DNA of 38,303 bases, taken from positions 1-38,303 of the forward strand of contig JANMZB010000061.1 of the NCBI GenBank assembly GCA_031382725.1, read 5' to 3'. A model generated the notes under the pieces. The model made no database searches. It saw only the letters and a program-made list of their open reading frames with translations, and was not told the DNA's origin. Of the stretch, positions 1 through 38,303 are shown piece by piece. Source of the DNA: Sphingobacteriaceae bacterium. Lineage in GTDB: Bacteria; Bacteroidota; Bacteroidia; Sphingobacteriales; Sphingobacteriaceae. Each line of letters begins with the position of its first letter. The first letter of the stretch is position 1. The translations under genes were made by a program, and so were the position numbers.

Positions 1-655
1 TATCGCGTCCCATACCACCTAAGTGATCGTAATGTGCAGTAATCACAATTAATGAGTCGGGATTTAATTTCCCCCTAATAATACCACAAACATTGTTTGC
101 CTTGAAATGACTAATTACTTTATTCTCAATATCTATATTAACGTCTTTGGGGGCACATTTAATAGCCTTTTTATCAATTTTTATGGACGTATATTTCAAA
201 GCCCATTGCGAAACCGACCAGGTAAGCTTGTCTTCCAATGAAACAACGATACGGTGTTTATCATCCTGAAAATGGTTACTATCCGTTTTTACAAGTTTAG
301 TATTGATTTTAGCGCCCTTGCTTTCAGCACCTACGATATAGTCTTTTCCGGGTTGTAGTTGTTGGCCGTTAATCGAGACTTTCATCTCGCCTGGGAAGGT
401 GTTAACCTGAAAAGAAAATTCTTGGAAGTAAGAATCCTCTTTCAAAGGCTTTAATCCGTACGAACGAAGCTCATTTTTAAGAAAGTCAGCAGTTATCTTA
501 AGTCCGTCTTTAGTGTATCCACGCCCCCAAAATTTTGGCGAGGACAAAGTATCAACCATCTTGCGGGCAAAGGCAATATCCTGACTGTAAGCCGTAGGAC
601 CTATAATCATGAGAATGAAAATGATTTTAAGCTTTTTGAGAGATCGGCTTTTCAT
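1..655 (-). CDS. M28 family Zn aminopeptidase, secreted (partial, runs off the left edge)
   Basis: Manual translation from ATG at 655: MKSRSLKKLKIIFILMIIGPTAYSQD (signal-like)...FWGRGY...NNVCGIIRG...LIVITAHYDHLGGMG, which carries the M28 AHYDH motif. Not in the ORF track. Confidence 0.88.
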   Translation of the reverse strand, partial: MKSRSLKKLKIIFILMIIGPTAYSQDIAFARKMVDTLSSPKFWGRGYTKDGLKITADFLKNELRSYGLKPLKEDSYFQEFSFQVNTFPGEMKVSINGQQLQPGKDYIVGAESKGAKINTKLVKTDSNHFQDDKHRIVVSLEDKLTWSVSQWALKYTSIKIDKKAIKCAPKDVNIDIENKVISHFKANNVCGIIRGKLNPDSLIVITAHYDHLGGMGRD

Positions 656-751
656 TTTTCTATTTTCTATAGGATAAACATGCATGAAGATAGTTTAATA
701 ATGCTTAAATATTCAACCTACCAAAGCAGTCGCTTTACTTAGATAATTCGT

Positions 752-1636
752 TTAATTGCGAGAATTGTTTCTATAGGTTCCTGGAGATATGCCCATATGC
801 TTTTTGAATAGCCTTGAAAAATAAAATGGGTCTTCAATGCCAATGCTTAAAGCAATCTCGTTAATACGAAGCTCACCAAAATGAAGCAATTGACAAGATT
901 TTTGAATTCTCAAATGATTGAAATATTCTATGGGAGAATAACCGGTATCCTGCTTAAATTTTCTCGAGAAAAAAGAAGCCGATAGCTGCGCTTCTTGAGC
1001 AATATTATCCAGTGTAAGTGTATTTGAAAGATTTTTCTGCATAAAATCGATTGCTTTGTCAATTGCATTATTCTTAAAATCGCTATCAGCATTCACTTTA
1101 AAATTTTCAGGAGCAATGATAGTTGCCAGATAATACTGAAAGGTTAGGTTAGCAAACAAAAGATTGGTGGCACTATATCCTTTTAAAAGAGTTGAGGTTA
1201 TTTGCTTAAACAAGGCATTCCGCTCCTCCGAAAAACCAATTTGAAGCACATCGGGACGATTTACGTTACCAGAGAAAGCACTGGCAATTTCATCCCGTAA
1301 ACTTCCTCCTAAATGAAACCAGTAAATTGTCCACGGATTTGAAGATACAGCACCATAAGAATGCGGTACCCCTGAAGGTATAATACAAATCTCCCCAGCT
1401 CCTATCGCTGCTTTTTTCTTCTGTAACTGGATCCATCCTTTGCCATCAACACAATAGATTATGATTACCTGCGATATTCCAATAGGTCTTTGAAAATAGT
1501 GATGAAGTGCTTTTGGGTAGAAACCCATCCTTGAAATAAAAAGACTTTTAATTAAAGGCAACTTTAAGCATTGGTTCTGAATTGATTGGGGTATATCTAT
1601 AATAACTTCGCCTTCAAATCCCTGACTTTTTTTCAT
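752..1636 (-). CDS. AraC family transcriptional regulator (cupin ligand-binding domain + double HTH)
   Basis: N-terminal HSYGA...PWTIYWFH cupin; C-terminal LSASFFSRKFK...SPIEY...IALSIGIEDPFYFSRLFKKHMGISP AraC signature. Start is probably the ATG at 1636. Confidence 0.93.
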   Translation of the reverse strand: MKKSQGFEGEVIIDIPQSIQNQCLKLPLIKSLFISRMGFYPKALHHYFQRPIGISQVIIIYCVDGKGWIQLQKKKAAIGAGEICIIPSGVPHSYGAVSSNPWTIYWFHLGGSLRDEIASAFSGNVNRPDVLQIGFSEERNALFKQITSTLLKGYSATNLLFANLTFQYYLATIIAPENFKVNADSDFKNNAIDKAIDFMQKNLSNTLTLDNIAQEAQLSASFFSRKFKQDTGYSPIEYFNHLRIQKSCQLLHFGELRINEIALSIGIEDPFYFSRLFKKHMGISPGTYRNNSRN

Positions 1637-1660
1637 ACTCACTTTCAAAAATTATCTAAG

Positions 1661-1695
1661 ATAAAATAATCCATGTTTAAAATAAGATAATACAG
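1661..1695 (+). promoter_or_regulatory. Putative tandem AraC half-sites
   Basis: ATAAAATAATCCAT (1661-1674) and ATAAGATAATACAG (1682-1695): 11/14 identical, 21-bp period, between divergent araC and the dioxygenase gene. Confidence 0.6.
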
Positions 1696-1722
1696 CTGAA
1701 ATTTATAAAAATAGTTGAAATT

Positions 1723-1730
1723 TAAATTTG
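1723..1730 (+). promoter_or_regulatory. Bacteroidota -7 promoter element for the dioxygenase-transporter operon
   Basis: TAAATTTG matches TAnnTTTG and lies ~46 bp before the ATG at 1777. Confidence 0.6.
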
Positions 1731-1776
1731 CATGCAAATGCATGCACAAAGCCAATAACCTTTAAAATATCGAAAC

Positions 1777-2601
1777 ATGGAAAAATCCTATTTAAGTCCA
1801 GAGCAAGTTAATGCCTTCAATAAAGACGGCTATATCATTGTGCCTGGCTTTTTCAATGACGCAGAAGTTGCAAAGCTTTATAAAGTTGCAATTGAAGACG
1901 ATGCTGTAAGCAAAAATTCTTACGACATGGTTGATAAGTCGGGCAGGAAATCGAAACTCGCCTTGTGGTATACCCCTGGAGAAGATACCTACGGCTTGCT
2001 AACCCGTAGCGAACGTATGGTTAAATCCGTGGATCAACTTTTAGACGGAGATTCTGCAGTTTGTCACTTTCATTCTAAATTAATGCAGAAAGAGCCACGT
2101 GTTGGCGGGGCTTGGGAATGGCATCAGGATTATGGCTATTGGTACAAAAATGAATTTTTATTGCCTGACCAGCTTATCTCAGTGATGGTAGCTGTTACTA
2201 AAGCGACCAAAGAAAATGGCTGCCTTCAGGTTATAAAAGGTTCGCACAAAATGGGTCGTATTGAGCATGGCATAACTGGCGAACAAAATGGTGCAGCTCA
2301 ACACTATGTAGACCTATCCCTAAAAACAATGGAACTTGTTTATGTAGAATTAAACCCGGGCGATGCGCTATTCTTCCATAGCAATTTGCTACATCGCTCC
2401 GAGGCAAATCTATCCGACGCACCAAGATGGAGTATGATATCCTGCTATAACAGGCAAGAAAATAAACCATATAATGAGAAATCGTTATCCTGCGTTACCC
2501 CTATTTCGATGGTTCCAAACAAGGCATTGCTTGATACAGATGCCCATGGACTGGTTAGCAGGGATTTCCTGGACAAAGAAAGTGATGTATCCATTAAATA
2601 A
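1777..2601 (+). CDS. PhyH-family Fe(II)/2-oxoglutarate dioxygenase
   Basis: WEWHQD (HxD), ENGCLQVIKGSH, PGDALFFHSNLLHRS (distal His), then PRWS (2OG-binding Arg). Confidence 0.92.
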   Translation: MEKSYLSPEQVNAFNKDGYIIVPGFFNDAEVAKLYKVAIEDDAVSKNSYDMVDKSGRKSKLALWYTPGEDTYGLLTRSERMVKSVDQLLDGDSAVCHFHSKLMQKEPRVGGAWEWHQDYGYWYKNEFLLPDQLISVMVAVTKATKENGCLQVIKGSHKMGRIEHGITGEQNGAAQHYVDLSLKTMELVYVELNPGDALFFHSNLLHRSEANLSDAPRWSMISCYNRQENKPYNEKSLSCVTPISMVPNKALLDTDAHGLVSRDFLDKESDVSIK

Positions 2602-2609
2602 ATAGATAC

Positions 2610-3986
2610 ATGGCAATTATAACGCATTCAACTTCAACAACAGAGCGAAGCAAAGCTCAGGTTAATTACAAATATCTTTATCCAGTTAGTGCTGTGGTGG
2701 CATTGGGCGGGGTTTTATTTGGATTCGACCTTGTAATCATTTCGGGAACGGTCCCTTTCTTTACCAAGTATTTTAATTTGAATGAATATTCAACTGGTTG
2801 GGCCGTGGGAGGCATTAATCTTGGAGCAGCAGCTGGCGCTGTAGCTGCCGGAAAGCTAAGCGATGTGCTGGGAAGAAAAAAGTTGCTCATTTTATGTGCA
2901 TTTCTTTTTGCCGTTACAGGGATAGCAACAGGGTGGGCAGATACATTTACACTTTTTATTATTGCCCGATTATTAAGCGGAGTGGCCGTTGGGGTCGCGG
3001 CTTTGGTTTGCCCAATGTATATCGCAGAAATTGCTCCATCTTCCATTCGTGGGAGATTGGTAACATTGTATCAATTAGCCATTGTAACCGGCCTTTTGCT
3101 TGCATATTTATCTAACTACGCTTTATTAAATACCGGAGTAAATAATTGGCGATGGATGTTTTCTTCCCAAGCTATTCCTTCGCTTTTATTTTTCTTTGGG
3201 CTTTTCTTGGTTCCTGAAAGCCCAAGATGGTTAATCAAAAAGAAGAAAACGGCCGAATCTTTTGAAGTTTTACAAAAGATTGGTGGTAAAGATTATGCCC
3301 AGGATGAAACCGACGATATTGAGTTCAGCCTGAAAAATGAAACCAAAGAACATATTAGAGATTTGTTCAAACCGGATGTAAAACATATCATTTTTATCGG
3401 AATTATGGTTGCGGTCTTTTCACAGGCGGATGGGCAAAACTCGCTATTTTCCTACGCACCGCAAATCTTTGCTCAAGCCGGAATAGCCGAGGATACAGCA
3501 TTTTTGCAATCGGTTATTCTTGGAGCAATCAATTTTATATTCACATTCATCGCTATATTCTCTATTGATAAAATTGGCAGAAAAAAGCTTTTAACCTATG
3601 GTTCGGCACTTTTATGCCTGGATGCCCTAATCCTTGCTTATTGCTTTTACGCCGGGGCGGCATCCTATTGGATATTGATATTTGTTTTGGCATTCATCGC
3701 GATTTATGGCGCAACATTGGGGCCGGTTACTTGGGTCCTATTATCTGAAATTTTTCCTAATCGAATCCGGGGAAATGCAATGGCACTTGCCACTCTATCT
3801 TTATGAATAGCCAACTTTTTCACTACAGCCTCGTTTCCAATACTTAAAGAAAATTTCGGCTTACCTATAACATTTGCCATCCACGCTGGCATCTGCTTCA
3901 TTTACTTCCTGTATGTTCGCACAAGAATTCCAGAAACAAAAGGTAAGTCCTTAGAAGAGATTGAAAAACTATTGGTAAAGCGGTAA
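2610..3986 (+). pseudogene. Sugar porter (SP) family MFS transporter interrupted by an in-frame TGA at 3804-3806
   Basis: SP motifs LFGFD, DVLGRK, PMYIAE, PESPRWL, GPVTWVLLSEIFP. After ATLSL-TGA the frame continues for 59 codons (IANFFTTASFP...IPETKGKSLEEIEKLLVKR) to TAA at 3986, including the conserved PETKG motif. Confidence 0.85.
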
Positions 3987-3995
3987 TTTTTATGC

Positions 3996-4033
3996 AAAAA
4001 AATAGAGCTTCTCGTGTGTAGGAAGCTCTATTT
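3996..4033 (-). terminator. Intrinsic terminator (probably bidirectional)
   Basis: AAATAGAGCTTC (4000-4011) / GAAGCTCTATTT (4022-4033) inverted repeat; the longer U tract is on the minus strand, downstream of the tRNA-like gene. Confidence 0.8.
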
Positions 4034-4063
4034 AAAACTAACCAATAAACATAAATTATGAAA

Positions 4064-4176
4064 GGGCTGTAGGGGAAGGAATCGAACCTCCAAGGAGTGG
4101 TTATCCCGTTACCGGATTCCCAGATTCTCCGCCACCGAGACAAGGAGGTGTGTCTGCCAGTTTCACCACCCTACAG
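4064..4176 (-). ncRNA. Atypical tRNA-like RNA (anticodon GUC/Asp, enlarged 40-nt variable domain)
   Basis: Minus strand folds as (C)TGTAGGG TG GTG-AAACTGGCAGA-CAC A CCTCC-TTGTCTC-GGTGG [40 nt] GGAGG-TTCGATT-CCTTC CCCTACA G CCC. T loop is canonical and the D loop has GG. No encoded CCA. Confidence 0.85.
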
Positions 4177-4208
4177 TTTGGCCTGCTCGTTAAACGAAAT
4201 CAGTAACA

Positions 4209-4239
4209 CAAATGTAAAGCTGGCGACATTACCTTACAA
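4209..4239 (-). promoter_or_regulatory. Housekeeping-sigma promoter of the tRNA-like gene
   Basis: Minus strand TTG (4239-4237), 20-nt spacer, TACATTTG (4216-4209); fits the Bacteroidota -33/-7 consensus. Confidence 0.75.
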
Positions 4240-4465
4240 GTATTTTAAATAAAAACTAGTATTTTTAAAGAAAACGTAATTCTGAAACTTTATTTTAACA
4301 TACTCTTAATAAACACTTCTTATTAGGCATATTATTGCCATTTTATTAATAGACAATACTTCAACCCTTAATAATTGTAACTAGTTTTTGTCATAAAGCC
4401 GTTATATCCTACCATTAATTCCCAGAATCTTATCCAACTAAGTAAATTGCGCCTTTAATCAAAAC

Positions 4466-6322
4466 ATGGCAAAAGTTTCAATTAATATCGCAACAGGTTC
4501 TATTCAAAAAGAAGATATCATTGTGGGTATTGATTTGGGCACCACAAATAGCCTTGTAGCATTTATCAACCCTGAAAATAACGCTCAAGTAATTAATGAT
4601 GCCGGTAAAGGTGTTTTAGTACCCTCAATTGTACACTTTAATATTGATGGAAGTGTAGTTGTTGGAAATGAGGCGAAAGAATTTCTAATCCAGGATCCAC
4701 AAAATACCATCTTTTCTGTAAAAAGATTACTGGGTCGCTCCTACCATGATATCGAAAGTCATAAGGATTTCTTTTCCTACAAAGTAATAGACGACAATAC
4801 AGAGAGACTGGTTAAGATAAAAGTTGGCGATCGCTTCTTTACGCCAATAGAACTTTCGGCGATGATCTTAAAAGAACTAAAAGACCGCGCCGAGCATGCT
4901 TTGAAAACACCGGTAAATCGCGCGGTAATTACAGTACCCGCTTATTTCAACGATAGTCAGCGACAAGCTACACGCGATGCAGGTAAACTTGCCGGTTTAG
5001 ATGTACTTAGAATTGTAAACGAACCTACTGCTGCAAGCCTGGCTTACGGTATCGGGTTAAACCCGGATGAAGAAAAAATTATAGCTGTGTATGACTTGGG
5101 GGGTGGAACGTTTGATGTTTCTATCCTGAAAATACAAAATGGCATTTTTGAAGTGCTTTCTACCAACGGTAATACTTTTTTAGGTGGCGATGATTTTGAC
5201 CGGGTAATAGTTAATTATTGGATCGAGCAGAACAAATTAAACCGGGAAGAAACCGTACAAGATTTTGAACTTATGCAAGGTCTCCGCTTAAAAGCGGAGG
5301 AAGCTAAAAAAGCTTTAAGCACGCAAAATATTTTTAATGGAAATGTCGGACAAATTCCATGTGCCATTACCAGGCAAACGTTTGAAGAATTGATTTTGCC
5401 TAAAGTTGAAGAAACCATTAAAGCTTGCCAGAATGCATTGAATGACGCTGGACTTAGCACTTCGGATATTCACGAAATTGTAATGGTTGGCGGCTCTACA
5501 AGGACACCTCTTGTGAAAAAATCCATTTCGGATTTCTTCGGGAAAGAAGTTCACGATCAAATTAATCCGGATGAAGTAGTGGCATTAGGTGCTGCTATAC
5601 AAGCCGATATTTTGGCCGGAAACCGTAAAGACATTCTCTTACTTGATGTTACCCCGCTCTCACTAGGCATTGAAACGATGGGCGGATTAATGGACGTCAT
5701 TATCCCCCGCAACTCAAAAGTACCAACCAAAGCAGGGAGACAATACACCACATCCATCGACGGACAAGTCAACATGAAAATCTCTGTTTTCCAGGGTGAA
5801 CGTGATCTGGTAAAAGAAAATCGTAAGCTGGCAGAATTTGATCTGAAAGGCATACCTGCAATGCCTGCAGGTTTCCCAAAAGTAGATATCAACTTTCTTT
5901 TAAATGCTGATGGTATTCTAAAAATTCAGGCGGTGGAGTTACGCTCGGGGGTAAAACAGGAGGTTGATATAAAACCAACTTATGGCTTAACAGATCAGGA
6001 AGTTGAAAAAATGCTTTTCGATTCAATCACCCATGCTAAAGAAGACGTATCTCAACGGATGATTATCGAAGCCCGAACAGAAGGAGAACAGATGGTTTAT
6101 ACTGCCGAAAGATTTATTGAAAAAAATAAAGTCTACTTTACAGCTGAAGAAATAAGCCAGACGCAAACCTTTATTCAGTTGCTTAAGGAAACTCTCACTT
6201 CCGGAGATAAAGATTTAATTCATAAAAAGATTGATGAATTAAATGAATTCACACGCCCTTTTGCCGAGCGTTTGATGGATCAGGCCATCGGACATGCGAT
6301 GAAGGGAAAGGCGATAGAATAA
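4466..6322 (+). CDS. hscA: Fe-S assembly Hsp70 chaperone HscA
   Basis: [25 protein letters not shown]; [20 protein letters not shown] and PFAERLMD are HscA-type rather than DnaK-type. Confidence 0.9.
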
Positions 6323-6391
6323 GACTTGTTAAACATGTTTAGTGTTGCCTCGAAGTATGAATCGTTGCGCATGTATTTTATATTGTTGTCC

Positions 6392-6520
6392 GCTCTCTGC
6401 CGCGGGGGCATCCTACTTTTTTCTTAACAAAAAAGTAGGCAAAAAGTCAAGAAAAGAAATATGCTTCCACTACACAAGGCAAAACACCCTGGCCCGCATT
6501 TCTTTTCAGCCCCACCCGCC
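6392..6520. repeat. Structured intergenic element (hairpin + pseudoknot + 10-bp stem); candidate dispersed repeat or ncRNA
   Basis: CCTACTTTTTT (6412-6422)/AAAAAAGTAGG (6429-6439); loop CTTAAC complementary to 6446-6451; GAAAAGAAAT (6451-6460)/ATTTCTTTTC (6498-6507). Only one copy is in this window. Confidence 0.5.
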
Positions 6521-6634
6521 CGGATTTCACGGTTAATCCAATCGCTTAAACACACGACTTGCTAATTTCCAGATTTTACAACCTATTCGATGTTGCTCGA
6601 AAATTTTAATTACAATCTGTAATTTCGCGACATC

Positions 6635-7387
6635 TTGTTCGAACTTTTCTCTTATAATCTCAGCTTTAACGATTGGATGCTTATTAGCGTGGTAGCACTC
6701 CTTACCGGGATGTCGAAAACTGGTGTGCATGGTGCAGGGATGCTTTCTGCTCCGTTACTGGCCTTGGTTTTTGGAGGACATAATTCCAGTGGCATTATTC
6801 TGCCAATGTTAATTATAGCTGACACTTTTGGAGTGTGGTATTATCACCGTCATGCCTCATGGAAACATTTAACATTACTATTTCCCTGGGCTATTCTGGG
6901 GATAATTGCCGGAACTTTCGCCGGAACATATATTGATGATAAAGTTTTCAAAATGATTATGGCGATTACCATCTTCGTCAGCATCCCTTTAATGCTTTGG
7001 TTAAAGCTGGGACACAAAGACGATATTCCGAAAACAGGATGGTTCTCGGTGACTACTGGCATTACAGGAGGATTTACTTCGATGGTTGGAAACCTGGCTG
7101 GAACCGTAATGGCTGTATATTTTCTTGCTGCTCGTTTACCTAAAAACGTTTACATTGGCACCACAGCATGGTTTTTTTTAGTGATCAACTGCATGAAAAT
7201 TCCTTTTCATATTTACAGCTGGCATACCATATCTGTTAACGCGGTTCTACTATCTCTAAGTTTACTGCCGATAATTCTTCTGGGCGCAATAACGGGTATC
7301 TATATTATCAAAAGAATCCCGGAGAAATTTTACCGCTCATTTATTATCAGTATGACAGTTCTTGCAGCAATATTTATGCTGTTTTAG
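6635..7387 (+). CDS. TSUP/TauE-SafE family membrane transporter
   Basis: About 8 hydrophobic segments; GMSKTGVHGAG and GGFTSMVGNLAG repeat motifs; TTG start. Confidence 0.85.
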   Translation: MFELFSYNLSFNDWMLISVVALLTGMSKTGVHGAGMLSAPLLALVFGGHNSSGIILPMLIIADTFGVWYYHRHASWKHLTLLFPWAILGIIAGTFAGTYIDDKVFKMIMAITIFVSIPLMLWLKLGHKDDIPKTGWFSVTTGITGGFTSMVGNLAGTVMAVYFLAARLPKNVYIGTTAWFFLVINCMKIPFHIYSWHTISVNAVLLSLSLLPIILLGAITGIYIIKRIPEKFYRSFIISMTVLAAIFMLF

Positions 7388-8441
7388 ACAGCTCTTTCTT
7401 CTTGCGCTCGTTTTTTAAATAGCTTAATAACACTTTCTCATCAACGTTTATTGAGGTATCTGCTGCCGCAGGAAGTATGTTTTTTACTTTTTTGAGATAA
7501 GGATAAAGCGTTCCACTCTCGAACGATTCAATAAGCGGGGGGAATACGTAGTATTTTTTACAAACGGTTCGGGTATTTCCAAGTTTAGATGAAACCTCGT
7601 CGAGCATTGCAACCGTAATTTTTTTACGTTTAGATTCAGAGTCCGTCAATTCATATCCCGAATAAATCCTTAAAGCCTCGAGAGAACCAAACCAGGTTCT
7701 GAAATCTTTTGCTGTAAAATCGCAACAGGTAATTTCTTTAATATAACGATTAATCATTCCTGAATCAATCGACCTGCGATCACCTCCCGGTGTGTAATAT
7801 TGAAAAAGTTCCTGCCCTGGAATATCACGGCACTTTTTTACAAGCTTGGCAAGAATTTTATCATTCAGGTCAATATCATGCATTACGCCTTTCTTTCCCT
7901 TAAAAGACAACTTTATGTTGCTGCCCTCAACTTTTATATGTTTATCCCGTAAGGTACTTAAGCCATAAGAACCGTATAGCTGTTTGTAAGATTCATTGCC
8001 AATCCTGATAAGGGTTTTTTCCATTAAGCTAATTGAAATAGACAAAACTTTACGCTCGTCCATTTCCCTCCTTTTTAAATCTTTTTGAAGGTTTTTCCTG
8101 AATTCTGGGAGCTTCTTGCCAAACTCAAGCAAACGATAAAACTTGTTTTCGTTTCTGGATTTTGCCCAGTCGGTATGATAACGATATTGTTTTCGGCCAG
8201 CCTGATCTATTCCTGTAGCTTGTAAATGAGCATTAGCTTTTGGGGCAATCCAAACATTTTGCCATGCGGGCGGAAGCACCAGTTTTTTTACACGATCTAA
8301 TATTTTACTATCAGAAACTTCTTCGCCTTTCTGATTGAGATATTTAAAACCACTTTTTACCACCTCCCTCGTAATACCAGGACTGGCATCAGTTAAATAA
8401 ATAAGATTGTTCTCTTCGAGCAGGAGTTCGGTATCACTCAT
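7374..8441 (-). CDS. DNA topoisomerase IB (bacterial, poxvirus-like)
   Basis: LPPAWQNVWI, GRKQYRY, IRIGN, FKGKKG, TAKDFRTW, LGNTRTVCKKYYV (catalytic R/K/R/N/Y set). Confidence 0.93.
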   Translation of the reverse strand: MSDTELLLEENNLIYLTDASPGITREVVKSGFKYLNQKGEEVSDSKILDRVKKLVLPPAWQNVWIAPKANAHLQATGIDQAGRKQYRYHTDWAKSRNENKFYRLLEFGKKLPEFRKNLQKDLKRREMDERKVLSISISLMEKTLIRIGNESYKQLYGSYGLSTLRDKHIKVEGSNIKLSFKGKKGVMHDIDLNDKILAKLVKKCRDIPGQELFQYYTPGGDRRSIDSGMINRYIKEITCCDFTAKDFRTWFGSLEALRIYSGYELTDSESKRKKITVAMLDEVSSKLGNTRTVCKKYYVFPPLIESFESGTLYPYLKKVKNILPAAADTSINVDEKVLLSYLKNERKKKELSKTA

Positions 8442-8456
8442 ACTCCCTTAAAACAA

Positions 8457-9272
8457 TCACGAAAGGAAATGTTTGTGCAGGAAGCTATTTATGGCAAGGT
8501 TGAATCCATCCGGCTTGTCGAGATTAGGCAGGTGACCGGAATCCGGAATAATGACAAGTTCAGATTCTGAAATGCCCTGGTGAAGGTGCATGGTTTGTTC
8601 CTCCGACATCAATTTATCAGACTCCCCTCTTATAATTAAAGCGGGGACGTTAATTTTCGCAAGCACGTGACTGGTATCGGTTCTTGATGCAAGTGCCAGT
8701 TGGGTAGCGCAGATGGTTTCATTTTGAGTTTTGAGAATTACAATCCGTAAAAACTCGACCGTATCCGTCGAATTGATTAATGTATTTTCCGGGAATAAAT
8801 TCGTTAAAAACCCTTCGGTAAATTCAGCTTTTTTACCTGCATGAATCAGCTCAATGGAATTGAAACGTTTTATTTTACTCTCATTGCTATCGGCGGCACA
8901 ATTGGTATCACTTAAAATAAGGCCTTTGAATGTTTCAGGCGATAATTCAAACGCTCTTAATGCGATGTAACCACCCATTGATATTCCACAAAGAATACAA
9001 TTACTCAGGTTTAGATCAGCAATTAATTGAATCAGGTCTTTAGCGAAAAGGTCGATGCTGAAAAAGAAGTGGTCTGATGAACTATCACCAAAGCCTCTGA
9101 TATCGTAAGCAATACCTTGTACGGTTTCAGGAAGTGCATCTAATTGCTTCAACCAAGTAGATTTATCAAAAGGGAAACCATGCAGAAACACCACCGTGAT
9201 TTGTGGATTGGCGGAAGGTTTAAGTAAATACGAAATTGAAATATTTCCCGATCTGGTGTTTAATGTTTCCAT
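8457..9272 (-). CDS. Alpha/beta hydrolase (enol-lactonase-like)
   Basis: LHGFP, DIRGFG, GISMGG nucleophile, GESD acid, SGHLP His. Start is probably the ATG at 9272. Confidence 0.9.
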   Translation of the reverse strand: METLNTRSGNISISYLLKPSANPQITVVFLHGFPFDKSTWLKQLDALPETVQGIAYDIRGFGDSSSDHFFFSIDLFAKDLIQLIADLNLSNCILCGISMGGYIALRAFELSPETFKGLILSDTNCAADSNESKIKRFNSIELIHAGKKAEFTEGFLTNLFPENTLINSTDTVEFLRIVILKTQNETICATQLALASRTDTSHVLAKINVPALIIRGESDKLMSEEQTMHLHQGISESELVIIPDSGHLPNLDKPDGFNLAINSFLHKHFLS

Positions 9273-9288
9273 AAACACTAAAGAAACT

Positions 9289-10392
9289 TTAAGCGATAAA
9301 GTTTACAAGGCTATAGCTTTTTCGGGTTTTAGACCGGATCATGAACGTTAAGAGAAGATTGAAGAAAACGCAAATCAGAAATAAAATTCCCATTAAGCTG
9401 AAGTTACCCATAAATCTTAAAGACAGTGCTACGTAGATCATCACAATTTGAAATCCCATTAAGATCAACGTTGATTGCAAATGAGAAAAACCCATGTGAA
9501 GCATGCGGTGATGTACGTGATTTCTATCGGCCACAAATGGCGATCCTGATTTAATGGTACGCAATGTGAATACTCTAATAGCATCGAATATTGGACCAAT
9601 TAATATTGCTACCGCAATTGAGGGGGCAGAACTAAAATGAACGAAATTTGATCCGCTCACCTTGTTAATCTCAATAAAATGGATTGATAGAACGATGGAG
9701 ATGAAGCCTAATAATAATGAGCCTGTATCACCCATAAAAATTTGAGCAGGTGTGATATTAAATCTTAAAAATCCAATACAAGCACCAGAAATTATAAATG
9801 CCAACGATGCAAATAACGTTTCGCCCATATGAGCAAACATAATACCTAGCGTTAGATTCACCACAAGCCCGGTAACCCCGGCCAGACCGTCTATACCATC
9901 AATTAAATTAAAGGCATTTATAACAAATATGATGAGTATGATTGAAAAAGCGACACTTATAGGATAGCTTAAATCATAAACATTAAGAATACCATACAAA
10001 CTGGTTAACCTTACATCTGCCAATAAAACCATTATAGAGGAAACAATTAATTGCATTCCAAATTTAGTACTTGGATTAACGCCCCATAAGTCGTCTTTTA
10101 ATCCTACAGCAAATAGTATTAAACAAGAAGCAAGTAGGAAATGAAATTGAGGGGAGTTGCCAGCATTCGGAATGAATAAACTAGCTATCATAAAACTACA
10201 AAAAATAGCTACGCCACCCAGTCTTGAAATACCAACTTTATGATCTTTTCTCTGTGTGTCGATATCATCAAATAAGGCTCTGTGATTTGCAACGTGAATG
10301 ATGGAAGGAATGGCAATTAGCACCAGAATTAGTGCGATTAATGAAACAACCAGATAAAATATAGGCTCGGGAAGATTAATCAATTTAAGCAT
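9289..10392 (-). CDS. MraY/WecA-like undecaprenyl-phosphate sugar-1-phosphate transferase (Glycos_transf_4)
   Basis: RLGGVAI, GLKDD, NAFNLIDGIDGL, IFMGDTGS, ADRNHVHH. Start is probably the ATG at 10392. Confidence 0.92.
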   Translation of the reverse strand: MLKLINLPEPIFYLVVSLIALILVLIAIPSIIHVANHRALFDDIDTQRKDHKVGISRLGGVAIFCSFMIASLFIPNAGNSPQFHFLLASCLILFAVGLKDDLWGVNPSTKFGMQLIVSSIMVLLADVRLTSLYGILNVYDLSYPISVAFSIILIIFVINAFNLIDGIDGLAGVTGLVVNLTLGIMFAHMGETLFASLAFIISGACIGFLRFNITPAQIFMGDTGSLLLGFISIVLSIHFIEINKVSGSNFVHFSSAPSIAVAILIGPIFDAIRVFTLRTIKSGSPFVADRNHVHHRMLHMGFSHLQSTLILMGFQIVMIYVALSLRFMGNFSLMGILFLICVFFNLLLTFMIRSKTRKSYSLVNFIA

Positions 10393-10535
10393 AGTATAAT
10401 AAGAGCAAACTTTAAGTATCCCAACTTTTAAAACACTGCTGTGTTCCATCAGTAAAGATCATTTTTGCTTTTATACTAGCTTTTTGAAATAAAGGTTGTA
10501 ATTTTTTAGAAAGAGAATGGTTGATTGAAGCAGAA

Positions 10536-11036
10536 TTAGTACGCTCTACTTAAGGGCATTAAATAAATCAGCTTAATAGAAGGGGTGTTTTTGCGAAATT
10601 TGCTTATCGGATTATACTCACCAAAATTATACCCGGCACTTAGTCCAACACGCTCTTTATAGGTATATATTATTCCTGCCCCGGTTTCTAACCGCATCGG
10701 CGATTTTAAAAGAGGGCCAATTTTACTTCTTATTCCATCAAAAATATCACATTGCAAATACATGCTCACACCTTGATAAATTTTAGCCTGTGAATATATT
10801 CTGGCACCCATAAAATTATGATTGTCAGAATTCAAGTTGTATCCTTTAAAAATAGGCCCTAACGAAAGCTGCTGCCCGTCATAGTTTTTAAATCCCGCCA
10901 GGAAAGCACCTTGAAAATTTTCGAAATGATAATCTGCTGTACCTGCTTGCGCAGATAAATGCCAATTTAATGCTTGCGAATAAGTATTTATTAGAGAAAA
11001 GGTCAAGATGGTTAGCAGGAGAAGCTTCTTTATCAT
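10536..11036 (-). CDS. Hypothetical exported protein, possible small outer-membrane beta-barrel
   Basis: MIKKLLLL signal peptide followed by alternating aromatic/Gly amphipathic strands. Confidence 0.6.
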   Translation of the reverse strand: MIKKLLLLTILTFSLINTYSQALNWHLSAQAGTADYHFENFQGAFLAGFKNYDGQQLSLGPIFKGYNLNSDNHNFMGARIYSQAKIYQGVSMYLQCDIFDGIRSKIGPLLKSPMRLETGAGIIYTYKERVGLSAGYNFGEYNPISKFRKNTPSIKLIYLMPLSRAY

Positions 11037-11258
11037 ATACAATAAAACTTTGCTCTTATTTCCAATCGTTTATGATAAATACTTTTTCAAAGATAAAAAA
11101 ATTACAGCATCATCTTAGGATTTTTGTTTGCGAACAAGCTTAAAATCAGTTAATAACATTTAAAAAACAAAACAAATACGATTTAAAATTTCTTAAACCG
11201 ACAAACCCATACAACAAAGCGGCAAGAAATATTGTTGTAGAATCATTTATGGCATAAG

Positions 11259-12476
11259 ATGAGAAAAAACAAATTCATGTTTGCGACAGGGATTGAGAAC
11301 AGTTATCCCATGATTACCCTTCCCGATGGCTCCAAAAAAAGAGTAGACGAGATGGAAAAATGCGGGCACTATATTCACTGGAAGCAAGATTTTGATTTGA
11401 CGAAAGAAATGGGGATCGAGTTTTTAAGATACGGCGCTCCACTTCATAAAACACACCTTGCGCCCGGCAAATACGACTGGTCTTTTGTAGATGAAACCTT
11501 TAACTACATGAAAGAAATAGGCATTACGCCTATAGTGGATTTATGCCATTTCGGAGTACCAGACTGGATAGGCGATTTTCAAAACCTGGACTTTCCAGAA
11601 CATTTTGCTGAATACGCAAGAGCTTTTGCAAAGCGATTTCCTTATATAGAGTTTTATACACCTGTAAATGAAATCTTTGTCGCAGCCATGTTTTCGGCGC
11701 AATACGGATGGTGGAATGAGTGTAAAACCGATGATAAATCATTTGTTAGGGCGCTTACAAATCTATGTAAGGCCAACGTACTTGCCATGAATGCCATCCT
11801 GGAAGTACAGCCAAATGCTACTTTTATTCAGAGCGAATCATCAGAATATTTCCATCCGGAAACACCTGATTGTGATGCACTCGCTGCATTCCTTAATCAG
11901 AAAAGGTTTTTATCTCTGGATCTGAGCTACGGCTATCCGATAAGTGTTGGCATGTACGAGTATCTCCGTGAAAACGGTATGAGCAGACAGGAGTACCATT
12001 GGTTTGAGAATAACATCATCAAAGGAAACTGTATAATGGGTAACGACTATTACATAACCAATGAACACATGGTTCATGAAAACGGAAGTACATCTGCTGC
12101 GGGTGAAATTTTTGGGTATTATGTAATTACTCATCAATATTATAGCCGATACAGATTACCCGTTATGCATACTGAAACCAATATTTCCGAGAACAATGCG
12201 TTGAGGTGGCTGCAAACCCAATGGGCTAACGTTCGTCGGTTAAAACGGGATGGTATTCCAATTCATGGTTTTACCTGGTACAGTTTAACCGACCAGGTGG
12301 ATTGGGATTCGGCATTACGAAATGATGCAGGAAATGTAAACTCGCTGGGATTGTATGATTTAGATCGGAAAATAAGACCTGTTGGGGAAGCTTATAAGCA
12401 TTTAATACACCAATGGAAGGATGCTTTAGAACATGAGAGCTATGTGCTGACTTTTAAATCTGGATATTATAAATAA
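11259..12476 (+). CDS. Glycoside hydrolase family 1-like protein (cytoplasmic)
   Basis: PIVDLCHFGVPDW, TPVNE (acid/base), HTETN (nucleophile), GFTWYSLTDQVDW. Confidence 0.88.
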   Translation: MRKNKFMFATGIENSYPMITLPDGSKKRVDEMEKCGHYIHWKQDFDLTKEMGIEFLRYGAPLHKTHLAPGKYDWSFVDETFNYMKEIGITPIVDLCHFGVPDWIGDFQNLDFPEHFAEYARAFAKRFPYIEFYTPVNEIFVAAMFSAQYGWWNECKTDDKSFVRALTNLCKANVLAMNAILEVQPNATFIQSESSEYFHPETPDCDALAAFLNQKRFLSLDLSYGYPISVGMYEYLRENGMSRQEYHWFENNIIKGNCIMGNDYYITNEHMVHENGSTSAAGEIFGYYVITHQYYSRYRLPVMHTETNISENNALRWLQTQWANVRRLKRDGIPIHGFTWYSLTDQVDWDSALRNDAGNVNSLGLYDLDRKIRPVGEAYKHLIHQWKDALEHESYVLTFKSGYYK

Positions 12477-12501
12477 TAAATAATCGAGGTTAATGGGTGA
12501 G

Positions 12502-13437
12502 TTATTTCTTACTCATTAACCTTTCATATAACCGCAGCGCATCCTGCTGCTTGAACAGCTGTGTACCGGCATTCATCGTAGCTGCCGAGCCACAAGCAAC
12601 ACCCATCCTCACCATTTCCTGATAAGAGCCGCCACGGGCCAAGACCGAAACCATCCCTGCTACCATACTATCTCCTGCTCCCACTGTGCTTAACTTTTTT
12701 ACTGTGGGTGCGGGTATGTGCTCGTTGATGTCTTTAGTGATTAGGTATGCGCCTTGCGGACCAAGAGAAACTATGATCACCTCTGTTTTCCCGGCTTCAA
12801 TAAGTTTGAGTGCGGCTTCATCTGCCTGTTCGATATCTAAAGTTCCCCAGCCAGATAAACGCTCCAGTTCGCCCAGATTCGGTTTTAATAAAAACACACC
12901 CTCGTCAATTGCATGTTTTAAAGCTTCTTCGGAAGTATCAACTATAACTTTTGCTCCCTGCTCTTTTCCTTTGGCAATAAGCCTTCGTAAAAACTCCGGC
13001 GGCATACCCGGAGGTAAGCTTCCGCTGATGACGATGATTTCGGGGAAGGGATTTAAGTTAGTGAAGACTTCAAAAAAATTATCTTGTTCGGAAACAGGAA
13101 TTTCCGAACCCGGCATCCCAAATCGATACTGCTGATTCGTTGAACTGGCAACAACAATGAAATTTTCTCGGGTTTCGGCCGATACCTCAACTGCTTGCTG
13201 AAGAATTCCTTCTTTGGCAAGTAAATCCTGTAATAAACTTCCCGTTCTTCCTCCGGAAGGAAATAACGCTGTAGATTCAATTCCTAACCGGGCCAATCCG
13301 CGAGACACATTGATCCCACCACCACCGGGCTCGAATTTTGGGAACTCGCATCTTAGCTTCTTTTCAGGAACAAGCTGATCGATTACGGTACTTTTATCAA
13401 CTGTGGGATTGAGTGTGATAGTAAGGATATTCTTCAT
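12502..13437 (-). CDS. pfkB: 1-phosphofructokinase-family hexose kinase (PfkB-like)
   Basis: TLNPTVD, PGGGGINVS, LLKPNLGEL, STVGAGDSMVAG. Confidence 0.9.
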   Translation of the reverse strand: MKNILTITLNPTVDKSTVIDQLVPEKKLRCEFPKFEPGGGGINVSRGLARLGIESTALFPSGGRTGSLLQDLLAKEGILQQAVEVSAETRENFIVVASSTNQQYRFGMPGSEIPVSEQDNFFEVFTNLNPFPEIIVISGSLPPGMPPEFLRRLIAKGKEQGAKVIVDTSEEALKHAIDEGVFLLKPNLGELERLSGWGTLDIEQADEAALKLIEAGKTEVIIVSLGPQGAYLITKDINEHIPAPTVKKLSTVGAGDSMVAGMVSVLARGGSYQEMVRMGVACGSAATMNAGTQLFKQQDALRLYERLMSKK

Positions 13438-13536
13438 TTGAAAAGATGTGAGATACCGTAAAGTTTCATATCGGCTTGTGATGCTTTAATCGTTTAGATT
13501 TGTAGCTGATAAAGCTAGTCTAAAAGAGTTTCTTTA

Positions 13537-13565
13537 GTGATCCGATGACTCGTTCATCGGATCAC
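13537..13565 (-). terminator. Hairpin immediately after the M16 operon
   Basis: GTGATCCGATGA / TCATCGGATCAC 12-bp perfect stem with a 5-nt loop; the U tract is weak. Confidence 0.55.
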
Positions 13566-13569
13566 CAAA

Positions 13570-14868
13570 CTATAACCCACTATTAAAAACAGAAGCAGCT
13601 TCGTCCGCTAATTTCTTATCACCCAAATAACTCCAGCGAATATTCTTTACGTGCTTTTTTAAAACCGAATTCATTTGAGCCAGAGTGACTTTCGTTATGC
13701 GCTCGGCGGTCTCATCGGCAATTTTCCAGTCACCCAAAACTTCTGCACTTCCTAAAGAGGCTGCAATTGCACCGGTACTCTCCTCTTTCATGTAATTATT
13801 GGTTATGAACCCGCTTTTACCTGAAGCTAATTCATCTTCAGTAAAACCGTTATCTCGCAGATCTTTAAGCTCATCCAACATCACCTGAGCGGCTTCTTTG
13901 GGACTGGTAGTACTTACATAAAGTATTGCATAAGGCATCAAACGATTAACGGTATGTGCGTAAGGAGCGTAAGATAAATTGCGCTTTGTCCTTATCTCTC
14001 TAAATAAACGGTTACTTAAGGCAGAAATCGCCAGGCGATAAGGCAAATAATCAGTACTTGATACCGAAGGTGCTTCGATACTTCCGGTGATATAATTTGT
14101 TGCCAATGCTCTGTCTTCAGTTAATAGTTTAATCGGGGCCTTAGGCATTGAATAAACTATTGGTACATATTTTCTAGCCGGTAAAGACGCAAAAGAGGCT
14201 GTAATTCTTTTAATCACCTCCGCCTTTGATATTTTTCCTACTACTACAATAAACATGCGATTTTTATTAAGCAACTGATTGAAGTAATAATCTTTGATGT
14301 CTTTAGAAGTAAGCTTCATGATAGTTGCCTCTTCCCCTTCCGGGTGTACAGCATACGGTGTTCCGCTAAAAGCATTTTGTATCGTCAACTGATCAATCCG
14401 GTCGTCGGGATCTGATTCTGATTGTTTAATTCCCGACACCAGTTTTTCCTTTAGCATTTCAACTTCCCTCGCCTCAAAAACAGGATTTACCACTGCTTCC
14501 GCAAATAAATCCCAGCCCTGATTAAAAAACCTGGATATGCAATTCATGCTAATGTTACCGCTATCAAATCCTGAAGAACCGGCGACCTCAACGCCATAAG
14601 CATCTTCACGATCCTTGAAAGCATCTTTCGTAAATTTCTTTGTTCCACATTCTGTAGCAGCTTCTAATGCCAGATTCTCTATTCCTGCTTTGCCAGCTGA
14701 ATAGTTCGCCACCCCGCCTTTGTAATACATACTCACGCTGATAATTTCTTTTTGGGTTGGCTTCATAATCACCTTAATGCCCGCTACTGTAAATGACGTG
14801 GCTTTGGATTGTGCCAAAGCACCAAGCGAAATGAATAGAAAAAATATATTAATCGTAATACGTTTCAT
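13570..14868 (-). CDS. M16 (pitrilysin) family non-catalytic subunit, exported
   Basis: Signal peptide; HXXEH replaced by NLALE; IRTKRNLSY substrate-binding R/Y motif. Confidence 0.85.
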   Translation of the reverse strand: MKRITINIFFLFISLGALAQSKATSFTVAGIKVIMKPTQKEIISVSMYYKGGVANYSAGKAGIENLALEAATECGTKKFTKDAFKDREDAYGVEVAGSSGFDSGNISMNCISRFFNQGWDLFAEAVVNPVFEAREVEMLKEKLVSGIKQSESDPDDRIDQLTIQNAFSGTPYAVHPEGEEATIMKLTSKDIKDYYFNQLLNKNRMFIVVVGKISKAEVIKRITASFASLPARKYVPIVYSMPKAPIKLLTEDRALATNYITGSIEAPSVSSTDYLPYRLAISALSNRLFREIRTKRNLSYAPYAHTVNRLMPYAILYVSTTSPKEAAQVMLDELKDLRDNGFTEDELASGKSGFITNNYMKEESTGAIAASLGSAEVLGDWKIADETAERITKVTLAQMNSVLKKHVKNIRWSYLGDKKLADEAASVFNSGL

Positions 14869-14881
14869 AGTTTACTGCTGA

Positions 14882-16258
14882 TTATTTAAAGAACTGTTCA
14901 GGCATTATTTGAGCTTTTTGCTCTGCGCTTATTAGCATACCTGCTGCATAAGGTTTGTTTTTGATATACTTTCTCACATACTGCTGCAAATCCGCACGGT
15001 TTACTTTTCTTAAATTTTCGATATATGTTGTGAGATAATCAATGGAAGCAGAAGCCCACCAAAAAGATATAGTATGGGTAAAATCCGACGTTATCTCCTC
15101 GCTTTTAACCTGAGTAATTTCTAACATGCGTTTTGCAGTTTCAATTTGTTCATCGGTAAGATAATTGTCCGTGTCCCACAATGCTACCTGGCGTTTTACT
15201 TCTGCCGCACATTCTTTAATCTTAGAAGGATTAGGAACTACAAAAACGCTGATAGGCCCGGTGTGTTTCTGAGTCAGATAACCAATATTAACCTGTAAGG
15301 CTAAACCGGCATCAATTAGTGCTTTACTAAATTTAGATGAATTTTGATTGATGATGAAAGAAAACACATCTGCCGCATAGGTTGCCGGAAGATCATTTCT
15401 GGTATCAGGCCCCTGCCAGTTCATCATGATAAATGGCACTTTCGATAAATCTGATTCAACAATAAAGTGTTCGGTTTTAGTAAGTGGCTTAAATTCGGGA
15501 ACAGGCCACCGTTTTGCCGGGTCAAATCCGGCCGGTTTCCAATCCTGAAAAATTGCTTCAGTTTGTTTAAATACGTCGTCGTGTTTTACATCACCAGCTA
15601 TAGTGAGCAAAGAATTGTCTGGCCAATAATATTTATTCTTGATGGTATCCATTTTAGCAGGAGTAGCTGAACGGATAATATCATGATCGCCAATAATATT
15701 TTTTCTGCTGTAAAGATCGCCCCAAAGCTTTCTATTCATCTCATCAAAAAGAGCAAAATATGGATTAGACTCATTTCGTTGAAATTCACCATCAACCACA
15801 ATATTCTCCTTTTGCATTTCCTCCTTATCAAATTTGGGATAGCGGATGGCAGAATTCATAAATTCCAGTCCGGATTGCAGATTGAATTTAGGAAGCGTGA
15901 AATAATAATTAACAAGCTCCTGAGATGTAGTGCCATTAAAGTTTATACCCAGTTCGCTTACGCGATTAAGAAAGTCTTCTTGTGTAGGATAGTCTTTATT
16001 AGCTTTAAAAAACATGTGCTCGTACAAATGGCTAAGCCCGTTATATTGAGGGGGCTCGGTATAAGAACCATTTTTGACAGCAATTTCAATTGTAGCCAAA
16101 GGCACACTATTATCTTCAAGCACCAAAACATCTAAGCCGTTAGACAACTTTTTGAAAAACATGTTAGGCGGAAGCTTGACTTTAGGCTCGGTTTGAGCCA
16201 GTGCAGTGTTTAGGATTATGAAGCTGTAAATAGCAACATATAAAAATTTCTTAATCAT
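14882..16258 (-). CDS. M16 family Zn peptidase catalytic subunit, exported
   Basis: GLSHLYEHMFF (HXXEH), NGTT, ENIVVDGE; signal peptide from the ATG at 16258. Confidence 0.9.
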   Translation of the reverse strand: MIKKFLYVAIYSFIILNTALAQTEPKVKLPPNMFFKKLSNGLDVLVLEDNSVPLATIEIAVKNGSYTEPPQYNGLSHLYEHMFFKANKDYPTQEDFLNRVSELGINFNGTTSQELVNYYFTLPKFNLQSGLEFMNSAIRYPKFDKEEMQKENIVVDGEFQRNESNPYFALFDEMNRKLWGDLYSRKNIIGDHDIIRSATPAKMDTIKNKYYWPDNSLLTIAGDVKHDDVFKQTEAIFQDWKPAGFDPAKRWPVPEFKPLTKTEHFIVESDLSKVPFIMMNWQGPDTRNDLPATYAADVFSFIINQNSSKFSKALIDAGLALQVNIGYLTQKHTGPISVFVVPNPSKIKECAAEVKRQVALWDTDNYLTDEQIETAKRMLEITQVKSEEITSDFTHTISFWWASASIDYLTTYIENLRKVNRADLQQYVRKYIKNKPYAAGMLISAEQKAQIMPEQFFK

Positions 16259-16426
16259 AGAGTGGTATTGAATAGAAGTAAATATATCAGAAAAATGAAA
16301 AACATCTTTCTCGTTTTTCATCTTAATACATTTTTTTTTTAATGGCTATGAAGCTATTATGAGCATATCGTCTTGGTTGTAAGCGGTATGCTCATAATGG
16401 TTGAATTTATAACAATAAAAGTACTT

Positions 16427-16678
16427 ATGAAGCTAAACGAAGATTTGTTAAAAATATTAAGCAAGGCTTATGAAAAGTCAACATTAATAAATACCGTTTA
16501 TAAAGGAAATGACATTTCGTTTAAAACGGATGGGGAAGGAAATCCGATATTATTGTTTTTTGGCAAAAGACAACCCGATGGAACGATTAAGGGAGAACGT
16601 TATGCAAGAACCCTAAAACGTGATCGGGAGGAAAACATCATAAAAGACCATTGGGAGCTGAAAGGAAAAGCTAGTTAA
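16427..16678 (+). CDS. Small hypothetical protein (83 aa)
   Basis: ATG at 16427 after an A-rich leader; globular-looking sequence ending KDHWELKGKAS; co-oriented with the CinA-domain gene. Confidence 0.7.
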   Translation: MKLNEDLLKILSKAYEKSTLINTVYKGNDISFKTDGEGNPILLFFGKRQPDGTIKGERYARTLKRDREENIIKDHWELKGKAS

Positions 16679-16723
16679 AGAAAACTAATAATACAACGTA
16701 CCTGTTAGCAATAAAAACTTATT

Positions 16724-17200
16724 ATGCCTGCGAAATCTGTTATTGCCTGTTGTCATACCATCTTATCAAAAGATCTGACCATCGCTTTCGTTGAGAGCGC
16801 CAGTACGGGAAGATTAATTTATGATTTTACTTCTGTACCCGATTGCGGGCAGATTGTGAAAGGAAGTATCGTATGCTATGATCGAAGCGTAAAAGAAAAT
16901 CTGTTGAAAGTACCTTCACAGATAATTGATAAATATTCGGCTGAATCACCTGAAGTAACTCAATTGTTAGCGGAGGGTTTGCTTGAGCTTATACCTGCCG
17001 ACATTATTGTTGCAGTCACGGGATTAGTCTCGCCTGGTGGAAGTGAAACTGAAGAAAAACCTGTCGGAACGATGTTTATTCACGGAATTATTCAGGGAAG
17101 GGCCTGGAAAAGTTCTTTGCTGTTTGAAGGAAGTCCGGATGAAATAATTGCTCAAACTATTGAAGCGATCGCTGCAATGTTATTGGATGAGATAACGTGA
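16724..17200 (+). CDS. CinA C-terminal domain protein (PncC-like NMN deamidase family)
   Basis: TIAFVESASTG, YDRSVKENLL, VAVTGLVSPGG...KPVGT. Confidence 0.85.
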   Translation: MPAKSVIACCHTILSKDLTIAFVESASTGRLIYDFTSVPDCGQIVKGSIVCYDRSVKENLLKVPSQIIDKYSAESPEVTQLLAEGLLELIPADIIVAVTGLVSPGGSETEEKPVGTMFIHGIIQGRAWKSSLLFEGSPDEIIAQTIEAIAAMLLDEIT

Positions 17201-17239
17201 AGGATTTGACGAATTATTAGAAAACTGATTACCTATAAA

Positions 17240-17282
17240 TCATAAGTCCTATAAGGTTTTATAAACCTTATAGGACTTATGA
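17240..17282. repeat. Perfect 20-bp inverted repeat (REP-like or bidirectional terminator)
   Basis: TCATAAGTCCTATAAGGTTT-TAT-AAACCTTATAGGACTTATGA between convergent ORFs. Confidence 0.85.
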
Positions 17283-17309
17283 AATAGTATTTTAAGAAAT
17301 TGGGAGCAA

Positions 17310-17477
17310 CTACGATTTAGCCCCCTTAGACTTGTTGGCGTTTTTAACGCCATTATCAACTTTATTCACTCCAAACCAACCGTTGTGCGCGATATAAGAC
17401 GACACGGGCGCAGTTCTGATAGAATCAGATGGTGTAAACTTCATTAAGTTTTCGAGGGCTGGATTGTAATTTCTCAT
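17310..17477 (-). CDS. Putative small protein, 55 aa
   Basis: MRNYNPALENLMKFTPSDSIRTAPVSSYIAHNGWFGVNKVDNGVKNANKSKGAKS*; A-rich leader AAAAATATAACGCC-ATG; ends just before the 17240 hairpin. Confidence 0.5.
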   Translation of the reverse strand: MRNYNPALENLMKFTPSDSIRTAPVSSYIAHNGWFGVNKVDNGVKNANKSKGAKS

Positions 17478-17764
17478 GGCGTTATATTTTTATGTCAGAT
17501 TACCGACCACAAACTGAGATCAAGAACCGTTCCGAATAAAGAATCGACAGCTATATTTTACCTATTAGTAGCACGAAATCTTAGTGATTATTTTTTAAAG
17601 ACAGAATATCCGCTTTAAAACTAAAAAATCAATTCTTTGAAATAGACAACTTGACTTTATAAATTTGAAATAACTCAGAAGAAACTAGACGTCAAGCTGT
17701 TAGATGTATTTGAAAATGGACAGAGAATCCAAAAAAACAGACAGCGTCTAAAATTTGCTTCAGA

Positions 17765-18223
17765 TCAGAAGTCAGACTTCTGTGTTTCCACTCCGAACTT
17801 ATTGAGAAAATCAATTCCTTCATCCGAAAGGTATCCCTTAAACTCAGCATAAGAATTTTGGTAAATTACTTTTGTTATACCCGAGGAAAAGATAATCCGG
17901 GCACAAGGCAAACATGGAGAAAGAGTCACATACAAAGTCGCTCCGGCTAGCCCGGAACCATTTTTAACTGCATAAAGAATCGCGTTCTCTTCTGCATGCA
18001 GCGCAAGCGAACAACCGCCTCTCGCGTCACGGGCGCAGCCAGTTTCGGGCCACTCTACGTCGCAGTTGTGAGTTCCGGCGGGTGGGCCATTGTATCCGAT
18101 GGAGATAATTCTGGTGTCTTTGGTAAGTACCGCTCCTACCTGTGCCTTTACGCAGTGAGAGCGTTTAGCCAAATCGGAAGCGAGGTTCATGAAGATACTG
18201 TCGAAGCTGGGTTTGTCGATCAT
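17765..18223 (-). CDS. dCMP deaminase (ComEB-like)
   Basis: GYNG, LHAEENA, SPCLPC Zn motifs. Confidence 0.92.
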   Translation of the reverse strand: MIDKPSFDSIFMNLASDLAKRSHCVKAQVGAVLTKDTRIISIGYNGPPAGTHNCDVEWPETGCARDARGGCSLALHAEENAILYAVKNGSGLAGATLYVTLSPCLPCARIIFSSGITKVIYQNSYAEFKGYLSDEGIDFLNKFGVETQKSDF

Positions 18224-19503
18224 TATTTATTAGTAGTAAGCCCAACTTTATGTCCGGATATCGAATAATAAAGTATGTATAAATAACATGGCGCCATCAC
18301 TGCAAAGAAAACCCATTGAAAATCAAACGTTTCTTTGAAATGTCCAAATATAAGAGGGAGTATCGCGCCACCTGCAATACCCATAATTAAAAATGCCGAA
18401 CCCGTTTCTGTAAATTTCCCCAAGCCGCGGATGGCCATTGGAAAGATAGCCGGCCACATTAACGCGTTGGCCAAACCAAGTGCTGCAACAAAGGCTACGG
18501 AAACATAGCCGGTTGTAACTAAAGCACCAAGAGTGAACAATATTCCGAGTATTGAAGAGATCTTTAAACTATTTTCCTGGCTAATATATTTCGGGATTGC
18601 AATGATACCTGCTACATAGCCCACCAACATTGCACCTAATGTAAAGGATGTAAAGTATTTAGTCTCGTCTAATGGCAGTCCAAAGCTTTTTCCATAAATG
18701 CCAATGGCATCTCCTGCCATTACCTCAACTCCAACATATAAAAACAAGCACAATACTCCTAAAAGTAAATGGGGGAATTGTAACGCGCTAGTCTTTCCCG
18801 ATTGTAGTGAATTTGATTCTGGCTGTGCATTCGCTTTTGATGCATCAATATCCGGTAAGCCGGATTTACGGATCCAAATTGCCAATAATACTAAAGAAAC
18901 AGCGATGATAATATAAGGAGTAATGACGCGTCCGGCCAATTCATCAAGCAAAGCATTTTTACTCACTAAATCAGTGGTCGCGGTAATTTCAGTTTCCAGC
19001 GAAGTAGCATCTTTCAATACGATTGCACCCAATATTAATGGACTTAATATACCTGCTATCTTATTGCAAATTCCCATTATACTTATCCGCTTTGCTGCAC
19101 TTTCTATGGGACCAACAATGCTGATATATGGATTTGAAGCTGTTTGTAGAATGGATAATCCGGCACCCTGAATAAATAATCCCGTTAGGAACAAGGGGAA
19201 GCTTCTTAAATTTGCGGCAGGAACGAATATAATTGCACCTATTGCCATCACCATTAAACCAAGCGACATACCGTTCTTCATACCGGTTTTTTGTAATATC
19301 CAGGATGATGGAAGTGCCAGGAAAAAATAAGCCATATAAAAAGCAAAGGTCACAAAAAATGCCTGTGCGTCAGTTTCCAGATTACAGGCCAGCTTTAGAA
19401 AAGGAATAAGAGTTCCGTTTAGCCAGGTTACGAAACCGAATATAAAAAACAGTGCCCCGATAATTAAAATCGGCTTAGAAGAGTTTTGCGGTTCTGTATC
19501 CAT
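18223..19503 (-). CDS. FucP/GluP-type (FHS) sugar MFS transporter
   Basis: FFIFGFVTWLN, LQTASNPY, YVGVEV, NALMWPAIF, MGIAGGA. Confidence 0.9.
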   Translation of the reverse strand: MDTEPQNSSKPILIIGALFFIFGFVTWLNGTLIPFLKLACNLETDAQAFFVTFAFYMAYFFLALPSSWILQKTGMKNGMSLGLMVMAIGAIIFVPAANLRSFPLFLTGLFIQGAGLSILQTASNPYISIVGPIESAAKRISIMGICNKIAGILSPLILGAIVLKDATSLETEITATTDLVSKNALLDELAGRVITPYIIIAVSLVLLAIWIRKSGLPDIDASKANAQPESNSLQSGKTSALQFPHLLLGVLCLFLYVGVEVMAGDAIGIYGKSFGLPLDETKYFTSFTLGAMLVGYVAGIIAIPKYISQENSLKISSILGILFTLGALVTTGYVSVAFVAALGLANALMWPAIFPMAIRGLGKFTETGSAFLIMGIAGGAILPLIFGHFKETFDFQWVFFAVMAPCYLYILYYSISGHKVGLTTNK

Positions 19504-19702
19504 GATATGGTTGTTAATTAGCTAAGAAAGTTTCCAATATAAAATAAAGCCATTACAAAGCAAAGCTAATATGATGAACTTTTTTACCTGATTATACTTA
19601 TACTATAAAATGGGTGTTTTTATAATACTGCTATTAACTCTTTTATGACCCGAAATTTTGCTTTTAATTTGCATATTCGCACAGTTCTGAAAAGAATAAT
19701 TC

Positions 19703-20332
19703 ATGCTTGAACTAATTATATCGGGTATAGGTTTAGGAATAGTCCTTTCTTTCGTAACCGGGCCTGTCTTTTTTGCACTCATAAAAACCAGCATTGAAAA
19801 AGGCTTTCATGCGGGTATGTGGCTTGCGGCCGGAGTGGTTTTAAGCGACATTATTTATATCTTTCTTACCATTTATGGTTCATCGTTTATTCAGGTAGAT
19901 AACAGTTACAAGGTGCCTATCGGGATAACCGGCAGCGTTATTTTACTTGGGATAGGGCTTTATTATTTTTTCAAAAAGGTAAAGCTGAACCTCGAAAATA
20001 TTAATTGCCCTAAAAGAAATACGGGTTATTTTTTTAAAGGATTTTTGATGTGCATTTTCAATCCATCAATGTTTTTGTATTGGGTAAGTGTAACCAGTGG
20101 TTTTATATCCTTGCACGGCGAACTTAATACAAGGGAAATATTGCCGTTTTTTGGTTCGATACTAGTTACCCAATTTAGTATGGATATTTTGAAAGCCTAT
20201 TATTCTAATAAACTGAGATATCGTATTAAAGAAAAAACGATGGTATTGCTAAATCGTGTGGCTGGAGCGTTAATAATTATTTTTGCACTTAAGCTGATTT
20301 ACAACCTGGTGTTTACGAATTCGATTATGTAA
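19703..20332 (+). CDS. LysE family translocator
   Basis: GPVFF, GFHAG...SD, GFLMCIFNP; ~6 TM segments. Confidence 0.85.
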   Translation: MLELIISGIGLGIVLSFVTGPVFFALIKTSIEKGFHAGMWLAAGVVLSDIIYIFLTIYGSSFIQVDNSYKVPIGITGSVILLGIGLYYFFKKVKLNLENINCPKRNTGYFFKGFLMCIFNPSMFLYWVSVTSGFISLHGELNTREILPFFGSILVTQFSMDILKAYYSNKLRYRIKEKTMVLLNRVAGALIIIFALKLIYNLVFTNSIM

Positions 20333-20337
20333 GAGAC

Positions 20338-20418
20338 GAATGAGAGGATGATCGAATTAATGAATAACCACATATTCTACCATTCGTTTATTCTATCATT
20401 CATCTACTCAATCCTTCA
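20338..20418. repeat. Inverted arrays of degenerate 8-bp units
   Basis: GAATGAGA GGATGATC GAATTAAT GAATAA, then ATTCTACC ATTCGTTT ATTCTATC ATTCATCT ACTCAATC. Confidence 0.65.
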
Positions 20419-22323
20419 TCACACGTAGGCTCTTTGGTTCTTCCCTTCCACCCAATTCATATATGACCGGTTTACCACTTTATTTCCACCAGGTGTTGGA
20501 TAATTTCCGGAGAAATACCAATCGCCTAAATGGTTCGGGCAAGCTTTATGAAGATTTTCGAGAGTCTGATAAATGACTCGAACTTCCGCTTTTATATCCG
20601 GTGGAGAAATGATTTTAGCAATTCTTGCTGAGATTTCTTCGTCTGTGAAAGGTTCGTAAATGGCTTTCACATAATTTGGAACTTGCTCTTTATCCAGTGA
20701 CACAGATGCTTTACATTTCTCGTAAGTTTCCCAAATCAAGCCTTCACGATCTGATTCTTTCAATAAAGATATTGCCGCTTCAAAAGCAACAAATTCGCCC
20801 ATTCGCGACATATCAATACCATAACAATCCGGGTAACGGATTTGAGGCGCAGACGATACGACCACAATTTTCACCGGACCAAGCCGGTCTAGGATTCTAA
20901 GTATACTTTGCTTTAAAGTAGTTCCGCGAACAATAGAATCGTCAATTACAACTAAAGAATCTTTTCCTCTATTGATTAATCCGTAGGTTGTATCATAGAT
21001 ATGAGAAACCATATCCTGTCTGTCAGCATCCTGGGTAATGAAAGTTCGGAGTTTAGCGTCTTTAATAGCGATCTTTTCAACTCTTGGGGCCATGTTCAGC
21101 ATGTCCTCAAGTTCCTCATCAGAGATTTTGTCGCTACGATTTAATAACGTTTCTTTTTGAAACTTATTAACGTATTTATACAGTCCGTCGACCATTCCAT
21201 AGAATGCAACTTCGGCAGTATTCGGAATAAAAGAAACGACAGTATTTTTTAGATCGTTATTAACGGCCTTTAAAATTTGCGGGCATAATAGCCGGCCCAA
21301 TTGCTTACGCTCACTGTAAATATCAGCATCGCTGCCGCGGGAAAAGTAGATCCGTTCAAAGGAACACGACTTTTGTTCTTCAGGTTCGCGAAATTGTTCT
21401 TCAGAAATATCGCCGTTCTTTTTAACAATTAATGCATGTCCAGGCTTAATTTCCTTGATTGAAGTTATGGGTACGTTAAAAGCGGTTTGTATCGCAGGGC
21501 GTTCTGAAGTAACTACTACAACCTCATCATCAATATAATAATATGCCGGGCGGATTCCGGATGGATCGCGCATGACAAAAGCATCACCATGACCAAAAAT
21601 CCCTTCGATAGTATAACCACCATCCCATGTTTTAGCAGACCGGCGCAGAATTTTCGCAACATCAATATTATCTGCGATAAGCTGACTGATCTCTGCATTA
21701 CTGCGGCCTTCTTGTTTGTAAGAATCAAACAATTCCTGATTTTCGGCATCTAAAAAGTGTCCGATTTTTTCTAAAACTGTTACTGTATCAGCTCTTTCTT
21801 TCGGATGTTGGCCAAGTTCATATAACTGTTCTAGTAACTCGTCAACATTCGTCATGTTAAAATTACCGGCAATTACAAGATTTCGGCTCATCCAGTTATT
21901 CTGACGAAGAAAAGGATGGCAATTTTCTATACTGTTTTTGCCATGGGTACCATATCTCAAATGGCCCATTAACACTTCACCGGTAAAACTGATATTTTCC
22001 TTCAGCCACTCCGCATTTTGAAATAACTCAGGAGAAGTACTTTGAACATCAGCAAACTTCTTTTGAACGTATTCAAAAACCTCCGAAACAGCACTCGAAC
22101 CCATTGCCCTGTAACGGCTAATGTAGCGGTTACCCGGATTGACATTTAATTTTATGGTGGCGATACCGGCGCCATCTTGTCCCCGGTTATGCTGCTTTTC
22201 CATTAACAGATAAAGCTTATTAAGGCCATACAAAGATGTGCCATACTTTTCCTGATAATAAGAGAGGGGTTTTAGAAGACGGATAAGTGCTATGCCGCAC
22301 TCATGTTTTATGGATTCACTCAT
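20419..22323 (-). CDS. purF: Amidophosphoribosyltransferase
   Basis: Propeptide + ECG Ntn nucleophile, QHNRGQDGAG, GHLRYGT, VIDDSIVRGTT PRPP motif. Confidence 0.95.
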   Translation of the reverse strand: MSESIKHECGIALIRLLKPLSYYQEKYGTSLYGLNKLYLLMEKQHNRGQDGAGIATIKLNVNPGNRYISRYRAMGSSAVSEVFEYVQKKFADVQSTSPELFQNAEWLKENISFTGEVLMGHLRYGTHGKNSIENCHPFLRQNNWMSRNLVIAGNFNMTNVDELLEQLYELGQHPKERADTVTVLEKIGHFLDAENQELFDSYKQEGRSNAEISQLIADNIDVAKILRRSAKTWDGGYTIEGIFGHGDAFVMRDPSGIRPAYYYIDDEVVVVTSERPAIQTAFNVPITSIKEIKPGHALIVKKNGDISEEQFREPEEQKSCSFERIYFSRGSDADIYSERKQLGRLLCPQILKAVNNDLKNTVVSFIPNTAEVAFYGMVDGLYKYVNKFQKETLLNRSDKISDEELEDMLNMAPRVEKIAIKDAKLRTFITQDADRQDMVSHIYDTTYGLINRGKDSLVVIDDSIVRGTTLKQSILRILDRLGPVKIVVVSSAPQIRYPDCYGIDMSRMGEFVAFEAAISLLKESDREGLIWETYEKCKASVSLDKEQVPNYVKAIYEPFTDEEISARIAKIISPPDIKAEVRVIYQTLENLHKACPNHLGDWYFSGNYPTPGGNKVVNRSYMNWVEGKNQRAYV

Positions 22324-22339
22324 AATGCTAACGAGTATG

Positions 22340-22347
22340 CAAAAGTA
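22340..22347 (-). promoter_or_regulatory. -7 promoter element of purF
   Basis: TACTTTTG on the minus strand 16 bp upstream of the start. Confidence 0.6.
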
Positions 22348-22438
22348 GAGTATTTAAATCAGAAAGCTTTAAATGAGTAACGGAAATTTTCCACAATGCT
22401 TGCTTAAGGATGCGATATTTGCTTTAAAGATGATATGC

Positions 22439-22480
22439 CGCAAAGGCTCGGAGGCATGAAGAAGGCTTATAGCCTTTGCG
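22439..22480. repeat. Inverted repeat just downstream of nuoN
   Basis: CGCAAAGGCT (22439-22448) / AGCCTTTGCG (22471-22480); alternative inner hairpin AAGGCT-TAT-AGCCTT. Confidence 0.5.
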
Positions 22481-22489
22481 TCTTAGTGG

Positions 22490-23983
22490 CTAAATTATAT
22501 CCGGAAAAACGCCCAACAAAATCAATGCACAAGTAAGAAACAAAATAATATAAGTAAGGAAATTGGTCTTTGAAGTAATACTTAGATTTTCTTGAGAATC
22601 TTTGAGGTAAGCATATAAAGGCACCTTTAAATAATAAAAAAGTGAAATCAAAGTGCTAATTGCTCCGGCTATCAATAAACCTAACGTTAGTATTGACCCT
22701 GATCTGGAATAATACTCAAATGCTGAAGAAAACACAAACAGCTTCGCAACGAAACCTGCCGTTGGAGGCAATCCCGTCAAGGCTACCAAAACAATTACAA
22801 AACATACAAAATCCAGCTTCAGGACTTTACCCAACCCTTTATAATCTCTGATATCTGTTTTTCCGGATTGTGCTTCTATTCGATCGGCAAGCATAAAAGC
22901 CGCCATATTCATTACCGCGTAAACAGTAAAATAAAAAACCAGACTTCTAAAACCGCTTCCCTCAAAAGCAACCACCGCCATTAAAGCGAAACCGGTATGA
23001 CCAATAGAAGAATACGCCAGCATCCGTTTGATATTATTTTGCCAGATCGCACTGAAATTTCCAACGATCATGGTTGCAATCGCGGCCACAGAAAGCAGGG
23101 TTCTGAAATCAAATATTAAGTTATTGCTAGACTGAGAATATAAATCGAAGGGCTCGATGAAACGAATAAGCAAGGCAAAACCGGCAATTTTTGGTGCTGT
23201 TGATAAAAAGGCAGTCACAGGTGTGGGCGCACCTTCATAAACATCCGGACTCCAGAAGTGCAGCGGAACAAAAGACAACTTAAAGCCGATTCCAACCAGA
23301 ACCATTACGATCGCAAGGGTAACTCCCGGCGATGAAATTAAGCTTAGATTTTGCATGAAGGATGGATCACTAATATTGATGCCTCCTGTAAAGGCATACA
23401 AAAGCGACATTCCATAAAGCATAACCGCCGAACAGATGGAACCAAACAAAGCATATTTCATCGCCGCCTCTGTCTGCTTACTATCCGCGGAAGCGTAGCC
23501 AACCATTAAATAAGATGCGATGGAAACCATTTCGACAGAAAGGTAAATCATCAATAAACTGGTTGACATGCTCATCAGGTTTAACCCAATAAGAACGGCA
23601 GGCAAGAGCATGTACAAATCTCCAACTCCTTTTTTATGATCCTCAAGCGATTGATTATACCGGATGAACAATGCAAAAAGAATGGTGACCGCACTGAATA
23701 TCGATTTGAAAGAAATACTCAGATCATCTAAAATGATAGTATTACTAAAAAGCGCGATGCGGGCGATATCGAGATTTTTAACAAATCCAACAAAGATAGA
23801 AATCAAAACCCCGGCAACACATACCCAAAAAGCAGCTGAAGATCGTTTGTCCGGAAAAAACAGATCAGCCAGGATTACCAGAATAAACGTAACTACTAAA
23901 ACCAGTTCGGGCAAAAGGTAATCGAAATCCGAGATAGCTGAGTTTAGCAATTGGGAAATAATCGGTAGAAACTCGTTCATCAC
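22490..23983 (-). CDS. nuoN: NADH-quinone oxidoreductase subunit N
   Basis: EAAMKY, FKLSFVPLHFWSPDVYEGAP, KRMLAYSSIGH. Confidence 0.95.
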   Translation of the reverse strand: MMNEFLPIISQLLNSAISDFDYLLPELVLVVTFILVILADLFFPDKRSSAAFWVCVAGVLISIFVGFVKNLDIARIALFSNTIILDDLSISFKSIFSAVTILFALFIRYNQSLEDHKKGVGDLYMLLPAVLIGLNLMSMSTSLLMIYLSVEMVSIASYLMVGYASADSKQTEAAMKYALFGSICSAVMLYGMSLLYAFTGGINISDPSFMQNLSLISSPGVTLAIVMVLVGIGFKLSFVPLHFWSPDVYEGAPTPVTAFLSTAPKIAGFALLIRFIEPFDLYSQSSNNLIFDFRTLLSVAAIATMIVGNFSAIWQNNIKRMLAYSSIGHTGFALMAVVAFEGSGFRSLVFYFTVYAVMNMAAFMLADRIEAQSGKTDIRDYKGLGKVLKLDFVCFVIVLVALTGLPPTAGFVAKLFVFSSAFEYYSRSGSILTLGLLIAGAISTLISLFYYLKVPLYAYLKDSQENLSITSKTNFLTYIILFLTCALILLGVFPDII

Positions 23984-25581
23984 TTCAGATTAACCAAACG
24001 AATTAGTTCCAATACCGAAGCATTCATTTTACCAAATGCCAATGACGGGAAAATACCGAGAAGCAAGGCAAAAACAGTGAGCGATGCCAGGGCAAATGCC
24101 TCCCTCCCATTTATATCAGTCAGTTTTAATCTCCAGTCTTCGCCACCCATTAACCGTGTTTCGCCAAAAAACATTCGCTGTAAGGTCCATAATAAATAAG
24201 CTGCTCCCAGTAATATCCCTACAGAGCCTGCTATGGCCATCCATCTTGGTAGCAAACCATTTACCGATTCGGAAGTAAATGCGCCAATCAGGCTAAATGC
24301 TTCTGCAATAAACGCTGAAAATCCGGGAAGACCCAAAGAAGCAAAAAAAGCGATCATCACAAATGCGGTATATTTTGGCATCAGTAAAGCTAGTCCCCTA
24401 AAATCGTGAATCTCACGGCTATGAACCCGGTTATAAATCACTCCAACAAGAAAAAACAACATGGTAGATAAAAACCCATGGCTAATCATTTGCAGCATGG
24501 CGCCACTTATCCCCTCGGCGGTTACAGATGCGATACCCAAAAGCACAAAACCCATGTGCGAAACTGAAGAATATGCGATGAGGCGTTTTAAATCTTTCTG
24601 TGCCAAAGCATTGAGGGCTCCGTAAATAATTGACACAACGCCTATCAATCCTAACCACCATGCCGATTGTACGGCGGCATCCGGAAAGATGCTGACACAG
24701 ATTCTTAAAGTACCATACCCCCCAATTTTAAGAAGTATTCCTGCAAGAATAATTGAAACGGGAGTTGGTGCCTCTACGTGCGCATCGGGAAGCCATGTAT
24801 GCAATGGAATGATTGGCACTTTAATCGCGAAAGCGATGAATAATACAATAAAACCTACTAATCTGGCTGACATTCCGAAAAGCTGCTGATTTGCGATTGT
24901 CGAAAAAAGAGAGCCTTGCACATAATTTGCCGGATTCATCATGTACAGCATATTGAAGGTATGATTTCCGGTAACCGGATCGGTTACTGAAAAATACAAG
25001 CCAATAATAACCAGCAGCATGAAAACAGAACCAAACAAGGTGTAAAGGAAAAATTTGATGGCTGCATATTCTCGTCGCACGCCGCCCCACATCCCGATAA
25101 GGAAATACAATGGCAGCAACATCAGTTCATAAAAAATGTAGAAGAGGAAGAAATCTAACGCACAAAATACTCCCAAAACAGCGGTATTTAAAAGCATCAG
25201 TAAGGCGAAGTAACCTTTTAAATTCGTTTTTATTTCCCAGGATGAAATAACGGCAATCAACATCACGATCGACGTTAAAACCAGAAATGGCATTGAAAGT
25301 CCATCGATTCCAAGGAAGTAATCTATCTGTAAATAACCTAAGCGGCCAAGATTAAGATTTATCCAGGGAACGCGTTCAACTAACTGATATTTAGCTTGCA
25401 CATCAATCCCTGAAAAGGTATTTCCGTCGAAGTTGAGGTAGATAAATGCAGCAATAATTATTTGAATACCAACTGCGGCCAGACTAATATATTTATAACG
25501 CTGTTGCCAGGCAGAAGGGAGAATAAGGATAAGCAAGCCCGCTACAAGTGGTAAAAATATCAAGAGAGAAAGCAAGCTCAT
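23980..25581 (-). CDS. nuoM: NADH-quinone oxidoreductase subunit M
   Basis: AIKVPIIPLHTWLPDAHVEAP, KRLIAYSSVSHMG. Confidence 0.95.
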   Translation of the reverse strand: MSLLSLLIFLPLVAGLLILILPSAWQQRYKYISLAAVGIQIIIAAFIYLNFDGNTFSGIDVQAKYQLVERVPWINLNLGRLGYLQIDYFLGIDGLSMPFLVLTSIVMLIAVISSWEIKTNLKGYFALLMLLNTAVLGVFCALDFFLFYIFYELMLLPLYFLIGMWGGVRREYAAIKFFLYTLFGSVFMLLVIIGLYFSVTDPVTGNHTFNMLYMMNPANYVQGSLFSTIANQQLFGMSARLVGFIVLFIAFAIKVPIIPLHTWLPDAHVEAPTPVSIILAGILLKIGGYGTLRICVSIFPDAAVQSAWWLGLIGVVSIIYGALNALAQKDLKRLIAYSSVSHMGFVLLGIASVTAEGISGAMLQMISHGFLSTMLFFLVGVIYNRVHSREIHDFRGLALLMPKYTAFVMIAFFASLGLPGFSAFIAEAFSLIGAFTSESVNGLLPRWMAIAGSVGILLGAAYLLWTLQRMFFGETRLMGGEDWRLKLTDINGREAFALASLTVFALLLGIFPSLAFGKMNASVLELIRLVNLK

Positions 25582-27632
25582 ATTCCCGGAAAAAATAATT
25601 TAATTACAAAAAAAGTGAGTACAACCAATACCATGGTTAATAAATAATGCTGTAGCCTGCCCGTTTGAAGATGGCGTGCGAAGTTACCAATAGTTTTAGC
25701 GAAAGATGCAATGCCGTTTACCAGGCCATCTATAACATAGCTATCGAACCAACCCGAAGTTGCCGCGAAAAGCACACCTATTTTGCCTAGCAGGTTTACC
25801 AATCCATCAACCACCAGCCGGTCGAATTTAAAACTGATTGCAGAGAGACCTGTAGTTCCGTTGACAAAAAGGCGCGTGTATAGCTCATTAAAATACCACT
25901 GCTTCTGCGCAAAACGAAATAGCGGATTTTTTGAAAAATCTGGCCCTGCTAAACGCTTTCCGTACCAGGTATAAGCCAGGTAGATGAGCACGAATGTTAG
26001 TATGCTTACCGTTACCGGGATAAACAGGTGGTAATTACTTTGAACTTCATGAGCTGGCTCCAGGCCTGTAATTTCCTTGAAAATCCAGGCGCTGTTGTAG
26101 TCAAATGGATTTTGGGAGAATGGAATAAAAAGGCAAAATACTGCAAGCACCATCAAAACATATTTCATTGCATTGGGGGCTTCGTGCAACTGAATGTTTT
26201 TGCTAAGATTCTGCAATCGAAAACTTCCAAAGAACACCTTGAACAGTAAACGGGCTATATAAAACGAGGTTAAACCGGATGTTAAAAAAGCAGCATACGG
26301 AATTAGTTTGGCCCAAATACTTTGCCCATCTGACCATTCGAAAGCTTGAATTAAAATCGCGTCTTTCGACAGAAAGCCGGACGTAAATGGAATTCCTGAT
26401 AAGGCCAGTGAAGCTAAGGCCATGGTGATGAACGTAACCGGCATGATCTTTCTCAGTCCGCCCATATTTTGAATATCCTGATGATCGAAATCTAAACCAC
26501 TCTTTGCTTTGACATGGGCCATTTCATGTATCACCGAACCCGCTGCTAAGAACAATAAGCACTTGAAAAAGGCATGTGTAGCTAAATGGAATATGGAGGC
26601 TGAATATGCACCAACACCCATGGCAATCATCATAAATCCCAACTGGGAAATGGTGGAAAAAGCAAGTATTCGTTTAATATCGTTTTGTGTGAGCGCAATT
26701 GTTGCAGCCATCAAGGCGGTAAAAGCACCGATACTTGCAATAACCATTAATACCGTAGCATCAAAAAGAGGATAGATTCTGCCCAGAAGAAAGACTCCGG
26801 CAGCTACCATGGTTGCGGCATGAATTAGGGAAGAAACAGAGGTTGGACCTTCCATTGCATCAGGCAGCCAGGTGTGCAATGGAAATTGAGCCGATTTGGC
26901 AATTGCTCCAAAAAAGAAGGCAAGGCCGGCAATGGTTAACCAAATGGAAGGCATCTGATTGGTTCCGTTTAGCCATAAACCATTTTGAATAACCGCACTT
27001 AAAACCAAACCGCCTTCGTTAAACAGCTCGCTAATGTTTAACGTTTTGAACTGAGTAAAGACGATCATTATCCCCGTAAGGAAACCTAAATCGCCTAAAC
27101 GGTTCATAATAAAAGCCTTTTTCGCTGCCAGGGCAGCTGATTCTTTTGTAAACCAAAACCCGATGAGCAGATAGGATGAAAAGCCCACAAGTTCCCAAAA
27201 CATGTATAACAGGAGAAGATTATCTGTTATCACGAGGCTAAGCATCGAAAAGCAGAACAAGCCCAGGTAAGCCCAGTAGCGATAGAGAAATGCATCGCCC
27301 TCCATATACTTAATGGAGTAAATGTGAACCAACAGTGCAATTGCAGAAACCAGCAACAGCATGAGTACAGACAGGTTATTTAGAAGGATTCCGGCCTTAA
27401 AGGTAGTCTGACCAATGGTAAACCAATTGATTTCATGCTGAATCGGCTCAGCGTTCCAGATCTTGAAAAACAAAATAGCCGAAATCAGGAAACTAACTGC
27501 AATATTGAAGATTGCCAATGAAGCTCCCCTACTTGATTTGCTGGGAATCAATATTCCCAGGAAGGTTAGGAGCGGCAACAAGGCTGCCACAACAGCTAAT
27601 AAACTTAAATTTCCCTGAATAAAAGTCTCCAA
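25578..27632 (-). CDS. nuoL: NADH-quinone oxidoreductase subunit L
   Basis: KSAQFPLHTWLPDAMEGPT, HAATMV, THAFFK, LQTG lateral-helix end. Confidence 0.95.
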   Translation of the reverse strand: METFIQGNLSLLAVVAALLPLLTFLGILIPSKSSRGASLAIFNIAVSFLISAILFFKIWNAEPIQHEINWFTIGQTTFKAGILLNNLSVLMLLLVSAIALLVHIYSIKYMEGDAFLYRYWAYLGLFCFSMLSLVITDNLLLLYMFWELVGFSSYLLIGFWFTKESAALAAKKAFIMNRLGDLGFLTGIMIVFTQFKTLNISELFNEGGLVLSAVIQNGLWLNGTNQMPSIWLTIAGLAFFFGAIAKSAQFPLHTWLPDAMEGPTSVSSLIHAATMVAAGVFLLGRIYPLFDATVLMVIASIGAFTALMAATIALTQNDIKRILAFSTISQLGFMMIAMGVGAYSASIFHLATHAFFKCLLFLAAGSVIHEMAHVKAKSGLDFDHQDIQNMGGLRKIMPVTFITMALASLALSGIPFTSGFLSKDAILIQAFEWSDGQSIWAKLIPYAAFLTSGLTSFYIARLLFKVFFGSFRLQNLSKNIQLHEAPNAMKYVLMVLAVFCLFIPFSQNPFDYNSAWIFKEITGLEPAHEVQSNYHLFIPVTVSILTFVLIYLAYTWYGKRLAGPDFSKNPLFRFAQKQWYFNELYTRLFVNGTTGLSAISFKFDRLVVDGLVNLLGKIGVLFAATSGWFDSYVIDGLVNGIASFAKTIGNFARHLQTGRLQHYLLTMVLVVLTFFVIKLFFPGI

Positions 27633-27633
27633 A

Positions 27634-27939
27634 TTAATCTCGTAATTGATCTATCCTGGTTGGATCAATGGTTCTATAATATTTATACACGTTTAAAATT
27701 ATCGCCAAGGCCACAGCAACTGCTGCGGCAGCTAGCACAATCGCAAACAAGGCGAACACTTGACCGCCTGATGCTAGTTTATCATGCTTACTAAATGCGA
27801 CAAAGTTCAAAATGGCGGCGTTTAACATAAATTCAATACCAATTAACATCATAATCGCATTCCGCTTTGCTAAAATCGCAAACAGTCCGATGCAGAACAA
27901 CGCAGCACTTACGAACATAAAATGCGATAATGGTATCAT
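27634..27939 (-). CDS. nuoK: NADH-quinone oxidoreductase subunit K
   Basis: 3 TM segments, IGIEFMLNA, GQVFALF; position in the operon. Confidence 0.92.
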   Translation of the reverse strand: MIPLSHFMFVSAALFCIGLFAILAKRNAIMMLIGIEFMLNAAILNFVAFSKHDKLASGGQVFALFAIVLAAAAVAVALAIILNVYKYYRTIDPTRIDQLRD

Positions 27940-28478
27940 ACGTCCCGCTCCTTTCTTGCTAAGTGTGCGGCCCCAATTAAGGCCATTAAAAGTAAAACGG
28001 AAACGACCTCGAAAGGAAGCAGGTAGCGTGTCATGATGTTGATCCCTAAATAATGAATGGTATTGTCGGTGGGCTTCAATGTGTTTTCCCCGGAAGTTTT
28101 AACCCATTCAAATTCTGCCGGGTTGAGTTGAGTAAATACAAAAATCAACAGTCCAAAGAAAAGAAGCGAAACCACCATTCCAGGCAAATAATGCACTAAT
28201 CCAATCTGGGGTTTCTTCTTATCAGGATTATTTAAAAGCTCTTTGTTTGATAACAGGAAAGCAAAAATCATCAAAACTAAAACACCGCCCACATAAATAA
28301 CCAGTTGGGTTATCGCAACGAAATCCGCCAGAGCAAAAACAAATAATCCGGCCATCGAAAATAGTGCTAAAAAGAAAAGAAAAACAGCCCGTACAAAGCT
28401 TTTGAGGCTTACAACCAATATTGCCGAAAGCAAAGTCATCGCACTTAAAAAGTAAAATATAATTTGCTCCACACTCAT
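27936..28478 (-). CDS. nuoJ: NADH-quinone oxidoreductase subunit J
   Basis: QLVIYVGGV, YLLPFEVVSVLLL. Confidence 0.92.
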   Translation of the reverse strand: MSVEQIIFYFLSAMTLLSAILVVSLKSFVRAVFLFFLALFSMAGLFVFALADFVAITQLVIYVGGVLVLMIFAFLLSNKELLNNPDKKKPQIGLVHYLPGMVVSLLFFGLLIFVFTQLNPAEFEWVKTSGENTLKPTDNTIHYLGINIMTRYLLPFEVVSVLLLMALIGAAHLARKERDV

Positions 28479-29068
28479 TCTGGTTTGTTTTGCGCGGCTT
28501 GTGCAGCCGCATCTTTTGCAGCCTGGCGCTCGGCAAGCTGTATTGCTAACTCATCTCTTTTCTTTTCGGCCTCCTGTGGCGACATATCAGAGAACTGATA
28601 AGTAAGATCTGAAATATGCGTTACAGTCCTGTCGTATTGATCAGTCATGATAATGCATTCTGTGGGACAAACCACCGTACAAAGTCCGCAGTAAAGGCAT
28701 TTCGCCATATCAATATCGAATTTGGCGGCATATAATCTTTTTGTTGTCCCGTCGGAAGTTTGTCCAATTGGGCCAGTTGCCTTTATACTTTCTATCTCAA
28801 TACAATCTACCGGACAAATCTTGGCGCATAAATCACATACGATGCAATCGTCAATCTCCACATCCAATTGATACCGCCCAACTTCCGGAACAGGCATTTT
28901 TTCATGTGGATATTGTACTGTTACGATACCATTTTGCTGCTCGAAATAATTATCGTCTTTAATATTAATAGACTTCCTTCTTTTATTTACCGCAAAGAAA
29001 TGCTTAATGGTTAGGGACATTCCCAGCCAGGTAGATTTTATTGCAGATATGGTCGTTTTAAGTATCAA
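28475..29068 (-). CDS. nuoI: NADH-quinone oxidoreductase subunit I (2x[4Fe-4S])
   Basis: TVQYP, CIVCDLCAKICP, CLYCGLCTVVCP. Start is probably the TTG at 29068 (uncertain). Confidence 0.9.
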   Translation of the reverse strand: MILKTTISAIKSTWLGMSLTIKHFFAVNKRRKSINIKDDNYFEQQNGIVTVQYPHEKMPVPEVGRYQLDVEIDDCIVCDLCAKICPVDCIEIESIKATGPIGQTSDGTTKRLYAAKFDIDMAKCLYCGLCTVVCPTECIIMTDQYDRTVTHISDLTYQFSDMSPQEAEKKRDELAIQLAERQAAKDAAAQAAQNKPE

Positions 29069-29079
29069 ATGAACATTAA

Positions 29080-30150
29080 TTACATTACCATTAATCGCCA
29101 AACACCCGAAATGAGCATACATAAAAATGCTAACGGAGTTAAAACTTTCCAGCACAAATTCATTAATTGATCAACCCTTAAACGAGGTAGAGTCCAGCGA
29201 ATCCACATTTGAACGCCAACAATTAATAATACTTTAGTAACAATCCAGAATATTCCCCAAAACGGACCGGTAGTCCAGTTTGCAAGAGTAACCGAACCAA
29301 TATTAGGCAAGGGAGTATTCCATCCTCCCAAAAAGAGCAACACACCAAACATGCCGGTTAAAAACATCATTGAGTATTCGCCTAGAAATATAAAGGCAAA
29401 GCGGATTCCGGAATATTCGGTATGGAAGCCTGAAACCAATTCTGATTCTGCTTCGGGAATATCAAATGGTGCGCGGTTACATTCCGCCAAGGAAGCTATA
29501 AAATAAATTACAAAAGCGATGATTAAATGCGGAGCCTGAAATATGTTCCAGGCAAAAAAACCACCAACTTCCTTAACATTCCAAAACCCCAGAAACTTAA
29601 TATTTTCATTTGAAAGAATGCCTTGTTGAATAGCTATCTGCTGCAAATCCAAGGTCTGTGATATCATCACGACAGATATAATCGCAACTCCGGCGGGTAT
29701 CTCATAAGATACAACCTGCGCTACAGAACGCAAAGCTCCGAGTAATGAATATTTATTATTCGAGCCCCAGCCCGCCATCAGAATACCAACCGACTCTATC
29801 GAAACGATAGCGAACACGTAAAACACTCCTAAGTTTAATGCAGAAGGAACTAATCCGGGGCCCCAAGGCAGGGTGGCAAAGCCCATATACACGGAGAGGA
29901 AAATAATTACGGGAGCGGCGGCAAAGAGAATTTTATCGGCTGCAGCCGGAACAATAAACTCTTTTTGAAGCATTTTAAGGATATCAGCAAACGTTTGTAA
30001 ACTACCGAATTTACCTACTTCCATTGGCCCAAGTCTATCCTGGATAAAGGCAGAAACTTTACGCTCGGCATACACCGCAAAAAGCGCGAATACAGCTACG
30101 AAGGAGAATAATAAAACTGCGACGAAAAGATATGTGACGTAGAATTCCAA
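29080..30150 (-). CDS. nuoH: NADH-quinone oxidoreductase subunit H
   Basis: [36 protein letters not shown]. Start is probably the TTG at 30150. Confidence 0.95.
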
Positions 30151-30167
30151 TGTTTGTCTGCCAGCCG

Positions 30168-30175
30168 CAAACTTA
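30168..30175 (-). promoter_or_regulatory. -7 promoter element of nuoH-N
   Basis: TAAGTTTG on the minus strand, 17 bp before the TTG start and downstream of the skp terminator. Confidence 0.6.
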
Positions 30176-30221
30176 AACAATACAAAGGATATTTTCTGAC
30201 CCAGGCTTAAGAATAGCCCTG

Positions 30222-30257
30222 AAAACAAAAAGGGAGGCAATAGTGAATCACCTCCCC
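30222..30257 (-). terminator. Intrinsic terminator after skp
   Basis: Minus strand GGGAGGTGAT-TCACT-ATTGCCTCCC followed by TTTTTGTTTT. Confidence 0.85.
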
Positions 30258-30274
30258 TTAAATATGATTTAAAT

Positions 30275-30838
30275 TTACTTCTTAGCTGCCGTAGTAGGTG
30301 CGCTTGCCGCAATTCCCAACTTAGCTTTCACTAAAGCAAGGATATCATCGCCACCATCAAAAAATACTACACCTGGTTGAGATACATCAAACACGTAAGC
30401 ATAGCCCTTTTCTTTAGCAACTGCATTTACGGCATCACCTGCTTTTTTGAAAATAGGCTGGTAAAGCTCATCTTGCTTTGCTGCCATTTCCTGCTTAGCT
30501 TTTTCACCACTATCATTAATTCGTTTGCCAAGTTCCTGAAGTTCTTTTCCCATTGTTTCAAGCTCTTTTCCAACAGTGGCTTTATTTGCCTCGCTCAAGG
30601 TTTTTTCTTTTTCCTGAGCTACTGCTAATTTTTTTTGATATTCAGTTTGCATTAACTCAATCTCACTTTGCTTTTGCTTTTGGAAAGTTTGAAATTTTGC
30701 ATCTGCCTGTTTTACATCGGGCATAACTTCTAATAATTGCGCAGAATTAAGGTGTGCGAATTTCTGCTGGGCATTTACAGCACTGCCGGTAAAAAATAAA
30801 CCTGCTGCTATTACTGCTACTTTAACGAATGTTTTCAT
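30275..30838 (-). CDS. skp: OmpH/Skp periplasmic chaperone
   Basis: Signal peptide, KFAHLN, long coiled coil, GYAYVFD; downstream of bamA. Confidence 0.9.
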
Positions 30839-30865
30839 TTTAATTTAATTGTTGATTATCCTTTT

Positions 30866-31417
30866 CTATTTTGTCTTTGACGGTGTTCCCGTTGCCAGTG
30901 TTCCCGGCTTATATCCTAAGCGGGTTATTACATCATTACTTTTATCTAAACGTAAACTTGCATACAAGAGTATAAGGTCGCTGTTTTTGTCAAAAATCAT
31001 ATCAAGCTGACTGGTTTGGGCTACCGCTTCAACTGCCTTTGAAACCTTGTCCTGTATAGGTTTGATTAATTTAATACGTTGCTGATATAGTTCGCCTTCA
31101 AATCCGAACTTAGTACGTTGATATTCTTTAGCAGCTTTTTCTTTTTCTAAAATTTCGTTTTCACGACGCTTGCGCATATCTCCAGTCAGTAAAACCTGAT
31201 CTCCCTGGTAAGTTTTGTATAAGCGTTCGATTTCACCCATACGGTTATCAACTTCTTTTTGCCATTGTTGCGATAAGGCATCCAACTGCTTTTGCGACGA
31301 ATTGTATTCGGGTATATGCTTTAAGATATACTCGGTATCTACATAAGCAAAACGCTGTGCATAGGTGGATACCGATGCAAATAACATGAATGATAATAAA
31401 AAGGTTAGTTTTTTCAT
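30866..31417 (-). CDS. skp: OmpH/Skp periplasmic chaperone (Omp17-like)
   Basis: QRFAYVDTEYIL, FGFEGEL, LIKPIQD. Confidence 0.9.
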   Translation of the reverse strand: MKKLTFLLSFMLFASVSTYAQRFAYVDTEYILKHIPEYNSSQKQLDALSQQWQKEVDNRMGEIERLYKTYQGDQVLLTGDMRKRRENEILEKEKAAKEYQRTKFGFEGELYQQRIKLIKPIQDKVSKAVEAVAQTSQLDMIFDKNSDLILLYASLRLDKSNDVITRLGYKPGTLATGTPSKTK

Positions 31418-31494
31418 TGCAGTAAAATTAAGTGTGTGTGTTTATAATTAACGATCTAATATGGTTAAAAATATTTTGTCGTAAAAATTAAAAC

Positions 31495-34056
31495 TTAAAA
31501 CCCACCATTTAATTGCTGTGCTATACTGAAGTGAAACTGCCCCTTACTCGATTGGATTCCGGGAATGGGATCAAAACCATAACCATAATCAATACCTAAT
31601 AAACCAAATATTGGTAAGAATATTCTGGCACCAACACCAACAGAACGGTGAACGTTAAACGGACTAAAGTCTTTAAAACTATTCCAGGTATTACCCCCTT
31701 CTGCAAAGGTCAATAGAAATAATGTAGCCTGATCGCTATTTAATACAGGATACCTCAACTCCATAATATATTTATTAAAGATCGGACTTCCAGACGTACG
31801 TGCAATATTAGGATCCGAACCTTCAGGTATTACACTGTTGTTTTCATATCCACGCATGGCTATAACTTCAGAACCTTGCAAAAAGTCAAAGCCCTGCATT
31901 CCATCACCACCTAATTTAAAACGCTCGAACGTTGAACGCTTTGCGTTACTATTAAATCTTCCTAAAAACCCGAATTGAGCTTGAGTCTTTAAAACCAACT
32001 TTCCATAAATACGCTGATACCATTGCGACTCAAATTTCCATTTATGATACTCTGTAAATTTGTTACGTTGTACATCGGTAGCAGTTGGATAATTTATATT
32101 GTTAAATAAGGAATAAGGAGGCGTTGCCTGAATCGTTAACCGGATATGAGAACCAGCTGTAGGATAAATTGGCGCATCAACCGAATTCCGACTTATTTCC
32201 TGAGTTAAGTTAGTATTGTAAGCAGTACCTGTTGAGAAGTCAAATCCCCGATAATTCTGCAATTTGTATTGCTGAAGGTTGATCGAGTGATTAATTCTGA
32301 AGTAATCATCAGGCCATTTTAAACGTCGCCCTAAACTGAAGGTTATACCGTTTAAACGGATGCGTGAGATCAAATCGTCTGTTGCTTCAATACCTCTGAA
32401 ACGAAATTGATCCTGATTTGATGATAATGAAGTAAACGCACTAATTCCAAAATAGATTGGCTTTTTGCCGCCTAACCATGGTTCTGAAAAAGAAAAGCTA
32501 TACGACTGATAAGATTTTCCGTTCGTCTGACCTCGTATACTCAATTTCTGTCCATCACCTTTAGGCAGTGGTCTCCATTGCTTAATATTAAAAAGATTTT
32601 TTGTAGAGAAATTATTGAAGGTTAGACCTAAAGTTCCAATTATCCTTCCTCCGCCAAAACCACCGGAAAGTTCTATTTGATCTGAGGGTCGCTCAGCCAC
32701 ACTATATTCAATATCAACCGTCCCATCAGCAGGATTTGGAGTAGGGTTTACGCCTGTTTTTTTCTCATCAAAATTACCAAGTGCCGCGATTTCCCGTGTT
32801 GTACGTACTACTGCCTCTTTATTAAACTTATCGCCAGGTTTTGTACGGATTTCACGTAGAACCACTCTGTCATTAGTAATATCATTACCCTTTAAAGTAA
32901 CCTTATTAATTGTATAAAGCGGCCCCTCGTAAATACGCACTTCTAAATCAATCGTATCGCCATGAACCCGAGTTTGTACAGGATCTGCATTGAATGTGAG
33001 ATAGCCATTATTCAAATACAAGGAGGAAACGTCTGCACCGTTTGGACTTCCGTTTATTTTTTTCTGAAGCTTTTCCTCGCTAAAAACATCGCCTTTAGCA
33101 ATGGCAAGAATTTGATTTAAAGTGCTTGAGGAATAAACCGCATTTCCTGCGAATGAAACATTTCCAAAGTAATATCTCGGACCTTCGTGAATTTTCAAAG
33201 CAAGCTTGACTGTTCTATTTGGGTTCAGAATTAAGGTATCAGAAATAATCTCCGCATCCCGATAACCCTTTTCCTGCATTTTAGCGATAAGGCGAAGCTT
33301 ATCCTCATCGTATTTTGTCTCTATAAATTTTGCAGAACGGAAAACGTTAAGGGTAGATTTTTCCTTAGTTTTTTTGAAAAGCTTTTTAAGTTCCTTATCC
33401 TTAAACTTAGAATTACCCGAAAAATCGATATCGCTAATTTTGGTTTTTTCATTCTTATCAACCGTGATGGTTAAAACCACATCATTTGTAAGGGTTGTAT
33501 CACGTTTTTGATCGTACTTTATGTCTGTATATAGGTATCCTTTATCACTAAAATATTTTTTAATGATAGCGGTACTTGTGCTTAATAGGCCTTCGTTAAC
33601 AACTTTACCTTTTCGATCAGTTAATTTTTCAGAGATATCATCCCTCTGACCCTTTTTCAATCCCTTTAATTCTATTCGGGCTAAACGCGGGCGTTCTTTA
33701 ACATTGATATTAAAAAAGATACTGTCTTCACGGATATTGGTAATGCTAAGCTGAATATCGTCAAGTAAGCCTTGTGCCCATAAAAACTTTACAGCGTTGG
33801 CTGTAGCTTCGCCCGGAACTTCTATTCTTTCGCCTTTTGTTAACTTGGATATTTGAACCAGGATCTCTTTATCAAGATATTCTGTACCTGTAACCGTTGT
33901 TCCACCAATAACATATTCTTTTGGATTCAGGTAACTAACTTCATCAGAGCTGGTTGGTGCAGGACGGCGTTGTCCTGGCGATGCCGGGCGACCTATCTGA
34001 GCCATGGCAACAGTTCCAAATACAAGGAGGTATAATGTAATAAAAAGCTTGTTCAT
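31495..34056 (-). CDS. bamA: Outer membrane protein assembly factor BamA
   Basis: POTRA repeats, MRGY motif, C-terminal barrel ending FHFSIAQQLNGGF. Confidence 0.95.
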   Translation of the reverse strand: MNKLFITLYLLVFGTVAMAQIGRPASPGQRRPAPTSSDEVSYLNPKEYVIGGTTVTGTEYLDKEILVQISKLTKGERIEVPGEATANAVKFLWAQGLLDDIQLSITNIREDSIFFNINVKERPRLARIELKGLKKGQRDDISEKLTDRKGKVVNEGLLSTSTAIIKKYFSDKGYLYTDIKYDQKRDTTLTNDVVLTITVDKNEKTKISDIDFSGNSKFKDKELKKLFKKTKEKSTLNVFRSAKFIETKYDEDKLRLIAKMQEKGYRDAEIISDTLILNPNRTVKLALKIHEGPRYYFGNVSFAGNAVYSSSTLNQILAIAKGDVFSEEKLQKKINGSPNGADVSSLYLNNGYLTFNADPVQTRVHGDTIDLEVRIYEGPLYTINKVTLKGNDITNDRVVLREIRTKPGDKFNKEAVVRTTREIAALGNFDEKKTGVNPTPNPADGTVDIEYSVAERPSDQIELSGGFGGGRIIGTLGLTFNNFSTKNLFNIKQWRPLPKGDGQKLSIRGQTNGKSYQSYSFSFSEPWLGGKKPIYFGISAFTSLSSNQDQFRFRGIEATDDLISRIRLNGITFSLGRRLKWPDDYFRINHSINLQQYKLQNYRGFDFSTGTAYNTNLTQEISRNSVDAPIYPTAGSHIRLTIQATPPYSLFNNINYPTATDVQRNKFTEYHKWKFESQWYQRIYGKLVLKTQAQFGFLGRFNSNAKRSTFERFKLGGDGMQGFDFLQGSEVIAMRGYENNSVIPEGSDPNIARTSGSPIFNKYIMELRYPVLNSDQATLFLLTFAEGGNTWNSFKDFSPFNVHRSVGVGARIFLPIFGLLGIDYGYGFDPIPGIQSSKGQFHFSIAQQLNGGF

Positions 34057-34094
34057 TTAATTTTTATGTGGTGCTAAATTAGCGCAATGACTTG

Positions 34095-34856
34095 TTAATT
34101 TTTGTTAAAAGGTAAATTTTTAACCTGCTCACTCGTCATCCCGAAACGGCGTTCGCGATTTTGATAGTCCAATATAGCCGCGAATAAATCTTCCCGACGG
34201 AAATCCGGCCAAAGCTTATCTGTGAAATATAGTTCAGCGTAGGCAAGCTGATATAGAAGATAATTACTTATTCGGTGCTCGCCGCTGGTACGAATCATCA
34301 GCTCCGGATCGGGAATGCCAACTGTTGTAAGCTGACTTGCAAAAAGAGTTTCATCAATATCTTCAGGATTTAATAATCCTTCTTTAATCTGTTCCCCTAT
34401 CTTACGTGCTGCCTCCACAATCTCCCAACGGGAACTATAACTTAATGCCAGAGTTAAAGTGCAATTTGTATTACCTGAAGTTTTTTGGATAGCCTCTTGC
34501 AATTCTTTATAACACTTTGCCGGTAAGGCCTTTAGATTCCCGATAGCATTTAAACGTACACCATTTTCCATTAGTGTTTTGGTCTCCTTATTTATTGTCG
34601 ATACCAAAAGCTCCATTAATGCGGTAACTTCGAATTTCGGTCGGTTCCAATTTTCGGTAGAAAATGCATATAAAGTAAGATATGGAACACCAGCTTCAAC
34701 TGCCCCTTCAACAGTATCTCTTACAGATTTAACTCCGTTCTGGTGACCAAAAACACGTAGTTTACCTTTCTCTTTCGCCCAACGGCCGTTGCCATCCATA
34801 ATAACAGCTATATGCTGAGGCAACTTAGTTTTATCAATCTGCTGAAGTAAACTCAT
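34095..34856 (-). CDS. uppS: Undecaprenyl diphosphate synthase
   Basis: HIAVIMDGNGRWA, YAFSTENWNRP, RTSGEHRISNY, RRFG. Confidence 0.96.
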   Translation of the reverse strand: MSLLQQIDKTKLPQHIAVIMDGNGRWAKEKGKLRVFGHQNGVKSVRDTVEGAVEAGVPYLTLYAFSTENWNRPKFEVTALMELLVSTINKETKTLMENGVRLNAIGNLKALPAKCYKELQEAIQKTSGNTNCTLTLALSYSSRWEIVEAARKIGEQIKEGLLNPEDIDETLFASQLTTVGIPDPELMIRTSGEHRISNYLLYQLAYAELYFTDKLWPDFRREDLFAAILDYQNRERRFGMTSEQVKNLPFNKN

Positions 34857-34891
34857 CTTTATCAAGCCCAATAGGCTTTTGCGTTGGGGCT

Positions 34892-34899
34892 CAAAGGTA
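34892..34899 (-). promoter_or_regulatory. Internal -7 promoter element upstream of uppS
   Basis: TACCTTTG on the minus strand. Confidence 0.55.
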
Positions 34900-34959
34900 A
34901 GAAAATTAGCTAATTTGTATTAAGAGATAAATTAATAGAAAAGGCAGCCTGAAAGCCGA

Positions 34960-35784
34960 CTAATTATCTACAACGGGGCATTTATAGGTAAAGAAAGTAT
35001 AGGATATAGTAAAGCCTAAAAATAGATAAGTATCGTGCTTGCGGAAATCACCCCTTTGTGTCCCGTTTGAATGCTCTGTGATAGATCTGTCGGCAAGTGC
35101 TTGTCTTATTGACGCGTCAAATGTGTCTTTTGCAATTTCATCGGGCTGATAGGTTCTGCTAACATCATCCAGATAATCGGTATAAGCAGTACGGTAGCCA
35201 AGTTCTGCACCGAGCGTCCATTTACCGGAAAAATTATACTTAACGCCTGCTCCGTATGGAATGGTTAGAACAAGCTGCTTGTATGCACCTGCCTGACCCT
35301 CAGTTTTAAGGGCGGGAAGTTCGTAAACTATGTTACCAACTTTTGCCTTTGGGTTGAAAGAAACTACCCCGATACCTGCAAAAAGATAGGGAGAATATCT
35401 TCTTTTGCTAACCGATGGAATATAATTAAAGAAATTAAATTCGGTTTGGAGGCTTAACTCAGTGATGGGCGAAAAGAAACTCAGATTACGCGATTTATAA
35501 TACTCGTTTTTCAATTCCGCATCAGATCCCTGAATTTCACCATGCATCCCGTTTAATTTAATTGACCAATATCCGTCGAGATGTTTTTTAACATGACCGC
35601 CAAATGCAACTTTATTAAGATGAAACGGATTAATCGGATTTAAATCTCCCATATATCCCGCAGTACCTACAAAGCCACCCAATTCTAACGTTTGCGATTT
35701 TGACTGGCCTGGTAATAAGAAGCTTAGGGCAAGAAGAAATACAGAAAGATTTAGATTCAGAAATTTTTGACGCTTTGCGTTCAC
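34960..35784 (-). CDS. Outer-membrane beta-barrel, DUF6089/PorG-like
   Basis: GYMGDLN, IPYGAGVKY, YTDYLDD, DTYLFLG; sits upstream of uppS-bamA-skp-skp, as porG does in Porphyromonas. Confidence 0.75.
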   Translation of the reverse strand: MNAKRQKFLNLNLSVFLLALSFLLPGQSKSQTLELGGFVGTAGYMGDLNPINPFHLNKVAFGGHVKKHLDGYWSIKLNGMHGEIQGSDAELKNEYYKSRNLSFFSPITELSLQTEFNFFNYIPSVSKRRYSPYLFAGIGVVSFNPKAKVGNIVYELPALKTEGQAGAYKQLVLTIPYGAGVKYNFSGKWTLGAELGYRTAYTDYLDDVSRTYQPDEIAKDTFDASIRQALADRSITEHSNGTQRGDFRKHDTYLFLGFTISYTFFTYKCPVVDN

Positions 35785-35818
35785 CGATTCACTTGAATTT
35801 AATAAAAATGAAGCTTTT

Positions 35819-36700
35819 TTAATAATTACGCGTATCTATCCCCCAAAGCAACTTGTTCCTTAACGTAGATAAATAGCTTTCATTATTCAGACGAATAAGA
35901 TTAAATTGAAAGCTGGCCTTTTTAACACTGAATTTCAGCGATGAGTCAATCACTTCCGTTCTCGAATCACAGGAAAGAAGGTATTTCGCGCTGCGGCCTT
36001 CGAGTTGAAACGACAAAGTATTTGAATCTGAAATAATTACCGGGCGCACATTTAAATTATGAGGAGAAACCGGTGTAATTACAAAATTTTCTGATCCCGG
36101 AAATACAATCGGACCACCGCAACTAAGCGAATAAGCCGTAGAACCTGTTGCCGTAGCCACAATCAAACCATCAGCCCAATAAGAATTTAAAAATTCTCCG
36201 TTAAGGTAAGCGTGTATCAGCATCATCGCAGAATTATCACGTCGATGGATAATGATATCATTCAAAGCAAAATTCTCATCAGCAAAAACACCGTTTTCAG
36301 ATTCAATACTTATTAAATCGCGAGGATCAAGGGTGAATTGCTTGTTGACAAGGCGTTCTATTGCTGATAATATTTCGTCTTTATTAATGCTGGCTAAAAA
36401 ACCTAAGCGTCCAAAGTTGATCCCGATCACGGGGATACCGGAATCTCTTACCAAGGTAACCGTATCAAGAATAGTCCCATCGCCGCCAAGGCTAATTAAC
36501 ACGTCAACCTGACCTTTTATGTCGTTATAGTTTCTAAATATCTGAAGCTTTTTAGGAAAGAAAACTTTGCCGGCTATAAATTGACTGAACTTATCATACA
36601 AAAAAGGCTCAATCCCAAACTTGATTAAACAGTCGAAAACCTGCTGTACATACGGGAGTGCAGTATTGCTAAATTCCCTGCCGTAGATTGCAATCTTCAT
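35819..36700 (-). CDS. nadK: NAD kinase
   Basis: LGGDGT, GRLGFL, ALND, DGLIVATATGSTAYSLSCGGP. Confidence 0.96.
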   Translation of the reverse strand: MKIAIYGREFSNTALPYVQQVFDCLIKFGIEPFLYDKFSQFIAGKVFFPKKLQIFRNYNDIKGQVDVLISLGGDGTILDTVTLVRDSGIPVIGINFGRLGFLASINKDEILSAIERLVNKQFTLDPRDLISIESENGVFADENFALNDIIIHRRDNSAMMLIHAYLNGEFLNSYWADGLIVATATGSTAYSLSCGGPIVFPGSENFVITPVSPHNLNVRPVIISDSNTLSFQLEGRSAKYLLSCDSRTEVIDSSLKFSVKKASFQFNLIRLNNESYLSTLRNKLLWGIDTRNY

Positions 36701-36709
36701 TTTTCGAAA

Positions 36710-37372
36710 TTAGAAACTTAGATAGTTCATTAACTGATCATAGCGATCAGAAGATCCGGCATCTGCTTTGAGATCATTATAAGTTGCCACCACCGTATAA
36801 TCATACCTTAAAAAGGAAGCTACAATAGCTGACAAATCGTTGCGGTTAAGTTTCAACGTAACTTCCAGGCGGGTAGACTCAGGAAAAGAAGTAATATATG
36901 AACTCAATATTTGCGCATTGTTTGATTCAACAATTTGCGAGATATGAGATAGTGAGTTATCACGATTGTTTATTTCAATAACCAGAATGCCTCCCGGATC
37001 TTTCACTGAGGTCAGATCGGCAACGTATTCTACTATCGAATTTATTGATATCGAACCGAGGTAATTTTTGTTTTCATCAATAACAGGAACAAGACTAAGC
37101 CGCTTTTCGGCAAAAAGCCTGATCACATCGTAAATATGTTGTTCTTTAGTTACGCAAGCATTACTCACAGATAGCGTAACCGAACCCAAAGCAGAGGTAT
37201 AATCCTGAAGTTCAATAAGATCAGTATCGGAAACTACACCCAAGAGCTGAAGTTCATTTACTATTGGAAGATGGCTAACACGAAACTCTGACATCCGGTC
37301 AAGAACTGTCTGAAGTGTATCAGACGTTTTTAACGGAGGTATCACATCGGATATAAGTTGTTGTGCAACCAT
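36710..37372 (-). CDS. CBS-domain pair + ACT-like protein
   Basis: HLPIV...GVVSDTDL, LVPVID...GSIS; C-terminal SLSHISQIVESNNAQILS. Confidence 0.85.
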   Translation of the reverse strand: MVAQQLISDVIPPLKTSDTLQTVLDRMSEFRVSHLPIVNELQLLGVVSDTDLIELQDYTSALGSVTLSVSNACVTKEQHIYDVIRLFAEKRLSLVPVIDENKNYLGSISINSIVEYVADLTSVKDPGGILVIEINNRDNSLSHISQIVESNNAQILSSYITSFPESTRLEVTLKLNRNDLSAIVASFLRYDYTVVATYNDLKADAGSSDRYDQLMNYLSF

Positions 37373-37376
37373 ATTT

Positions 37377-38141
37377 CTATTTTAGTAGTACACGCTCTAA
37401 AAACTTTTTAAGATAAGCATTAAATTCTTGTGGTTGTTCCATCATTGGCGCATGTCCGCACTTATCTATCCAATTTAACTCCGAATTTGGTAAAATGTTG
37501 TGAAATTCTGTGGCAACATCCGGAGGTGTTACTGTATCATTCTAGCCCCAGATCAGGCAAACGGGTATTGTAATTTTATGGATTTCCTTAGACATGTTAT
37601 GTCTAATGGCTGATTTGGCCATTGCCAGAATTCGTATTACACGCCCTCTATCGTTAACGGTTGCAAACACTTCGTCGACTAATTCTTTTGTTGCAAACTC
37701 GGGGTCGTAAAAAGTAAGAGCTACCTTCTCCTTGATAAAATCATAGCTTTCTCTTCTCGGGAAGGTACCTCCAAAAGAGTTTTCATATAAACCCGAGCTT
37801 CCTGTTAAGATTAATGCTCTTACAAATTCGGGGTGACTTATTGTAAATATTAAGCCTACGTGTCCGCCTAATGAGTTACCGAGTAGGGTAACATTCTTCA
37901 GTTTCTTAAACTTTACAAACTTGTATAGAAATTTAGAAAGGCTGGTTACTCCGGTAGTAAGAAGCGGCAATTCATAAATAGGAAGTAACGGAATAATAAT
38001 TTTGTATTGCGATTTAAACTCGTTTGTAACATCTTCCCAATTACTTAAAGCTCCGAATAGACCGTGAAGGAGCAAAATAACATCGCCTTCACCTTCTTCT
38101 ATGTATTTATAACCGTTTTCTTCTTTTATAGTAAGAGCCAT
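37377..38141 (-). pseudogene. Alpha/beta hydrolase interrupted by an in-frame TAG at 37542-37544
   Basis: LLHGLFG, GNSLGG. After CLIWG-TAG the frame continues NDTVTPPDVA...DKCGHAPMMEQPQEFN...LLK* to 37377, carrying the catalytic Asp and His. Confidence 0.85.
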
Positions 38142-38226
38142 ATATCTAAACAGCTGTTTAGTTGATTTTAATAGTTTGATTTACAATAATGCTGTGCAAG
38201 ATAGCAAAGAACAATCACATTAATGA

Positions 38227-38303
38227 TTAGGAGAGTAATTGCTTAACAATTTCAGAAATCAATTTACCATCGGCTTTTCCGGCCAACTGTTTATTGGCTA
38301 AAC
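38227..38303 (-). CDS. C-terminus of a GatB/YqeY domain protein (partial)
   Basis: LANKQLAGKADGKLISEIVKQLLS* matches the YqeY C-terminal pattern. Confidence 0.75.
   Translation of the reverse strand, partial: LANKQLAGKADGKLISEIVKQLLS

Follow-up and report, generated by a model that had tools for sequence, protein, structure and literature searches.

The minus strand of the 38,303-nt stretch of Sphingobacteriaceae DNA analysed here (the window, to which all bare coordinates refer) carries a tRNA-like RNA gene with its own promoter, a conserved trailer and an intrinsic terminator, divergent from hscA:

4209..4239, minus strand: Bacteroidota-type promoter, TTG-N20-TACATTTG (sequence, and enrichment in homologues)
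4067..4175, minus strand: tRNA-like RNA body, from U1 = 4175 to the discriminator G73 = 4067 (sequence read and model R1)
4175-4169/4074-4068, minus strand: acceptor of 7 bp, U1:A72 first (read from the sequence)
4169..4175, minus strand: 5' strand of the acceptor, in which U1 pairs with A72 (4068) and G2 with C71, followed by U3
4150..4166, minus strand: Leu-type D arm with a 3-bp stem, A15 and an extra base 20a
4132..4148, minus strand: anticodon arm, loop UU-GUC-UC, with U37 and C38
4092..4131, minus strand: variable-arm domain of 40 nt, with a 4-bp helix, a 4-nt bulge, a 3-bp helix, a GANA/UAA internal loop and a capping hairpin
4075..4091, minus strand: canonical T arm, in which G49:C65, G50.U64 and A51:U63 are EF-Tu-weak pairs
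4037..4050, minus strand: conserved 3' trailer motif (comparison with related loci)
3996..4033, minus strand: intrinsic terminator, hairpin and U tract (folding z = -4.99)
4466..6322, plus strand: hscA, the divergent neighbour of the window copy

The cloverleaf with its 7-bp acceptor, Leu-like D arm and 40-nt variable region, proposed in a preliminary description of the locus, can be read directly on the minus strand, and the body scores 113.6 bits with model R1. The D stem is GUG/CAC (4166-4164/4152-4150) and encloses AAACUGGCAGA; the anticodon triplet GUC occupies 4141-4139 on a CCUCC/GGUGG stem; and the variable arm runs from a closing GGAG/CUCC helix through UGG/CCA to CCG-GUAA-CGG, its GANA/UAA internal loop being what we take to be a UAA/GAN motif. 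C74 lies at 4066 and the gene encodes CCC, not CCA, after G73, and completion of the CCA after transcription is predicted. Taken alone, the 113-nt RNA is no more stable than its shuffles (z = -0.26), so that a single-sequence fold is uninformative and proof of the structure rests on comparison.

The promoter was matched to TAnnTTTG, which we take to be the Bacteroidota consensus. The motif is found at most 120 nt upstream of 101/173 homologues, compared with 13.5 expected from shuffles, and this enrichment, together with the stability of the terminator hairpin, bears out the promoter and terminator assigned earlier; a sigma-70 and strict terminator scan of the window missed both. ARAGORN at default settings called no gene anywhere in the window, and at a lowered score it mis-folded the locus as Pro or as an intron-bearing 'Stop', a call we rejected. 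Rfam 15 returned nothing relevant to the RNA for window positions 2500-6000 at E up to 10, and in the window stretch plus 10 further loci the gathering score was reached only by adjoining true tRNAs, so no covariance model, those for tmRNA, YrlA, T-box and tRNA-Sec included, matched the RNA. Neither of these two checks, both suggested in the preliminary description, thus called the RNA. A normal tRNA-Asp, whose presence had been raised as a further check, lies elsewhere in the genome (G000:C400), as does a normal tRNA-Asn.

The gene had been seen as a stand-alone one-off, a view that no longer holds: a second copy, 93% alike and facing an asnC-like gene, lies at G000:C85, and the window copy is a genus-level paralogue. 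hscA adjoins this paralogue in 7/7 genus relatives, not in the family at large, and a named Pedobacter record (L234) holds an RNA body identical to that of the window. Two aberrant tRNA genes also occur in the same genome, one with an Asp-like body, a longer anticodon region and a Leu call by ARAGORN (G000:C781:1000-1084), the other with an Asn call and a non-canonical loop (G000:C887:674-745).

The 3' trailer motif is possibly a separate small RNA family. Further loci are G000:C825 and C902, L654, L655 and L693-L740: the motif also occurs solitary behind a promoter-like site, it outlives the loss of the tRNA-like body before the terminator, and it was matched in 48 viral contigs; no Rfam match was obtained in 11 loci. 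Elsewhere in the window, a sugar-porter MFS gene (2610-3987, plus strand) has a premature TGA at 3804-3806, its G001 and G003 orthologues being full length; the stop would reflect a strain mutation or an assembly error. A 355-aa ORF at 7374-8441 on the minus strand presumably resembles DNA topoisomerase IB.

A covarying RNA family in Bacteroidota and their phages

Matches to the RNA were found by blastn in 30 of the 61 genomes of the relatives search, own genome included, one match being a genuine tRNA-Leu and another a remnant. With a 27-letter pattern we obtained 123 loci in 3/64 parts of the genome collection and about 2,800 genome stretches overall; the titles that name a taxon are all Bacteroidota, and two say only 'bacterium'. 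The same pattern occurs in 107 viral contigs, and a tRNA or tmRNA lies within 3 kb in 53 of the 80 viral loci with full flanks. Among GenBank phages, one unannotated 636-kb phage holds the RNA (Sinorhizobium matches in this search were set aside as T-arm only), and a plasmid search yielded no copy.

In 61 aligned homologues, 97.8% of the cells in the cloverleaf and arm helices are paired, and 16/27 pairs show two-sided changes, a number above that of all 500 shuffles and all slid controls. The RNA is therefore a conserved, covarying family, apparently undescribed, and the earlier judgement that it is no pseudogene stands on this conservation and covariation. For positional counts we used 175 distinct bacterial copies, defined by the GTC-bearing pattern, with the scored identity positions lying outside that pattern; excluded were one copy truncated at a contig end and those whose fetched stretch contained no T loop. 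The variable arm of these copies ranges from 27 to 131 nt, its first helix (V1) being paired in 174/175 and UAA present in 170/175, and 1+2 unpaired bases flank the V helix, as in a Leu-type core. Long-armed members have an extra covarying helix leading to an invariant GGGUUGACCAC, a motif found in 79/175 bacterial and 81/86 viral copies. Tandem copies are common, with a maximum of five in a row (G013). The U-U mismatch at 29:41 that had been noted in the anticodon stem is real, and it is confined to the lineage of the window RNA.

Several members depart from this scheme. Many phage copies (e.g. L042, L045, L049, L068) have an extra D-loop hairpin and altered T stems, and A51:U63 is kept in only 45/86 viral copies by automatic parse. 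A relative in G265 (L302, G265:C23:55336-55414) is 79 nt long and short-armed, with AUC as its anticodon and with both U1:A72 and G73; this genome is AsnA+, and its asnC faces a different, structured-looking non-coding stretch (L659). In G028 (C10:326884-356102), an RNA gene is the apparent integration site of a 29-kb element, at whose far side the 3' end recurs, and the copy at asnC has an internal deletion.

Identity elements for AspRS, GatCAB and EF-Tu

Among the 175 bacterial copies, G2:C71, G73 and C74 are invariant (175/175 each), U3:A70 is kept in 173/175 and U1:A72 in 174/175 (82/86 in viral copies); G49:C65 and A51:U63 are each present in 175/175, A51:U63 being found in 4/28 tRNAs of the own genome; and A15 is present in 175/175. 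For the anticodon loop we used a loop-free pattern, which gave 120 metagenomic members (122 matches, 2 unrelated) and 86 viral members (87 matches). With the loop unconstrained, U35-C36 and C38 are found in 120/120 metagenomic members and GUC in 86/86 viral members, and the anticodon GUU is absent among the 206. Position 34 is G in 113, A in 4 and C in 3 of the 120, U33 occurs in 93 and a purine 37 in one; U33 with purine 37 is found in 26/28 own tRNAs. Both copies in G189 have UUC, a counter-case. The conclusion that this is not a decoding tRNA survives on these grounds, neither U33 nor purine 37 being kept.

Bacterial Asp identity consists of G73, G34, U35, C36 and C38, with G2:C71 a minor element, and G1:C72 of bacterial tRNA-Asp assists in positioning the 3' end within AspRS (PMC9976931). 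For GatCAB, U1-A72 drives amidation and the anticodon is ignored, a tRNA-Asn bearing the Asp anticodon being amidated only 2-fold less well (PMC1635274). Binding of aspartylated tRNA to EF-Tu is blocked by G49-C65 with A51-U63 (PMC1904265). Scored by Table 2 of PMC3239215, the T stem of the window RNA comes to +2.1 kcal/mol, that of tRNA-Asn to +0.4 and that of the own genome's tRNA-Asp to -1.1; against this last value the T stem is predicted to be weak, at 0.5-2.1 kcal/mol, the combination in the window being non-additive and about 0.4 tighter. Read against these rules, the RNA would combine three sets of codes, for AspRS, for GatCAB and for rejection by EF-Tu, on a tRNA-Leu-like body. G73 excludes a Leu identity despite the Leu-like core. 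The Asp identity on a Leu-type body recognised in the preliminary description is upheld by the conserved G73, G2:C71 and U35-C36-C38 and by A15 and the 1+2 unpaired bases; it had passed over four pointers to function, namely U1:A72, the G49:C65/A51:U63 pairs, the adjoining asnC-like gene and the association with gatB.

An extra D-loop base 20a cuts amidation 10- to 100-fold in the species tested (PMC1635274). This base is present in the window RNA and in 25/25 tRNA-Asn genes of the class, including those of the fusion genomes described below, so that the antideterminant rule may not apply here. The native tRNA-Asn keeps U1:A72 in 23/25 class genes; G1:C72 replaces it in the tRNA-Asn genes of L675 (G315) and L682 (G226).

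Transcription and 5' trimming in relatives

Two soil/rhizosphere metatranscriptomes from two studies contain contigs that cover the RNA body only and leave the flanks bare, with a summed contig depth on the body of up to about 1,000. These data are assembled contigs from relatives, not from the window strain, and the uncovered flanks serve as the control. In X3, two sequence variants start exactly at U1 after adapter and GGG, and the relatives' contigs end between G73 and C75. The RNA of the relatives is transcribed and its 5' end is trimmed to U1, in line with the expressed tRNA mimic proposed earlier, and CCA addition is suggested. The optional eighth acceptor pair (C4176:G4067) was rejected, since the contigs start at U1 and position -1 is C, T, A or G in 91, 55, 28 and 1 of the 175 copies, respectively. 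The variable arm is covered through to the 3' end by contigs with depths of 76 and 200; an intron-containing tRNA was rejected, no joint removing the arm being present in the RNA contigs, and no change at position 36, as expected for C-to-U anticodon editing, is listed in them. The contigs of runs X1, X5, X9 and X13 were shallow or extended into the flanks, and may derive from DNA or from precursor.

An asnC-like gene faces the RNA

Upstream of the RNA, an asnC-like (Lrp/AsnC) gene on the opposite strand faces it in 58/80 named loci, and likewise in 23 of the 28 best model hits. The best PDB match of its product is E. coli AsnC, at 122.8 bits versus 53 for Lrp, and the best NCBIfam match is AsnC, at 179 bits, under the curated cut-off of 227. 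No AsnC was found in 80 viral loci. Neither asnA nor asnB lies beside asnC in the RNA-less genomes examined, and the AsnB genes of three such genomes are not beside it. Among 113 genomes from the phylum's other classes, one (L393, G178:C26) has the asnC-RNA pair, possibly through transfer or as a relic. In E. coli, asnC and asnA are divergently arranged. Expression of asnA is activated by E. coli AsnC, an effect that weakens in the presence of asparagine (PMC8707732).

Distribution follows gatB and opposes asparagine synthetases

The class sample comprises 151 genomes, with G260 counted as gatB+GlnRS- and G318 as gatB-GlnRS+; the 79-nt AUC variant of G265 (AsnA+, not beside asnC) is left out of the 28 carriers. 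In the large searches 21 candidates per genome were scored with model R1, and a rescan of five gatB+ negatives with 150 candidates revealed no missed copy. All 28 carriers have gatB and AsnRS; the RNA is found in 0/37 gatB-less genomes, and its GUC form in 0/21 genomes with AsnA or E. coli-type AsnB. Among genomes in which gatB is not required for Gln, GlnRS being present, the RNA is found in 15/20 gatB+ members, versus 13/94 gatB+GlnRS- genomes. Five gatB+ genomes have AsnA or AsnB, all without GlnRS. In an overlapping phylum sample, in which G099 (a match cut by a contig end) counts as a carrier, the RNA occurs in 15/16 gatB+ and 0/22 gatB- class members and in 1/113 genomes of other classes. 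Carriers and gatB-less non-carriers coexist in five families (f1, f8, f26, f29, f80); the sampled genomes are related, and kinship inflates any P value for the co-occurrence. The own genome has gatB, and gatA in two contig-end pieces; its AsnB-like amidotransferase, in a polysaccharide cluster, is over the TIGR01536 cut-off and under that of asparagine synthase B.

Four of the five RNA-less gatB+GlnRS+ genomes belong to one family and have gatC-gatA-[gatB-aspS fusion] beside a normal AspRS, the fusion protein being 1,105-1,110 aa (L334-L337; G221, G279, G303, G253). The fused AspRS has the His seen in solved Asp/Asn enzymes; in its place the own AspRS has Leu, as do the Asp-only enzymes of E. 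coli and Thermus. We would read the operon as encoding a covalent transamidosome. The fusion was not found in a literature search, and NCBIfam has an AspRS-GatC fusion model only. Two markers that we tried did not separate carriers from non-carriers, namely AspRS residue 31, for which no native enzyme read has His, and the D-loop length of tRNA-Asn.

Losses were also seen. G075 and G034, both gatB- with AsnB (G034 also with AsnA), keep asnC, promoter, trailer and terminator, the RNA body being gone; gatB- G014 holds a decayed remnant; and G011, G032 and G036, RNA-less by blastn, are also without gatB. The apparent lack of AsnRS in four carriers was rejected when a divergent enzyme over the cut-off was found in each; these 504-507-aa proteins (L636-L639), missed by the genome-wide HMM searches, sit at the usual asnS-rpoN position and are likely a replacement from outside. 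The counter-cases are G289, gatB+GlnRS+ with no RNA on a deeper rescan (210 contigs), and G028, gatB+ with a broken RNA. Moreover, 76/151 genomes have gatB and no GlnRS, RNA, AsnA or E. coli-type AsnB, and in 21/37 gatB-less genomes neither synthetase (AsnA, AsnB) was found, so that the pattern does not explain all asparagine supply. Cyclobacterium marinum is tabulated with asnA and asnB (PMC4206432, Table S1); other Cyclobacterium species carry the RNA.

Discussion

Based on these sequence patterns, a role of the RNA with AspRS and GatCAB in asparagine supply, either as a carrier or as a scaffold, appears quite probable. We lean, by a modest degree, towards a dedicated non-ribosomal carrier, which would be charged with Asp, amidated to Asn and unloaded to supply AsnRS, the RNA standing in for AsnA/AsnB; this carrier role would explain the retention of gatB in genomes that have both GlnRS and AsnRS. 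In such a mechanism, the RNA is transcribed and trimmed to its 5' end at U1, as in the relatives, and its CCA would then be completed. AsnC would turn the RNA on at low asparagine, as E. coli AsnC does asnA. By the known identity rules, the cell's single AspRS, with the Leu signature found in discriminating enzymes, would charge the RNA through G73, G2:C71 and (G34)U35-C36-C38. The G49:C65 and A51:U63 pairs would keep the Asp form off EF-Tu, and U1:A72 would permit amidation by GatCAB. The broken anticodon loop and the large arm would stop the RNA from placing Asn at Asp codons; since the loop should not decode, the Asn must leave the RNA. Lastly, and with the least support of all the steps, the Asn ester might be hydrolysed spontaneously or by a factor perhaps bound by the variable domain. 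A fuller account, which we offer tentatively and rate at somewhat below an even chance, is that the RNA replaces an enzyme gene: a Leu body, an Asp anticodon and Asn acceptor and T stems would have evolved into one chimeric molecule that, together with a discriminating synthetase and under AsnC control, acts as a catalytic, reusable carrier in the synthesis of a free amino acid, the arm would recruit or perform the release, and large phages would use the RNA to boost Asn.

The carrier model is weakest on three points, namely release, how the Asn form would avoid EF-Tu and what the arm does. The half-life of free Asn-tRNA is 7 min in the Thermus system, and an Asn-tRNA-Asn that shares the T-stem pairs of the RNA is still bound by EF-Tu, at 270 nM (PMC1904265); by analogy with this tRNA-Asn, binding of the Asn form would shield the ester, against release. 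The replacement of the AspRS-helping G1:C72 by U1:A72 would also count against charging of the carrier. Furthermore, the Leu/His signature is no proof of discrimination, as single bacterial AspRSs can be non-discriminating (PMC4206432), and if the AspRS were non-discriminating, the native tRNA-Asn could do the job of the RNA.

The same co-occurrence fits a scaffold tRNA, which would tether AspRS through GUC to GatCAB through U1:A72, the substrate being native tRNA-Asn on the other AspRS subunit and AsnC switching the scaffold on at Asn shortage. No release step is then required, native tRNA-Asn has U1:A72 in 23/25 genes, the large conserved variable domain is suited to protein binding, and the RNA-less lineage uses a covalent GatB-AspRS fusion that is itself a tether; a non-substrate scaffold tRNA has been described in the Thermus Asn-transamidosome (PMC3367201). 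However, the fusion also supplies a new AspRS of the His type, pointing to an inability of the native enzyme to charge tRNA-Asn. The exceptionless conservation of C74 and of the pairs that repel EF-Tu is best understood if Asp is carried by the RNA itself, and a scaffold tRNA may be impeded by the GAD domain present in bacterial AspRS (PMC3367201). We regard the scaffold as an unlikely, if serious, alternative. We give still less credence to a regulatory mimic: under AsnC control, the RNA would bind or titrate GatCAB, AspRS or some other reader, or signal the state of Asp/Asn charging, without net Asn synthesis. The fixed pairing with a regulator gene, the small-RNA-like 3' trailer that outlives the body and the high contig depth in soil RNA would suit it, yet the exclusion with AsnA/AsnB, the fusion alternative and tandem amplification up to five copies are not readily explained.

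Intact acceptor and T arms could also point to a decoding tRNA, be it one for deliberate mistranslation (Asn at GAY), an unusual tRNA-Asp or a Ser-charged allo-type tRNA. ARAGORN calls the shortest variants tRNA-Asp, phage copies lie among tRNA genes in 53/80 loci, and G73, G2:C71, R4:Y69 and a long arm are marks for SerRS (PMC9976931). This reading is nevertheless very improbable: U33 and purine 37 are not kept, position 34 drifts to A, C or U, arms reach 131 nt, the T stem is predicted to be weak and a normal tRNA-Asp is present; SerRS, moreover, ignores the anticodon, yet U35-C36-C38 is fixed. A decoy for anticodon nucleases or tRNA-targeting toxins, in hosts and phages, turned out to be the weakest of the three functional options of the preliminary description and has equally little to commend it, despite the 107 viral contigs, the 636-kb phage, the multiple copies and the conserved GUC: the neighbour clusters of 80 bacterial and 80 viral loci show no recurrent defence-like gene beside the RNA, the loop is unlike that of a real tRNA-Asp at 33 and 37, and the pattern of gatB, GlnRS, AsnA/B and asnC is not what a decoy predicts. 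As for a decayed tRNA or a mobile or repeat element, to which tandem arrays and the integration-site-like G028 copy could be ascribed, it is scarcely credible in view of the covariation, the invariant identity bases, the fixed synteny and the defined RNA ends, and true decay in gatB-less G014 looks quite different.

Judged by its sequence features, the RNA is not a member of tRNA-Asp, tRNA-Asn, tRNA-Leu or allo-tRNA; most likely, it acts as tRNA-Asn does when it serves as the intermediate in the indirect pathway, except that it does so away from the ribosome. With that tRNA-Asn it shares U1:A72, G73, G49:C65/A51:U63, the tie to gatB and the proposed Asp-to-Asn chemistry at the 3' end, whereas it has GUC in place of GUU, G2:C71, a class II body, a 27-131-nt arm and a non-decoding loop, is separate from the cell's tRNA-Asn, and would yield a product not directly usable at Asn codons. 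Its G73, G2:C71, G34-U35-C36 and C38 are those of bacterial tRNA-Asp(GUC), which differs in having G1:C72 for U1:A72 and G49.U65/G51:C63 for G49:C65/A51:U63, and lacks the weak T stem, U37, variable U33, long arm and Leu-type D arm. The 3-bp D stem, A15:U48, A20a and arm geometry are those of bacterial class II tRNA-Leu, and tRNAs of 85-89 nt cross-match model R1 with scores as high as about 65 bits; unlike tRNA-Leu, the RNA has G73 rather than A73, a multi-helix arm and an Asp-type loop.

The staphylococcal non-proteinogenic tRNA-Gly is likewise a dedicated tRNA kept off EF-Tu by T-stem pairs (PMC1904265, PMC9976931), but with another amino acid, a use in the cell wall, normal size and no amidation. 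The allo-tRNAs and selC* are also odd class II tRNAs, some with GUC, and are also known from phages and metatranscriptomes, but they have an 8/4 or 9/3 acceptor branch and diverse anticodons, in contrast to 7/5 and a fixed NUC here, and come from Clostridia, Proteobacteria and Acidobacteria rather than Bacteroidota (PMC5389517); the string 'Bacteroid' is absent from the main text of PMC5389517 and of PMC7609411. As in the E. coli asnC-asnA unit, an AsnC-like regulator adjoins its presumed target, which is here an RNA gene instead of an enzyme gene. No prior description of the family was found in the open-access literature or Rfam, in keeping with the earlier statement that it matches no named family, and PMC5389517, PMC7609411, PMC8007984 and PMC3927822 do not describe it in their accessible text.

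If the carrier reading is true, the RNA would be a dedicated tRNA for off-ribosome amino-acid biosynthesis and would provide a third route to asparagine besides AsnA/AsnB and non-discriminating AspRS. Bacteroidetes such as Pedobacter heparinus pose a puzzle in that they keep GatCAB alongside AsnRS and GlnRS, with no asparagine synthetase (PMC4206432); the RNA, known here from genomes other than that of P. heparinus, makes this puzzle testable. It also represents a natural tRNA scaffold able to accommodate inserts of at least 100 nt in its arm. The RNA family is abundant, with members in phages and in thousands of genomes from soil and water, and is missed by Rfam and the standard tRNA finders.
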